This document shows positions 1-64,000 of a stretch of 64,000 nt of DNA, one piece after another. The first letter of the stretch is position 1. Every line of letters starts with the position of its first letter. The stretch is from NCBI RefSeq assembly GCF_964204645.1, contig NC_134035.1:9208451-9272450 (forward strand), in the 5' to 3' direction. A model generated the notes under the pieces. That model searched no databases. It had not been told where the DNA came from and saw nothing but the letters and a program-made list of their open reading frames with translations. A program made the translations under genes and the position numbers. The DNA comes from Tubulanus polymorphus (lineage: Eukaryota > Animalia > Nemertea).

Positions 1-3000
1 TTGATTGATATTTAGAATTACTGGGTCAGTAACACAGTCAAGGCTTAGAATTAAGACCAGTCCAAGCTTATCTTGGTACTACAGCCGATCGAACGGTCAT
101 GTGAAGTTACGAATGTCGAACTGGGCCTTGCCAGTCAAGAAAGGAAACAAGCGGTAACGTGACCGGAAGTGCACACGAACGAGTCGCTACACCGCCCCCT
201 CCCCGAGGGATTTCGCAATAACATCAACACTATTAAAGTTTAATACGTGTCTGATATTTTACGCATGGTCACATTGCTACGTTAGTAATTCATCATTGAT
301 AATTTCCGTGCAGCATCAGTTGGTATATCCCGTTGTCAAATACCGACCTCAACCTCAATTTACTTTCTGTAGCCGAAAAAAATTGTCTTGTCTTGAGAGA
401 ACTCATTACAGAAAAAAATGTGCTAATTCAAAAATTATTTAGTTCGAAATGAATAGAAAGAGTTAGTAAATTAATCTAAAAAGATTTCAACTGAAGTAGA
501 ATTTGAAATGCAGATTGAACAAATGACTCGGTTAGTAGATAAATCGTATCTTAGGTTGAATACATTCTGATTTTATGATTCTTTATATAATACATAACTA
601 TATTACTTTATTCATTTTATAGAATATCAAACTGTAACAACACCTGACGATGGTCTCTTGTGAAAGTACGAAACGCTAAGTCATTTCATCTTTGATTCCA
701 ACTCGTAATAAAATCTCTGTTTTTTTAAGCCTCATTCTGTGCGTATACAATAGGTACAGTATTATATCATGCTTCATGTTGGAGAAAATCTATTTCAACA
801 ACGCTGAGCGTGATTCTGTAAAGTGGAGGATTGGAATAGCGTAGTTTGTCGCACCAATTCGGATTAACAGTTGTAAAAAGCCGTGTAAACATTTCTATCC
901 CGATCCGATGGGAATTTCTGTATGAACTGTGGATTTAGACGCGAAATGCCACCACGACTGGTTTTCGAGATGTTGGATGTAGTTTTTTTCTATGGTAACT
1001 CACGAATTTCTCACGAAGACCTTTGCAATATAATCGAACGCGGACCTTCTCGCCATTTTTTTCATAGATAAGAAAGGAATGCAATAAATGAAAAGCCAAC
1101 GCAAAGATATTTCGATACTCAATGAAAGCTAGGTCCACTGACATGTATTTCCCAGTCAACCTATCGAATATAATCATCCCACTTAAAAACAAGATACACG
1201 GTCCAGATTGTACGATCAATGATTTTCAACATGTCACCGGATTCTAAATGGCTTTTGATATCTTGTACGGGCATACATCACCGCGTGTACTCAAGTTACG
1301 CGCGGCCTTCAACGAAAAAAGTCTAAACTCCGAAACAATTCTGGGATAGATTTAAAAAAATCTAGCAACGGTAGAAACAGTTCTAAAACCTCTCTCGAAA
1401 CCTCATTAGCAGCTGCCTATCTTCTATGAGTGAATAGCATAATTCATTTCACCATTAGCGGCGTGTAGAGACGGTATTTCAGAAAAAAAGACCGTATCTC
1501 GCTTGACTCTTGAAACACATTTCAGAAATAATTGATGAAGCATCGCTCGGTGAACAGCATTTTCAAAACCGTTTTAAGGGTTTTCTTTTTCCCTCTGTAT
1601 TTTTCGCGTATAGCTACAGGTTGACGTTACGTACTGGCTTCGTCGCAATTTTACCGGGAGTTTTCTTTTTTCAATGACTCAGTCAAAATCATAGCTGCAC
1701 GCAATTTAATGATTTATTCATAGAAAAAAGGTTTCGTTAACAACGATATTCATGCCCGCCAATGATCAACGCGTACTTTCTATATTGCGCTTCCAAATAC
1801 AGTATTATCAGACGATCTTATCTTGGAATATGTTCATCTTTTGTTCGAGTCAAAATTTCTAATTTTTTTAAAATTTGTGATTATGGCATCATATTTCATT
1901 CTTATTAATGCATAAACGTCTTCATATGATTCATTAATAATTACATGTCTTTTCAGGCCCACGCTTTTATCGAGGCGTATCTGCAATCTACTTTTTTCAC
2001 ATACGCTTGTATATGAAATTGTCGGAATATATACTTAAGCATTATTTGGGAATTGATATTGAAGATCGCGCGCGTGAAGATGGAGTAGTTCCCCGACATT
2101 TTGGAAAAGGATATATGTAAGCAAATAAAAGTTTATTAGCGTCGTTCATTTCTGCGCAATCACGATGGAGAACTGTATGCGTTCAGATAACGTTTCGTAT
2201 AGATTAGCTCTACGTATCACCAGTCGTGTATTGCCATATTGTACACAAAAATGTATATAATTAATTACTTGTTAGCGCAATGGGAAACGTTGAATAACAC
2301 TTATGGCATCCTCGAATGATCTGAGAGTGAAAGCACACTTGAATCTCTGCTAATAAACTTGCCCTTGTAGACGTCTTGTTTTATAGCGATCGGTACGATA
2401 GGGTTGACAGCGGATGAACAGATTCTTGCCTCGACTTTACGGCCTATATTTCGTACGTCACCAGTCGACCATAAATTCACTATCTATCACTCGTTATTTA
2501 TATACGCGGTTGTGATGCGGGACGCGTGAATGGCCTGCGTTGTTACGCGGACAGGTTATAGCAACGACAAAGGCTATAGCTTTCACGAGCGATTCTCCAG
2601 TATTCTTGCTAAAAAAACCGTGGTCCCGAGCTGGTAAAAGCAGGAAAAAGCTATTGCTAATTGCTAGCTGGAAACCGTTCGTAAAAGCACGTGCCACGTT
2701 GAAGACGCTTTCTCGTATAGCGGGAACAATCTAGCCGGTAACCGCTTGCGAAAACCAGCCTTAATAGAAACGTTCTTCTAAACCATCGAAGAAGATCTGT
2801 GTTACTACTAACGACGAAGCTGAAGAACTTTCATAATAATTCGATAGAAGTCGCGTGTGAAGTAAGGTATCATTTCCGCGGGTGATTCCGATATTCGTCG
2901 AGTTTTCGTCGAATGTATTTTTCGTCGCGAATCGGCTGTGACTGAAACAAGGTTGAGAAATAAAGCCCCGAGACCCGCGTGAAAAACAACACACACAAAC

Positions 3001-4315
3001 ATTCTCTACAAACAACTCTTTTCACTTTTATAAACACAGGTTCTAATCTGGTTATAATCATTCAACGTAACCGAATGCGACATCTCGTCAAACCCGGCGG
3101 CCAAAATTACCAGTTTAGCGAAACCGATTCTGCGGCGTCTGAACAGCGACGGGCGGACAGTAAGACACCCGTATTACTAATAGCGATAATAATACTGATA
3201 ATAAACTTGATTCCATCAAGCAATATACGTCGCCGAATATCTTATGAGTACAGAGACGAATTGTAAATTATCTTCGGCGTTTCTATTACTAATAGAACCG
3301 TTGTGCCGTTGGACGAACCCGTTACGAAATGTAGCGCGCGCATGAAATTAAATCACGGATACGGACTTCTATTATCTAATAAATACTAGATATACCGCCC
3401 GTAATGTTGGAGGACCACTTTAAGACGGTTAAACTTCCCCGAGATGTCTACTTACACAACCAATCTATCAATTACACGAGAAATGCGTGATCATCCCACC
3501 TTGTGACGTAATCAATAGTACGCGTGATAGTCAGGTCCGAGTTTAAATCAGCACCCCATTGGGGCAAAGGTGTGTGTCACGATCATATTATCTTGAAAAG
3601 CGGTTTTCTTGACATGACCATAAATAAATTCAACAGTTTCTGGTTTTCAATCTTGAGGTTAGGTTTTTTAAAATTCACAATTATGTAATTGGACTCATGG
3701 AGAGTGCGTGCGCGTATTTGACGGTGCGTTTCAAACGGGGTTTTTTCTTTCTATCACGAGAGATGGGTAATAAACACTTCAACGAACTTAGAACGTAGAG
3801 GTTTATAGTACAATACTCGACGACGTAATCTACAACACCGAGATGAAATGAATATGCCAATTCAATTACCATTTAAAACAAGAATAGTTGGGTCGAAATG
3901 TTTCGAAATTTAGATACAATTTTCATGTTTTTTGGAAGATGAAAAGTAATCTATTCTCAAATGATGTATTCAGGTACCCGGGCACTTCATATTTAAGATC
4001 TGTCCATTTTCAATAGGAAAATGGCCATTTTCACTGCTCTTTTTCTTGAGATAGAACTGCCCCTCAAAAGAAGCTCGGCACGGGCCTGGATCGGACACTC
4101 CTTAAAAAGGCCACCTTTAGACCTCGCGTCCGAAATTCATTTGTTTTTAGATATCTGTATTTAGCAGGTCATTCTATTCATTAAGTCCTGCGCGTCTTAT
4201 CGCGGTTCTTGTACACATTTGTAAATGAACACATTTGACGACAACCGCGTGATAATATTCTCACTTTCCTAATACGAATGATACCGATATAATGAGAAGC
4301 TGTATCATTCGGACT

Positions 4316-4560
4316 AGTTCCATTGGTCTACTGGTTAGTCCGCGCGCTTTCTGCGCACGAGACCCGGGTTCGATCCCCGGCGGGTGCGCGTTATTTCGCT
4401 GTCACTCTTCCAATTAATACATGAACTAGCGCATGTATAGGTATCGGGAACCACACGTGCGAGACCCGGGTTCGACCCCGATGAGTGCGCGTAATCTCAC
4501 TAACACTCTCAGATGATCATGTTTGCGTATCGGTTACGGGAACCACACCCGTTCGAATTC
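4316..4560 (+). mobile_element. tRNA(Glu/Asp)-derived SINE or tRNA pseudogene with internal partial duplication
   Basis: A-box TGGTCTACTGG (4324-4334), B-box GGTTCGATCC (4367-4376), TTC in an anticodon-like loop; B-box region and GGGAACCACAC tail repeated at ~4455-4550; acceptor stem does not pair. Confidence 0.65.
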
Positions 4561-6799
4561 AAGTCATCAGGCATTTAATTAATAGTTTAAATGAGATACG
4601 GGTATCATTTCGATAATTCGTGTTATCGTATGATGATCACGAACCTCGTGCGTTTTCGAAATTGTAGTCACGTCGAAAATAGTGCGTTTAATGATATTCA
4701 TTCGAATCAGACGATGATCAACCTAAATAAACAGCAGGACGACGGCGTTTTGTTATTTATACAGTCGCAATGCGGTGTTTACGTTCCTACTTTATCAACC
4801 GTCGAGTTTAAATTCGAGTCGCTCTCTCCCTCTCTCTCTCTCTCTTGCTATCATCCATACGTTTGACCCGTGATGAAATTTAAATTACCAATTACGGGTA
4901 TATGAAAAACGCGAAGCGCGTTACGGAATCCGCCGCCTGTTGAAAACGCACTCAACTCGCGCTAGAATGATCTACAAATATGTCGAAATATCTGAGTTTT
5001 TTTTCATATGTATATACGCGCGTGTTATTGTTTTCTTCTTTCGTTCGTGAATTACCAATCCGTCCCGCAGATACTCGCGGTGTGCGTCTCGAGCAGTTTC
5101 AAGGAGATTCGAAAGGAAAAACATGTCTGATAAGACGAGTGTTTGGCGATGCTTCGTTCACAAACGTATATATAAGGATTGTCGAACTCTTCATTTTCTA
5201 CACAAGATGCTGCTTTCGAGTACTGAATCTTTCAAATAGATTGTAGTGAAATTACTGCAGGTTTTAAAAACCTATATACATATAAATGTAATGGGATACT
5301 CGCAGCTTTACTGTGGCCATCGAGCATTGCAGGCGTATGGCAGGCGAGGATCCGCCAGGTTCGCTCGTAGAAAATTGGTCATTCGCGTTCGATTTCTTCT
5401 ACATTTCAAGTAAATCTATATGAACTTTTCTCATAAATGAATCAATTATAAAAACCTATACCGATATCCGAGTAGAAGAATGAAAGTATTGTATATTCGG
5501 TGGATGCTGTGATAATGGATTCGGAATTGAAAATGAACTACTTTTGACAACGGATTTTGACCTACTGCTCTTCACGCCATCTGGTGGGATAGCTGGTTTT
5601 GCGGGCACCCCCATTCTGTATTCTGTATCATTCCTTGCATTTCATTGTGATTGAATATAAGAATTAAGAATGTTTATGTATCATCACCAGTAGTCGAATT
5701 AATTAGGGGCCTGCGTATCATATTCATGGATAGAATGTAATCTAAACCTCCAAATTATGCGAACATGGAACTGGGCCACAGAAGTTCTACAGCTCTGGCC
5801 CAATTCCAAAGATGGTCTTAAATCGTAAGACTGGTCTAAAGTTGCTTGATTGACTATAACTACGAGGGTCTTAATTGGTTCTAAATGTCTTAGATTGGTT
5901 CTAAATCTAATTCTTGGACCACGTTCGACATCTAACCCGTATTTGATCAATGTTATGTTCACAAGGCGATTGTTTAGTTTTGGAAAAGAAGCGATACGTG
6001 CTAATTGTGGAAAACAGATTTCCGAGAAACGCGTCGCAGAGAGATTTTGTATAACAATCACCTGTGAGAAATTGCTAGGGTTTTACGTCGGCGAAGAGAC
6101 GTATTCTTCACGAGCGACAGAAAATGTAGCCCAGCAAAATTATACTTGGGGAAAATAGCGGCTAATATGAATATCATTTCCTTCAAAATAGGACAAAAAA
6201 CCACAAACAGAACATATACATATATATTTCATTTCATTTCACACATTCGTTATTCGCATGTGATGTTTTTTTTTTCGTCATAAAAAGTTTTTCAATGATC
6301 AGCTCGTCTCAAGTGACAGTTCGGCTTGCATGTCGGATTTCTTTGTTCAAAACCGAATCGCGTGTCGACTCTCAGTTCCCCCATCGCTCCGTCTCTCTTT
6401 CTCGAGAGAGTACGGTCGTGATTTTTTTTTCGAGCATTCAGCGAGTGTGAACGCGTGAAGATCTAATTTATTTTAGTTTAATTCTAGTTGATCTTGATTC
6501 ATTACGTACTAAGATACCGACTTATTCATCGATCAAAGAAAATTAAGTGGCAGTTACTCTTAGCTGATAAGCTATTCAATGTTGTTATTGCCAGCCGGTT
6601 TGGACCTGATGTTTTCCGCGAGTCTAATTCACTCATCGTACGGCAAAAAACCCTTCGCTACTGGACACGTTTAAGAGAAATTTTCAATAATAATTTTCAA
6701 TTCTCAATTATTGATCACCTGTTACCCGTATATAAGACACGTGGCAGTTGTAGAAACTATCGCCGAACGGTAATGAAATTTGTGAGCGACTTCGCGAAT

Positions 6800-7075
6800 G
6801 AAATTGAAAACTCAATCACCGGCAAGACGGCACCACAGTTCATTGTCGAAATTTCCAATTATGTACTTCGATTTGAATAAAAAGAAAATGCGACCGGTGA
6901 TCGCTAAACTATATCTGTACTTCGATTCCCGATTTCCGAATTCAAACCCGCTGTTTCGTTCCCGGCAGGTGTGGGGTGGGTTTGTATAAGGGACACCGAA
7001 TCAAAGCAAAACGATCCAAATCTATTGCCATTCAAATAAATAAGTGGGACAATCCTATTCTATGATAAATAAATT
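6800..7075 (+). repeat. R1 repeat copy (another fragment at 53570-53690)
   Basis: Shared blocks AACTATATCTGTACTTCGATT (with 34175 region) and CCCGGCAGGTGTGG..TATAAGGGACA (with 53583 region). Confidence 0.7.
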
Positions 7076-7598
7076 ATTGCGTTTTACTAGTAAATTGGAC
7101 CATTTGAATGTACTTAATATCGGCAAGATTTAACACGAAACCAAAAAGAACGCGCGTTCGAATTGTGAAATGTGACTTAGCGAATTCTGGAAGGGTGTGG
7201 TGTACCGGGCGTGTTTTATGTTTGCAGGCTGTTTTCTTAAGCATTAAATTCGTTTATCGTTCTAAGGATCTGTAATCTAATCTAATGAACAAAAAATTTA
7301 GAAAACTCCCATTAAACCGAATTACGAGTCTTTGAACATGTTTTCGAACAACAATTACAAGCCACGAGGGTATAACTTTCATGTTCAGATAAAAGAACTA
7401 TAATTGACGTTTCGACATTCAACATAAATTCAAAATTTTGCGATATACATGAATAGATGTATTCCACTACTTGCTTTTTTTCGTACGCATGCAAATTAGC
7501 AAAAACAATGTCTCATTTATTCGAAACAATATTGGCTGTATAGAATATCAAGGTATATTGTCAGTAAAGCGTGTTTATAAAGATTGAATATAACTTAC

Positions 7599-7990
7599 CA
7601 GCGACAAAGAATGAATTGTAAACTCCTTGAATATGAAGACAATTGAAGATAAGTCCGGTTGATTCTGCGAGTGGACTTAAGTGCGACAACTTGATAGGAT
7701 TGAGCAACCGAACTTACGAACATGTATAATTTGCGCGCACGAGTAGCTTCAGTGTTTCATCATAGCAGCCGCAATACTTGATACAATGTATGATTTATCT
7801 TTAAGTCCTTCTTATCTTCAAGTCTGCGGCAAATTATCTCAGCGTGGCGGAGGAGGCAGGGCTTACACGGCAGCGAAGTCAGGAATGAGGGTGGTCAATA
7901 CTAAAGTTGAAGTGAAAACGACACTAGTGGAATACGCGCGTTCCACTCGTAGCCAACCGCCGCTTCAGACGTTATGACGTCATGCGCGAA
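7599..7990 (-). promoter_or_regulatory. Probable promoter and non-coding first exon of a leftward gene whose coding part is not seen
   Basis: Strong donor TG|GTAAGT at 7598/7599; CpG-rich patch with palindromic CRE TGACGTCA at 7975-7982; no long ORF in the exon. Confidence 0.45.
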
Positions 7991-10237
7991 TCGACGTTGA
8001 AGCATCTTAGCGTTCGCGTATACGTCAACTGGAACTTCAACGTTTAAACGCCATTAATGCCGACACGTGGGTATTGTTTTTGTTAGTATCCGACAGAATA
8101 TCAAAAACGATTAAAATTTTGTAACGGATATCATTATACTATAATGAAAAGACAACCGTTAATCACGAAAATTGATCACGTATATCTTATTAATATATTC
8201 ATTTTATTTTAATTTTTCAATCAAAATATCCAGCAGTAATTACAAAGCAAGAATATCTACCACATTGGTTACTGATCTCCCTACTAGTACGTACGCATGA
8301 CTGGTCAGTTGATAAAGTACGTAGCGATTGCAGCTGAAATCTAGTTTATTTTTCATCACTCACACAACAATGATATATGTGTATTTATTATACGATAAAG
8401 CATTGACGATTCACGCGAAACGGTATTTTTAGTACGCGGGAATCTAACAGCGAATCGTGTGGCTACGGAAATTTTCCACGTTCACCAGATTTAGTTGTTT
8501 CACTCAGAAATGACTTTAATACGCGTCATAGAACAGCGACTTCGTGCTGGCTTTCAGCCGTTGATTCCACCCGGGGGACGTTTGCCTGACTCCGATAGCG
8601 ACACAAAGCCCCGGTTATCGGCGCCATTTATACCGATCCCACCACGATCTAAACCTGTCCTGCGGCATATTTCAAATCGTACGCCCTTTCATCTCGAATA
8701 AGGTTATGCGCGCCTTTTTTTTCTTGAAAAAAACGCTCGGTTTTGGTACCCGATGCAGATATATCATTACAGACGTTACATGCGAGGGACAAAACTCAAC
8801 TCTGAATCTCATGTCGCCTATCATGTTTTATCGAAATCTAATACACTTTTGAAAACTTTCGTGTATTCAACGTGGGTCTCGTCAATGCGCTCATATAAAA
8901 GTGACATCTTCTGCAGATATTCCCGAGACGTGATGACGACGATGCTAGAAAAATATAGCCAGGCCGTATTCGGTATAACGCGTCGGTCTGTTGAACCGTT
9001 TTCTACGTGGAAACGATCGCATTAATCGGATGAAGAAGACGCCATTTCATTAATTTGATATACACACCAGAAAGATAAAGAACAAATATTATTTCTGTAG
9101 AGAGATTGCCATCTGAATGTGTCTTCTTCGCTCTGGAAATGTCGGTCGTCTGCGAATAATCTGTTGTGGAGGCATCCGTTCAGAGACTATTTCCTGGTCT
9201 TTTACCGCGCTTCAACCGTCTTATCTGGGACGCTAGAATACGAGACTCTTTCTTTCTCTCTTTCACTCGCGCCTTTCGATGAATGATACTCATAAAAATG
9301 GGCGAATATTTATTGAATCAACTCAGGTTGCCGGATTTCGTTTAGGATGAAGCGTAATCGGAGTTCTCGCCCGATTCGGTTCGGTCTCCATCGATTCGTG
9401 GTAATATACCGTGGGAAGATTGCCATTATGGATTCTGTGTGCGCTGCGCGCTCTCGCCTAACTATCGCTACGTTAGCTAGAAAAGTTATCCGGCGTTTCT
9501 TTCCACTGACCATGAATTATCAGCAGAGGCGACTGACCCCCAAGAAAAGGGCATATCATATAAAAGGCTACCCCGAAAGAAAGCTCCTCGCGGAAAACAT
9601 GTCATAGAAATACACACAACAAGTTTATGAATTTAAACTTTATAGGTATTAGTTAAATATCTTTCATTTTCTAATAAAACTTCAGGGTAACTTAACAGGG
9701 TCCCCTTGCATTCCCCGCTGCGGCATCATATATGAAAAAGAAATATCATGTATATTTCAAAGATTTCCATATATGGAAAATATCGCATTGCAAAACTTTA
9801 TACAAATTTACGTAATGAACTGGAATCATCACATGAATATCGTGAAAATGAGCAAACCGCACGTGTGTCGGAATTCTATTACTGCGAATTCATTGAGTTC
9901 TATTTTGAAAATGAAGTTTTCAAAATGACACCATAGTTAGTTTGTCAAAGACCTTTAAATAATCGCTATAAAAGACACCAAAAACGAAAAAAAGCTATGT
10001 TTATCGTATACGCTGACGCCTGTAAGAATAAAGTTTTGATATTTCATTCTAAACCTCGGGCAATTTTCATTCATCGCGTCAAGTATAAACTTTATATTCA
10101 TAAATTAATGCTATACATTGATCGCGACGGGAACATTAGATATTCGGTAATGAAAACGTCGATTTCGACGAGGAAATTCTGAAACTGAGAATAATGAGTA
10201 GGCGCATTTGAAGAAACAAACACTGCTAAAAAGACAG

Positions 10238-10530
10238 TAAAAATATCCATGGAATATTGAATTAAAAATGACAAATTGCGACAATTCTGCGAAGGAAGAA
10301 CCGAGCGAATACTTGATATTTCAGGTATTATGAGTGTAAGTCGTTGAATTATAAAATATGAAATTATTAAAGGGATTTGTAAAAATATCCATGGAATATT
10401 GAATTAAAAAGGACAAATTGCGACTGTTCTGCAAAAGAAGATTTCGCGTTGAACCGAGCGAATACGTGATATTTCGGGTATTATGCGTGTAAGTCGTTGA
10501 ATTATAAAATATGAAATTATTAAAGGGATT
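10238..10530 (+). repeat. ~140-150-bp local tandem duplication
   Basis: AAAATATCCATGGAATATTGAATT...AATTATTAAAGGGATTT twice. Confidence 0.9.
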
Positions 10531-12789
10531 TAAATGTATCTAATTGTTATTATACGATGCAGATGTTTAGAATTAAGACAAAAAACGCATATTTTACTTC
10601 GGAGAACGCCATTATAGTCATCGTCGTCATCATCATCATCGTTATCATCATCATCGTCGTCGTGAAATCCTTTTGCCGATAATACGCGTTAATTTACTCT
10701 TCAACGTTCAAGAAAAAACGTAGAGACAAAATCGATAGACGAAACGCGAACATTCGCGCGAATGTCTATAATTAAAATACATGAAATTACTCATTAGAAG
10801 TGTATGGCAGAAAGCATTTCTACTTTCTGTCGATTGATTCTACTTGTGTCGGATTGATGATCGTTCTATGAGACTATTGTCGAAAGACGGTCGTTTTTGG
10901 GCGAACTCTACTATAGATCATCGTCGAGCGAACATCGGGAATCAATGGCTAACATTATCCGGCAAATTGTAACGTTGAGTGATTTATCGGAAAATCATTG
11001 CTCTCTGACACGAAGGATAACACGTTGGTTATGGCCGGGTATCGTAAAAATGGACTCAACTGCGACACGCTATCCGCCGCAGTCGTTAACTCTGACCGTG
11101 CAATGTCACCATAACCCACTCCGCACACATGTCCATGTCATCTTTATACGTACTTACTAATTTCCTAAAGTCTGATATTCAAATGAAGTATATTCCCGCG
11201 ACTTGGAACAGGGAGGTAGGGAGCGATTTATAAAGTGTCGTGGAGTATGCGAGATTATCCCTAGTTCTAAATGGTGATAAAAATAGTCTAGACGGCGACC
11301 CCTTACAAGATATATTGTTATTTAAGGTGTATTCAGGTTTTATCATTTATAGCTTAGCATTATAGATTTTCCAGAACAACACGACCAGATAACATTAATG
11401 AAATCTATTTGAATTGCGTATCGTTCTTTAATGCTTTTCGTGTGATTACATGTTTACTCATCTGACGGAATTAAGTTACATAAAGTGAATTGTTATTTTT
11501 GGATAATCGACGATGATTGAAATGTGTATAATTCGAGTTCACATTTCTGCCGAAAGAAAACTTAGATTCAAAAAAATGCCAAAAGCCACCGCGTGCACGC
11601 AAGAAACGACGAAAATGAAAATTCAATAAAAAAACTGCTTATGAAACTGAACTTCATAATTTTATCCACGCGGATACTGCGGGCTCATTCTCTATCGCCT
11701 GCAGAGATAATCACGCCCGAAACTCACAAAAAAGTTCTCAACAGGCGTCAAAAATTGATCTTTCTTTGAAACGCGAGGAAAATGCTGCTTATCAAATACA
11801 AATCGATTAATTTTGAATTTCAAAATACCAATATGCAATACAAAAGAAATGTGTTTGTTTTAAAGAGCTCATCTTTGATCATCTATTTGAACGCAGTCAA
11901 CTACCATTATTCAACTATATAGTGAATTTTGTTCGAGGCAATCTTAATCTATATTTGAAAGCAGGCATCCCCTTTTTGCTTTCTCAGATATTCAGAATTT
12001 CACTGGGATAAGCCTCTAGGAACAATGCATCGGTGTCGAATTGAATTTGTTCGTTCAAAAAAGTCTATCCGAGGCTAAACTTTGATTCAAACGTTAGTCA
12101 ATCCTAATCTAAATTCGTCGGATATTTCAGAATTTTACTACATAAGCCTATTAAGAATACTGTACAATCTTTCATTTACTTCCAGTCCTTCTATTAGTTA
12201 GTCAAATATTGCGGAATTCCACTGGATTAAGCCTAGGAATAATGCAGCAGCATTGAACGAAGCTCTGGTGCAGTTTTTTCTATCGTACGGTATATTCGTT
12301 TACATTTGTTCGATCACACGTGAAAGCAGGTTCCGGGTCGATCAAACGTAACTTCTACTGACTGAAACTGATGAATATTTCAGACGGCATTCATTCGCGT
12401 GTGTTGACGCTTAACTCATCTTTTAAAGCGGATTTCATTCGAGTTTCGTACGTTTGACAGTTCGAAATGACATATTTCTTGAAGTAACTGACACGGCCGT
12501 TTGAACGCCAGTCAATTATTCAGTTTTCGATTTAACCGGATTTTTAGATACCGTTTTCACGTAATTGCGAAACAAAATACAAGCGAAGTTCTGTTCTGTG
12601 AACCTGAAACACAGCGCGTACTGTTTTATAGACATCGGCTACAGTTTATACAGTATATTGTACATCCACGGTATTTAAAAAAAATATTAAAACCCACTAA
12701 TTTAAATATTCAGATCAAAGAATAAGTGTTTATTGAATCATTCATGAAAAATCGAAATAACAAACCAAAAGACTGGACGCGTTTTTATT

Positions 12790-13240
12790 TCTTTAGATTT
12801 GTATATACGTAGTGGGTATAGATATTTTTGACGCCGTAAAAACCGTTACAATAATGTTTTTATGCATTGATACCAAGCATGCGTTATTCAAGGAACTCTG
12901 TGTGAGTCGATGTGCACTACGTCATCAATATCGACGTTTCAAAAAAAATACCTAAGATCGTCAATTTTGTAACTGACCATTTTTCATATCATTACTCTAT
13001 TTCTATTGTTGATACATTTTGATAATTATCTTTGGGAGGATGTGCGCTACGTCATCAAAACATCGGGCTCTAGACTAGTTGCCGGTCAATTCAATTCAAT
13101 CATCGATATATTCAAATCCAAAATAACAGTGATTGATCCATTGTAATATGTAACTCATATCATATTATCTATTGTAGACAATATAGAGCAGTGTATTACC
13201 ATTTCCCAAGGCATCAATAAACATTCAAGTTAGTTTTCTT
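12790..13240 (+). repeat. Dispersed repeat, second copy ~15660-16135
   Basis: GACGCCGTAAAAACCGTT..GTGCACTACGTCATC..TTGCCGGTCAATTCAATTCAAT..CAAGTTAGTTTTCT in both. Confidence 0.85.
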
Positions 13241-16200
13241 GTTTATCTTTTTCTCCACGTCAGAGTGTTTATATTCTGCCGATGGGATCTTTTGTTTAAC
13301 TAGGGAGGTTGTTTATTCTGAACATATATACGCAAAATTGATGAGGCTTTGAATATCGTGGAATCCTAAATGTCGGTCGTTGCGTGTTCGTATTCTGCAT
13401 TTTGTAACAACAAGGCCTGCCGCGTGAAGCGCAGTGCGGCTTCGTCGAGAGCCTGCGCACGATTCATCTCTTATAGTATGAGAACATCAATTATGAATAG
13501 TTATCGGGGTTTTCTCGTCCATTCCAGTCAGTGGCGTCCTTGACAAAAGGTATCGTTTATGTCAGCTGAATGAAAATGCAAACTATCTTCGCGTGAATTC
13601 AACGATACTTACACCATTTTCGTACAGTAGAAATAATAGGATTGATATGTAATGAATGAACATCATGAAAACGTTACAGTGAAATACCAAAAGAGCGAGA
13701 AATACCCCAAGAGAAATACCACAAGAGAGCGACGTCCCTGGAGTACAGCGGTGTAGCGAAATTGAAAAGATATTTTGGGCGCTGAAACAAAGAAGTTTCC
13801 GCCGTGTTTACTGTTGATAACAGCTTTTTTGAATAGAAACGATTGATGAAAACCCAGCTGCGAGGTGATTTCAGCCGTGAAAAATTATCAATAAATGTAG
13901 AATATTAAATAGTGAGGATTATGAAGTGCGATTGAATCGGGCAGAATTCTATGTTAGAGACCTGTCGCGTCGTGTATAAGAAGCTAAGAAGAACAAATCG
14001 GATTCGGAATTATTACAGAATTCATCGCAGAATATTAGCCACACACGTATTCGCTCTCTCGTTATTTCGCGGATTAATAATCGTTAATTAGAATTAGATG
14101 AAAATGACGTGAAAATGTCGAAATACGTGTATGCGTATGTATATAATATGTATGTGTTACTTATTGTGTGGGTTCGTTCTGAGTTGAGCCGTTTTAGAAT
14201 AAACTGAACGCGTAAGCAAAAATTACGAGTTCAAATGTGTGATATGACATTTTTAGAGCGCGCAATCAAACACAAACAGTTCGATTATTATTAGATTGAA
14301 AACGAAATTATAGATCGTGATATTTCGATTGTAATCCTATTGAAGGTTTTAACTCTGTTATATGGAGATGTTGTGCCTTCGGGCGATGGAATGAATGAAT
14401 CAGGCGACTGATACTGATTCTATACTGATTCTAGAATATCAACCTCTTCGGCTAACTTAAAATCGATGAAGTTTCCCCCGAAAAAGTTATCAACGCGTAA
14501 AACGTTTAACCTTTTTTATATAGAAAGTGGAAGTCGATATATTATTCATCATAGGCGTTTCTCAGTTGAATAAAAGTCATTATAATCCTCAAACAACGAA
14601 GATCAATTAATGTGTGCTGAATAATTTATGGTTAAAGGCCATTTTCTTGTTTTTATTCGTTTCAATGCTTTGAAATTCACTCTAATCGATGAAACAACGC
14701 GTACTATTCTAACCGTCAAATCGGTTGCTTTCGAGTCTGATGAAGGTGAGCGATTCATTAATTTAGATGCAGTTCTGTGTAATGAAATTTGTATTATAAA
14801 CCCCTTCTATCTTGTAATAGTTTATAATAAACCCCTTCTATCCTAGTAGTAGTACTATACTATATATGATGCATTTTCTATGAACTATTTCATTTGGACT
14901 TTCATGGTCTGAAGCAAATAAACAAATAAATAAGTTAATGAAAAATTATATCACCATTTCGTCCTTTTTTCTATCTTCCGGGCCCCGAATCTTTCAGACT
15001 TCGACTTTCGAGATATGAAAACGAACTAGAAACACCAGACATTAGGTATTTACCAAATGTATTTCATCATTCAAAAACTGACAACTTAACTCCTAGGATT
15101 TTGAAAGTTGCGACTGTACGATGACGGGCTTTACTTATCGACTTGTAAATTCATTAACTCCTTAAAAATGAAGATGTTTTTTTTGTGAACGCGTGGGTTA
15201 AAGAAATGAACGAGAGGTCAATACGTCTGCGCTGCCGTCTCCAGACTAATCGGTACACGGGCATTTTTGAGTTATCAATTCGCTTCGATGATCGCGGAGA
15301 AAATTTCGTCTCCGATTCAATATCCGATGGCGAGTTCGAGTTTAAATCGCTCCTATCAGCTTTTTATTCACCGTAATAAAATATGAATTGGAAAACGCGA
15401 GTGAGATAAGCGTAATAACTAGCGGGACTGCAGCAACGTGGGGAAATTATGACATTATGTTCTTATCGACGTTTGAAACTGTTTTCAGCCGTGGTTCCGT
15501 TGATTCATCCCGTTCTACTGCGTAGTAGAAGAAATTAAATTTAAGTGAATTAAAATGTGAAACGCCGAGTGCAACGTTTCCACACCTGACGATAGTCTCC
15601 AGTGACAGAACGAAACGTCGTTCACGTTTTACTTCGTATTTTGAAACTTCTATGCTTGGTTTTGTGTATGTGCGCGCAGCTAGAATATCTAATATCAAGA
15701 TTTCGTGACGCCGTAAAAACCGTTGCAATAATGTTTATATACATTGATACCTAGTATGCGTTGTATAAGGAGTCGAGGTGCACTGTCTGAGTCGAGGTGC
15801 ACTACGTCATCAAAATTGGCGTTTCAAAATAATAATTACAATTGCGAATTTTGGCATTTATTTTGAAATTTAATACATTTCATAACTCTCATTTCGTTTT
15901 AATAAATTTTGATGATTATTTTTGAGAGGATGTGCACTACGTCATCGATATATCGGGGCTAGATTGGTTGCCGGTCAATTCAATTCAATGGGGTACCCGC
16001 AAAACTAGCTATCCCGTTAGATGGCGTGACCAGCAGTAGGTTGCTCGATTTCAAAATAAGTTGCATTGACGACAATATCAAGCAATATGTGTTATTTTTT
16101 AAGGCCTCAATTAAACCATCAAGTTAGTTTTCTCATTACGAAAACAACTGCAGCGACACCGCTTGGAACTAACGAATCTAGGCGCACGCATAATAATTGA

Positions 16201-19200
16201 TGTGCTATGAAGTCAAGGCATCTTGACACCGAGATGCTATAATTGCTTTTTATGCGGATATCAAAGCGAATTTATGGCATTGATCGCTGTTAAATTGAGA
16301 CACAGTCCAAAGCGCTTCTCTATATTCTGAGTGCAATTTCAATTTCCAATTCATTAAGCGTTGCTTCGGAGCGCTGATTTCTCTAGAAGATGTTGACAAA
16401 GCTTCGGCAACAAATCATTATACGGACGTGTTGTCTTAATCTAATTCCATTAAAAGTCGAACTAACACTAAGCGATATAACCGGCTCGACTGAAAACTTC
16501 TCCCATAGATAATCACGATGGAAATCTCGCTGCGGAACTACGTGTGAAAATACGCGGATACGTATACGGCTTTCAAAAGACGAAGTTTGATTAATTTCGC
16601 GGTATTCAGACCATAACGCCTCCGTCTTTCTCTTCGAGGCGGTTAAAGCAACATAATTAGGCAAGGCGCACTGGATCGCGGTTACTGAGGAACTGGATCC
16701 ATGTATGACGGTATAAAAAGGAATCGCTTCCGTATTTGCGGGCTTGATTTGATTAAAATGGCATTCTACGTGACGGATCGACAATAACGCGACTGACCCC
16801 CGGGTCAGATTAGCTCTATTTCGGTAGCGTGCGATGTTCAGGTATATTCTACTCGTCACTGTATTAAACGCGTTATCCTCGACGAGCGTCGTCGAACATT
16901 TGTTTGCGATGTAATTACCGTTTGGCGAAGACAACCGCGTAACAAAAAGACAGTCGACCGCCTCTCCGGAGAGTAAAGACGATAATACGTCCCCGATTAC
17001 CGATAACGCTGTTACTTATCAGCGCGCGACTAGCCGTCCTGCTGGTCGGTAACGTGATTACTTCTCTTGTTTAATCGGGGCTTGAATGCATTTGCAGCCG
17101 GAATTTGCGGCGGCAAACCGCTCGCGGAAAACAACCGCCGGGTCAAGCCCGCAACGCGAGCGTCGCGACGCAGGAAAAAATACGGAAACACGGAATCAAA
17201 CGTGCTTGATCTCGGAAACATTTTTCCCGAAACGGAAGCCCAATGCACACAACGCCAGGAAACAGGGAAACACTGGAACAAATATATTTGATCTCGGAAA
17301 CGTTGTTCCCGAAACAGTGTTTTCCGTTTCTCGTAAAGCCCAACGCCAACGACTCGCGGAAACGCTCGGAAACATGTTTCTGTTTCCTGATTACGTGTTT
17401 CCCAGCTTCGCGTGCTTTGGGCTTTACGCCAATACCCGCGCGGCAAAATACATCGAAATCCGCGCACATCTTCTCGAGTTCAGAGACGAACGGAGTTAAA
17501 AAGTGGCCGCAAGAATTCTACCCTAAAAACACAACTGATATATTCTACTCGGACCCGGCTAATATTCACAGTAGCGCCAATGTTCGGCTTGTTAACACAT
17601 CCCGCGGGAGAGGGCAGTACGGCAACCAATTACAAGCGATACCCGCGAGTACGATTGCTCGATCTAATCAGGAGAACAGATTTACACCACATTTACTGAA
17701 TTCGTTATGCAATTAATGTCAACATCGGCCACTAGTGCTAACGTAACGTCCCAGGTGAGATGATAGCGCGGGAGCGAGTGTGGCTGATCTGATCAAATGT
17801 TGATCCGCCCTCGTAACGATCCGTCCACGGATTATATCAATTTACGACAACTTGTCCGAGTCAGCGGCCGACTTCATTATACGACTGGTCACATGTCATA
17901 CGTACGAGTCGTTGAGTAATCAGGGATCCATTCCTTCTAAAAATCAGCTCCAGGATAGTAGGGCGATATTCCAAAAATGCTTCTTTGAAGACGATTTATG
18001 CGCTCGATCGGGGAATGGTTCAATAAAATGTAATTTTCATACAAAAGATCGGCGTCTATGTAAAACGGGACCATACCAGTCGAAGATCTATGGCGGCTGA
18101 TTCGCGACATATCGATATTTTCTTTCGACCTACAAATAATCAACGCGAAAAAACAAATCTTTAGAGCGCACAAAAACACATATACATATTATATTCGAAC
18201 GAAAAATATTTCAATCATTCCCACGAAAAGAAAATATTTTTCACACGTCGTGTCCCCTCCGGGGCTCCGTAAAATGGAGAGCATGCATGTAAAATTTTCA
18301 GAATTGAACTAACTCCGCAAATTAACATTATTCAACAGGGAAAATACATCGTAATTTCAAACAATTTCCGACAGAATCCACGCAAGGATGTAGAATAGAA
18401 TTGTATTGTCGCTAGTTAAGGTTTTACCTCACTGAGGGATGGGTATGAATTACTTTCTTTTGAATCGTAAGTTAATTTTTTTAAATGAAATGATACCGTC
18501 TTTCTTTAGTTTCACTCGCGATCATTATCATGTTCACGATCGTCGGCGCATATTCGTGAATTCGAATTGCGAAACTGAAACAAAACAAAACAAATTCAAA
18601 ACTTCATCGAGGTTATCGATATCATTTGGAGACGAACGCGAGAATGTCTCGCCTTGTATTCCCACTGCCTTGTTGGACCTACGAGCAATTATCTGAACTA
18701 TTTAACTATTTGAACGAGCAATTATTTAGATAATTGCTCGTAGGTTGGACATTGCAGCCTGCCGTCGCCTGATATATATGGCCTCACACAGAAGCAAGCA
18801 CTGGGTGAATTCGTTGACAAAGCCGCATTTTTCACCGAGTAATTAAAACTCAAGCTGTAATTTACATGCACTATAGTAGCGAAAGCTCGTGATTTGATAA
18901 AATCATTTACCCATGTTATATACTCTTTTTCGTTTATTAGATATATTTAACAGTGTAGGTTTTCTATTGTTTTTAAAGGTTGAAGCTGGGTTCCAACCTA
19001 GGATCGCCCGGTCCGGCCTGTTTTATGCCCAAGCGGATCACTCGGGACCCTCGTCACGGATTCGAATCTTGGACACCACGGTTAATCCCCGCTTCAGTAA
19101 CCGGGCCACTTAAAGTAAAATAATTTCTTCTGGTCAATAGTTGTGCTTCCAAGTTGTGCGTCCACATGTTCACAGCGGCAACATTGGACGGTTAAAATCT

Positions 19201-19475
19201 GGAGCTGATTGAAAACCGCGGTGGCATGCGAGTAATATGATAGTTCACACTTTCACCGCTAATGGTTTGTAGAGCAGCAGCATGTTACGGAAGAAATCAC
19301 ACGCAGATCGATATTCCTACTCTAGCACGCGAGTAAGGAAATTAATTACTCGCTTGCCGCAGAAGGAATATGCCCAATCTAGTTAGTTCATATATTCAAC
19401 GCTTATAGAATATATAGCGGCAGCACTTGACGGTTATCGACAAAATATTCGTATCTGTATTCGACAAAATGATGA

Positions 19476-19616
19476 TTCAGCCTTGTAATGTAGCTATTTC
19501 CAAAATCTCGATGTATGAAATTAGGCAGCCAAGAAAATTCACCCCAACCAGTCGAGTTTCGATGGAATTAGAGAGCAAAAAACATTGAACCCAATCAGTC
19601 ACTTGCCGGTTCAGAC
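19476..19616 (+). repeat. 5' part of dispersed repeat family 'R1', split by the MULE (3' part at 34069-34290)
   Basis: Matches reverse complement of 28792-28870 (TTCAGCCTTGTAAT.. and CCCAATCAG..CTTGCCGGTTCAGAC). Confidence 0.8.
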
Positions 19617-20420
19617 GCAAAATGTACCATGTTGATAGAGAATTGCTCAGTGTTTGGTACAGTACATAGCTAATATACAAAACAATATAACGGCATTTTA
19701 AGGGTCCAGAGGGCAAGGTCCAGCGGGTCAAGAGGGTAAGGGTTAGGGTCTAGAGGGTTTAGGGTAAGGTGAAGGGTTAGAGTAAGTTGTCAACTCTAGT
19801 CATCACTTATAAATACCTAATCAACATTTTTGAGATAGTTCAGAAAGTCCAGTCCAGTTCAGTTCAGATCAGATCAGAACAGGGCCGACCTGCGAGTCGT
19901 GAGCTCCGGATACTATAACGAAAAGGCCGACCTGCGAGTCGCGAGCTTTGACATACATCAATAAATAATATTCACGACAGGTCATCGAAAATATACTAGT
20001 TAGTATTTTCCTCGTCTGGATTCGGATTTTAAGAGACGTTCGACAAAGGATCGCTTCCGATAGTAGAGCACGCCTCTTAAATAGTCTCTCTAAAACATAC
20101 GCACGGTATCAACTGGTCGACCAGCACGAAAGGACACCTTTCTGCTGATCGTGGAATTGGACGAAAACACAGTTTAGGTATATTCGTTTCGGATTCCCTA
20201 CAACCGTTTTTTGTTTGTGGAACGACGGCTAGGTACTATAGACTATCATGGACGTAAAGTAGTTTATACGTCCATATGAGTTTATCAAATGTTCCACTGC
20301 CAGGTTGAATACGCGCCTCTGTACCCAGCTCAACGATATCGAATTCCTGAGTCCCACGTCTTTGCGGTCCCAGATCCGACGCGAGTGGATTGAGTGCATG
20401 ATCGAATAATAAAACCCCGG

Positions 20421-20700
20421 CAATAGACAGATTTAAATTCATAAAAAATCTTATTCAATTGAGTGGAGACATATTAGGCTTTTTAGATTACTTGCAGCAG
20501 CGTGGATCCTCTGGAAATTTTGCCAACAACTTCATTACGCTTACCACTCATAATTTGAAAAAACCCAAATTTCTTTCTTTAATTATGATACTGGATTAAA
20601 CGGTACATCATCATGTAAATCCAGGAGTCCATATTAAGAATTTCGTTCTTTGTTTTCAGTCTTAAAATGATAGTATCTGTTTTTCTCCAAAGTATTTTAA
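20421..20700 (+). repeat. ~280-bp direct repeat, second copy at 33543-33820
   Basis: CAATAGACAGATTT..AATTGAGTGGAGACATATTAGGCTTTTTAGATTACTTGCAGC..GTCTTAAAATGATAGTATCTG in both copies. Confidence 0.9.
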
Positions 20701-23700
20701 AGCCTGTTTGGTCAACGGATGGCTATAGTGACAATCAAAAAGATTGCTGATTTCACAATACTCTTCGGCAGCTAAATACTTGCTTCTAACCGGTCAACTA
20801 GTGTCAGTGCGTCCGGTTTAAGCTGTATTGCCATTGATATAATCGCATCATCATGTTTTCCGCACATCCTCGTCTCCGGACAATGCTGGTGGAAATATTG
20901 GGTTGAAAAAAGAGGTGGATTGCAATAAAACCACTGACTGGTCAACTAACAAAGTTCAGAATAGCTAATTAACTAAACAAATAAAATAAAGAATTTCAAA
21001 CAAACATATTTATTATCATACAACAATTATACAAAATGCCAGGTATGTGCTCGAGGAATTATAACGTACGTTCCTCAAACACGTGGACTGTATTTCAAAA
21101 ACAGTCCAACCATGGACGCATAAACTATAAACTAGAGTTTATACAACCATGGTCCAACCATAGACTCTAAAACGGAAATGTCTATGGGCCACAACCATGG
21201 GCTCTAAACTGTAAGAGTCCATGGCTCCCCGCACTAAAACCAGAGGTAAACCTGGCCAATTACCCTGGAAAGCATAAGATTTAATGTTGAATCAATCTGA
21301 TTTACATTTTTACTCTTAAAAGTTGACCCGGCCAGCCGCCTATCTACCTTATAGGTGTTACTTTAAAATCATGATCAAGCTAACCATAACAGATTCGGCA
21401 GTTATAGAGATTAACTGATTACAAATATCATTGTTATTTACAAAATGACAGCTGGCCGATCAGGAAAAACAAGGTATAATTTTTAGCCTTATGATGAGCT
21501 ATCCAAAAAATAAGATTACCGCACTAGCCTTTAACATCACAATTGCTACTGCAAGGTTTTTCAAGGTTTTTATTCACCAAAAACATTTCGACAACAACTG
21601 ATTCAGAAAATTTGAATCAATAGGATAATAATAAAATAACAACGAATTGTAAACTTTGATCCATAAAACACAATTGGGACCAGTCTGAATGTCTAAGACT
21701 ATTAATTTGACAATTCATGAAGTCACCAGGCATAAGTGACATTTGGCTATTTCATGAAATATGAAGCATTTTACCATATCAACTCTTCAATATGACAATG
21801 TAAGATATATTTAGAATACTCTGTTTATGTATCATCAATCATCAAAGAACTACATAACATATCTCCAACATATAAACATTAAAACTCCATAAATCCACAA
21901 ATTCGCTCTCTCAAATAATCAATCTCTAATTTCATTTCATTAAACATTATTCTTAAAAGAAAACCGAAATTTCGCAAACTTTGCTTTGTATTTTAGGAAT
22001 TGTAAGTTACTCGTTAACACATGAGTGAACTGTATTCGAAAAACAGTTCAACATAAAAGCATTAAAACTAATAATACCTACAGATTCAAACTGGAAAGCT
22101 TGAGATTAACTAATCAATCTTAATTTTTTCATGTCCATAAACATTATTTTACAAGATAACTAGAGTTTTAAGTAAGATAGCTAGAGTTTTGCCAACCTTG
22201 CCTGAGGTTTTCAAACATTATCAATGTTATTTTCTCAACATTGTTATGTTTAATGCAAAGTATTTTGAAGGTGTTTTCAATTAAGATATATTGAGTATCA
22301 TCGTATAGATATTTCATCTATCCATGTAAATTACAAATAACAGATCACTGAGATATCTACAATTAAGCTGATTTCGATAACTTTTTCGCGATCGGAAATG
22401 CATCACGCGCAGATTTGAATCGGGCCCCATATATTGTAAAACTGACAATATAGCTATCAAAACATAGCTAGGACAATTTACTAATCAACACTGTTCATAT
22501 TTCCTCATTTATAGAAAAGAATGCTCCTCTTCATTCGATAGGACCTCAGTTTGATGGTTGCTATAAACCTAACTAAACAGTCGAAAAATTTTAAGATGAA
22601 TAATGAACACGTATGTGTCGTTTTATTCTCATGACAAAACCTTGCTAAATGACAGGTATTTACGTACTCGTGGAATTATCATGTAAGTTCCTTGTTAACA
22701 AATGGACTGTATTTTAATAGTTCGACAGTTCGACATAAAAGCATTTAAACAAGAGACAAAACCTACAAAGTCCTGCTTCCGCTGTCCCTCGTCTTAACTT
22801 ATGATTTTCAAACATTATCAGTTCGCTCATCTAATACATTTAATACAAAGTTATTTGAAAACATGACAATAATTTTACTATCGATAACTAATCACGTTTA
22901 AAGCTGTTTAACATTCTTTCTAAAAAAGAGTAAAATGTAAAATCTCCCAGATATTATCCCTAAAACAATCAACAGTAACAGCAGTGACAGGGTGTGCTAT
23001 AGGTAAAAGGGCAGGTGATCTTTCATCAGTTATTTGAAGCATTCTATCAAATCAGTTATTTTTTTAGTATGTTTGGTTTAATTAAGGTTTATGGTTATTT
23101 GTTTTGTTTATTACTAACTGTCCGATAGAATGCTTAAAACAACAATAGAAATGATCATAAGAGGTTGGGAAACTCTAGAGAAGGTTGTTCCATGTGAAGA
23201 AGAACCTTTAATGATTAGGTTAAGTTAATTAAAAAAATTCCTGATGATGATTATAATTATAGAAGTTAACTAATTGTTTGTTCGTTTTTGTTTATTTTTA
23301 TTATTACTTATGATTTTATTTGTTTTTTTTTTAAATATTTATTTTGTTATGTATTTTTTATTCATTGTTTTTTTATTTATTTACTTCTTTAATTATGTTC
23401 TATGTATTTTGTATTTTGTACTATTTTTTACTATTGACATCATCAGGAATGTCTTACCGGTGGAAATATGGGCTCACTTTAAAAAAGTGCTACAAATTCA
23501 CTGCTGCTCCTAAATAATCGTTTATCATTAAAAACCCCGATTTGGAGTTAAGCGATCATTGAAAGCAACTCAACCTTATGATATGGATGATGATGAGAGA
23601 AGTTAAAACAGCTATAAACAGAATTAAAACGATCAAAATTATTGCTGGCCATTATCATTTATTCCTTTATATCACATTATTCCTAGCTATACCTCTCTTA

Positions 23701-24286
23701 TACCTCTGTGGATACAATGTACTAAGATACAAGTTTTCATATACCTAGCTATGATCATCTACATGGAAGCTCAATGCTAAAACCCTGTGAAAATCGAGAT
23801 ATTCTACTCATTAGTCAAATCGCTTTTATGGGCATTGGAAAAAAAATATGGCATCAACAAATACAACACTTTGGTATATAAACTTAGTATTTGTACACAG
23901 AACACTGCCGAACATTATAGTCTATGTTTTTCTTAACTACGTGATGATATTCAAGGGCGTAGCCAGTCTATACTGAAGGCCCACTTTTTGGCCAAGGAAT
24001 CATTTTCAAAACATCTTTATTCAAAGCCCATAAACTTGCTGGGCGAGTTTAACTAATCAGGTATCAACTTCCTTTATTGCGTTTAAAAGTTTCAACCGTT
24101 TAACTGACTACCCTCTCCCTTTTGAACATTCAGGCTATGCAAATCATTTTCACTCTCAGGAAATATAAAATGAATCACTGTTTCTAAGAGACCAAATTAT
24201 GTCATTATTACAAATCATGCAAAGCTATGTTTAACTAAGTATGAAGATTATCTGAACTATCCTGTTGATATCATATCTCAGTTTAG

Positions 24287-24480
24287 GTGTATTTCAACGG
24301 ACCTCCGTCGAACCGTAACGCTGAATGCGATCAATACCATGAATTAATGGAGCGTAGATTTCATGAGACTCCAAGAAGGAACTTTCTGTCACATTACAAA
24401 GGACATGACACATCTGTTTACAAATCGAAAACAGTTTGCCTAATCAATATGAAAGAATTAGGATGCCATTTTATTGAAAT
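24287..24480 (+). pseudogene. Possible decayed DNA-transposase C-terminal fragment
   Basis: YFNGPP...ELMERRF...RNF...YKSKTV recalls the NGP..(H/N)F..SKVV tail of hAT-like transposases; from memory, not searched. Confidence 0.3.
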
Positions 24481-24899
24481 ATTCAAATATGAATAGTTCC
24501 TTCTCAGGCCCAGAGCCCTAATTATCGAACCTCAATTTTCATTAATCAACATTAAAACTATTTCTTTATTTCCGCCTCTTCAAAAAGACAGTGCATTTTA
24601 AGACGCATTTTGAAACCCATGTTACACATCAGACTGGTTTGTAAAAAGGTAATACACAAAATAAATCAATACTTTACATATTCTACTGACGTTGCTGCTC
24701 CTGAACAAGTGTTTATAAGATACGCATTGTCTGTGCTGCTCCTGAATAAATGTTCACAATATATATACATTGTCTCTGCTGCTCCTGATTAATTGTTTTT
24801 ATATAACACACGCATTGTCTCTGCTCCACCTGTAGAAGAAATCTGTCATTGGGCGATAAACCGCTGCTGGCTGAATTTCTCATCTGGACTTCTAGGCCT

Positions 24900-27800
24900 A
24901 CGCAGTTGAATTCAAGTTGGACTCTTCTGTGGTAGTTGATGATTTCAATTCAAGTTAGAATCTTCTGTTGGCAGTTTTAATCAGTAGATTCTAGATAACG
25001 AGTTGATCTCAGGCTGAGCTTCTTCTTATAGATGTGATTTAGCTGAAATTAATAAAAGAAGATATCCTGTAACTATACAATATCTTACAATATACACAAT
25101 TTTTCATATAGCATTAATCATAATAAATTCCATGTAAATCAACTTACCTTTCAAGATAACTGGATTTAGTGTCGGCTAGGAGTTCTAAGTTAGTTGATTA
25201 GTAAAATTCAAGGTGCATTCTTCTGTTGTCTGTTCTAATCAGTAGATTCGAGATGGTTAGTTGATCTTAGTATGGACTTTTTCTTATAGATGTGATGTAG
25301 CTGAAATGCACAAAAGGAGATATCCTGTAATCACACAATATTTCATACAGCATTAATGAAAATGGATTCCATGTGAATCAACTTACCTTTCAAGTCGGTT
25401 CATGAGTTAAATTCGTTCTGTGGTAGTTGATGATTTCAATTCAAGTTGGAATATTCTGTTGGCTATTCGAATCAGTAGATTTTTGACTAGTTAAATCTTA
25501 GGCATTTTCTTATAGATGTGATTTAGCTGAAATGAATAAAAGAAGATATCCTGTAATTAGACAATATCTTACAATACACACAATTCTTCATATAGCTTTA
25601 ATCATACTAAATTCCATGTAAATCAATTTACCTTTTAAGATAACTGGGTTTCGTGTCGGCTAGGAGTTCTAAGTTAGTAAAATTCAAGGTGCATTCTTCT
25701 GTTGTCTGTTCTAATCAGTAGATTCTAGATGGTTAGTTGATCTTAGTATGGGCTTTTCCTTATAGATGTGATTTAGCTGAAATGCACAAAAGGAGATATC
25801 CTGTATTCACACAATATTTCATATAGCATTAATGATAATAGATTCCATGTGAATCAACATACCTTTCAAGATTGCTGCGTTAAGTATCGGCTAGGATCGT
25901 CTAAGTCGGTTCATGAGTTAAATTCGTTCTGTGGTAGTTGGTGATTTCAATTCAAGTTGGAATATTCTGTTGGCTATTCGAATCAGTACATGTTTGACTA
26001 GTTAAACTTTGGCTGAGCATTATCTTATAGATGTAATTTAGCTGAAATGAATAAAAGAAGATATCCTGTAATTATACAATATCTTACAATATACACTATT
26101 TTTCATATAGCATTAATCATAATAAATTCCATGTAAATCAATTTACCTTTCAAGATAACTGGGTTTAGTGTTGACTAGGAGTTCTAGGTTGGTTCTAAGT
26201 TCAAGTTGCATTCTTCTGTCGACTGTTTTAATCAGTAGATTCTAGATGGTTAGTTGATCTTAGTATGGGCTTTTTCTTATAGATGTGATTTGTGATAACT
26301 GGGTTTAGTGTCGGCTAGGATTGTCTAAGTCTGTTCTCTAATCGGCAGATTTTAAACGAGTTGTTGACCTCAAGCGCGGCAGTTTCATATAGATATTATT
26401 TAGCTGAAACGAGTAAACAAAGATATCCTGTAAATACAAATATTTCATTCAGAATTAATCGTAATAATTTCATGTATATCAACTTACCTTTAACGATTGC
26501 TAGGTTCGGTATTGGCTTGGATACTCGGTGTGTTAGGACATTAGTTTCGAACCCCAACTGCCTAATTATTTGTTGTAGTAGTAGCATTCGTTCATCACTG
26601 TTCAAGATTAATGACGGACCGGATATATATCAGATCAGCAATGTGGACCGGTGCATAGATTTTGGTAATTAAATGCCTCTTCTTTGCGCTGTTCTCTAAT
26701 CGGCAGATTTCAAACGAGTTGTTGATCTCAAGCGCGGCTGGTTCATATAGATAGGATAAAGCTTAAACAGTTAACAAAGATATCCTGAAAATACAAATAT
26801 TTCATTCAGAATTAATCGTAACTAGTGGAAAGCCCGTGGAAACCACGGGTGATTTCTAAATGAAGAACTTCCCACTTATTATTTCGTTGCATGTTGATTG
26901 AGTATTTGGGCATTTCAAAGTGGCCTCATTTATGTGGTGTGATCAGCTGTGCCCATATAGAGACCATACGGGATCTCAGGACTCACTTGAGCTTCTTCCC
27001 ATGGAGGCCCAAGGTTACAGAACTATAGATAGAAACAAATATGTAAAGTACCGATATGATCATTTCATAATGTATGAATTTCATGACCCGGCAGCTGGGT
27101 CACAAAGGCAACAGTAGCTCGTACTGTATCAACAGTGACAACAGTGGCTGTCTCTAGTCAGTGGCTATGCCAGCAGACCCATGCACCCTCTGTGAACAGT
27201 AGGAGAGACTACAAAAATTTGGAAAGTGAATAATTTTGAATGGAAACCATGCCCAAGCGATAAAAGACGTCGAGATCTACCGCCGGGCAAATTTTCAGGG
27301 CAATACATCCAGTAACGATGGAGCAGTCGGTGCAACAATTCAGTATCATTATATAAGATAATTTCATGTATATCAACTTACCTTTTATTATTGCTTTGTT
27401 CGCTATCGGCGAGGATCTCCTAAGTTGGTTGGTTGATGTTGAGATCAATTCAAATGGCCCCTTCAGTGTGCTGTTCTCTAATCGGCAGATTTTAAACGAG
27501 TTGTTGATCTCATGAGCGGCAGTTTCATATAGATAGGATTTAGCTGAAAATGAGTAAACAAAGATATCCTGTAAATACAGATATTTCATTCAGAATTCAG
27601 GCCCCTTCTGTGCGCTGTTCTCTAATCGGTAGATTTTAGATGAGTTGTTGACCTCAAGCGCTCGTTTGACTTTGTAGCCGGGTCACATCGTACTGTATCA
27701 ACTGTGACAACAGTGGCTATCTCTAGTCAGTGGCTATGCCAGCAGACCCATGCGCCCTCTGTTTACAGTAGGAGAGACTACAAAAATTTTGCAAATGGCG

Positions 27801-28470
27801 CTGTTCCAGTTGGTCGATTTTGGAAAAGTAGTTGATCTCAAGCTGGGTTTTTTCTTATAGTTGCAATTTAGCTGCTATGATTAAAAGAAGATAGCCTGTA
27901 ATGACAAATTATTTCATTTAGAATTCATCATTATCATTTCCATAAAATATAAACTTACATTTCAAGTTTGCTGGGTTCCGTATCAGTTAAAATGTTCTAA
28001 GTTCATTGATGCATTTGATTTAAGCTTGAATTGTTGTGTGGGCTGTTCTTATCGGTAGATTTATGATTTGTTGTTGATCTCAAGCTGGGCAGTTTGATGA
28101 AGATAGGATTCAGCTGAAGAGTAAACAAAGATATCATGTAATCACAAAACATTTCATTGAGAATGAATCGAAATAACTCCATCTATATTAAGTTACCTTT
28201 TATGATTGCTGGATTCGTTATCGGCGTGGATCATCTAAGTTGGTTGGTTGATTCTAGTTTGCTATGCGCTGTTCCAGTTGGTCGATTTTGGACAAGTAGT
28301 TAATCTCAAACTGGGTTTTTCTCATAGTTGAAATTTAGCTGCAATGATTAAAAGAAGATATCCTGTAATGACAAAGTATTTCATTTAGAATTTATCGCAA
28401 TAATTTCAACTATATTAAGTTACCTTTTATGATTGCCGGGTTCATTATCGGCGAGGGTCTCCTAAGTTGG
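24900..28470 (-). repeat. Tandem array of ~230-260-bp exon+intron units (candidate spliced non-coding transcript)
   Basis: Minus-strand introns 25147-25043, 25386-25301, 25631-25527, 25862-25777, 26146-26042, 26487-26404, 27958-27872, 28196-28114, 28423-28339, each AAA(G/T)|GTA....YAG|CT. Confidence 0.8.
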
Positions 28471-28655
28471 TAGTCTAATTTTACATATCTTTTGTTGTTT
28501 TTTCTGTGTAAATAGTCCGAAAGTTTACAATGTTTGAATTTTGTCTAATTTTACATTTCTTTGCTTTTCTTTTCATGTAAATAGTCCGAAAGTTTACAAG
28601 GTTAAGATAATTTTGTCTAAGTTTTACTTTTTACTTTTGCTTTCTCCGTGTAAAG
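28470..28655. repeat. ~70-bp AT-rich tandem repeat, ~3 copies
   Basis: GTCTAATTTTACAT..GTAAATAGTCCGAAAGTTTACAA. Confidence 0.8.
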
Positions 28656-28659
28656 TTTT

Positions 28660-28870
28660 TTCAAAATCGGAAATCGAAGTACAGATATAGTTGCGTGATC
28701 GGTGGTCCATTTTACATAAATTTTCTTTTCTTGAAATCCAAGCACATAACGGGAAATTCGGTTCCGGTGCCTTCAATTAATCTTCCAACCAGTCTGAACC
28801 GGCAAGCCTCTGATTGGGGACTGCCTATTTTGATACATCGATATTGGAATATCTATATTACAAGGCTGAA
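28660..28870 (-). repeat. Uninterrupted R1 copy inside the MULE
   Basis: Single GGTTCAGAC (minus strand) joining the two halves that flank the MULE. Confidence 0.8.
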
Positions 28871-30899
28871 GATCATTTTGTACATTTTATGACTAGTTGA
28901 TTAATAGTATCATATAGTGCAAACCTGCTAGTAAAATTGCCCCTATATAAATTTCGATTCCCAGCTAAACTATGTTTGTATTATTAAATTAACTTCATCG
29001 CCAATTAATAGACTTTTAAGAGATATGTATTCTTCCCACAGACATCTGTGCCCAGTGAATGGTATTCTAATCCATTTCAGTAATTTTAAATATTGCTGGT
29101 AAAATATATACAATGATCTTATGATTATGATAATATAACTAGCTTAACGAACCCAGAATTCCCCAAAACCTAACTGATTCAACAGATCCCACACACATGT
29201 GGCCCAGTTAGACGCAGACAACATTGCACGATACAGTCGTCTCATCCACTGCGCTATTTTTGATAAACTTAAATTCGTTATATTGAATTAATTCTAACTT
29301 ATTTTCTGATATCTAAGCGATCCATTAATTAGTAATCATACTAGCCACAATTAATTGTCAGTCGAACAATATTTATATGGAGCCTGAAAACCTACATGAG
29401 TAGAATTTCAGATGTGGTGAATTCATCACTATTTGAATTCATCAGAACTTAAGTTAAAATCACATTTTTAGTGGTAAATTAGAAATTCCCTTATACCCGA
29501 ATTGCAATATAATCTTTATTTCCCTTTTACAGTACACTGTGTATAAGGATCAAAAGACCTTGTTATGACCGGACCTCCCTGGTGCGGTGCAAGACATGAT
29601 GCTGGAATATAGTTTGAAGGAGAGGGGTTAGTAAAAGAGAGCTATTAGCGAGAGGAATAAGACCTAAGTTCAGGATATCCTGTCAGAATAAGGCTCTCAA
29701 TCTGACATACACAGTGATATTGAAATATTCCCCCTTCCAAATCCAGGAATGTATATTTGTGCACAGATTTGTTTTATCTCCCTTCGATCGGAAGTAAATC
29801 TGCGTTAAATGATTTTGGCAATATGTATCAAAACTAATACAGCTGTATGAAGACGCAATAGGTTCACTTAGATACAGATAAATAAGTAATGTGCTCAGAT
29901 ACACATGTATCAGCTACATTTTTAATGTCAATGTACTTGAATTCAAAATAATTTCACATCATTGAATTTACCTTAATTGTAGATATCTAAGTAGTACCTT
30001 AATGAATAATTCACCTTAGTTATATCCTTATTCATCCTCCAAGTTGTTTGTCCCGCGTGTTGACTAGGTAATGATGTTTTTGGAACGTCTAATGGTGCCA
30101 TCGGACTCAGTCCCAGAGTCGGATTATGGATGTTGGTATCACCAGACTTCCCACCATCGGAGTTTGACTTCTGGCTAGCGAAATGACAAGATGAAGAGAG
30201 CATATTATATATTAAGTCAAAATGTTTGTCAGACAGAGCCTGACCACTGTGGTTTGAGAAAGCTTTAATTATCTCATAACCATCCCTATCATTAATAGTA
30301 TTAACTATTATCGTGCCACAGATTTATGCCAGCTCCGTTCGTGTCTGGGTTAGGTACATATACAGCCAAACCATATACCTCTTCCCCACACGATAAGTGT
30401 TTTTTGAGAACACCTGTATTTTGGAATTAGTAAAAATCAACCCCTGATATACCACTATTGCCCCAAGTTTGCTTAAAATGAGCTGAAATTAAATAGTACA
30501 TAATCATTAATCCACAAGACAAAAATTGCAACTATATCCAACTTTGATAGTGGATGATGAAAAAGATGAAAGGCCAGGATGAGGGGTCTGAATCAGAAAT
30601 CGAAGATACAGAGTTTAGGATGTAATTGAAGTACACAAAAGATGCTCGAGATTACAGAGTTCACGAAAACAATATAGACGATATCATCCGCTGCGACAAG
30701 AAAAATTGGGAAAGATTTTGATGGAAGGGGAAAGAACCTTGGATGAAAAATAAAATTTACACAGTTTCACGGCTTAAATCGAAGTACAACCATATAGACG
30801 CTGGTAATACATAGTTTTAACAGCTTTACATCATATTTGATCTAACCTGAGAGAAAGAAGTCAGCACAGAACCTCTGGCTGATAACAGCAAAGTCCGGT

Positions 30900-31520
30900 T
30901 CTCAGGGTTCCAACTGGCAGCGGCAGAGTCAGAGTTCTGTAATGTGGCCTCGTCCCAGCTAGTGGCGGGGTGCCAATGACACTGTGTTACTACGGAGGAC
31001 CCGCAATCAGAGTAAGACGGGAAGCGACAAACAACTTCGGCTTTGGGGGATATCCGATCTTCAAGCATCAACACCAAAAGACAACCGGCACCCAGATGAG
31101 AGAGAAAAACTGGGTGAACGGGGAGCCCAATCAGCAAGATGCCAATGGGTAGCCTTAGGCGAAGAAACCAGCTGATTCAGACTAGAATGGACCAAACTGG
31201 GGACCCAATTGAGAATTGAGCACACCACCTAAGACAACCGACACCCAGATGACAGAGAAAAACTGGGTGAACGGGGAGCCCATCAGCAAGATGCCAATGG
31301 GTAGCCTTAGGCAATGAACCAGCAGATTCAGACTAGAATGGACCAAACTGGGGACCTAAAGATCCAACAACCCCCTCAGTCGAAGATTGCTACCGCTCCA
31401 ATCTTATTCTGATCGTAGGTCCCCCGTAGTAACATCCGCATCACCAGCACTCCGCCACTAGCTGGTAAGAGGCCACATTAGTGAACTCAGACTCTGCCGC
31501 TGCCAGTTGAAACCCTGAGA
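30900..31520. repeat. Foldback: ~150-bp inverted arms enclosing two ~128-bp direct repeats
   Basis: 30900-31050 vs reverse complement of 31370-31520 (~80% identical by eye); direct repeats 31078-31206 and 31231-31356. Confidence 0.85.
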
Positions 31521-31674
31521 TTGAGAGGGCGGGGGCGAGGGACGAATGAAATGAAAGAAAAAAAAATGAAAAAACAAAAATAATATAGAAAAATAATGAA
31601 AAAAATAAAGATATAAAATATACCACACATTCATACGACACATATAAACACCATTCACTCCTCTTGCACACACC

Positions 31675-31762
31675 ACGCACACAACTCCATCCACCGCACA
31701 CATAACTCCATCCACCGCACACATAACTCCATCCACCGCACACATAACTCCATCCACCGCCA
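31675..31762. repeat. 21-bp tandem repeat, ~4 copies
   Basis: CACATAACTCCATCCACCGCA. Confidence 0.9.
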
Positions 31763-34068
31763 CCGGCGCCACGCCACCACTCCGAAAAACACCGCGCCAC
31801 AAGATCGCCAGGAAAAACAGCAAAAGCTGAAGAGCTCGAGAGAACGCCATCTGATCGTGTCAAAGACTAGTACTCGATTGAACGATTGTGGAGAAATTCC
31901 GCAGTATTACAGTATCAAATGCAAACATAAATGTAGATATTTTATTGAACGGAATTGATTTTTCAGTTCACGTCAGTTGAAAACCCGTTTTGATCGATGT
32001 TTTAATGTTTATTTTAAATACAAATTAGATTTAAGACCTAGGATTATTGACTAATATCTAATTGTGAGGGTAGAATAAAAGGATCGCGGATAAATTTCCT
32101 GCTCGCATGCCACAGCTCTGTCAAATCTCAATCGTCCAGTGCTGCCCCTAAATACTGTGGCGAATACATAAACTAATCGATTAATATACTCTACCCGTAT
32201 TTGTACATGAGGCCTACCGTTTACTTATCTTGCTTAGTTTACGTCGTTCGTGTCTTGTGGTATTCCAAGACTATAAATCATATTGGATCCATTTTCAGGG
32301 GTAGAGCTAGATAATTAAATGATAATTATCCGAACAGTAGATTGTTCTATTTTTTCTCCACGTCAAAGTTAATAGTTTAAAAATTCAAAATACAAATTAT
32401 GTTCAAATTCAGATTTCACAAACAACAACTCGTTGGCCCACTGAAAGATAGCAGCGAAACAATCTTCGGGTAATAAATGTTAGAAAGAATTAGGTTATCC
32501 TCTCAGGGCCTGGTTAATTGCGTTACCGTACGGTAATGAAAAAAGTAAGCAAAGAAGGTAGGCCTGGACCGTGTAGGCTTACATTATCCAACTACAAAAG
32601 CCTTGACGCAACATAAACAAAATCGAAAAGGAAAATATCAAAAGTGCAGGATATCAAATGCCTGAAGTAGCTTGGGCTTGAAGCTAATTACACCACGAGG
32701 GCAGATCTAGGCAAATATATCCGAATTTCAATTGCTAGACTTAATAGAGTGTGGTCGAATGAGAGAGTATAGCATCTCAGAGAATGTCTAGAAGTTCAAA
32801 TCACACTGCGTAGATTTGTTCACGTCAAGATTCATATAAAACTCAAACAGTGCCATAAAATGAGCACCTGAAGTCTACATCAAGGACGGGTGGCCATTTT
32901 ATCAGAATCATGGGAAGAAATCCGTTGAGGAAGCGTCGATGGATAAAAGCAAACACATCTGATTTTAAAAAAAACATGTTTTGAACATTAGTTTCCATAA
33001 TATTGAATGTATGCCTGTTTCAATATTTCTCTTTAAAAAACCAACACCGACCCTGAAAGATATATACTCCAATGAGGTTGGTTTGGAATTTGTGGTAAAC
33101 TATTGGAGATTTGGCTGTGGAAGGTATATATGAATCACATTATGTTTCATGCAGTAGCATGTCGTAATACATTGACGCGATTGTGTGCTTATAGATTTCA
33201 CATGGTCACAGTCGAATGATCGTCGGTGGTTCTCGGGGAATTTACTATATGCCAGTTCAATTGAGTCAATTCACGCTCGTAACACAAACTAAGTCCCGTA
33301 CTAACGTGCGGTCAGCCCTATGGGCCCTGGTTGTTAACTATTAAGATTTTTGATGACGCGGTCTTTCGTCTTAGACTGTTGTTTGGTCATTGTTCGGAAG
33401 GTTGACCAAATTTCATCTGGGTTTGCATGCAGACTTTTCGAATTTGTCTATACCCAGGCTTTCTTAGCGTTTTGAATGCTTAATTGGTGGTTTCCTCAGC
33501 AGACTTTAAGGCAAGGAGATTGTCGATGGAGTTTCTTAGTATCAATAGACAGATTTTAATTCATAAAAATTCTTATTCAATTGAGTGGAGACATATTAGG
33601 CTTTTTAGATTACTTGCAGCATGGACCCTCTGGAAATTCCGCCAACAACTTCATTGCGCTTACCACTCATAATTTGAAAAACCCAAATTTCTTTCTTTAA
33701 TTTTGATACTGGATTAAACGGTGTCATTATGTAAATCTAGGAACTAGTCCATATTAAGAATTTCGTTTCTTGCTTTCAGTCTTAAAATGATAGTATCTGT
33801 TTTTTCTTTAAAATATTTTAATGGTGTTCATGTAAATGTTTGTTTATGGATAAGATTGGTAAGGGAAAAAATTTATTTGAGCCTTTCTTTTCGAAGACAG
33901 AATAGGTACTCAAGCAAGCAAGGAAAGCTAGCAAACAATAAGCATTTGGCAACTGGCAACTAGCAACTGGCAATGTCGTCTCAGGGCTTCCATAATTTAC
34001 TCGGATTTTGACTAAGTAGTGCAGTGTACCAAAAATCTGAAATTCTCTGTCAACATGGTACAACTTGC

Positions 34069-34290
34069 GGTTCAGACTGAATGGAAGATTGTTTGAATGA
34101 ACCGGAACCGAATTTCCCAATAATGTACCTCGATTCAAACAAAAAATTCTGTGAACTCGACCGCCGATCACACAACTATATCTGTACTTCGACTTCCGAT
34201 TTCAAAATCAAGGCCCATTTCGCTCAATAAAAAAAATCAAACTAAATTTACCAGCCGAATAAATAACAGGGACAATCCCTATTTCAAGAT
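34069..34290 (+). repeat. 3' part of split R1 repeat
   Basis: Matches reverse complement of 28660-28800, and shares AACTATATCTGTACTTCG and/or AAATAAAT..GGGACAATCC blocks with 6800-7075 and 53570-53690. Confidence 0.8.
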
Positions 34291-36342
34291 CAAAATCTGA
34301 CAGTTAGAGCGGCGGGGGGGGGGGGGCCAGACTATAGAAAATACTACTCATAAACTACAAAAATAAATCATGAAACTATACTGCCATCTTTTTTCTCAAT
34401 AAACAATAAATCTATGATGCTATCTGCTAATTGGAATTAACCATTTTTTCCTGTAATATCAAAAGGCGGCCACTCTAACGTTCTTGAATCCTCAATTTAG
34501 AAAAAAAAACAAAATTGAATAGTGTGTGGAAGAAAACAACTGCAGTTGATTTAAAAAAGTCTACTTTAAATTGCAGGCAAAAGAATCGACATTTTCTCTC
34601 GTTTTCACCCTCGATATGCCTGAAGTCCCCTTGGCAAATTTAAAAAAAAAATCCTGCAGCAGCATTGCCAGGACCCCGAACTAAAACTATATGTACACAC
34701 ATACACAACTTATAGTCCACCCCCAATCAAAATCAAACCCCCAAAGACTGGCTGACTACGGGCCTACAAATCGAACCTCCAGAAGCAAATAAACCCAGAG
34801 TTTACCTAGCAGTGGGAACAGAAGGAATACCCAAAACAAAGAATAAATGGCACAAAATGATTCTATTTGTTTTTTATTTTTTATATAGTATATCATCCTT
34901 CCCAGGAAAAAGGTTATATACGTAATGATGATAATAGCAATCATATATTTCAGATACATAGTATATATAGATTCTTCATATAAAACCTGTGTGTGAACTG
35001 TATTTACAATGTATAATCTATTGATATGCTTACGATATTAAATTAATATGCAAATCAATATGCAAATTAGTTTGTACACTTTTCATTTATTTTTGTCGGC
35101 GAAACAAGAATAGGTACGGTACAAAATAAAGCAACTGAAGCCTAAATAATAAATATTAGATCGAATATATATTAAGATAAATTGACTAGGGCTAAGCCCG
35201 CGAGATGATGCATAAGGAACATAGATCCAAATGATTGGAAGTTCTGAAAAAAATGTAAAAAAGATTGCACAGAATGATCTCAACTACTAGGTTAGAGATG
35301 CGGACCCATTGCTTGAAGACCTCGAATAGTATTGACTGTAATTATAATATGGTGGTACGATTTAATGAATCAAACGTGTTTCAAATTGAAGAAGTTATGC
35401 TCGCAAATTGTCAGAGGAGCAATGGGACCTGGCTGGAATTCAGAATGAATCACATTATTATTCAAAACGATCGAATATTAATCGGACGAAAGTAATATCG
35501 ACGAAACTCCTATTTTCCTCGACACGAAAAATTAATTTCGAATCCTATCTTTTGTCTTAAAAGAACCGTAAAAAATACGCGACCATCGACAAGTTCCTGC
35601 TCGTACTTAAAAAAAGAATTACGATTAAAATAAGACAAAAATATTTTTCCAAGACGGCGGATGGTGAATGATGTAACGATATAACTAATAAATAGTAAAA
35701 CAAAGAGGAATTTCATCCGCAGTTTTTGAGCAATTCGCTTCATTCTTATTCTGCACGTCGTGAAAAAATGATCCTTTGAACCAGTTAAACTAGTGCGATG
35801 TGATATGTTTACGATATTCAAATCAATGATATGTTTAAGTAGTAACTCGTAACGCGGTTGAATAAATGAAATCGACGTATAACTAACTTGTTTAGAGCGT
35901 TTGGTTATTACTGAAAATGAATGAGTCTAGCGGAACGAAAACGTAATTTTCAATGTCGGACACGATTCTGTACATTATCGGTTGTTTTACCGTATGTAAA
36001 TATAAAAAAGCTCTATCTACATTGAATTCTCTCAAGAGTTACCCACAAAACGTCCGGTCTTTTCAACGATAGAAAACCGCGCAACGCATCGAATCAGAGT
36101 TGTTATTTTCGAATTGATTTAAAATATTCATGTCACATTTGAAAGACGCATGAATCTGTGAGTATCAATAATCTGCAGTGCTCGAACACCCCTTTTAATT
36201 CCATTCCATTCTAATAAGAAGAAGATCGCTTTTTGAAAGTGCCGATAGAATGTCTGATGTTCGTTGGAATTGGATAGGAACGATTACAAGTTGGATGAAT
36301 GACAATTAAGTATGACTGAGGGGTGCAGGCTCCAGATTGATA

Positions 36343-36516
36343 CAGTGAAACCTCATTACAACGAAACCTCGGAAGACCAAAAATGTGTTCATTGTAAATG
36401 ATACTTCGTTATGTCTAATAAGCAATTATCAAAATCTTCATTTTTGGGACGAAATTCTAGGTTTGTTATGACCAATAGGTTTTAACATCCTAAGTCGTTA
36501 TAACGAGGTTCCACTG
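36343..36516. mobile_element. Tc1/mariner (pogo-like) MITE
   Basis: TA|CAGTGAAACCTCATTACAACGA...TCGTTATAACGAGGTTCCACTG|TA. Confidence 0.85.
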
Positions 36517-38567
36517 TACTCGCATCAAGCCAGGATCGGTCGGTATCAGAAAAGTCTTTGATTCGATTCGCGAATGCAGTTTCTACGATACAGTTTTTAA
36601 AAAGACTGGAGTATTAAAAATAGAAAAAAAAAACAAAACTCAAACCGCTAACGATAAATACACATAATAAGTTACGAAAATTCTAAATATTAAAACGTAT
36701 TTTTCCGTTTCTACCTGATTCATATATATATATATATATATATATACAAGTAACCTACAATAACTAGAATTAATGTATTATTGCGTAAGCACCAAGATTT
36801 TTATTCCAATTGCAATGTATATTCAACGGAGCATTTTGGATTCCTAACAACCTCGAATGAGAGGAAGAACCAAATTCCACAGTTTTTAGATTTTAAAGTC
36901 CAAATCAGTTCATTTTCAATTATTTTGACGCTACAGTCATATCTAACTCAAAACGGTGCAATTGGGCGATTATTATTCTGAAAAAATTTCAATCTCCTTA
37001 TTCTTAATTCTAAAATGTTTTCAAAACTAAATGATTGAATAACTTCCATTAAGATGCCAAAATTCTCTGTAATTTTTTCAGAAATGGCATCTCATAGCTA
37101 TGACCCATTAACTGTTTTGAGGTCCGATGCTCGACTCCAAAAAACATACACACAATCAAATAAAATGGACGTTTAAAAACAAGATCAGCAATAATTCGGC
37201 TTCGAACTGGCACAAAACTAATCACAATCAATCATAATAGTGTGCCTTACACTTTTACATTAAAAAATTCATGAGTTCAAATCCTTCAAATTCATCGTGT
37301 AAGTATTGCCGTACGCAACATATGCAAGAAGAATCGAACCTATGATTCATTGAATAGTTCACCAGAAAAGGCATTGCTGGATGACTTTTTTCTGGAGGAG
37401 AATTTTATTTCAAATTTCCAATCATTCATTATCGTCTAGAATTCGATCCAGAATTCGGAATATTCCAGAAAATCGTAACAGTTCTCATCAATATTGCGCA
37501 CTAACATTTACAAAAAAATCCTCGCGCACAGACTCTGGCTTTCACGTATAATTCAATAGAAATATAAATGACCGACGGCCTATCAGCACAGGTTCGTGCA
37601 ATTCTTATAACGGCGTTTACATCTTTGAAATATATTACAATCGTATTTATCAAAAACGCATGGCAATGACTTGGCTTAGATTTACATAACGGAATACGAT
37701 GATTTCATACGAAAGAACGCGCGCGCAAAAATTACAGCACGCATCAGCACAAATACGACGACATTCACTACCTCAACGGTTTAATTGAGATACGCTTTGT
37801 CCATCGTCAATAAGCACAGATATATCCCACGACAGTATCGTTAACATAATAACACTCGATAATTTCATTTTCGTTCACGTATAATTAGAAGGTCAATCCG
37901 TATACTCTGAAATTAGAGGTCCACGCGTCGCCTACAAATCACTAATCAATCTACTGACCGAAAACACCTATCAGTAAGGGTTGGGCTGCAGATTACGTCT
38001 GAAAACGGTAAAAAACTTCAGTTTCTATCACAAAACAATGACGCACGGACACATTCGACGCACACGATTTACAGAAATCCACATTTGCTATCGTCATAAG
38101 CTCGTCGCTTCGAGTCGCGAATTCATAACCGTCTTCGTCGCAGTAGATATCATCGCATTTTCGACCGAACGATTCCGCTTGCGAGGTTTGGTTAACGATT
38201 CCGCGTCGTCAGGAAAAACGACACAGCAGAACGTTCTAATTACACATAAGCAGCAGCGGCAGCAGTAGTTACGGTATCGTAAAAGTACGTTATCAGTACG
38301 TTCGGTTTTTGAGAGAAAAATAATCGTATCGTAAATAAAAAAACTCTTTTTTGGCCCGATTTACAAAACTTCGTCGTTACGAATTATATATATACGAACT
38401 CGACACTACGCGTATGTACTTATCCTATACACAGAGAGCACAGATATGCGGTCAGTATCTAACTACGAAGTCTGAATACCTTCTTGTTATTATTCGCGAT
38501 CCGCGTAGAATTACGAACTACTTTGTATATATATATATGTATTTATAATCGACGTTGGCGTTTGCGA

Positions 38568-38693
38568 TCATACCCACGAGTCGGCGCCACCGTCTTCGGG
38601 ACCGTTCGCGAGTATCATACGATCCGGGTTTCGTTTACTCTTGTTCACGCGCGCGTACAGCGGTTCGTTCGGATTGGACTGAGGATAACTGGC
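38568..38693 (-). CDS. CTNND2: delta-catenin terminal coding exon ending GGADSWV*
   Basis: gttgcag acceptor; EPLYARVNK; DSWV-stop PDZ ligand as in CTNND2/ARVCF/PKP4. Confidence 0.95.
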   Translation of the reverse strand, partial: ASYPQSNPNEPLYARVNKSKRNPDRMILANGPEDGGADSWV

Positions 38694-41600
38694 CTGCAAC
38701 GAAATTTCAAAAAGTTCAATGAGAAAATTAAGCATTGTTCGAAATTGAAAAATATATTTCTCCGGGTGACACCACTTTCTGACCGCTTAAAAATCACCAG
38801 AGTTTTCCCTGAATTTTCTCATTGACACAAAATTCCCCGTGTGATTCAGAGGGATTTCTAGGTTTAAAATTTTTTAATCCATTCATTTTTCATTGAATCA
38901 CATATTGGTAAAGGCCATGCGGTCAGTAGCATTCCCTCAATCCAAATTCCCTCAATTTTCAAGGTTTTTGATAAAAATTGTCAAATTCCTGAGTTTTCCC
39001 TGATTTTTTTTCTAGATCTTTATGATTCCCTGAGTTTTCCTGGTTTTCCAGGTCAGCAGTGGCGCCACCCCGCTTCTCAAAATGAATTACACACTTACAG
39101 GAGCATGATTAGGATAGACAGATACGCCCCCTGGCGGTCGATAGCCTTCGTCGAGCGCTTGTTGACGAGTTTCTTCAAATGTGGCGTACGGACGCATGTC
39201 ATTCATTTGTATATCTTCACCCTGAAAAAAATGAGGTATCTTCCATGAATTCGATGTATTCATTGAAAGTCACAATGGCAGGAGGGACACCATTTTTTTC
39301 TAAATCTGTATTACGAAGGGGGGCAAAATTAATCAAATAAATCTTATTTCACCTGGTATGCACAAAATGCTTTTAAACTTATTAAGTGAAGGGTGGAAGA
39401 ATTTCAAGGATATTTTGACTAAGGGAAAATTTGTCTTTTGTGGTGCATATTCAGAGATGAGCACCAGGGAGAGGTAATATTGCAAACCAATTATAACAGA
39501 TGCCAAAATGATTCTTTAAAAGATTCTTTACAGAAAACTCTTAAAGATTTTGAGTGTCATCTAAACATTTTTGTCGATCATGTCATTACACGCATCAACC
39601 AAGCATTTCGGATATAATCATATGTCCTCGATATTATTTCGTTTGCATGTCATCCAATAGATGTCGCTGCTCAGCATTCAAACCAAACACGGCAGCTCCG
39701 CAGAAGGTGGAATGATAACTAGAGCTTTTGGAAATCGTGAATTTTTTGTGCAATCTATGGAAACACTGGGACGATGAACTCCTGAAACTGTAAAGTCGGT
39801 GTTATACTTACCAGTCTATCGTTATAAGGATCGTAGCGTTGTTGCTCGTTTCGGTACCGATCGTCATGCCCCTCGTAGGCGCCGTTATCGCGAGCGTACG
39901 GCTGAGCGCGCGGGTCAAAACGATCGTCCATTAGAATACTGTGTCGTTCGTTCGTCGTCGTATGTCCGTACGGGTCGTCGCGTCCGAAACTCTCGTTCAG
40001 ACGGGGGTCGTAGTGGTCACCGGGTCCGAGGTTATAGTTGCCGCCGCGATCGACCTCGTCGCGTCCGGCGTCGTATTGCGGATTACGACGACTGTACGGA
40101 TCTGCGTTATATTGATCTTCCGGACGAATCGTAGGAACCGTCGTCGTGCCGACGTGGTTGTTATACTCGGGAGGAAGCGTGCTGTAATTCGACGGAACTG
40201 AAAAGTGAACGTAACGACAACAATTACATCAATCCTTCACCAACAAAACTATCTGGAATTTGAGTTCGAAGCAATATTTTCAAAGAAAAAACTCTCATTC
40301 ATGAATCAGAGAGTAATGACGTCTAGACTCAATTCTATGAGACATATTAACTACTCACATTTTTTTTCTTCATAATTGTGAGATTTTTGTCCTAATGAAT
40401 CATTATTCTATAAGCAATGAATGCTTATAGAAGCGACAGTCGCTTCTGTCTATGAAAACCAATAAACCAAGATGTCTCCAGGCCATGGAGCCAGTTGCTT
40501 TTTTGAGACTTAGAATGAAGCTTAGTCTTAATCAATAGCCAATCAAGGCCCAGTTAGACAGAAGGGCTTACCAAAATTCCATATATTCATCCCGAATTAA
40601 GACAAAAGTGATTACAAATTTCAAATCTAATCGACCAACTTGCCTCTACGCGATAGATTCGAATGTATCTCACTAACCGGTCAGTAAAACTGAAAGACTC
40701 TTTTAACACTTACACGAAGATTGCTGATCTTGTTTGTTGCGTTGAATCGGTTGCATCGTTTTTGTGTTATAATCGTTCGAACCACCTCCTTGAGTTTGCT
40801 TCGGTCGGAACAACGTACTGTTACCATCCAACTGTTTACCTTGAGCATTTCTATCATGAAAATGAAACAAGAATGTGAACTGTTGAGCAGTAAGGCAAAT
40901 ATTTGGGAAATTCTTCACGCAAAATAATGCCTTTAAACATCCTGAAATTTGTCAGTTCATACCAAGTTTCTCATTTTGCCACCCATTTGAGGATTTACCC
41001 TCTAGAGGTTACTTTGATACCTGGTTTATCTCAGGTGGCCACTTTCGACCAATTTACGAATTACCCGATTTTTACCATGTTATAACAGAAAATTCCCCGC
41101 GTAAAGTCGAGAAATTTCTTGGTAAAAAATATTACAATTCATTCATTTTTAATTGAATCGTGTACTGATAAAAAACACATGGTCAATAGCATTATCCAAA
41201 TTATCAGGTAAAGTTAGTCAAATCTCCTGAGTACTCCCCGATTTTTCCTAGATTTTTCTAATTTCCTAGAGTTTTCCAGGTTTATATAATATAATATAAT
41301 ATAATATAATATTAGCGGTTACGTACTTGGGAGCCATTGTTTTCGTGATGAAATGTTGTTCTTTGAAGCCTCGTCGTTTGTATTCAGGATGCAAGGCTTT
41401 GAACTGCCACATCGCGAACAAAACCGTCGACGCGAACTTCACGACTTTAGCGTTGAATTTATTCCGCGAACGCGTTATATTCACCAGTTTCTGTACGCCA
41501 TTCTCCTCCAACAGTGATCTGAAATAGAACAAATTCATTTTCTTAGCATGTTTGCAGCTGCCACTTTCCAACCATTTCTAAATTCCCTGATTTCTCCATG

Positions 41601-44600
41601 TTATAACACAAAATTGTATAAACATGAATGAATCTGCCGCAGAAAACTATAGGTTTGAAATGTTAAAGTTCACTCTTTTTTCGCATGAATCTGAATTTCC
41701 TGAATTTTCCAGGTTTTTCAGATTTTTTTTCTCGATTTGTCTGATTCCCTGAATTTTCCAGGTCTGTGTTTCTGCCCAGGCACAACTACAAGTTACCGGT
41801 ATCTCATAGTCGGCAGTAGAGCTATTACAAAGTCAGCCGTTGTTTAAATTGACCAATGGGCATTGAGAATGAAGCAGAGTTTGTACACTATGCCAGGAAC
41901 AAACTACGTCATTCCCGATTGGCAGATTGCATACATGAAACAGTGAATAAGAAGGATCAGCTACGGAAATATGTCCTCATTATCTCTTTAACTCTATTCT
42001 AACTATAGTTACGATACTTACTGGCAGAAATCAGGGTTTTTACGCACGACCTCGTAAAGGGTAGCGAGTACGGCTGCTATCGTATCGTCGGATGGAGGGT
42101 ATTCTACTTGTCCAATCGGTAGTTTAGAAACCAATTGTCGCATCGCGTATTTACCTTTAGAAGAGAGTTATGAACCATATATCAGTTATAACGAACACGA
42201 CTCAAAACTTAAGATTATCATTAGTTCGCAATAAAACCTCATTTTCAATGAAATCCCCTATTAATTTTCGATGTAAGAATTGCTTTTTTTCAAAATCTTA
42301 AATAGTGATTGACCCTGTTATTGTTTGGTAGATGGGGCTTGGCCTTAAAACAAACTACACCTGCCAGAAGTGACACACAGAGTTTGATCAATTTTTATCA
42401 GCTTCAAGCAACTAGACCAAGTTGCAAGAATATGTTTTCATATCATAAGATCTTAAATCGTTAGGTTGGTTATAGACTGATCTTGAATCTAAGCAGTGAC
42501 CGTGCAAGAATTCATAATTTTTTCGGGTTTTGAAGTATCACCATTATAAAGCTCCAGAAATGAGTAAAAAATATAAACTGCAGATTCAAAGAATATTTGA
42601 TAAGAAATGCAAAGAGATATTGATCACTCACCGATAAGTTCTTTATTACGCTCGTCAATAGCTAGATTACGTAACGCAGTAGCAGCTGCGCACACCACGC
42701 GATCAGCTTCTATTGTTAACAGTTCTACGATAATCGGTAATCCTTTCTCTTTACGCACGGCTGCTCGAATATCAACGGACGGCTGCAAAAAATTGAAAAA
42801 CAAATTGATCATTACTTTTCAGAACTGTTCTTAATTCTCGTACTGGATGAAATCTTGGAACCAATTGATGTCATGACTTGAAGTGGTTTTAAATCTTAAG
42901 AATGGTCTTAACCCTTTCAGTGCTAACTAATTAATGGCCAAAAGTGCTCGAGATTATTTCAAAATTTAACAAAATTTCATCCAAGTGTGTTGAATAATGG
43001 GCATTCCGTTTCAATGCATCTACACCTCAGCGCGGCGTATCGTTAGTTACTAATATTTCACTACGTTTGACAGGTGCTTCCATCTTTCAATAGAGGTAAA
43101 AATTAATTACTAATAACATCAATACACTGCGATGCATGCACTAGCAAAAGTCAATCACCAGTTTATACACCGCACAGTGGTGTAGACACACTGAAAGGGT
43201 TTAGTTGTTAGATTAGCTATAGAACATAAACCACGCCTGTGGAGCCGACCCCAGATATCTTACCGTCCAGTCGCCGGCCGAGAGGTTCTGTATGGCGCCA
43301 GCTGCCGCTTCTAACGTCTCCGGATTCGAACAATCCGACAACAATGGAAGATAAATATACACTACGTTCGGTTGCCACAGCAATTCCATTCCCTTTATCG
43401 GTTCGGTGCGCGGCCGATTCGGGTCGAATTGACGACCGCTGAAAATGAATGAAGATTGTCCCGATCAAACTTAGTTTATTTTCAATTAATTGACCTTCAT
43501 AGCTTAATTAAGGCGCACGGACAATAATATATATATATATATATACATAGATTCCCTTCCCCGTAAAAGTGCTACCTTTGATAACCACTATCTGACCTAT
43601 TTCTGTGGTCTATCGTGGCCGGATCTTTTTCTTTTTTCTTCTTGCTTCCACCGAAACAACCACTTTTTCCTGAAATAATGAAACATAATGAAACGTGAAA
43701 AACGTTTACAATATCTACATAATTCATTGAATCAAAACTATTTTCAGGGTCCCTATAAATGAGTCATTCCTGGATATAAGGAGTTTTTAGGTAATTTTAA
43801 AGGAGAACAATTCAAATTTCAAAAGGAAGCATCTGCATCACTTTCCGATCTCAATTACAGTAGGCTCATCCTGAATCGGTAATGTTTATCTCGGTAAACC
43901 ATTAATTCGATGGTTTTGTAAGCAAATTTTCATCCTTTACACACTAAACTCTGTTTTTAATTTGGTAACCACCTAATAGAGTAACAGGAAGATCCAGGCA
44001 CTAAACCAAAAACACAGAAATTAACATGAATGTATCAGGTATCATTTTGAAACTACAGACCGATATAAACGCGAACGTACCTTCTTTAGGCTGTTGCGTT
44101 TTTTGTTGAGGTTGACGTTTACGGAAATAATCCGGATCGGCGACTTCTTGACACCCGTAGCATAGATTACGCAATATACACACGATATTCTCCACCGATT
44201 TATTATCGATGTCGTTTTTACCGATCGCCTGTTGAATGATCAACATTAAACTGTCGGGTAAACCTTCGCATTCTCGCAGCTTCTTTCGCGCGTAGTCACC
44301 GTCAGAGCTCACGTTACTGCAATCGTATAAAACAAAATTCAATGAAGAGATGAGAGCGAATCGGAGAATGGAATTAACCCTTTAACAGGGTGGCCACTTT
44401 CGCCAATTTAGAAAAATACCCTGGGGCTGGATGTATAGACTGGTATTGCCTTTAACCCTGTTGAAAATGGAATGAGTTAGCCCCCGGGTTAAAGTAAATA
44501 CCAGTCTATAAAACTGGATGGAATAACCCTTTAACAGGGTGGCCACTTTCCCCAATTTACAAATACCCTGAGGCCAGTTGCACAGTCGTGACTTAAGTCC

Positions 44601-47600
44601 AAAAGTGGTCTTAAATTTGTTAGATTGGCTATTGGACTCAGTTGGTCTTAGACTGGTCTTAAGTCTAAGCCATGACTCTGCAACCGGCCCCTGGGGCTGG
44701 ATTTTTAGACTGGTATTGCCTTTGACCCTGTTGAAAAAGAAATGAGTTAGCTCCCGGGTTAAAGTAAATACCAGTCTATAAAAATGGCCCTGAGTTTTCA
44801 CTGATTTTTCCATGTAATAACACAGAATTCCCGGAGTGAATCGGAGAAATTTCTGGGTTAAAAACATCACAATTTATTCATTTGGCCCTAATATTCACTG
44901 TTTGGATGATTGAAAATATATTAGTTCCAAAAATTCAATTATCCAAACAGTCAATATTTGGGCCAAATCAAGGAATCGGACGGAGAAGAATGGTAATAGA
45001 ACATACCGTAGTGTACCACTGGCATTTCTGAACACCGTTGACCACTGCATATCTTGTCGTAACGTCGACCCGTCGGGGCTCCAGCCGGAATGAGGTATTA
45101 TCACATTGTTTACAATCACCGTTAAAGCATCATCTATGATAGGTTTTTTCAAGTCCTATCGAAAAAACAATCGAGCATTTGAATCATTCGCAATTCATGA
45201 ACCAGTTTCATTTATATCAGTTATGAGTAAAGATTTTACTCTTAACCCTTTCAGTGCGTCTACACCGCAGTGCGGTGTACGAATCAGTGATGGATTTTGC
45301 TAGTACACCGCACTGCGGTGTATTGATTTAATTAGTAATTACTAATTATCTCTCTCGAAAGATGGCAGCACCTGTCAAACATAGTGAAATATTAGTAACT
45401 AACAATATACCGCACCAGGGTGTAGACGCACTATAGTGCTATTCCCGTTATTCAACACACTAGGGTGGAATTTTTCAGAATTTTCAAATTATCTTCAGCA
45501 CTATTGGGTATTAATTAGCCAGCACTAAAAGGGTTAAGGTGAACATTTTGAAAATTGATAACCTCAACTCAAACTTCAAATGGAACTGGGTCCCTAACTA
45601 ATAAATCAGAAATCAAGGGTATGAATCTAGGGAACTCCTTTCACGTTGTATTTTAGTCAACATCGAGCAAATGCAATCAGTATTTATCAAACTCAATGGC
45701 CGTGAAACCGTTGAATATTTGAAATTTCGAACTGATATTTTTCATACCTTACAAGATGATAAATTCCATAGATTAGCCGTTACTAATTCACGCACGTCAC
45801 TGTCCGGTGATTTACGTAATAATCGAACCAAAGCCGGAATTCCATCCGCATTTTTAATCGCTCTCTGAAATTTGAGAATCAGTAAAATTATCCTAAGTTA
45901 ATCTTAAATTCAATCTTCAAGTAAATTCTCAATATTTTGTGCGTGTTTTTGTACCTTGTTATCATCATTTTCTCGTCCGTACGAAAGATTTCTCAAAGCA
46001 CCGCAGGCGCTTTTATGAACTTCAGGTATTTCGTTATCGAGCAGTTCGACTAGAGGCGGTATTCCTCCAAGACCCCTGTAAACACATAAACAAATACAAA
46101 CCATTGAATAATCCCGCTCATATCATAATGAGAGACCCACATTATCAATTCAAGTAACTCATAAAATTGATGAGTAAAACTAACAGTTGATGATAAAACA
46201 GTTTATTCAGTAGTCGGTGGTAGGTGGAGCGGTGTGGCCGAATGGTCAGAGTATTCGACCCTGGGAAGGCAGGTCATGGGTTCCAACCCCGTATATTTAC
46301 TGTAGCGTGCTCGGGCAAGACACATATCGTCATTGCCTCTCTCTGCCCAGGAGTAAATGGCTACCTGGCCTGATTCCTGAGTGCCTAGCGGCTGCTCGGA
46401 TGTTGCTTCTCCCAAGGAAGAGACAGGGAGGGGGAAATGAATTCAAATCCATGATCAAAACTCAACTATTCCATGCATACCTTGATGTTACCCTGGAGGA
46501 GCGCATTTGAACTTAGCTTTGTCGCATGGAATTATCGCGCTATATAAATTTTATTATTATTATTATTATTATTAAAGTTCTGAGACCTGAAAAGTTCAGA
46601 GCAGCTTTGCTGGATTTAGCGCTATATAAGACACATTATTATTATCATTACAGATATCATTTTTAGTCAAAATTTCGAAACCGTCTGAATAAAACCGTTA
46701 TATCATAAAACTGTGAATTCGCATGCGAGTACGGTACTGACCTAGTTTTAGCTTTGACGTCGTTATTATTGAAGACGAGATGTTGTAAATACGCGGCGGC
46801 GTTCGCCTTGATGTTGTTACTGGGATGACTGAGAAACTCGATCACTTCTACTAAACTCGGATCGCGCCATAAACGTTCTGAAAATTCATTAAACAAATTA
46901 CGATCAAAATATTACAAATCGAGACGAGTGAGAAACTTTTGTAGTCTTATAGTCTTTGCGGTTTAAACATAAACCAGTTCATCCAAAATGCAAAACATGT
47001 ATATTTCTGTGACATGGGCTTTTCCTTAACCTTTTTGCTGAATTGTGATGCGCGGGGTCCTTGGGTCAAAATATCAAAGCCCAGCTCATCATAATGCAGC
47101 GAAAAGGTTTAATCAATCTCCGATGTATAAGAGATAATGTTAGAAATGCATAGGGATGCTCTAGGGATGGTCTAAGCATGAAAAAGAAGCACAAATACGT
47201 GCTGGTTTGGCATCCAGTTGGCAGCTAACATGTTTCAGTTCATACAAAATGTATGAACAGTTATAATGCACAGAATCTGGCAGTACTTCGCGAAGAATTG
47301 TTTTACCTTTAGTTTCACTGTCGATGGAAGGAGATCGTGGAACTGGTGGAGGCGCGTTGACGTTCATCGCGTCCTCTCGCGGAATGTCATCGGGATATGT
47401 TAACCGAGGGTCATACCGAGGGTCATCGTCGTCGTCGTAGCCGTGAGGACCGTTATCGTAGCCCCGCGGGGCGTCATTGTAGCCCCGTGGGGCGTCGTCG
47501 TAACCCCGTGGAGCGTCGTCGTAGCCTCGTGGAGCGTCGTCGTAGCCCCGTGGGCCGTCGCCGTAACCCTGCGGTGCGTCATCGTAGCCGCGTGGTACGT

Positions 47601-50600
47601 CGTTATAGCCCTGCGGACCATAACCTTGTGGACCTAAACAAGTAAAATTTCAGAAATCATTCTATAAGGTTTTGTGAGGTCACTGAGAAAAACAATGGAA
47701 CAGAGAGATTTCAAGCATCGATGAAATTAGTTGACAATAAAACATGAACCACACCAGACAAATTCCTTGATGATAGTTTTTGATGATAGAGGCAAGCTGC
47801 TCAGTCATGCTGTAGGCTTTAGACATTGTGGCTACTAAAGTAGCAAGGTTAAGCTAAATTATGGTGCAATCTTCGATTTTTCAATTCAGCTCAATATATT
47901 TCAAAGCAATTATCTGCATTGATAGAATATCGACATCCACTCTAGTAGGGGCAGCAGATATTCTATAAGGGGTGGCTGATTTTCAGGGCGATGGATGTAA
48001 AAATGAAAGGGGTGGCCACCCCCTCTAAAACTGTTGAGGAATACACTTGAACACCGGAATACCAACTTAGTTCTATAGCTAATCTAACAACTTAAGACTG
48101 CTTTTGGACTTTGAGTCACCACAGCGCATCTGGGGCCCGGGATCACCAACTTTGTAAAACTGTCAAATTTAGAAAGTGGGACTCGAACTTTTTGGTAAAT
48201 CAATGATTCTTACCGTTGCCGTAACGCTCACTGCCGATTGGGGAGGGTGATCTCTGAACACCGCCGTATCGGTCATCGCGTACCGGTATATTGCGTAATC
48301 CGTCGCTGTGATCCGGTTGGTAATCCGGGTAATCGGACGAGTAATTATTCAACGCTGGTGGTTTCGATTTATTCACGACTGCGTACGGAGGTTCGTGCGA
48401 GAAACTGTGATTATGTTGATCCGGTAATGGATGCCTGTCGAATAGATAGAAAATATCAACAATCAGAGGTTTTTTCACTCTTTTTTTCATCAGTATCTGA
48501 TGGTCCCTCTTGGCCCAGTTGCACAGTCATGACATAAGTCTCAAGTGACAAGTCTCAATAAGTCTCAATCCACAACTGATCTTAAATCTTAAGACTCATC
48601 TTAAATTGTTAGATTGGCTGCAGAAACAAAATGAGCTTAGACTGGTCTTAAATTTTAAGCCACCACTGCGCAACTGACCCATGTATTGATATTATTGTAT
48701 TATTAATACCCTTAAGTGATGGAGATAATGTGAAAGTTTTTGAAAGATTTCATCCCAATGCATTAAACAACAGGAACACTGCTAAAGTGCATCTCTCTGC
48801 GGTGTACTGTTAGTTACTTATATAAAATGTGTTTGACAAGAGCTGCCATCTTCCAATAGAGTACATTCCATTGCATGTACATCAATACACTGCAGTGTGG
48901 TGTACTAGCAAAGTCCATCATCAACTCATACACCACACTGCAGTGTAGACGCACTGAATGAGATATTGAACTGACCTATAATTAAAATCATTATCATTCG
49001 GCGGGTTGCTGTAACTGTCATCGTGTCGCGGCCGCGCCGGAGCGAACTGGCCGCCGTCATCCTCCGGATATTTCCGATACGTCTGGTCATCCGGGTAACG
49101 ATCCGGGTAGTCGTCGTAGTTACCGCCACGTAATCGACCGGTATCGACCGGTGAATTGCGGTAATCGTCCGGGTAATCCTGGTAACTATTACGCGGGTGG
49201 TAGGGGTAATCGTCGGGTTGTTGAAGACTATAGTTATTTTGCGTCGTACTGGAGGGTCGGTCCGCGTATTGTTGCGATAAACTGGTCGGTCGATCGGAGT
49301 ACTGGTTCAAGCTGGACGGCGGACGGTCGCTGTACTGACTGATACTCGTCGGGCGTTGAGGCGCATAATCTCTACAATAAAACAGAAATCAAGTTCATAC
49401 ATCATCACAATCTATGAACCAGGATAGTATGGTTGTGTCAGTGAGGTCAAAAAACTATAAATGAACAGGAAAGTGAACTCCTCCTCTGCTAGGCACCGTT
49501 AATGATCTTGTGTCTAGTCTTATGTTCAGAGAACTCACTGTTAGCGATAAACAATAGATTTTCTAGACTGGTTGCCACTCTCTATTCATAATTAGCGTTT
49601 TTCACGATTTGTGTCGGTCTTAAAACTTCACCAAATCTTGAAAAACTGACTCTACAGATTTGGGCGTAGTTTAATGTCTTTCAAAGTATCAAATTGCCTA
49701 TTTCAGAACGAGTTTTAAAGGAGTTTCTGACAATTTTCTCAAGTTTCAAGCGCCTTCAAAAGCATTTTCCATTTAAAAGGAGTTTTTAAGGAATCAAGGA
49801 GTTGTAGGGACCGTGTAACATAAATATAAATTCAATCTAAAATGCTACAAACTAAACACAGCAATCAAAACTCAAATGTGCCTCTAGTTGATCAAAGGCT
49901 GTTATTGTTAATCAGTGTGAACCAAAATAGCTTCAGATTTTATTTTCAACAGCATTTGAACAATAGGCCACTTCATGCACATACATAACACAAATTCAGA
50001 CCAAAAATTCAAAACTACTCTATCAAAATTTAGTGTCATTTCAAAAAAAACAAACTGAAGATAACAGAGCAAACAAGTACAGACAGGTGCAACGATCACT
50101 GAGCAAATTTATGAAAATTGGTTCCAGGCATCGCATCAAATGATCCAGTGACCACATCGTAAAAGGTTGAGCAAATTGAGAGAAAACCCACAATATCAAT
50201 TTAAACTGTTATTGCTTGTTTGCTTATGTTTTGTGTATAATCCTTCCACAGAACCCATCCTCAGAGTTTATTTTAAATATAACATTTTTCAAACTAAACT
50301 CTCAATGGTTGTTTAAATAGACATTATGGGTTTTGTCTTAATGATTGATATTCATCAAAACTGGAAACAGTCTCAACTTTTTACGAAGTTGAGAGTTATA
50401 CCTTTCATTCATTTGAAGTAAACGTAAAAAGAAAAACAGAAGCTAACCTAGGATCAAAATCAGATTCAAAATACTGGTGCTGCACAGCAGGCAAAGACGT
50501 GCCACCAGCGGGATCAAAGTATTCAAACCTGTCGCTAGCCGAACCGGGTACTGCCTCCGACGGGTATCCGTAATAGCCGGCGTTCGGACTGTGAGATCGC

Positions 50601-53600
50601 TGACCGTTCGGACTATCGGTAGTCGACTGAAAGCTGTATTCGCGCGAGTACGAACCGTGGACCGGTGAATCACGATTCGATACGGTTGTAACGGTCGTCA
50701 CCTGGGGAAAAAAAAACGCAACGAAATTTACAACCACTTTATAAATGGATAGATCTGAACTCGCGATCCAGTTTCACAGTAGTGAGTAAGACTTAACCCG
50801 GAGCTCAAATGATTTCATTTTCAATGAGTCAATTTAAGAGTCACTAAAAACTGTTTTAGCTCACAACTGTGTGATTAAATCCAGTTCTACTACAGTTGTG
50901 ACTCGAGTTAGAACTTCTTAGTTCATTTCCGAAAGGTTGAATTTCAACGCAGGGGCTGCAGACGCTGGAAAGTTGGTTAGAGTAAACCAGCGGATAGTTG
51001 ACAAAAGTGACAATCAAAACTGAATTGTTACAACATCTATCTGCCGGTAATCTTTAACCATTTTCTAAGCAAGTGGCCCCAGAACTGTGAACTCGGAACT
51101 GGGTCCTGAATCGAATTCGAGAGAACATTGTGAAAATATGACTGTAGAGTTGACGTTTTCAGTGCTGACAAATGAACTACCCGAAAGAGCTAGAGAGGAT
51201 TTGAAAAATCCAACCCCACTGTCGAATAACGGGCATACCGCTTTAGTGTATGCCGCGGTGTATCATTAGTAACGGTACAAATATTTCAGGAAGTTCAACA
51301 GGTGCTGCCATCTTTCAATATAGATAAAAACTAATTATTGTACCAATAACATCTGCACTGACAGGGTTTTAACTAAGTGAAAATGAGTTTATAGGAATTT
51401 TAAACTCTATATTCAAATTTTTTAAACTCTATATTCAAATTTGATGCAGAACTATGGAGCTGGGTTCTTAGTACTAACGTAACCCCCGGCCAACACGTAT
51501 GAATTTTCAGTGTCATCACCACAGGTTTTCATTAATTTCGAAATTACTGTGAATTTTTCTGAATTCTCGCGAGAATTTCCGTAAAACTAGTCTTAAATAA
51601 TCGAAGAAATCCCATTCGAAAATTCGAATTTTTATACAATAGAATTTATTAATTCAATGATAATATAATGAATAATAATAATCTGATAAATGAATTGTTG
51701 GATTTCTTCTATTATCTACAGTGTACACGGATTAGAGGCAAAACCAGTCTCGTTGTAACAGCGAAATAATCCGAACTTACCGTTTTTCGTTCCTCTCTGC
51801 GCATCATTCTCTGAGACTCGTTGCTGTGCGTGGATAACTGCGGTGAATGTGGCGACGGTATCTGACCGCGGTAGTTGTCCAGCCCGGGAGGCGGACGGTT
51901 GTGACTGCGTAGAATATCTTCGGGTATCTGTTCTAAAGGATCATCACTGAAACACAACGTTTAAACAACACAGATGAGCATGAGTCTGTAAATAGTTCAG
52001 ACTATTACAAGTCTTGATGAATATCATTAAGAGTAACCCACAATATCAATTTAAACGACTATTATTGTTTTTTTTTACTTACGCTTTGGGTGGAATCATT
52101 CCACCCATCTTCAGAGTTTATTTGAAAACGAATTCTTAAGAAATTCAAATAATTTTCACATCTGAAGATGCGTGGAAGGGTTTCACTCGAATGTAAGAAA
52201 ATAAACCAATGCAAGTTGTTTAAATTCATATTTTTGTTTTCTCTGAGTCTGTGTAGCAACAATAATATAAAATCCCAAGATGAAAAAACATAGAGTTTGA
52301 AAAGTTTCTGCGAGCTAATGGTTTATTCAACGTCTCAACCAGAAGATGACTATTAAGATAAGGTCGAACTGTTGAATAAACTATTAGCTCAACGAAAGAC
52401 TTTAAAATTATCTTATATTGTGGGATTGAACATTACCGGCATCATAGAGATGAATAGTGCCGTTACTCCGTACTTACCCTATGTTCATAACCCCTCTCTC
52501 CTGAAGCACTCGCCTGTAAAATATCAATCAACGATTACATTAACATCATCAAATAAACTCCAGCTGAACGGGGAATCAGCAGGAATCGAAATAAATTTGG
52601 TCAACTTGTTTGCGACGCTACTATATACCGAGCCAAATTATTGGTGACCACAGGGTTGTTGACAGAAATCACATAGAGTTACTGATACTTTATTGTTTCG
52701 TGAAATGCCCCCCCCCCACCCAGGGAGCAAATAATCATTGCTATTACTTGATTAATAGTAATTATTACCGCTATTATTTGACTTGCCTTTTTCCGGACTA
52801 TTCCCTGACATGTGAATTGTTTTCTCAAACTTGATCTCCAGAACGATTAACTAAGTCAAATAGTAGAAGATAGACGGGAATCTGTTTTTGATTTTAAGCG
52901 CGATCTCAACAAATTTCCCCGACTTATAGCTTATTACAAAATTCCCTGAATCTTTTAACGAAAAGAAAACTACCTGAATTATCCCTGATTTCCCGGTAAA
53001 TGGGCAACCGGGCGATGTAGAGATTGAAACTCCAATTCTATCAAGCGGTAACTTCTAATACAACTCTAATAAACGCGTATTAATTATAAATGAATTACTT
53101 CAGTTATTCTTATACGTATGTTAAATGTACACGTTTTTATAGGTGATCGAGAGACATAGCCGTGAGTTTAATTGCTTATTAATAACCACCCTAGTAATGC
53201 GTGCATGTCTCCGCGATACAATACATTATTATATCGATTGAAAATATACAACAAACGACAAACGAAGCGTATGTAGACCATCTCTAGAGGCGCTTGCGTT
53301 AAATAGAATGTCGAAGCTTGCCGAAGAACCCATACTTCAAGACGTTGTACTCAAACACTTATATATCAACTAAGAATATATAGATTTAGATCTGCATTTT
53401 ACGTATATACGAGTCAAAGCTTCTAAAGTATAACATAACCACAGCGATCTGTTAGTGAAGTCTACCGCGGTTTCGGAAACGGTTCATCGAAATAAGACAC
53501 CGCTCGGACTAGTGCGGATACAGGGACAGGAGCACAAAGAAATGAAAAGGGTGTAGAGTTAAATAGGGGAAGCTGTTTCAATCCCGGCAGGTGTGGTGGG

Positions 53601-56600
53601 TTTATAAGGGACATTAAATCAAAAGCAAAAATTAAACGGAATCTACCAATCAAATAAATAACAGGGTCAATCCCAATTTTAAGATAAAAAAGGCAAGTTA
53701 AGAACCCATGCAGCCCAAACAAGGGTTTTGAAAATTTCTAGGCACTTAAGGGTAATTAAAGAAAATATAAGGTAAATCTTGCGCTGTAGACTGCTGTCTT
53801 ATCAGTTGCGGATGGAAAAAGTGCCCTGAAAAATTGTATTTTATAACGGGCTTGGAAAAATAACGACCGTGCTCCTTGTGATCCTATCTGGATCCGTCCC
53901 TGTTAGGGTAGGACGAGATGCCCAGTTACGCATTCCATTTCCGTATATAACCAACGAGCTGAATACAGTTGGAGCTAGCTCCGTTGTTGACAATTTCAAA
54001 CTAGCAATAAGACAAGAACTCAGATCGAATTAGAAATGCATAAAACATTTTCTGTGTTAACATTCGGAGATATCGTTGAATGCAAAGTGAACAAATCCGA
54101 AAAAATTGAAATTGTATTTTGAATGAACAGTGATCAATGACCACTACTAGTATTCCTAATGGTCCATAAACCCTGTTTACAGTCGAAACATTGTCATTAG
54201 TCATCGCATTGCCTACAGGGTGGATACACTTGATAGGACAACATTTCACCGAGACTGATAATTTCAAATGACATCTGGCGTAGCTTTTAATTGTACGATA
54301 TACCATGGATATGAGGTTACCGTGGATATGAGGTTACATTATAATCATTATGGACTCATTATTACTCTAGTACTCAAATCACAATACACTACAACACTAC
54401 AGCGCTATACATTAACACATATGTGTGACACAAAGTGACAATTAAGGTTTTTAGTTGTAGCTAATTTTGACTAGTTTAATGCTCTTAACTGATTGTAAAG
54501 TTGACAAATATAGCATAATTATAGTATTCCACAACTAACTATTACATAATTCACTTTCAGATTTAAGCTGTGAATCTAGAAAGATTAATTATAGTATTTC
54601 ATTAAAAACTGTTTCATAATTCGCTTTCAGATTTAAGCTGTGGATCTAAAAATGTTATGTTATTAGATATATTATTTCAGTATTTCATTAAAATCTATTT
54701 CATAATTCACTTTCAGATTTAAGGGGTGGATCTAGAAATGTGGAAGAATGCATATTTCACTTGTTAAATATCCCATTTCGGCGGCGCCAAAATTTTCCGG
54801 AAAGAATGGAAGCTATTCTAGGTTTTTGGGGGGAAATATCCGAAAATTCATGCTTTCAAAGGATTTCAGGAAAACTGCAAAAATATGTGCACCGAATGAA
54901 TGTCTCGTGCATGTTTGTTATATATATGGGTACCGACGGTCATTTGGCAGTATCGCGACTAGTATAGACACATTACCCCGGTTCGGATCAATTTTCTCCG
55001 CACGTGGCGAGAATAGTAAAATCAGTAGGTATAGCAGACGCGACGATCACATTAAACTAACTCAACCTTCCCCTCCCCCCGCCGAACTGTGGTGTAAGTG
55101 AATTAACCTTCTTATCCCTTCGCGCGCAGTCACCCTCCGCTAGAATATAAATCAGGGTCCCTACAGATCGGTCTTCATATCTAAATTACAGTAGACTCCT
55201 AAATTGGTACTGTTTTATCTCAGTAATACCATTAATTTGGGGGTTTCGTAATCAAATTTTTATCCTATACACAACCTAAACTCCGTTTCTAACTCGGTAA
55301 CCGCCTAATTGGGTAAAAACAAATCCCAACTGTATCGATTGAGGCATACCAGTAGTTTACTGTACAATTACAAACTAGACAAAAATTTGCCAATTTCTCA
55401 AAATTGAAGGAGTTTTAAAGGAGCTTTTTTGCTCAAATTAGAGGAGTTTCAAAGACCTTTAAAAGCATTTTCCGTTTAGAAGGAATTGCGGAGTCATATA
55501 GGGACCCCGTAAATAGTAATCTATATAATCGATACGTATTTTGAGCGTATAACAGATAGGACATTGAACTCATCCTCAGTCGATAAACAGCAGCCTCAGC
55601 AGAGCAGACGTAGTGGACGCGGACGTATTAGGTTACGTCGAGATAATGAACGCGGATGAACTGACATCGTTTTTACGACGAGACCAGTCACCATAAAAAC
55701 GATGTCAGTGCACATCTCGGTTCATCTACATACACAGAAACATTGAGAAACAGCTAAACATCTAGAAACATCCATTTATCGTAACATCGAAAGTAGACAT
55801 CGCAATTTATATCTATTTTCACCTGACATTAACATCATTTTCATGGTGACCATCAACATAAAAATGATCTCAGTTCATCTACATATGGGGAAACATCGAA
55901 ACACTAAACATCTTAGTAGCAACATCTGTCTACATTGACACTAAAAGTTGACATCAAGCGATTAACATCCATTTTTCACCTGGAGACGAACGCAAACGAT
56001 TTGAATCTTTTTTCCATTCCGCCAGCGAAGAGCGAGAATTTTTATGGATTGCTCTGTGATGCTATACGAGACTCTAATATCAAACATACAGTGTCTCATC
56101 GCCGGGACATTCGAGTATGTAATTCTAGATGTGACACTGTACGGAATATGTTTACATTCGAGAGCGTACCGTATAAACTACAACTAAAACCTAGCGTGCG
56201 CGGCAAACATATCGGCAAAACAAGAAACAGATTTTGGGTTTGATGTTTAATACACCCGCCATGGCATACAGCAAAACAAGAAACAGATTTTGTGTTTAAT
56301 GTTTAGTACCCCCGCCATGGCATACAGCAAAACAAGAAACAGATTTTGTGTTCGATGTTTAGTACGCCCGCCATGGCATACAGCAAAACAAGAAACAGAT
56401 TTTGTGTTCGATGTTTAGTACGCCCGCCATGGCATACAGCAAAACAAGAAACAGATTTTGTGTTCGATGTTTAGTACACCTGCCATGGCATACAGCGAAA
56501 CAAGAAACAGATTTTGTGTTCGATGTTTAGTACGCCCGCCATGGCATACAGCAAAACAAGAAACAGATTTTGTGTTCGATGTTTAGTACGCCCGCCATGG

Positions 56601-59600
56601 CATACAGCAAAACAAGAAACAGATTTTGTGTTCGATGTTTAGTACACCCGCCATGGCAAACAGCGAAACAAGAAACAGATTTTGTGTTCGATGTTTAGTA
56701 CGCCCGCCATGGCATACAGCGAAACAAGAAACAGATTTTGTGTTTGATGTTTAGTACGCCCGCGTTGGCATAGCGAAATAAGAAACAGATTTTGTGTTTG
56801 ATGTTTAGTTTGATGTTCAATAGGTCTGCCATGGCACGCAGCAAAATAAGAAACATACCAAATAAACTTAGACATCCTCCCAAATGGTTTCTTGTTTTGC
56901 AAAACCAAAATCTTGTTGACGAGCTACGCAAACAACATTGCGAAACAAATCAGAGAAGAACGTGTCTGCTTCATATCTAATTCTTGCCGCGTGCGCTAGG
57001 CTTAAATTTAGCGGAGTAACAAACACCGGTGGCTCGGATAAAGCAATTTGCGTTAATGTCTCTCCAGGTGACCATCATTTATTGCGAAACAATGAAACAC
57101 TGAAAATATATCTATACGACGACGACGACGACAGTTTCGTTGTTTTTTTATTTCTATTACCGTGGTTGCATTATGAGTCGTTGATGTCGTCTATCGAGTC
57201 GACTATAAACAATGAGAGAGAGAGCAGCGGATTTATTTATGGCATGCGAAAAAGCAACGAGAAGCGGATTGTAAAAAAGATGAAACCACATGAGATGAAA
57301 CCATGAGAATACCAGATCTTAAACACCCGGTAGATGGCCATGACAAAAACTAGACTTCTGACTATACTCAGGCAGGTTTCCATTGAACAATGCGTCTACA
57401 CTGCAGTGCGGTGTTTAAATTGGCAATGGACTTCGATAGTACACTGTATCGTGGTGTATTGATGTTAATAGCAATTAGTTGTTATCTATATTGAGAGATG
57501 GCAGGTTCTGTCACGCAGTACAATATCAGTAACTAACAATACACCGCACTGTGGTGTAGACAGATGCACTAAAGTCGTTTCCCCCTTATTCAACACTATT
57601 TTATGAAATTTTCAAATCATCTCTAGCGCTTTCGGGCATTAATTACGTAGTCAGCACTGAAAGGGTTAATAGGAACTTGGGATAAACTCTCTACCGGTCG
57701 CTTCTATCAGGTTTACAGGTTACAGTATTCCAGAATCAGTAGTGACCAATCGAAACCTGCCTGATTGATGATGAACACTGTAGCTTTGAAGAATGCTTAA
57801 AAATGTTTTTTCAAACTGTCTTTTAATCGAGAATTTAAACTGAAGATTTTTTTTCCGCTTTATTGGTCGACTCAAAATACTCGGACTCGGTCTAACGTCG
57901 TCCCTTGGAAACTTATCAGAACAAATAGTGCGATTTCTCCAATCAATATATGCAACTTGAAATAAATGCATGATGTTTTATCTCGGATGTGAATTGATTC
58001 CCCGCTTGTTCCATTCGATATTATCAAGGACATTTCATTACTGAAACACAATAGGGAGAGGGAGGTGGAAATAGACAGCAGCGCGTTTATTCCCATCACT
58101 AGTAATTGATGAACTGTATTTTTACACCAAAGATGAATCGCGATGTTTTCGATTTATAGCTATCGACCAACAACGCCGAGCATCGCCAGCAAATCCGACG
58201 AAGGACTACACTTCGCGCGGCTTAAACGCGAAATCAATTTTCTGATAAACCGAAACGGTCTAGCGTTGTTTTATACGATACCGTAGAATATCGAATCATC
58301 AAGAAGCAAAAAACTCATCCCTTCACACAGACACTCACACGGAGTAAAACCGGTAGATGCTCGATGAGTTTATTATACAAATGAAGTTGGTTATTTTCTA
58401 GCACTCGTAACCGAAGTATACACAACCAATCGATACAAAATATTCACGGACAAAATGCAAACATGCCGAAGGATATATATGTATAAATGCATGCATTCAC
58501 TCTTTAAAATAAAATGATTGATTTAATGAGAATATATTGACTTTGATATTCCATGACTATCAAATGAGTAATTACAGGGTGACCACTTTCTGCCAATTTT
58601 CAAACACGTTTTGCCTGATTTTCCATGTGTTTACAAAAAATTCCATCATCTGAGCGAATCAGAGACATCTACGTTTAAAATTCTACTCATTCATTTTTCA
58701 TTGAATCACGTACCGATATAAAGGAACACGTGGTCAATAACATTATCCAAATTCCCAGATTTTTCCAGGTTTTTGGTAAAGTTTGTCAAAGATTTCCATG
58801 ATTTTTCCAGGTTTTTCAGGCAAGTGGCCACCCTGGATTAGCAATTTCATCAAAGCAGGCATTCGCACAGGGAAGATCTTTTATTAGACGTGAAGGGGAC
58901 GAGAAAAGCTAATGGCTAAAGTCTTTAAGCCGCGATGCACCTTTCCGTATGGGGACTGATGATAATTGCAATATGATAGGATCACTAAGAAGTCATAGAA
59001 TATCAAAATAGATTCGAGAAAATTCCTGTAAATAAGTACGGTATCATGCTTAGAGAGGTTTAGTAGGTTGAGTTTACCTGGATTCGGCGTTAGCATGCAT
59101 AGTGTATTAACTATAGCCGGCTGTAATTAATCGTCGATTATTAATTAGAATGTGAAAAAAAAACTTACTGATTTTTATACGGAACGGACGCAATTATTTA
59201 AAACCTACATTCATGAGAATCGATGAAAATCAGGTTAAAATTCCGAGAAAAGATGACGATTTCTGTTGATAGTATTACAATTGTGGGGGATATAAGGGGT
59301 ATAGGAATTAGTAAAATCAGAAATGTTGGAAAAAAAGCACACCTATAAACCCCTTGAACCTTCAAGGCCCAATTGAACATAACATTCATCTTCTCAAGGC
59401 CCTCCGGGCTGCACAATGTTTCAGCCCTCTGGTTCCATAGTCATAGCTTAGATCATGGGCATATGAATAATACATCCATGCATGGACCTAAGACCATCTT
59501 AGACCATCTAACAACTTAAGGTCAGCCTTTTGGACTATTAAGTCTTGACTATGGAAGGTTCCATAGTCAAGGCTCAAGTCCAAAAGTGGTCTGAAATCTT

Positions 59601-62600
59601 AAGACTGGTCGAAGTTGTTAGATTGGCTATAATAGAACTAAGATGGTCTATGACTGCTCTTAAGTCTAAGCCATGACTGTGCAACTGGCCCCAGGAGCCG
59701 GCTCCATAGTCAATACTTAAGTACAAAAGTGGTCGCAAATCTTAAGACTGGTCTCGAGTTGTTAGATTGACTATGGAAATAAATTGGTCTTGGACCAATC
59801 TAAAGTCAAAATCATGACTATGGAACTGGTCCCAGATCGTTGGACTTAAGCCACACAATTACGGATGTTTGGCAAAATCAGAGACCGACTGCAGTTTTTC
59901 CAAACATATCAATATTTTCAGGCACTGCACGTATGTATATAGTCTGAGTTGGAAACAACATTAAATATTTCATTGATATCACTTATCTCAGATATACACC
60001 CGAGCACCACTGCACCACGCCGCGCCGCCTAATTGACATGGAATAGCAATTAAAGTGCGCAATATACTTCAGGAAATGTTGTTATAACGGCATGTTACAA
60101 TACAACTCATACTTTATAACATACATCATATATTGACACTTATGATTTCCAAAATCATAAAAAAAATTTATATTTATATACAGCAGACTTCGAGATATTT
60201 CTTCACAAACTCTCCAAAAGAATCCAACAGGTCTCGGTCTCGGTCTCGGCCTCCGTGGTGGTCACAGTGGAGCGAAGTCTATACTGAATAATATTCTTAT
60301 TACTAGAGAAATATATGAATTACAATAAATACATTTCTCTTCTTCAGGCGAAAAAAATGATCGAATACTTTAACTGCGATGTAAACAACTCACGGTCAAA
60401 GGGATGAACCTTGGAAGGAGAAACTGTGTATAAACTGATTGCTAATAAAAATACAGCCGGGTATCATACTAGCAGCCAGCCAGCGACGCTGTTTGATGTG
60501 ATGGTCTGAAACCTCCGAGGAGATGTAACGAACACCGAGCATTAAAACTCTTTCATGTCGTTTCATGTCGATCGAGAGACGGCGATATCACAGACGCTGG
60601 AATTTACGCCCCACGAGAACAGCCGGATTTTCAAAGCGTTTCTCCGTAATTTTCGAAGCTAATCCCACAATTTTCAACGCCTTTCCCACAGGTTGGTGTT
60701 CGGATAACGGTGGAATTCGGTCCAAGGGTTATCAGACTTTAGACTTATAGACTGAATTCAACTCTTTACAGTCAATTCAGTCACAGTTCAGTTTTACAGT
60801 GGATTTCAAAGTCTAAACAAAAGAGCTCATGGACAGTATCTGGTCATGGAACTGGATCCAGGAGTCTGTTGCTCAACAGTGGATAGTTGGCGTTTAAAAC
60901 TGAATTGTTTCTATGGTATTCATCTTTAACTAAACTGGCTCCTAATAAATACCATCGCTACAATTGCAGTTTGTTGCAATTTTCACTATTTCAGATATCT
61001 ACCGGAAGTGAATAACTTTTGAGCAACAAACCCTGGACCAGACTAAGCTCATTTTGGTTCTATAGCCAATGTAAAAACTTAATATCAGTATGAGCTCATT
61101 TTGGTTCTTTAACCAATCTATAGCAACTTAACACCAATCCTAAGTTTTAGGACTATTTTTGAACTTAGGTCTAAACTAACTGGAAGCCCCCCGGACTATA
61201 AAACCAATTCTGCTGCTTTTTTTGCGAATCAAAGAATCGAATAACGAATACTTACAGACAGGAATCTACGAGGTTCGATCCCGATTTCGAATCGGCGTCG
61301 CTGTCGTCTTCTACGTGCGACGATTCCTGCGTCGTCGACGTGTACTGTCCCGATTCACCGGCCCTCCAACGAAACGAATCATCCGTCGACGATATACTGC
61401 TCAAACTGGCCGTTTCACTTCCCAGTTTACACTATATATCAAATACACAGAAAATAAACATATATACATCAACAACTAACACTTGATTATACGATTTACG
61501 ATTATAGAAAGTAACAGGCGGAGATCAGAGTTTGCACATCAGAGTTTGGGATCCCAGTTGGCCAACACACACAGTCATTTGTAGCTGGAAACCGCAACTC
61601 AAAATCATCAAAAGTCATCACCATTTTCAAAGGAGTGCATCGAGTTTTCCCTGGTGAAAACTTCAAAGGCTGAGAATATGCTTCGGGCCTCAAAATTTCG
61701 AAATATTTCATGGAGGAGGCCGCCCAAACCCACCAATTTCGTTGTGGCCAAAGATACTGTGAACCTGCTGCTTCAGTTCATTAACCTCCAACTCAAAAAG
61801 TAAATAACCACCCTAGACGCGGCAAAGAATACGATCAAACATGTTTTAATGGCGAAATCAGAAATTTCTAGTGTCCCGTTGGGATAAGTTTTATTTCAAT
61901 TTAACTATCCCGATCTAATAAAAAATCTAGTACCCTCGAGGCACCAGTTACGTAGACTTCACGTACGCGTCTGAAAATCTCTTTAGGTTGACTCCACCAC
62001 TCAAGCCGGCTTAAAGCTATATAGCTACAGCACATTCTCTTCAGGAAAGAAAGATATTTCAACAAATATCCAGGATTTGAAAAGGTCGGATGTGACTCTC
62101 GCTAGTCTGTACGTTAGATCGGGCAAAATATATTCTCGGGTTTCAAAGACATCGTGTGGTAAAGCAACAAGATCCAAAATTCGAAATGAATGGACCCGAC
62201 TTGTGTACATCTTATACCGCGTATCAGCTTTCAAAGCTCAGATATACAAATACACGACCCGATCTAGGAGGACGGAGTTTTGTTATCATTGAATTAAACC
62301 CGTTGATATGACATTTGACCGTAGATATTACCAGCAAATATTCACGCGATAACGCTACGCGTTATATCTATCGGCATTCTCTCGTCATCGTCGGCAGCGG
62401 CGGAGAAAAAAATCATTCCCGGCACAAAGATCGCATCGGAATCGATATCCACTGCGCGAGATGAATCGAAGGAATCGAGGGACGGCGCGGTGTGAGTCAA
62501 CATGCAACAGGATACCGATTCGATGTTATCTTACACGCCGAACATATCTCCGCGATATTCATCAGTGACAACTTCAGCTTTATAGATGCTACATCGGAGA

Positions 62601-63664
62601 TTTACGACGAACCCCGATTACACACAGACTAAGCTTCATTTAGCTCGAACCGGCTTTCGTCAAATGCGTTACGGATAAAGCTTTTACCAGATCAAATTTT
62701 TAAATGCTTCTGTTACGACAGTTTAGATAATGTAAATAATGGATTTTCAACGATAAAAAGAAAATGACCTCAAACGCCAAAGCGAGGACTGAACGACTAG
62801 AAAGTTCTAAAGTGAATTTGACTGAATGACCAGAAAGTTCTAAAACGAGTTCGATTGAATGACCAGAAAGTTCTAAAAGGAGTTCGACTGAATGACCAGA
62901 AAGTTCTAAGGCCACTTTGACTGTATGACCAGAAAGTTCTAAAGCAAGTTTGACTGAATGACCAGAAAGTTCTAAAGCGACTTTGAATGTACGACCAGAT
63001 AAGTTCTAAAGCGAGTTTGAATGTATGACCGGAAAGTTCTAAAGCGAGTTTGACTGAATGACCAGAAAGTTCTAAAACGAGTTCGACTGAATGACTAGAA
63101 AGTTTTAAAGCGACTTTAAATGTATGACCAGAAAATTTGTCACTGAGTTTGACTGTATGACCAGAAAGTTCTAAAGCAAGTTTGGCTGTATAAACAGAAA
63201 ATTCTAAAGCGAGTTTGACTGAATGACCAGAAAGTTCTAAAACGAGTTCGACTGAATGACCAGAAAGTTCTAAAGCAACTTTGACTGTATGACCAGAAAA
63301 TCCGTCACTGAGTTTGAGTGTATGAACGTTGTAAATCATATCTAACGATTTTGGCTTTTTTCGCTGTGACTGTTTTATGAGTAAACAGCGAACGAGATCA
63401 ATCGATTTCCACCGATATATTTCACTCTCGAGATTTAAAACCATCAATTTTCCATTAACGACGTACGAAGGAAGAAGCGACAGAAGTTTCTTCACAGTGA
63501 CTCACGACGAGATCAAATTCACACATATAAAACATAGAGACACAGACGGACGAGGAGGTCCCGTCAAATCAATTTATCATCGGCGTACTTACCCTTTCTA
63601 GTTGATTAGCGACGCTGCGTCTTTCCTGTTCTAACTCTCTTGTCAACTGTTCGAATTGGGCTTC
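38568..63664 (-). CDS. CTNND2: Catenin delta-2 / p120-family (CTNND2/ARVCF-like) armadillo protein; 22 exons in window, 5' end outside window
   Basis: Exons (5'->3'): 63664-63593, 61431-61256, 52513-52478, 51946-51781, 50701-50448, 49371-48976, 48434-48214, 47633-47307, 46877-46742, 46075-45955, 45864-45748, 45155-45007, 44316-44081, 43669-43597, 43438-43264, 42782-42632, 42154-42022, 41518-41327, 40850-40714, 40197-39812, 39221-39099, 38693-38568. All have GT-AG borders, phases chain correctly, sum 3903 nt. Family motifs: [108 protein letters not shown], terminal DSWV*. Orthology within the p120 subfamily is inferred. Confidence 0.95.
39099..39221 (-). CDS. CTNND2: delta-catenin C-terminal tail exon ([12 protein letters not shown]...)
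   Basis: ttttcag / gtaagt, phase 0-0. Confidence 0.88.
39812..40197 (-). CDS. CTNND2: delta-catenin C-terminal tail exon ([11 protein letters not shown]...YNDRL)
   Basis: tttcag / gtaagt, 386 nt open, phase 1-0. Confidence 0.88.
40714..40850 (-). CDS. CTNND2: delta-catenin C-terminal tail exon ([16 protein letters not shown]...)
   Basis: gatag acceptor, gtaagt donor; required to link phase 2 to phase 1. Confidence 0.88.
41327..41518 (-). CDS. CTNND2: delta-catenin last ARM exon ([12 protein letters not shown]...[16 protein letters not shown])
   Basis: End-of-ARM motif; phase 2-2. Confidence 0.95.
42022..42154 (-). CDS. CTNND2: delta-catenin ARM exon ([12 protein letters not shown]...[16 protein letters not shown])
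   Basis: GKYAMR motif; phase 1-2. Confidence 0.95.
42632..42782 (-). CDS. CTNND2: delta-catenin ARM exon ([18 protein letters not shown]...RNKELIG)
   Basis: ARM motif; GT-AG borders. Confidence 0.97.
42912..43199. mobile_element. piggyBac-type MITE, opposite orientation to 45246-45533
   Basis: TTAA|CCCTTTCAGTGC...ACACTGAAAGGG. Confidence 0.8.
43264..43438 (-). CDS. CTNND2: delta-catenin ARM exon ([12 protein letters not shown]...[18 protein letters not shown])
   Basis: ARM motif, in a different frame from the ORF-track entry; phase 2-0. Confidence 0.96.
43597..43669 (-). CDS. CTNND2: delta-catenin ARM insert-loop exon ([14 protein letters not shown]); alternative donor would extend it to 43576
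   Basis: GCFG + polybasic NLS-like stretch typical of the p120 insert loop; phase 1-2. Confidence 0.88.
44081..44316 (-). CDS. CTNND2: delta-catenin ARM exon ([30 protein letters not shown])
   Basis: ARM motif; GT-AG borders. Confidence 0.96.
44571..44690. mobile_element. PIF/Harbinger-type MITE with CTG TSD
   Basis: CTG|AGGCCAGTTGCA...TGCAACCGGCCC|CTG; empty site in the duplicate at ~44415-44430; relatives at 1-130, 5770-5900, 48510-48680, 59430-59835. Confidence 0.75.
45007..45155 (-). CDS. CTNND2: delta-catenin ARM exon ([25 protein letters not shown]...[10 protein letters not shown])
   Basis: IIPHSGW is a p120-family signature; GT-AG borders. Confidence 0.96.
45246..45533. mobile_element. 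piggyBac-type MITE (TTAA TSD; CCCTT..AGTGC TIR)
   Basis: TTAA|CCCTTTCAGTGC...GCACTAAAAGGG|TTAA; related copies 42912-43199, ~48710-48955, ~51230-51370, ~57390-57665, ~63950-64000. Confidence 0.85.
45748..45864 (-). CDS. CTNND2: delta-catenin ARM exon ([16 protein letters not shown]...LWNLSSCK)
   Basis: ARM motif; 117 nt, phase 0-0. Confidence 0.96.
45955..46075 (-). CDS. CTNND2: delta-catenin ARM exon ([12 protein letters not shown]...[11 protein letters not shown])
   Basis: ARM motif; GT-AG borders. Confidence 0.96.
46224..46575 (+). mobile_element. tRNA-derived CORE-type SINE with (TTA)n tail, intronic and antisense to the catenin gene
   Basis: A-box TGGCCGAATGG, B-box-like GGTTCCAACC, CORE-like GGGCAAGACAC..TGCCTCTCTCTGCCCAGGAGTAAATGG, 3' GCGCTATATAAAT(TTA)n; a second tail fragment at ~46600-46650. 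Confidence 0.8.
46742..46877 (-). CDS. CTNND2: delta-catenin ARM exon ([15 protein letters not shown]...[10 protein letters not shown])
   Basis: First armadillo repeat motif; GT-AG borders. Confidence 0.96.
47307..47633 (-). CDS. CTNND2: delta-catenin exon with PRGYDDA heptapeptide repeats and RSPSIDS
   Basis: tttag acceptor, gtaaaa donor, phase 1-1; ends in the RSPSIDS motif that precedes the ARM domain. Confidence 0.9.
48214..48434 (-). CDS. CTNND2: delta-catenin exon ([11 protein letters not shown]...ERYGN)
   Basis: gacag acceptor, gtaaga donor, phase 2-1. Confidence 0.87.
48976..49371 (-). CDS. CTNND2: delta-catenin exon, Tyr/Asp/Pro-rich N-terminal region
   Basis: ttgtag|A...AG|gtcagt, 396 nt open, phase 2-2. 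Confidence 0.87.
50448..50701 (-). CDS. CTNND2: delta-catenin exon ([13 protein letters not shown]...); alternative donor possible at 50529
   Basis: ttccccag acceptor; two phase-2 donors (AG|gtttga, AG|gttagc); VTTVTT resembles the p120 N-terminal motif. Confidence 0.82.
51781..51946 (-). CDS. CTNND2: delta-catenin exon ([15 protein letters not shown]...EERKT)
   Basis: tttcag acceptor, gtaagt donor, phase 2-0, ORF track 51712-51957. Confidence 0.85.
52478..52513 (-). CDS. CTNND2: delta-catenin 36-nt micro-exon ([11 protein letters not shown])
   Basis: tttacag|G...GG|gtaagt, phase 2-2; completes LVDSCL-RVLQERG, resembling the vertebrate LVDSCIRSLQESG motif. Confidence 0.85.
55153..55508. mobile_element. 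CAGGGTCCCTA-TIR MITE containing a TA-flanked Tc1-type MITE (55189-55362)
   Basis: CAGGGTCCCTAC...TAGGGACCC; inner TA|CAGTAGAC...GTTTACTG|TA; related composite at 43746-43990. Confidence 0.65.
56188..57002. mobile_element. Harbinger-like MITE (TAA TSD) carrying a 56-bp tandem array
   Basis: TAA|AACCTAGCGTGCGCGGCAA...TTGCCGCGTGCGCTAGGCT|TAA. Confidence 0.75.
56215..56850. repeat. 56-bp minisatellite, ~11 copies
   Basis: Unit GCAAAACAAGAAACAGATTTTGTGTTCGATGTTTAGTACGCCCGCCATGGCATACA. Confidence 0.95.
58575..58835. mobile_element. MITE with CAGGGTGGCCAC TIR (hAT-like ends, TSD not evident)
   Basis: CAGGGTGACCACTT...AAGTGGCCACCCTG; relatives 38763-39072, 41030-41280, 41560-41765, 44386-44420. 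Confidence 0.7.
61256..61431 (-). CDS. CTNND2: delta-catenin exon ([23 protein letters not shown]...NLVDSC)
   Basis: tatag|TGT...CT|gtaagt; CKLGSE motif directly continues the coiled coil. Confidence 0.92.
62790..63325. repeat. 33-bp intronic minisatellite, ~16 copies
   Basis: Unit GAATGACCAGAAAGTTCTAAAGCGAGTTTGACT. Confidence 0.95.
63593..63664 (-). CDS. CTNND2: delta-catenin exon: N-terminal coiled coil ([24 protein letters not shown])
   Basis: atatag|GAA...AGG|gtaagt, 72 nt, phase 0-0; matches the p120-family N-terminal coiled-coil motif. Confidence 0.93.
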
Positions 63665-64000
63665 CTATATCAAACACGAGAAATAATCATGTCATCAATG
63701 AACAAAAAATGACTCGCGCAGCTTAAGGTTTATTAAGAGATTCATATTACGAGTACGAGATTCTGATGGTTTTACTGATTCTTCTTTAATCCCTAAAGTG
63801 CCACTTAGACTATTGGCTTATAAGTAGGTTTGAGATTTATAGAGAGGGCTTAGGTTAGAACCATCGATCGAGGAACTCAGCCACAACCCGAGTCACAGTT
63901 CAATGAATGGTGAATTATTCAACCACTCGACCAGTCTATCATTGCATTTACACTGCGGTGCAGTGTATGAATTGATGGAATCTGCCAATACACCGCATCA

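Follow-up and report, generated by a model that had tools for sequence, protein, structure and literature searches.

A cargo-carrying, non-autonomous TIR element of a known kind and unusual size, with a large repeat as its passenger

Mutator-like elements (MULEs) of animals have TSDs of 8–9 bp, subterminal repeats of 9–15 bp and non-autonomous derivatives with heterogeneous interiors (PMC5225508). The Muta derivatives of Aedes aegypti are multicopy, share only their ends and range from a few hundred bp to ~3 kb, and TIRs of less than 60 bp are present in 2 of the 14 Aedes MULE families (PMC5225508). Plant Pack-MULEs and animal Pack-TIRs consist of short TIR ends around foreign DNA, and the composite is amplified by transposition; what defines a Pack element is the capture of unique host or gene sequence whose parental locus contains no TE (PMC8277862, PMC5861414). 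The survey of animal Pack-TIRs searched interiors of 100–5000 bp only (PMC8277862). Nested transposon insertions, of which nested MULEs are an example (PMC3903597), may be moved again by the outer element. In these, each junction is a native end of an inner repeat, while the TIRs and TSD of the outer element stay intact. Merlin elements have a conserved terminal GG in their TIRs, which are 24–462 bp long, and TSDs of 8 or 9 bp (PMC8101967).

The element described here was found in a window of 64,000 nucleotides (C11:9208451-9272450 of a 268-Mb assembly), and the positions given below are those of this window unless a C-numbered sequence is named. It spans 19617-34068 (14.45 kb) between imperfect 45-bp terminal inverted repeats (TIRs) and is flanked by an exact 9-bp TSD, GGTTCAGAC. 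It is a cargo-carrying non-autonomous TIR element, and thus of a known kind, but its size is unusual. It resembles the Aedes Muta derivatives in its TSD length, in its short subterminal tandem repeats and in belonging to a multicopy group in which the ends alone are shared around heterogeneous interiors (PMC5225508). It differs from them in its 14.2-kb interior, its 45-bp TIR and the lack of an autonomous partner with these ends in the assembly. As in Pack elements, foreign DNA lies within the TIRs and TSD of one family. Instead of unique host sequence whose parental locus is free of TEs, however, the interior here is a non-coding repeat of many copies that has termini of its own, and gene fragments were not detected in it. 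As in nested insertions, each junction falls on a native end of an inner repeat, whereas the centre of the outer element is missing, and nesting alone therefore does not account for the structure. The TSD and the TIR length also fall within the Merlin ranges, but these ends lack the terminal GG and are not associated with an IS1595-type transposase. The element is better described as a miniature element with a nested or captured large repeat, re-mobilised as a whole. Its interior is nearly three times the 5-kb limit of the published survey of animal cargo-carrying TIR elements (PMC8277862), so elements of this size escape surveys of that design, and the locus shows that about 240 bp of transposon ends can mobilise 14 kb of DNA in an animal. 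The features of the locus are as follows.

19476-19616, no strand assigned: left half of the interrupted host repeat (high-copy, dispersed), of which the last 9 bases (19608-19616) are TSD copy 1; rejoined site present 561 times genome-wide
19617-19787, plus strand: left arm, 171 bp, family-specific, with the TIR at 19617-19661 and subterminal short tandem repeats at 19703-19786 (TRF)
19788-20190, plus strand: short repeat X, 403 bp, which is dispersed independently and here separates the left arm from the large passenger
20186-20700, plus strand: 5' terminal unit of the passenger
20700-33542, plus strand: passenger body, 12.8 kb, non-coding, a patchwork of older repeats; colinear with TIR-less copies, with no Pfam or Rfam match
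24925-28471, plus strand: degenerate tandem array in the passenger body, with a base period of ~245 bp and a 491-bp higher-order unit (self-BLAST)
28659-28870, minus strand: host-repeat copy that lies uninterrupted in the passenger and contains GGTTCAGAC once, at 28792-28800; a paralogous empty site
30900-31520, no strand assigned: inverted-repeat (hairpin) block whose arms enclose two 153-bp tandem units
33543-33995, plus strand: 3' terminal unit of the passenger, composed of A-right (33543-33821) and 33822-33995, ending ...CTTCCATA; TIR-less copies end at the same base
33996-34068, minus strand: right arm, 73 bp, family-specific, with the right TIR at 34025-34068; common to the MITE and to right ends elsewhere
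34069-34207, no strand assigned: TSD copy 2 (34069-34077) and the right half of the interrupted host repeat

At the left boundary, the host repeat is followed by GGTTCAGAC and then by the terminus GCAAAATGTACCATGTTGA... of the element. At the right boundary, read on the minus strand, the host sequence is followed by the complement of GGTTCAGAC and then by the terminus GCAAGTTGTACCATGTTGA... The two TIRs (19617-19661 and 34068-34025) were aligned using BLAST over 46 columns with 85% identity, and a repeat finder returned a TIR of 29 nt at 90%. The 13-nt core of the TIR is present at only two sites in the window, which are the two termini, where 0.14 are expected. The terminal bases of the element are G...C, and the terminal G is assigned to the element because five right ends with differing flanks all retain it. 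A third copy of GGTTCAGAC is present on the minus strand within the uninterrupted copy of the host repeat. When the left flank, one copy of the TSD and the right flank were joined, the product aligned without a break across the junction to this host-repeat paralog (28620-28910, minus strand). The rejoined 27-nt target has 561 genomic occurrences at three or fewer mismatches, many of them exact, and the reversed control has 0. The window copy and the full-length copy on C4 are homologous up to the terminal base at each end and no further. Both the insertion and the 9-bp duplication are real, as judged from the TSD at the termini, the paralog alignment across the rejoined site, and the 561 uninterrupted targets against 0 in the control. 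The mobility of the whole unit is demonstrated for the window copy by the TSD and the empty sites. The original prediction, drawn up from the letters of the window, had proposed an exact 9-bp TSD around 19617-34068, restoration of the host repeat upon excision with one TSD copy retained, and a giant non-autonomous transposed element. All three were borne out, the last by the TIRs and TSD around a very large passenger that has no ORF longer than 141 amino acids. The TIRs of ~50 bp that it described are present, but they are imperfect and 45 bp long.

Additional members of the family were sought by scanning the assembly with a 26-nt terminus pattern at three or fewer mismatches and with a 19-nt pattern at two or fewer; beyond the known family, the latter returned only control-level matches. 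The family is small, with about 16 termini genome-wide, which start with GCAA..., GAAA... or GTAA.... Three long copies contain the same interior: the window copy on C11 and one copy each on C4 and C10. The C4 copy (C4:5005250-5021035, 15,786 bp) is full length with both termini intact. No TSD was found for it, shifted positions included, and its flanks are unrelated, with no common k-mer of 6 or longer. The C10 copy (C10:12454578-12469272) ends 123 bp short of the right terminus. Since the C4 copy lacks a TSD and the C10 copy lacks its right end, we infer the transposition of these two copies. The remaining members are a MITE of 378 bp (C3:7962395-7962772), a body-less derivative at C1:30.48 Mb with a truncated right arm, several solo left ends of about 160–175 bp and one solo right end. 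The flanks of the MITE, TCACGTCAG and TCACATCAG, form a 9-bp duplication that matches at 8 of 9 positions. TSDs are readable for two insertions only, the window copy and the C3 MITE, and both are 9 bp. The expectation that paired ends would occur elsewhere with a 9-bp TSD of their own thus holds for the MITE, but not for the C4 copy, where intact ends are present without one. The MITE and the solo ends share with the long form only 19617 to ~19786 and 33994-34066; at the left arm, the similarity common to the MITE and the solo left ends stops at ~19786. These comparisons make the window element a member of a non-autonomous cut-and-paste TIR family of low copy number, in which it is one of the three long forms.

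The 14.2-kb interior between the arms is composed of the 403-bp repeat X and a composite repeat of ~13.8 kb (20186-33995). At least 15 genomic copies of repeat X were found at 82–95% identity, all with the same two boundaries (query 9-411). Copies of the composite repeat were located by segment-by-segment searches of the genome. Colinear copies without the family ends are present, partly in tandem, at six or more other loci at 91–97% identity.

C5:22.72-22.73 Mb: TIR-less composite copy
C9:13.66-13.68 Mb: TIR-less composite copy
C8:13.41-13.44 Mb: TIR-less composite copies, two tandem units
C1:1.82 Mb: TIR-less composite copy
C2:0.90 Mb: TIR-less composite copy
C7:1.33-1.35 Mb: TIR-less composite copy

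The terminus scans detected no family termini at these C5, C9, C8, C1, C2 and C7 loci. Dozens of older, partial copies of the composite repeat are present at ~75–90% identity. All of the TIR-less copies whose sequence was read end at the base that corresponds to window position 33995 and are followed by unrelated flanks, and the same sharp 3' end forms the junction of the passenger with the right arm. The 5' ends of the TIR-less copies are variable and correspond to window positions 20696 to 20842. No TSD was seen in the two TIR-less copies for which both flanks were in hand. The last 280 bp of the 5' unit of the passenger (20421-20700, designated A-left) are a direct repeat of 33543-33821, and this 5' unit lacks ~60 bp that are present in other copies. 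The tandem passenger units are 13.7–14.5 kb long. Judged by the distribution of these copies, the passenger is an independent repeat that spreads elsewhere both dispersed and in tandem, and the locus is a clean example of a repeat family that gains a second spreading route by residing inside another family.

The coding content of the element was searched at several levels. No ORF longer than 141 amino acids was found, the ten longest ORFs gave no Pfam match at E ≤ 0.1, and an Rfam search of the element gave no match; there is therefore no evidence for gene fragments. No transposase was found inside the element among these ORFs, and ARAGORN detected no tRNA in the centre of the MITE. The element is accordingly best read as non-autonomous, with a passenger devoid of detectable coding capacity. 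The Pack-MULE cargo of gene fragments and a promoter that had been proposed found no support; the interior is a colinear copy of a non-coding composite repeat. The repeat array and the hairpin of the same proposal are both present, but they are ordinary parts of the composite repeat in every copy rather than separate cargo. The array (24925-28471) differs in length from copy to copy, and the hairpin block belongs to a segment (30400-33300) with at least 25 genomic copies. For annotation, the array, the hairpin and the supposed gene fragments are to be treated as repeat parts; they are not local features, genic or regulatory, of the DNA downstream of the adjacent gene. No obvious coding ORF was seen near window position 15100, where the catenin stop codon that the original prediction placed ~4.5 kb upstream of the element would be expected.

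The three TIR-bearing copies have identical arm-to-passenger junctions, and the pairwise substitutions among the C11, C4 and C10 copies are 2.6–2.75%. In a tree of the 1.6-kb 3' region, the TIR-bearing copies form one clade (support 89/91) that is nested among more diverse TIR-less copies, and the passenger family is therefore older and broader. The left junction is the native 5' boundary of repeat X and the right junction is the native 3' end of the passenger; because both are native boundaries of inner repeats, insertion into a short ancestral element is favoured. Most likely, the passenger joined the arms once, probably by nesting, and the whole was then mobilised in trans. The passenger would have inserted by its own activity into the short ancestral element, with small deletions to follow, and a transposase supplied in trans would recognise the two short arms (171 bp on the left and 73 bp on the right). 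The whole composite would then have transposed several times, presumably also to the C4 and C10 sites, and in the window it inserted into the high-copy short repeat with duplication of 9 bp. Later decay may have produced the body-less derivative, the 3'-truncated copy and the copy with mismatched flanks. The central ~140 bp of the MITE are missing from the long form and ~60 bp are absent from the 5' unit, so simple nesting needs added deletions, or else the interior was obtained by one-step capture. The reading as a whole, a MULE-type TIR element with a nested passenger that was mobilised in trans, is given a probability of roughly 0.55.

Pack-type capture (transduplication) is a less likely alternative, in which the 14.2-kb interior was gained in one step from a region where repeat X stood beside the large repeat, by template switching during gap repair or replication, the route put forward for Pack-MULEs and for the Pack-TIRs of animals. 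In the long form, the central ~140 bp of the MITE are replaced and not split, one or two bases are common at each junction, and multicopy animal Pack-TIRs that arose via fork switching and later transposed are on record (PMC8277862). However, the junctions lie exactly on the native ends of the passenger and of repeat X, which is not expected of random switching, and the interior is repeat DNA rather than unique host sequence. No TIR-less locus spans the junction of X with the passenger among the 40 of 431 candidates that were scored. It is quite improbable that the unit is a macrotransposon, in which two fractured short elements flank a resident large repeat and the transposase uses the outer end of each, with the C4 copy as founder. 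The C4 flanks have no common k-mer of 6 or longer, as expected for ends from separate insertions, and solo left ends are common in the family. Recombination between two copies would account for these mismatched flanks just as well, though, and neither inner termini nor remnants of the MITE centre were found inside the element. The C4 copy, moreover, is not basal in the tree of the 3' region and pairs weakly with C11. A segmental duplication or assembly artefact that ends by chance in inverted repeats is scarcely credible. Repeats are extremely dense in the region, and neither the C4 nor the C10 copy has a TSD, but the duplication in the window is exactly 9 bp and lies at the termini, hundreds of uninterrupted paralogs match the rejoined target, the copies are homologous up to the terminal base at each end and not beyond it, and a 378-bp relative has the same ends and a 9-bp TSD of its own.

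With nesting and mobilisation in trans as the preferred account of the composite, a Mutator-like DDE transposase is, by a small margin over even odds, the enzyme that would serve these ends. The TSD is 9 bp in both readable insertions, within the 8–10 bp range used for MULEs (9 of 9 positions match at the window copy and 8 of 9 at the C3 MITE; two insertions only), the termini are G...C, and the left arm has short subterminal tandem repeats. These repeats, of 6 and 14 nt, are present in the left arm only. The TIR is 45 bp at 85%, against the more than 100 bp that is usual for MULEs. At least 56 matches to the MULE DDE domain (PF10551) are present in the genome, and none lies near a family terminus. 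No autonomous partner with these ends was found in the assembly by the 26-nt and 19-nt terminus scans, in which nothing beyond the family rose above the control, and an exact scan of metagenome contigs detected no family termini. As no transposase gene with these ends was found, the superfamily assignment rests on the TSD length from two insertions together with the features of the ends. In the original prediction, the element was placed among MULEs and a search for an autonomous partner with a MULE DDE domain was proposed. The TSD, the G...C termini and the subterminal repeats fit that placement, but no such partner shares the termini.

It is unlikely that the ends belong to a non-MULE superfamily whose transposase moves the element, for example Merlin, or a group akin to P or hAT in which the duplication is atypical. 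The TIR is short for a MULE, only two TSDs are readable, and their 9 bp agrees with the 8- or 9-bp TSDs of Merlin elements (PMC8101967). All termini here start with GC, GA or GT, and the missing terminal GG argues against Merlin. The TSDs of hAT and P elements are 8 bp (7–8 bp for P). Both readable TSDs here are 9 bp and so exceed the 8 bp or less that hAT and P elements produce.

The passenger repeat is the least explained part of the locus. Its assignment as an LTR-type element on the basis of the 280-bp direct repeats is unproven; additional sequence is present at the tandem junctions, the 5' ends differ between copies, and a TSD was not observed. A Helitron-like assignment was likewise set aside, as the passenger does not end in CTRR and shows no consistent A/T target. 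It is conceivable, but decidedly unlikely, that the passenger represents an undescribed kind of large non-autonomous mobile element, with a spreading route of its own and a second one as a hitch-hiker in a Mutator-like miniature element. The properties behind this reading are its length of ~13 kb, its lack of detected coding capacity, its fixed 3' end, its variable 5' ends, its occurrence in both dispersed and tandem form and the absence of a visible TSD or poly-A tail. The locus at C1:30748068-30756489 was considered as the donor of the passenger; it is colinear but only 67–94% identical and looks like another old copy. In the tree of the 3' region, this locus is the nearest TIR-less relative.

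The passenger of about 13 kb, as judged from its sequence relationships, is a chimera that branched off from a far larger family of repeats. An older family with approximately 84% identity has the passenger body in common from window position 20718 onward (for example at C4:5609545 and C11:12727215; extracted stretches L054–L057 and L051). Upstream of this point, the older family runs into a different conserved sequence. The shared body and the differing upstream sequence together indicate the chimeric origin of the passenger. More than 300 first-look candidates were obtained for the older family. No open reading frame of at least 100 amino acids was found in the two 3.5-kb loci sampled from it.

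A locus of 8.4 kb on chromosome C1 (C1:30748068–30756489; L030 and L031) is colinear with almost the whole interior of the element, window 20994–33997. The identity is very uneven, with 94% across 2.9 kb and 67–82% in the remainder. In the 3′ region, this locus is more closely related to the three long copies than the other TIR-less copies compared are, and it is separated by 270 kb from a body-less derivative of the family at C1:30.48 Mb. At least two passenger units are arranged head to tail at C8:13411094–13439401 with a period of 13.7–14.5 kb, and similar partial tandems are present at C5:22.72–22.73 Mb and C9:13.66–13.68 Mb.

The host repeat is located in the window as follows.

19476–19616, host repeat, left of the element
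34078–34207, host repeat, right of the element
28659–28870, uninterrupted paralog within the passenger

The copy number of this repeat is very high; the 27 nt spanning the insertion site alone have 561 genomic occurrences at three or fewer mismatches. In the C10 copy, a clean 30-bp deletion (window 28790–28821) within the internal paralog has removed the stretch in which the 9-mer target lies.

The short family members contain a centre of about 140 bp, which is absent from the 14-kb form. No tRNA was called in the MITE centre by ARAGORN. The centre may be SINE-derived filler. tRNA-like motifs, such as GGTTCGAATCC, were observed there (C3 MITE, L008:1690–1820; also L002 and L006).

A 305-bp family member at C3:18.54 Mb (L025:6240–7312) sits within a 267-nt inverted duplication of 99% identity. 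The duplication takes in about 193 nt of flank and the right end over its first 74 nt, and thus two right ends face each other. This arrangement looks like the product of a recent aberrant transposition or template switch.
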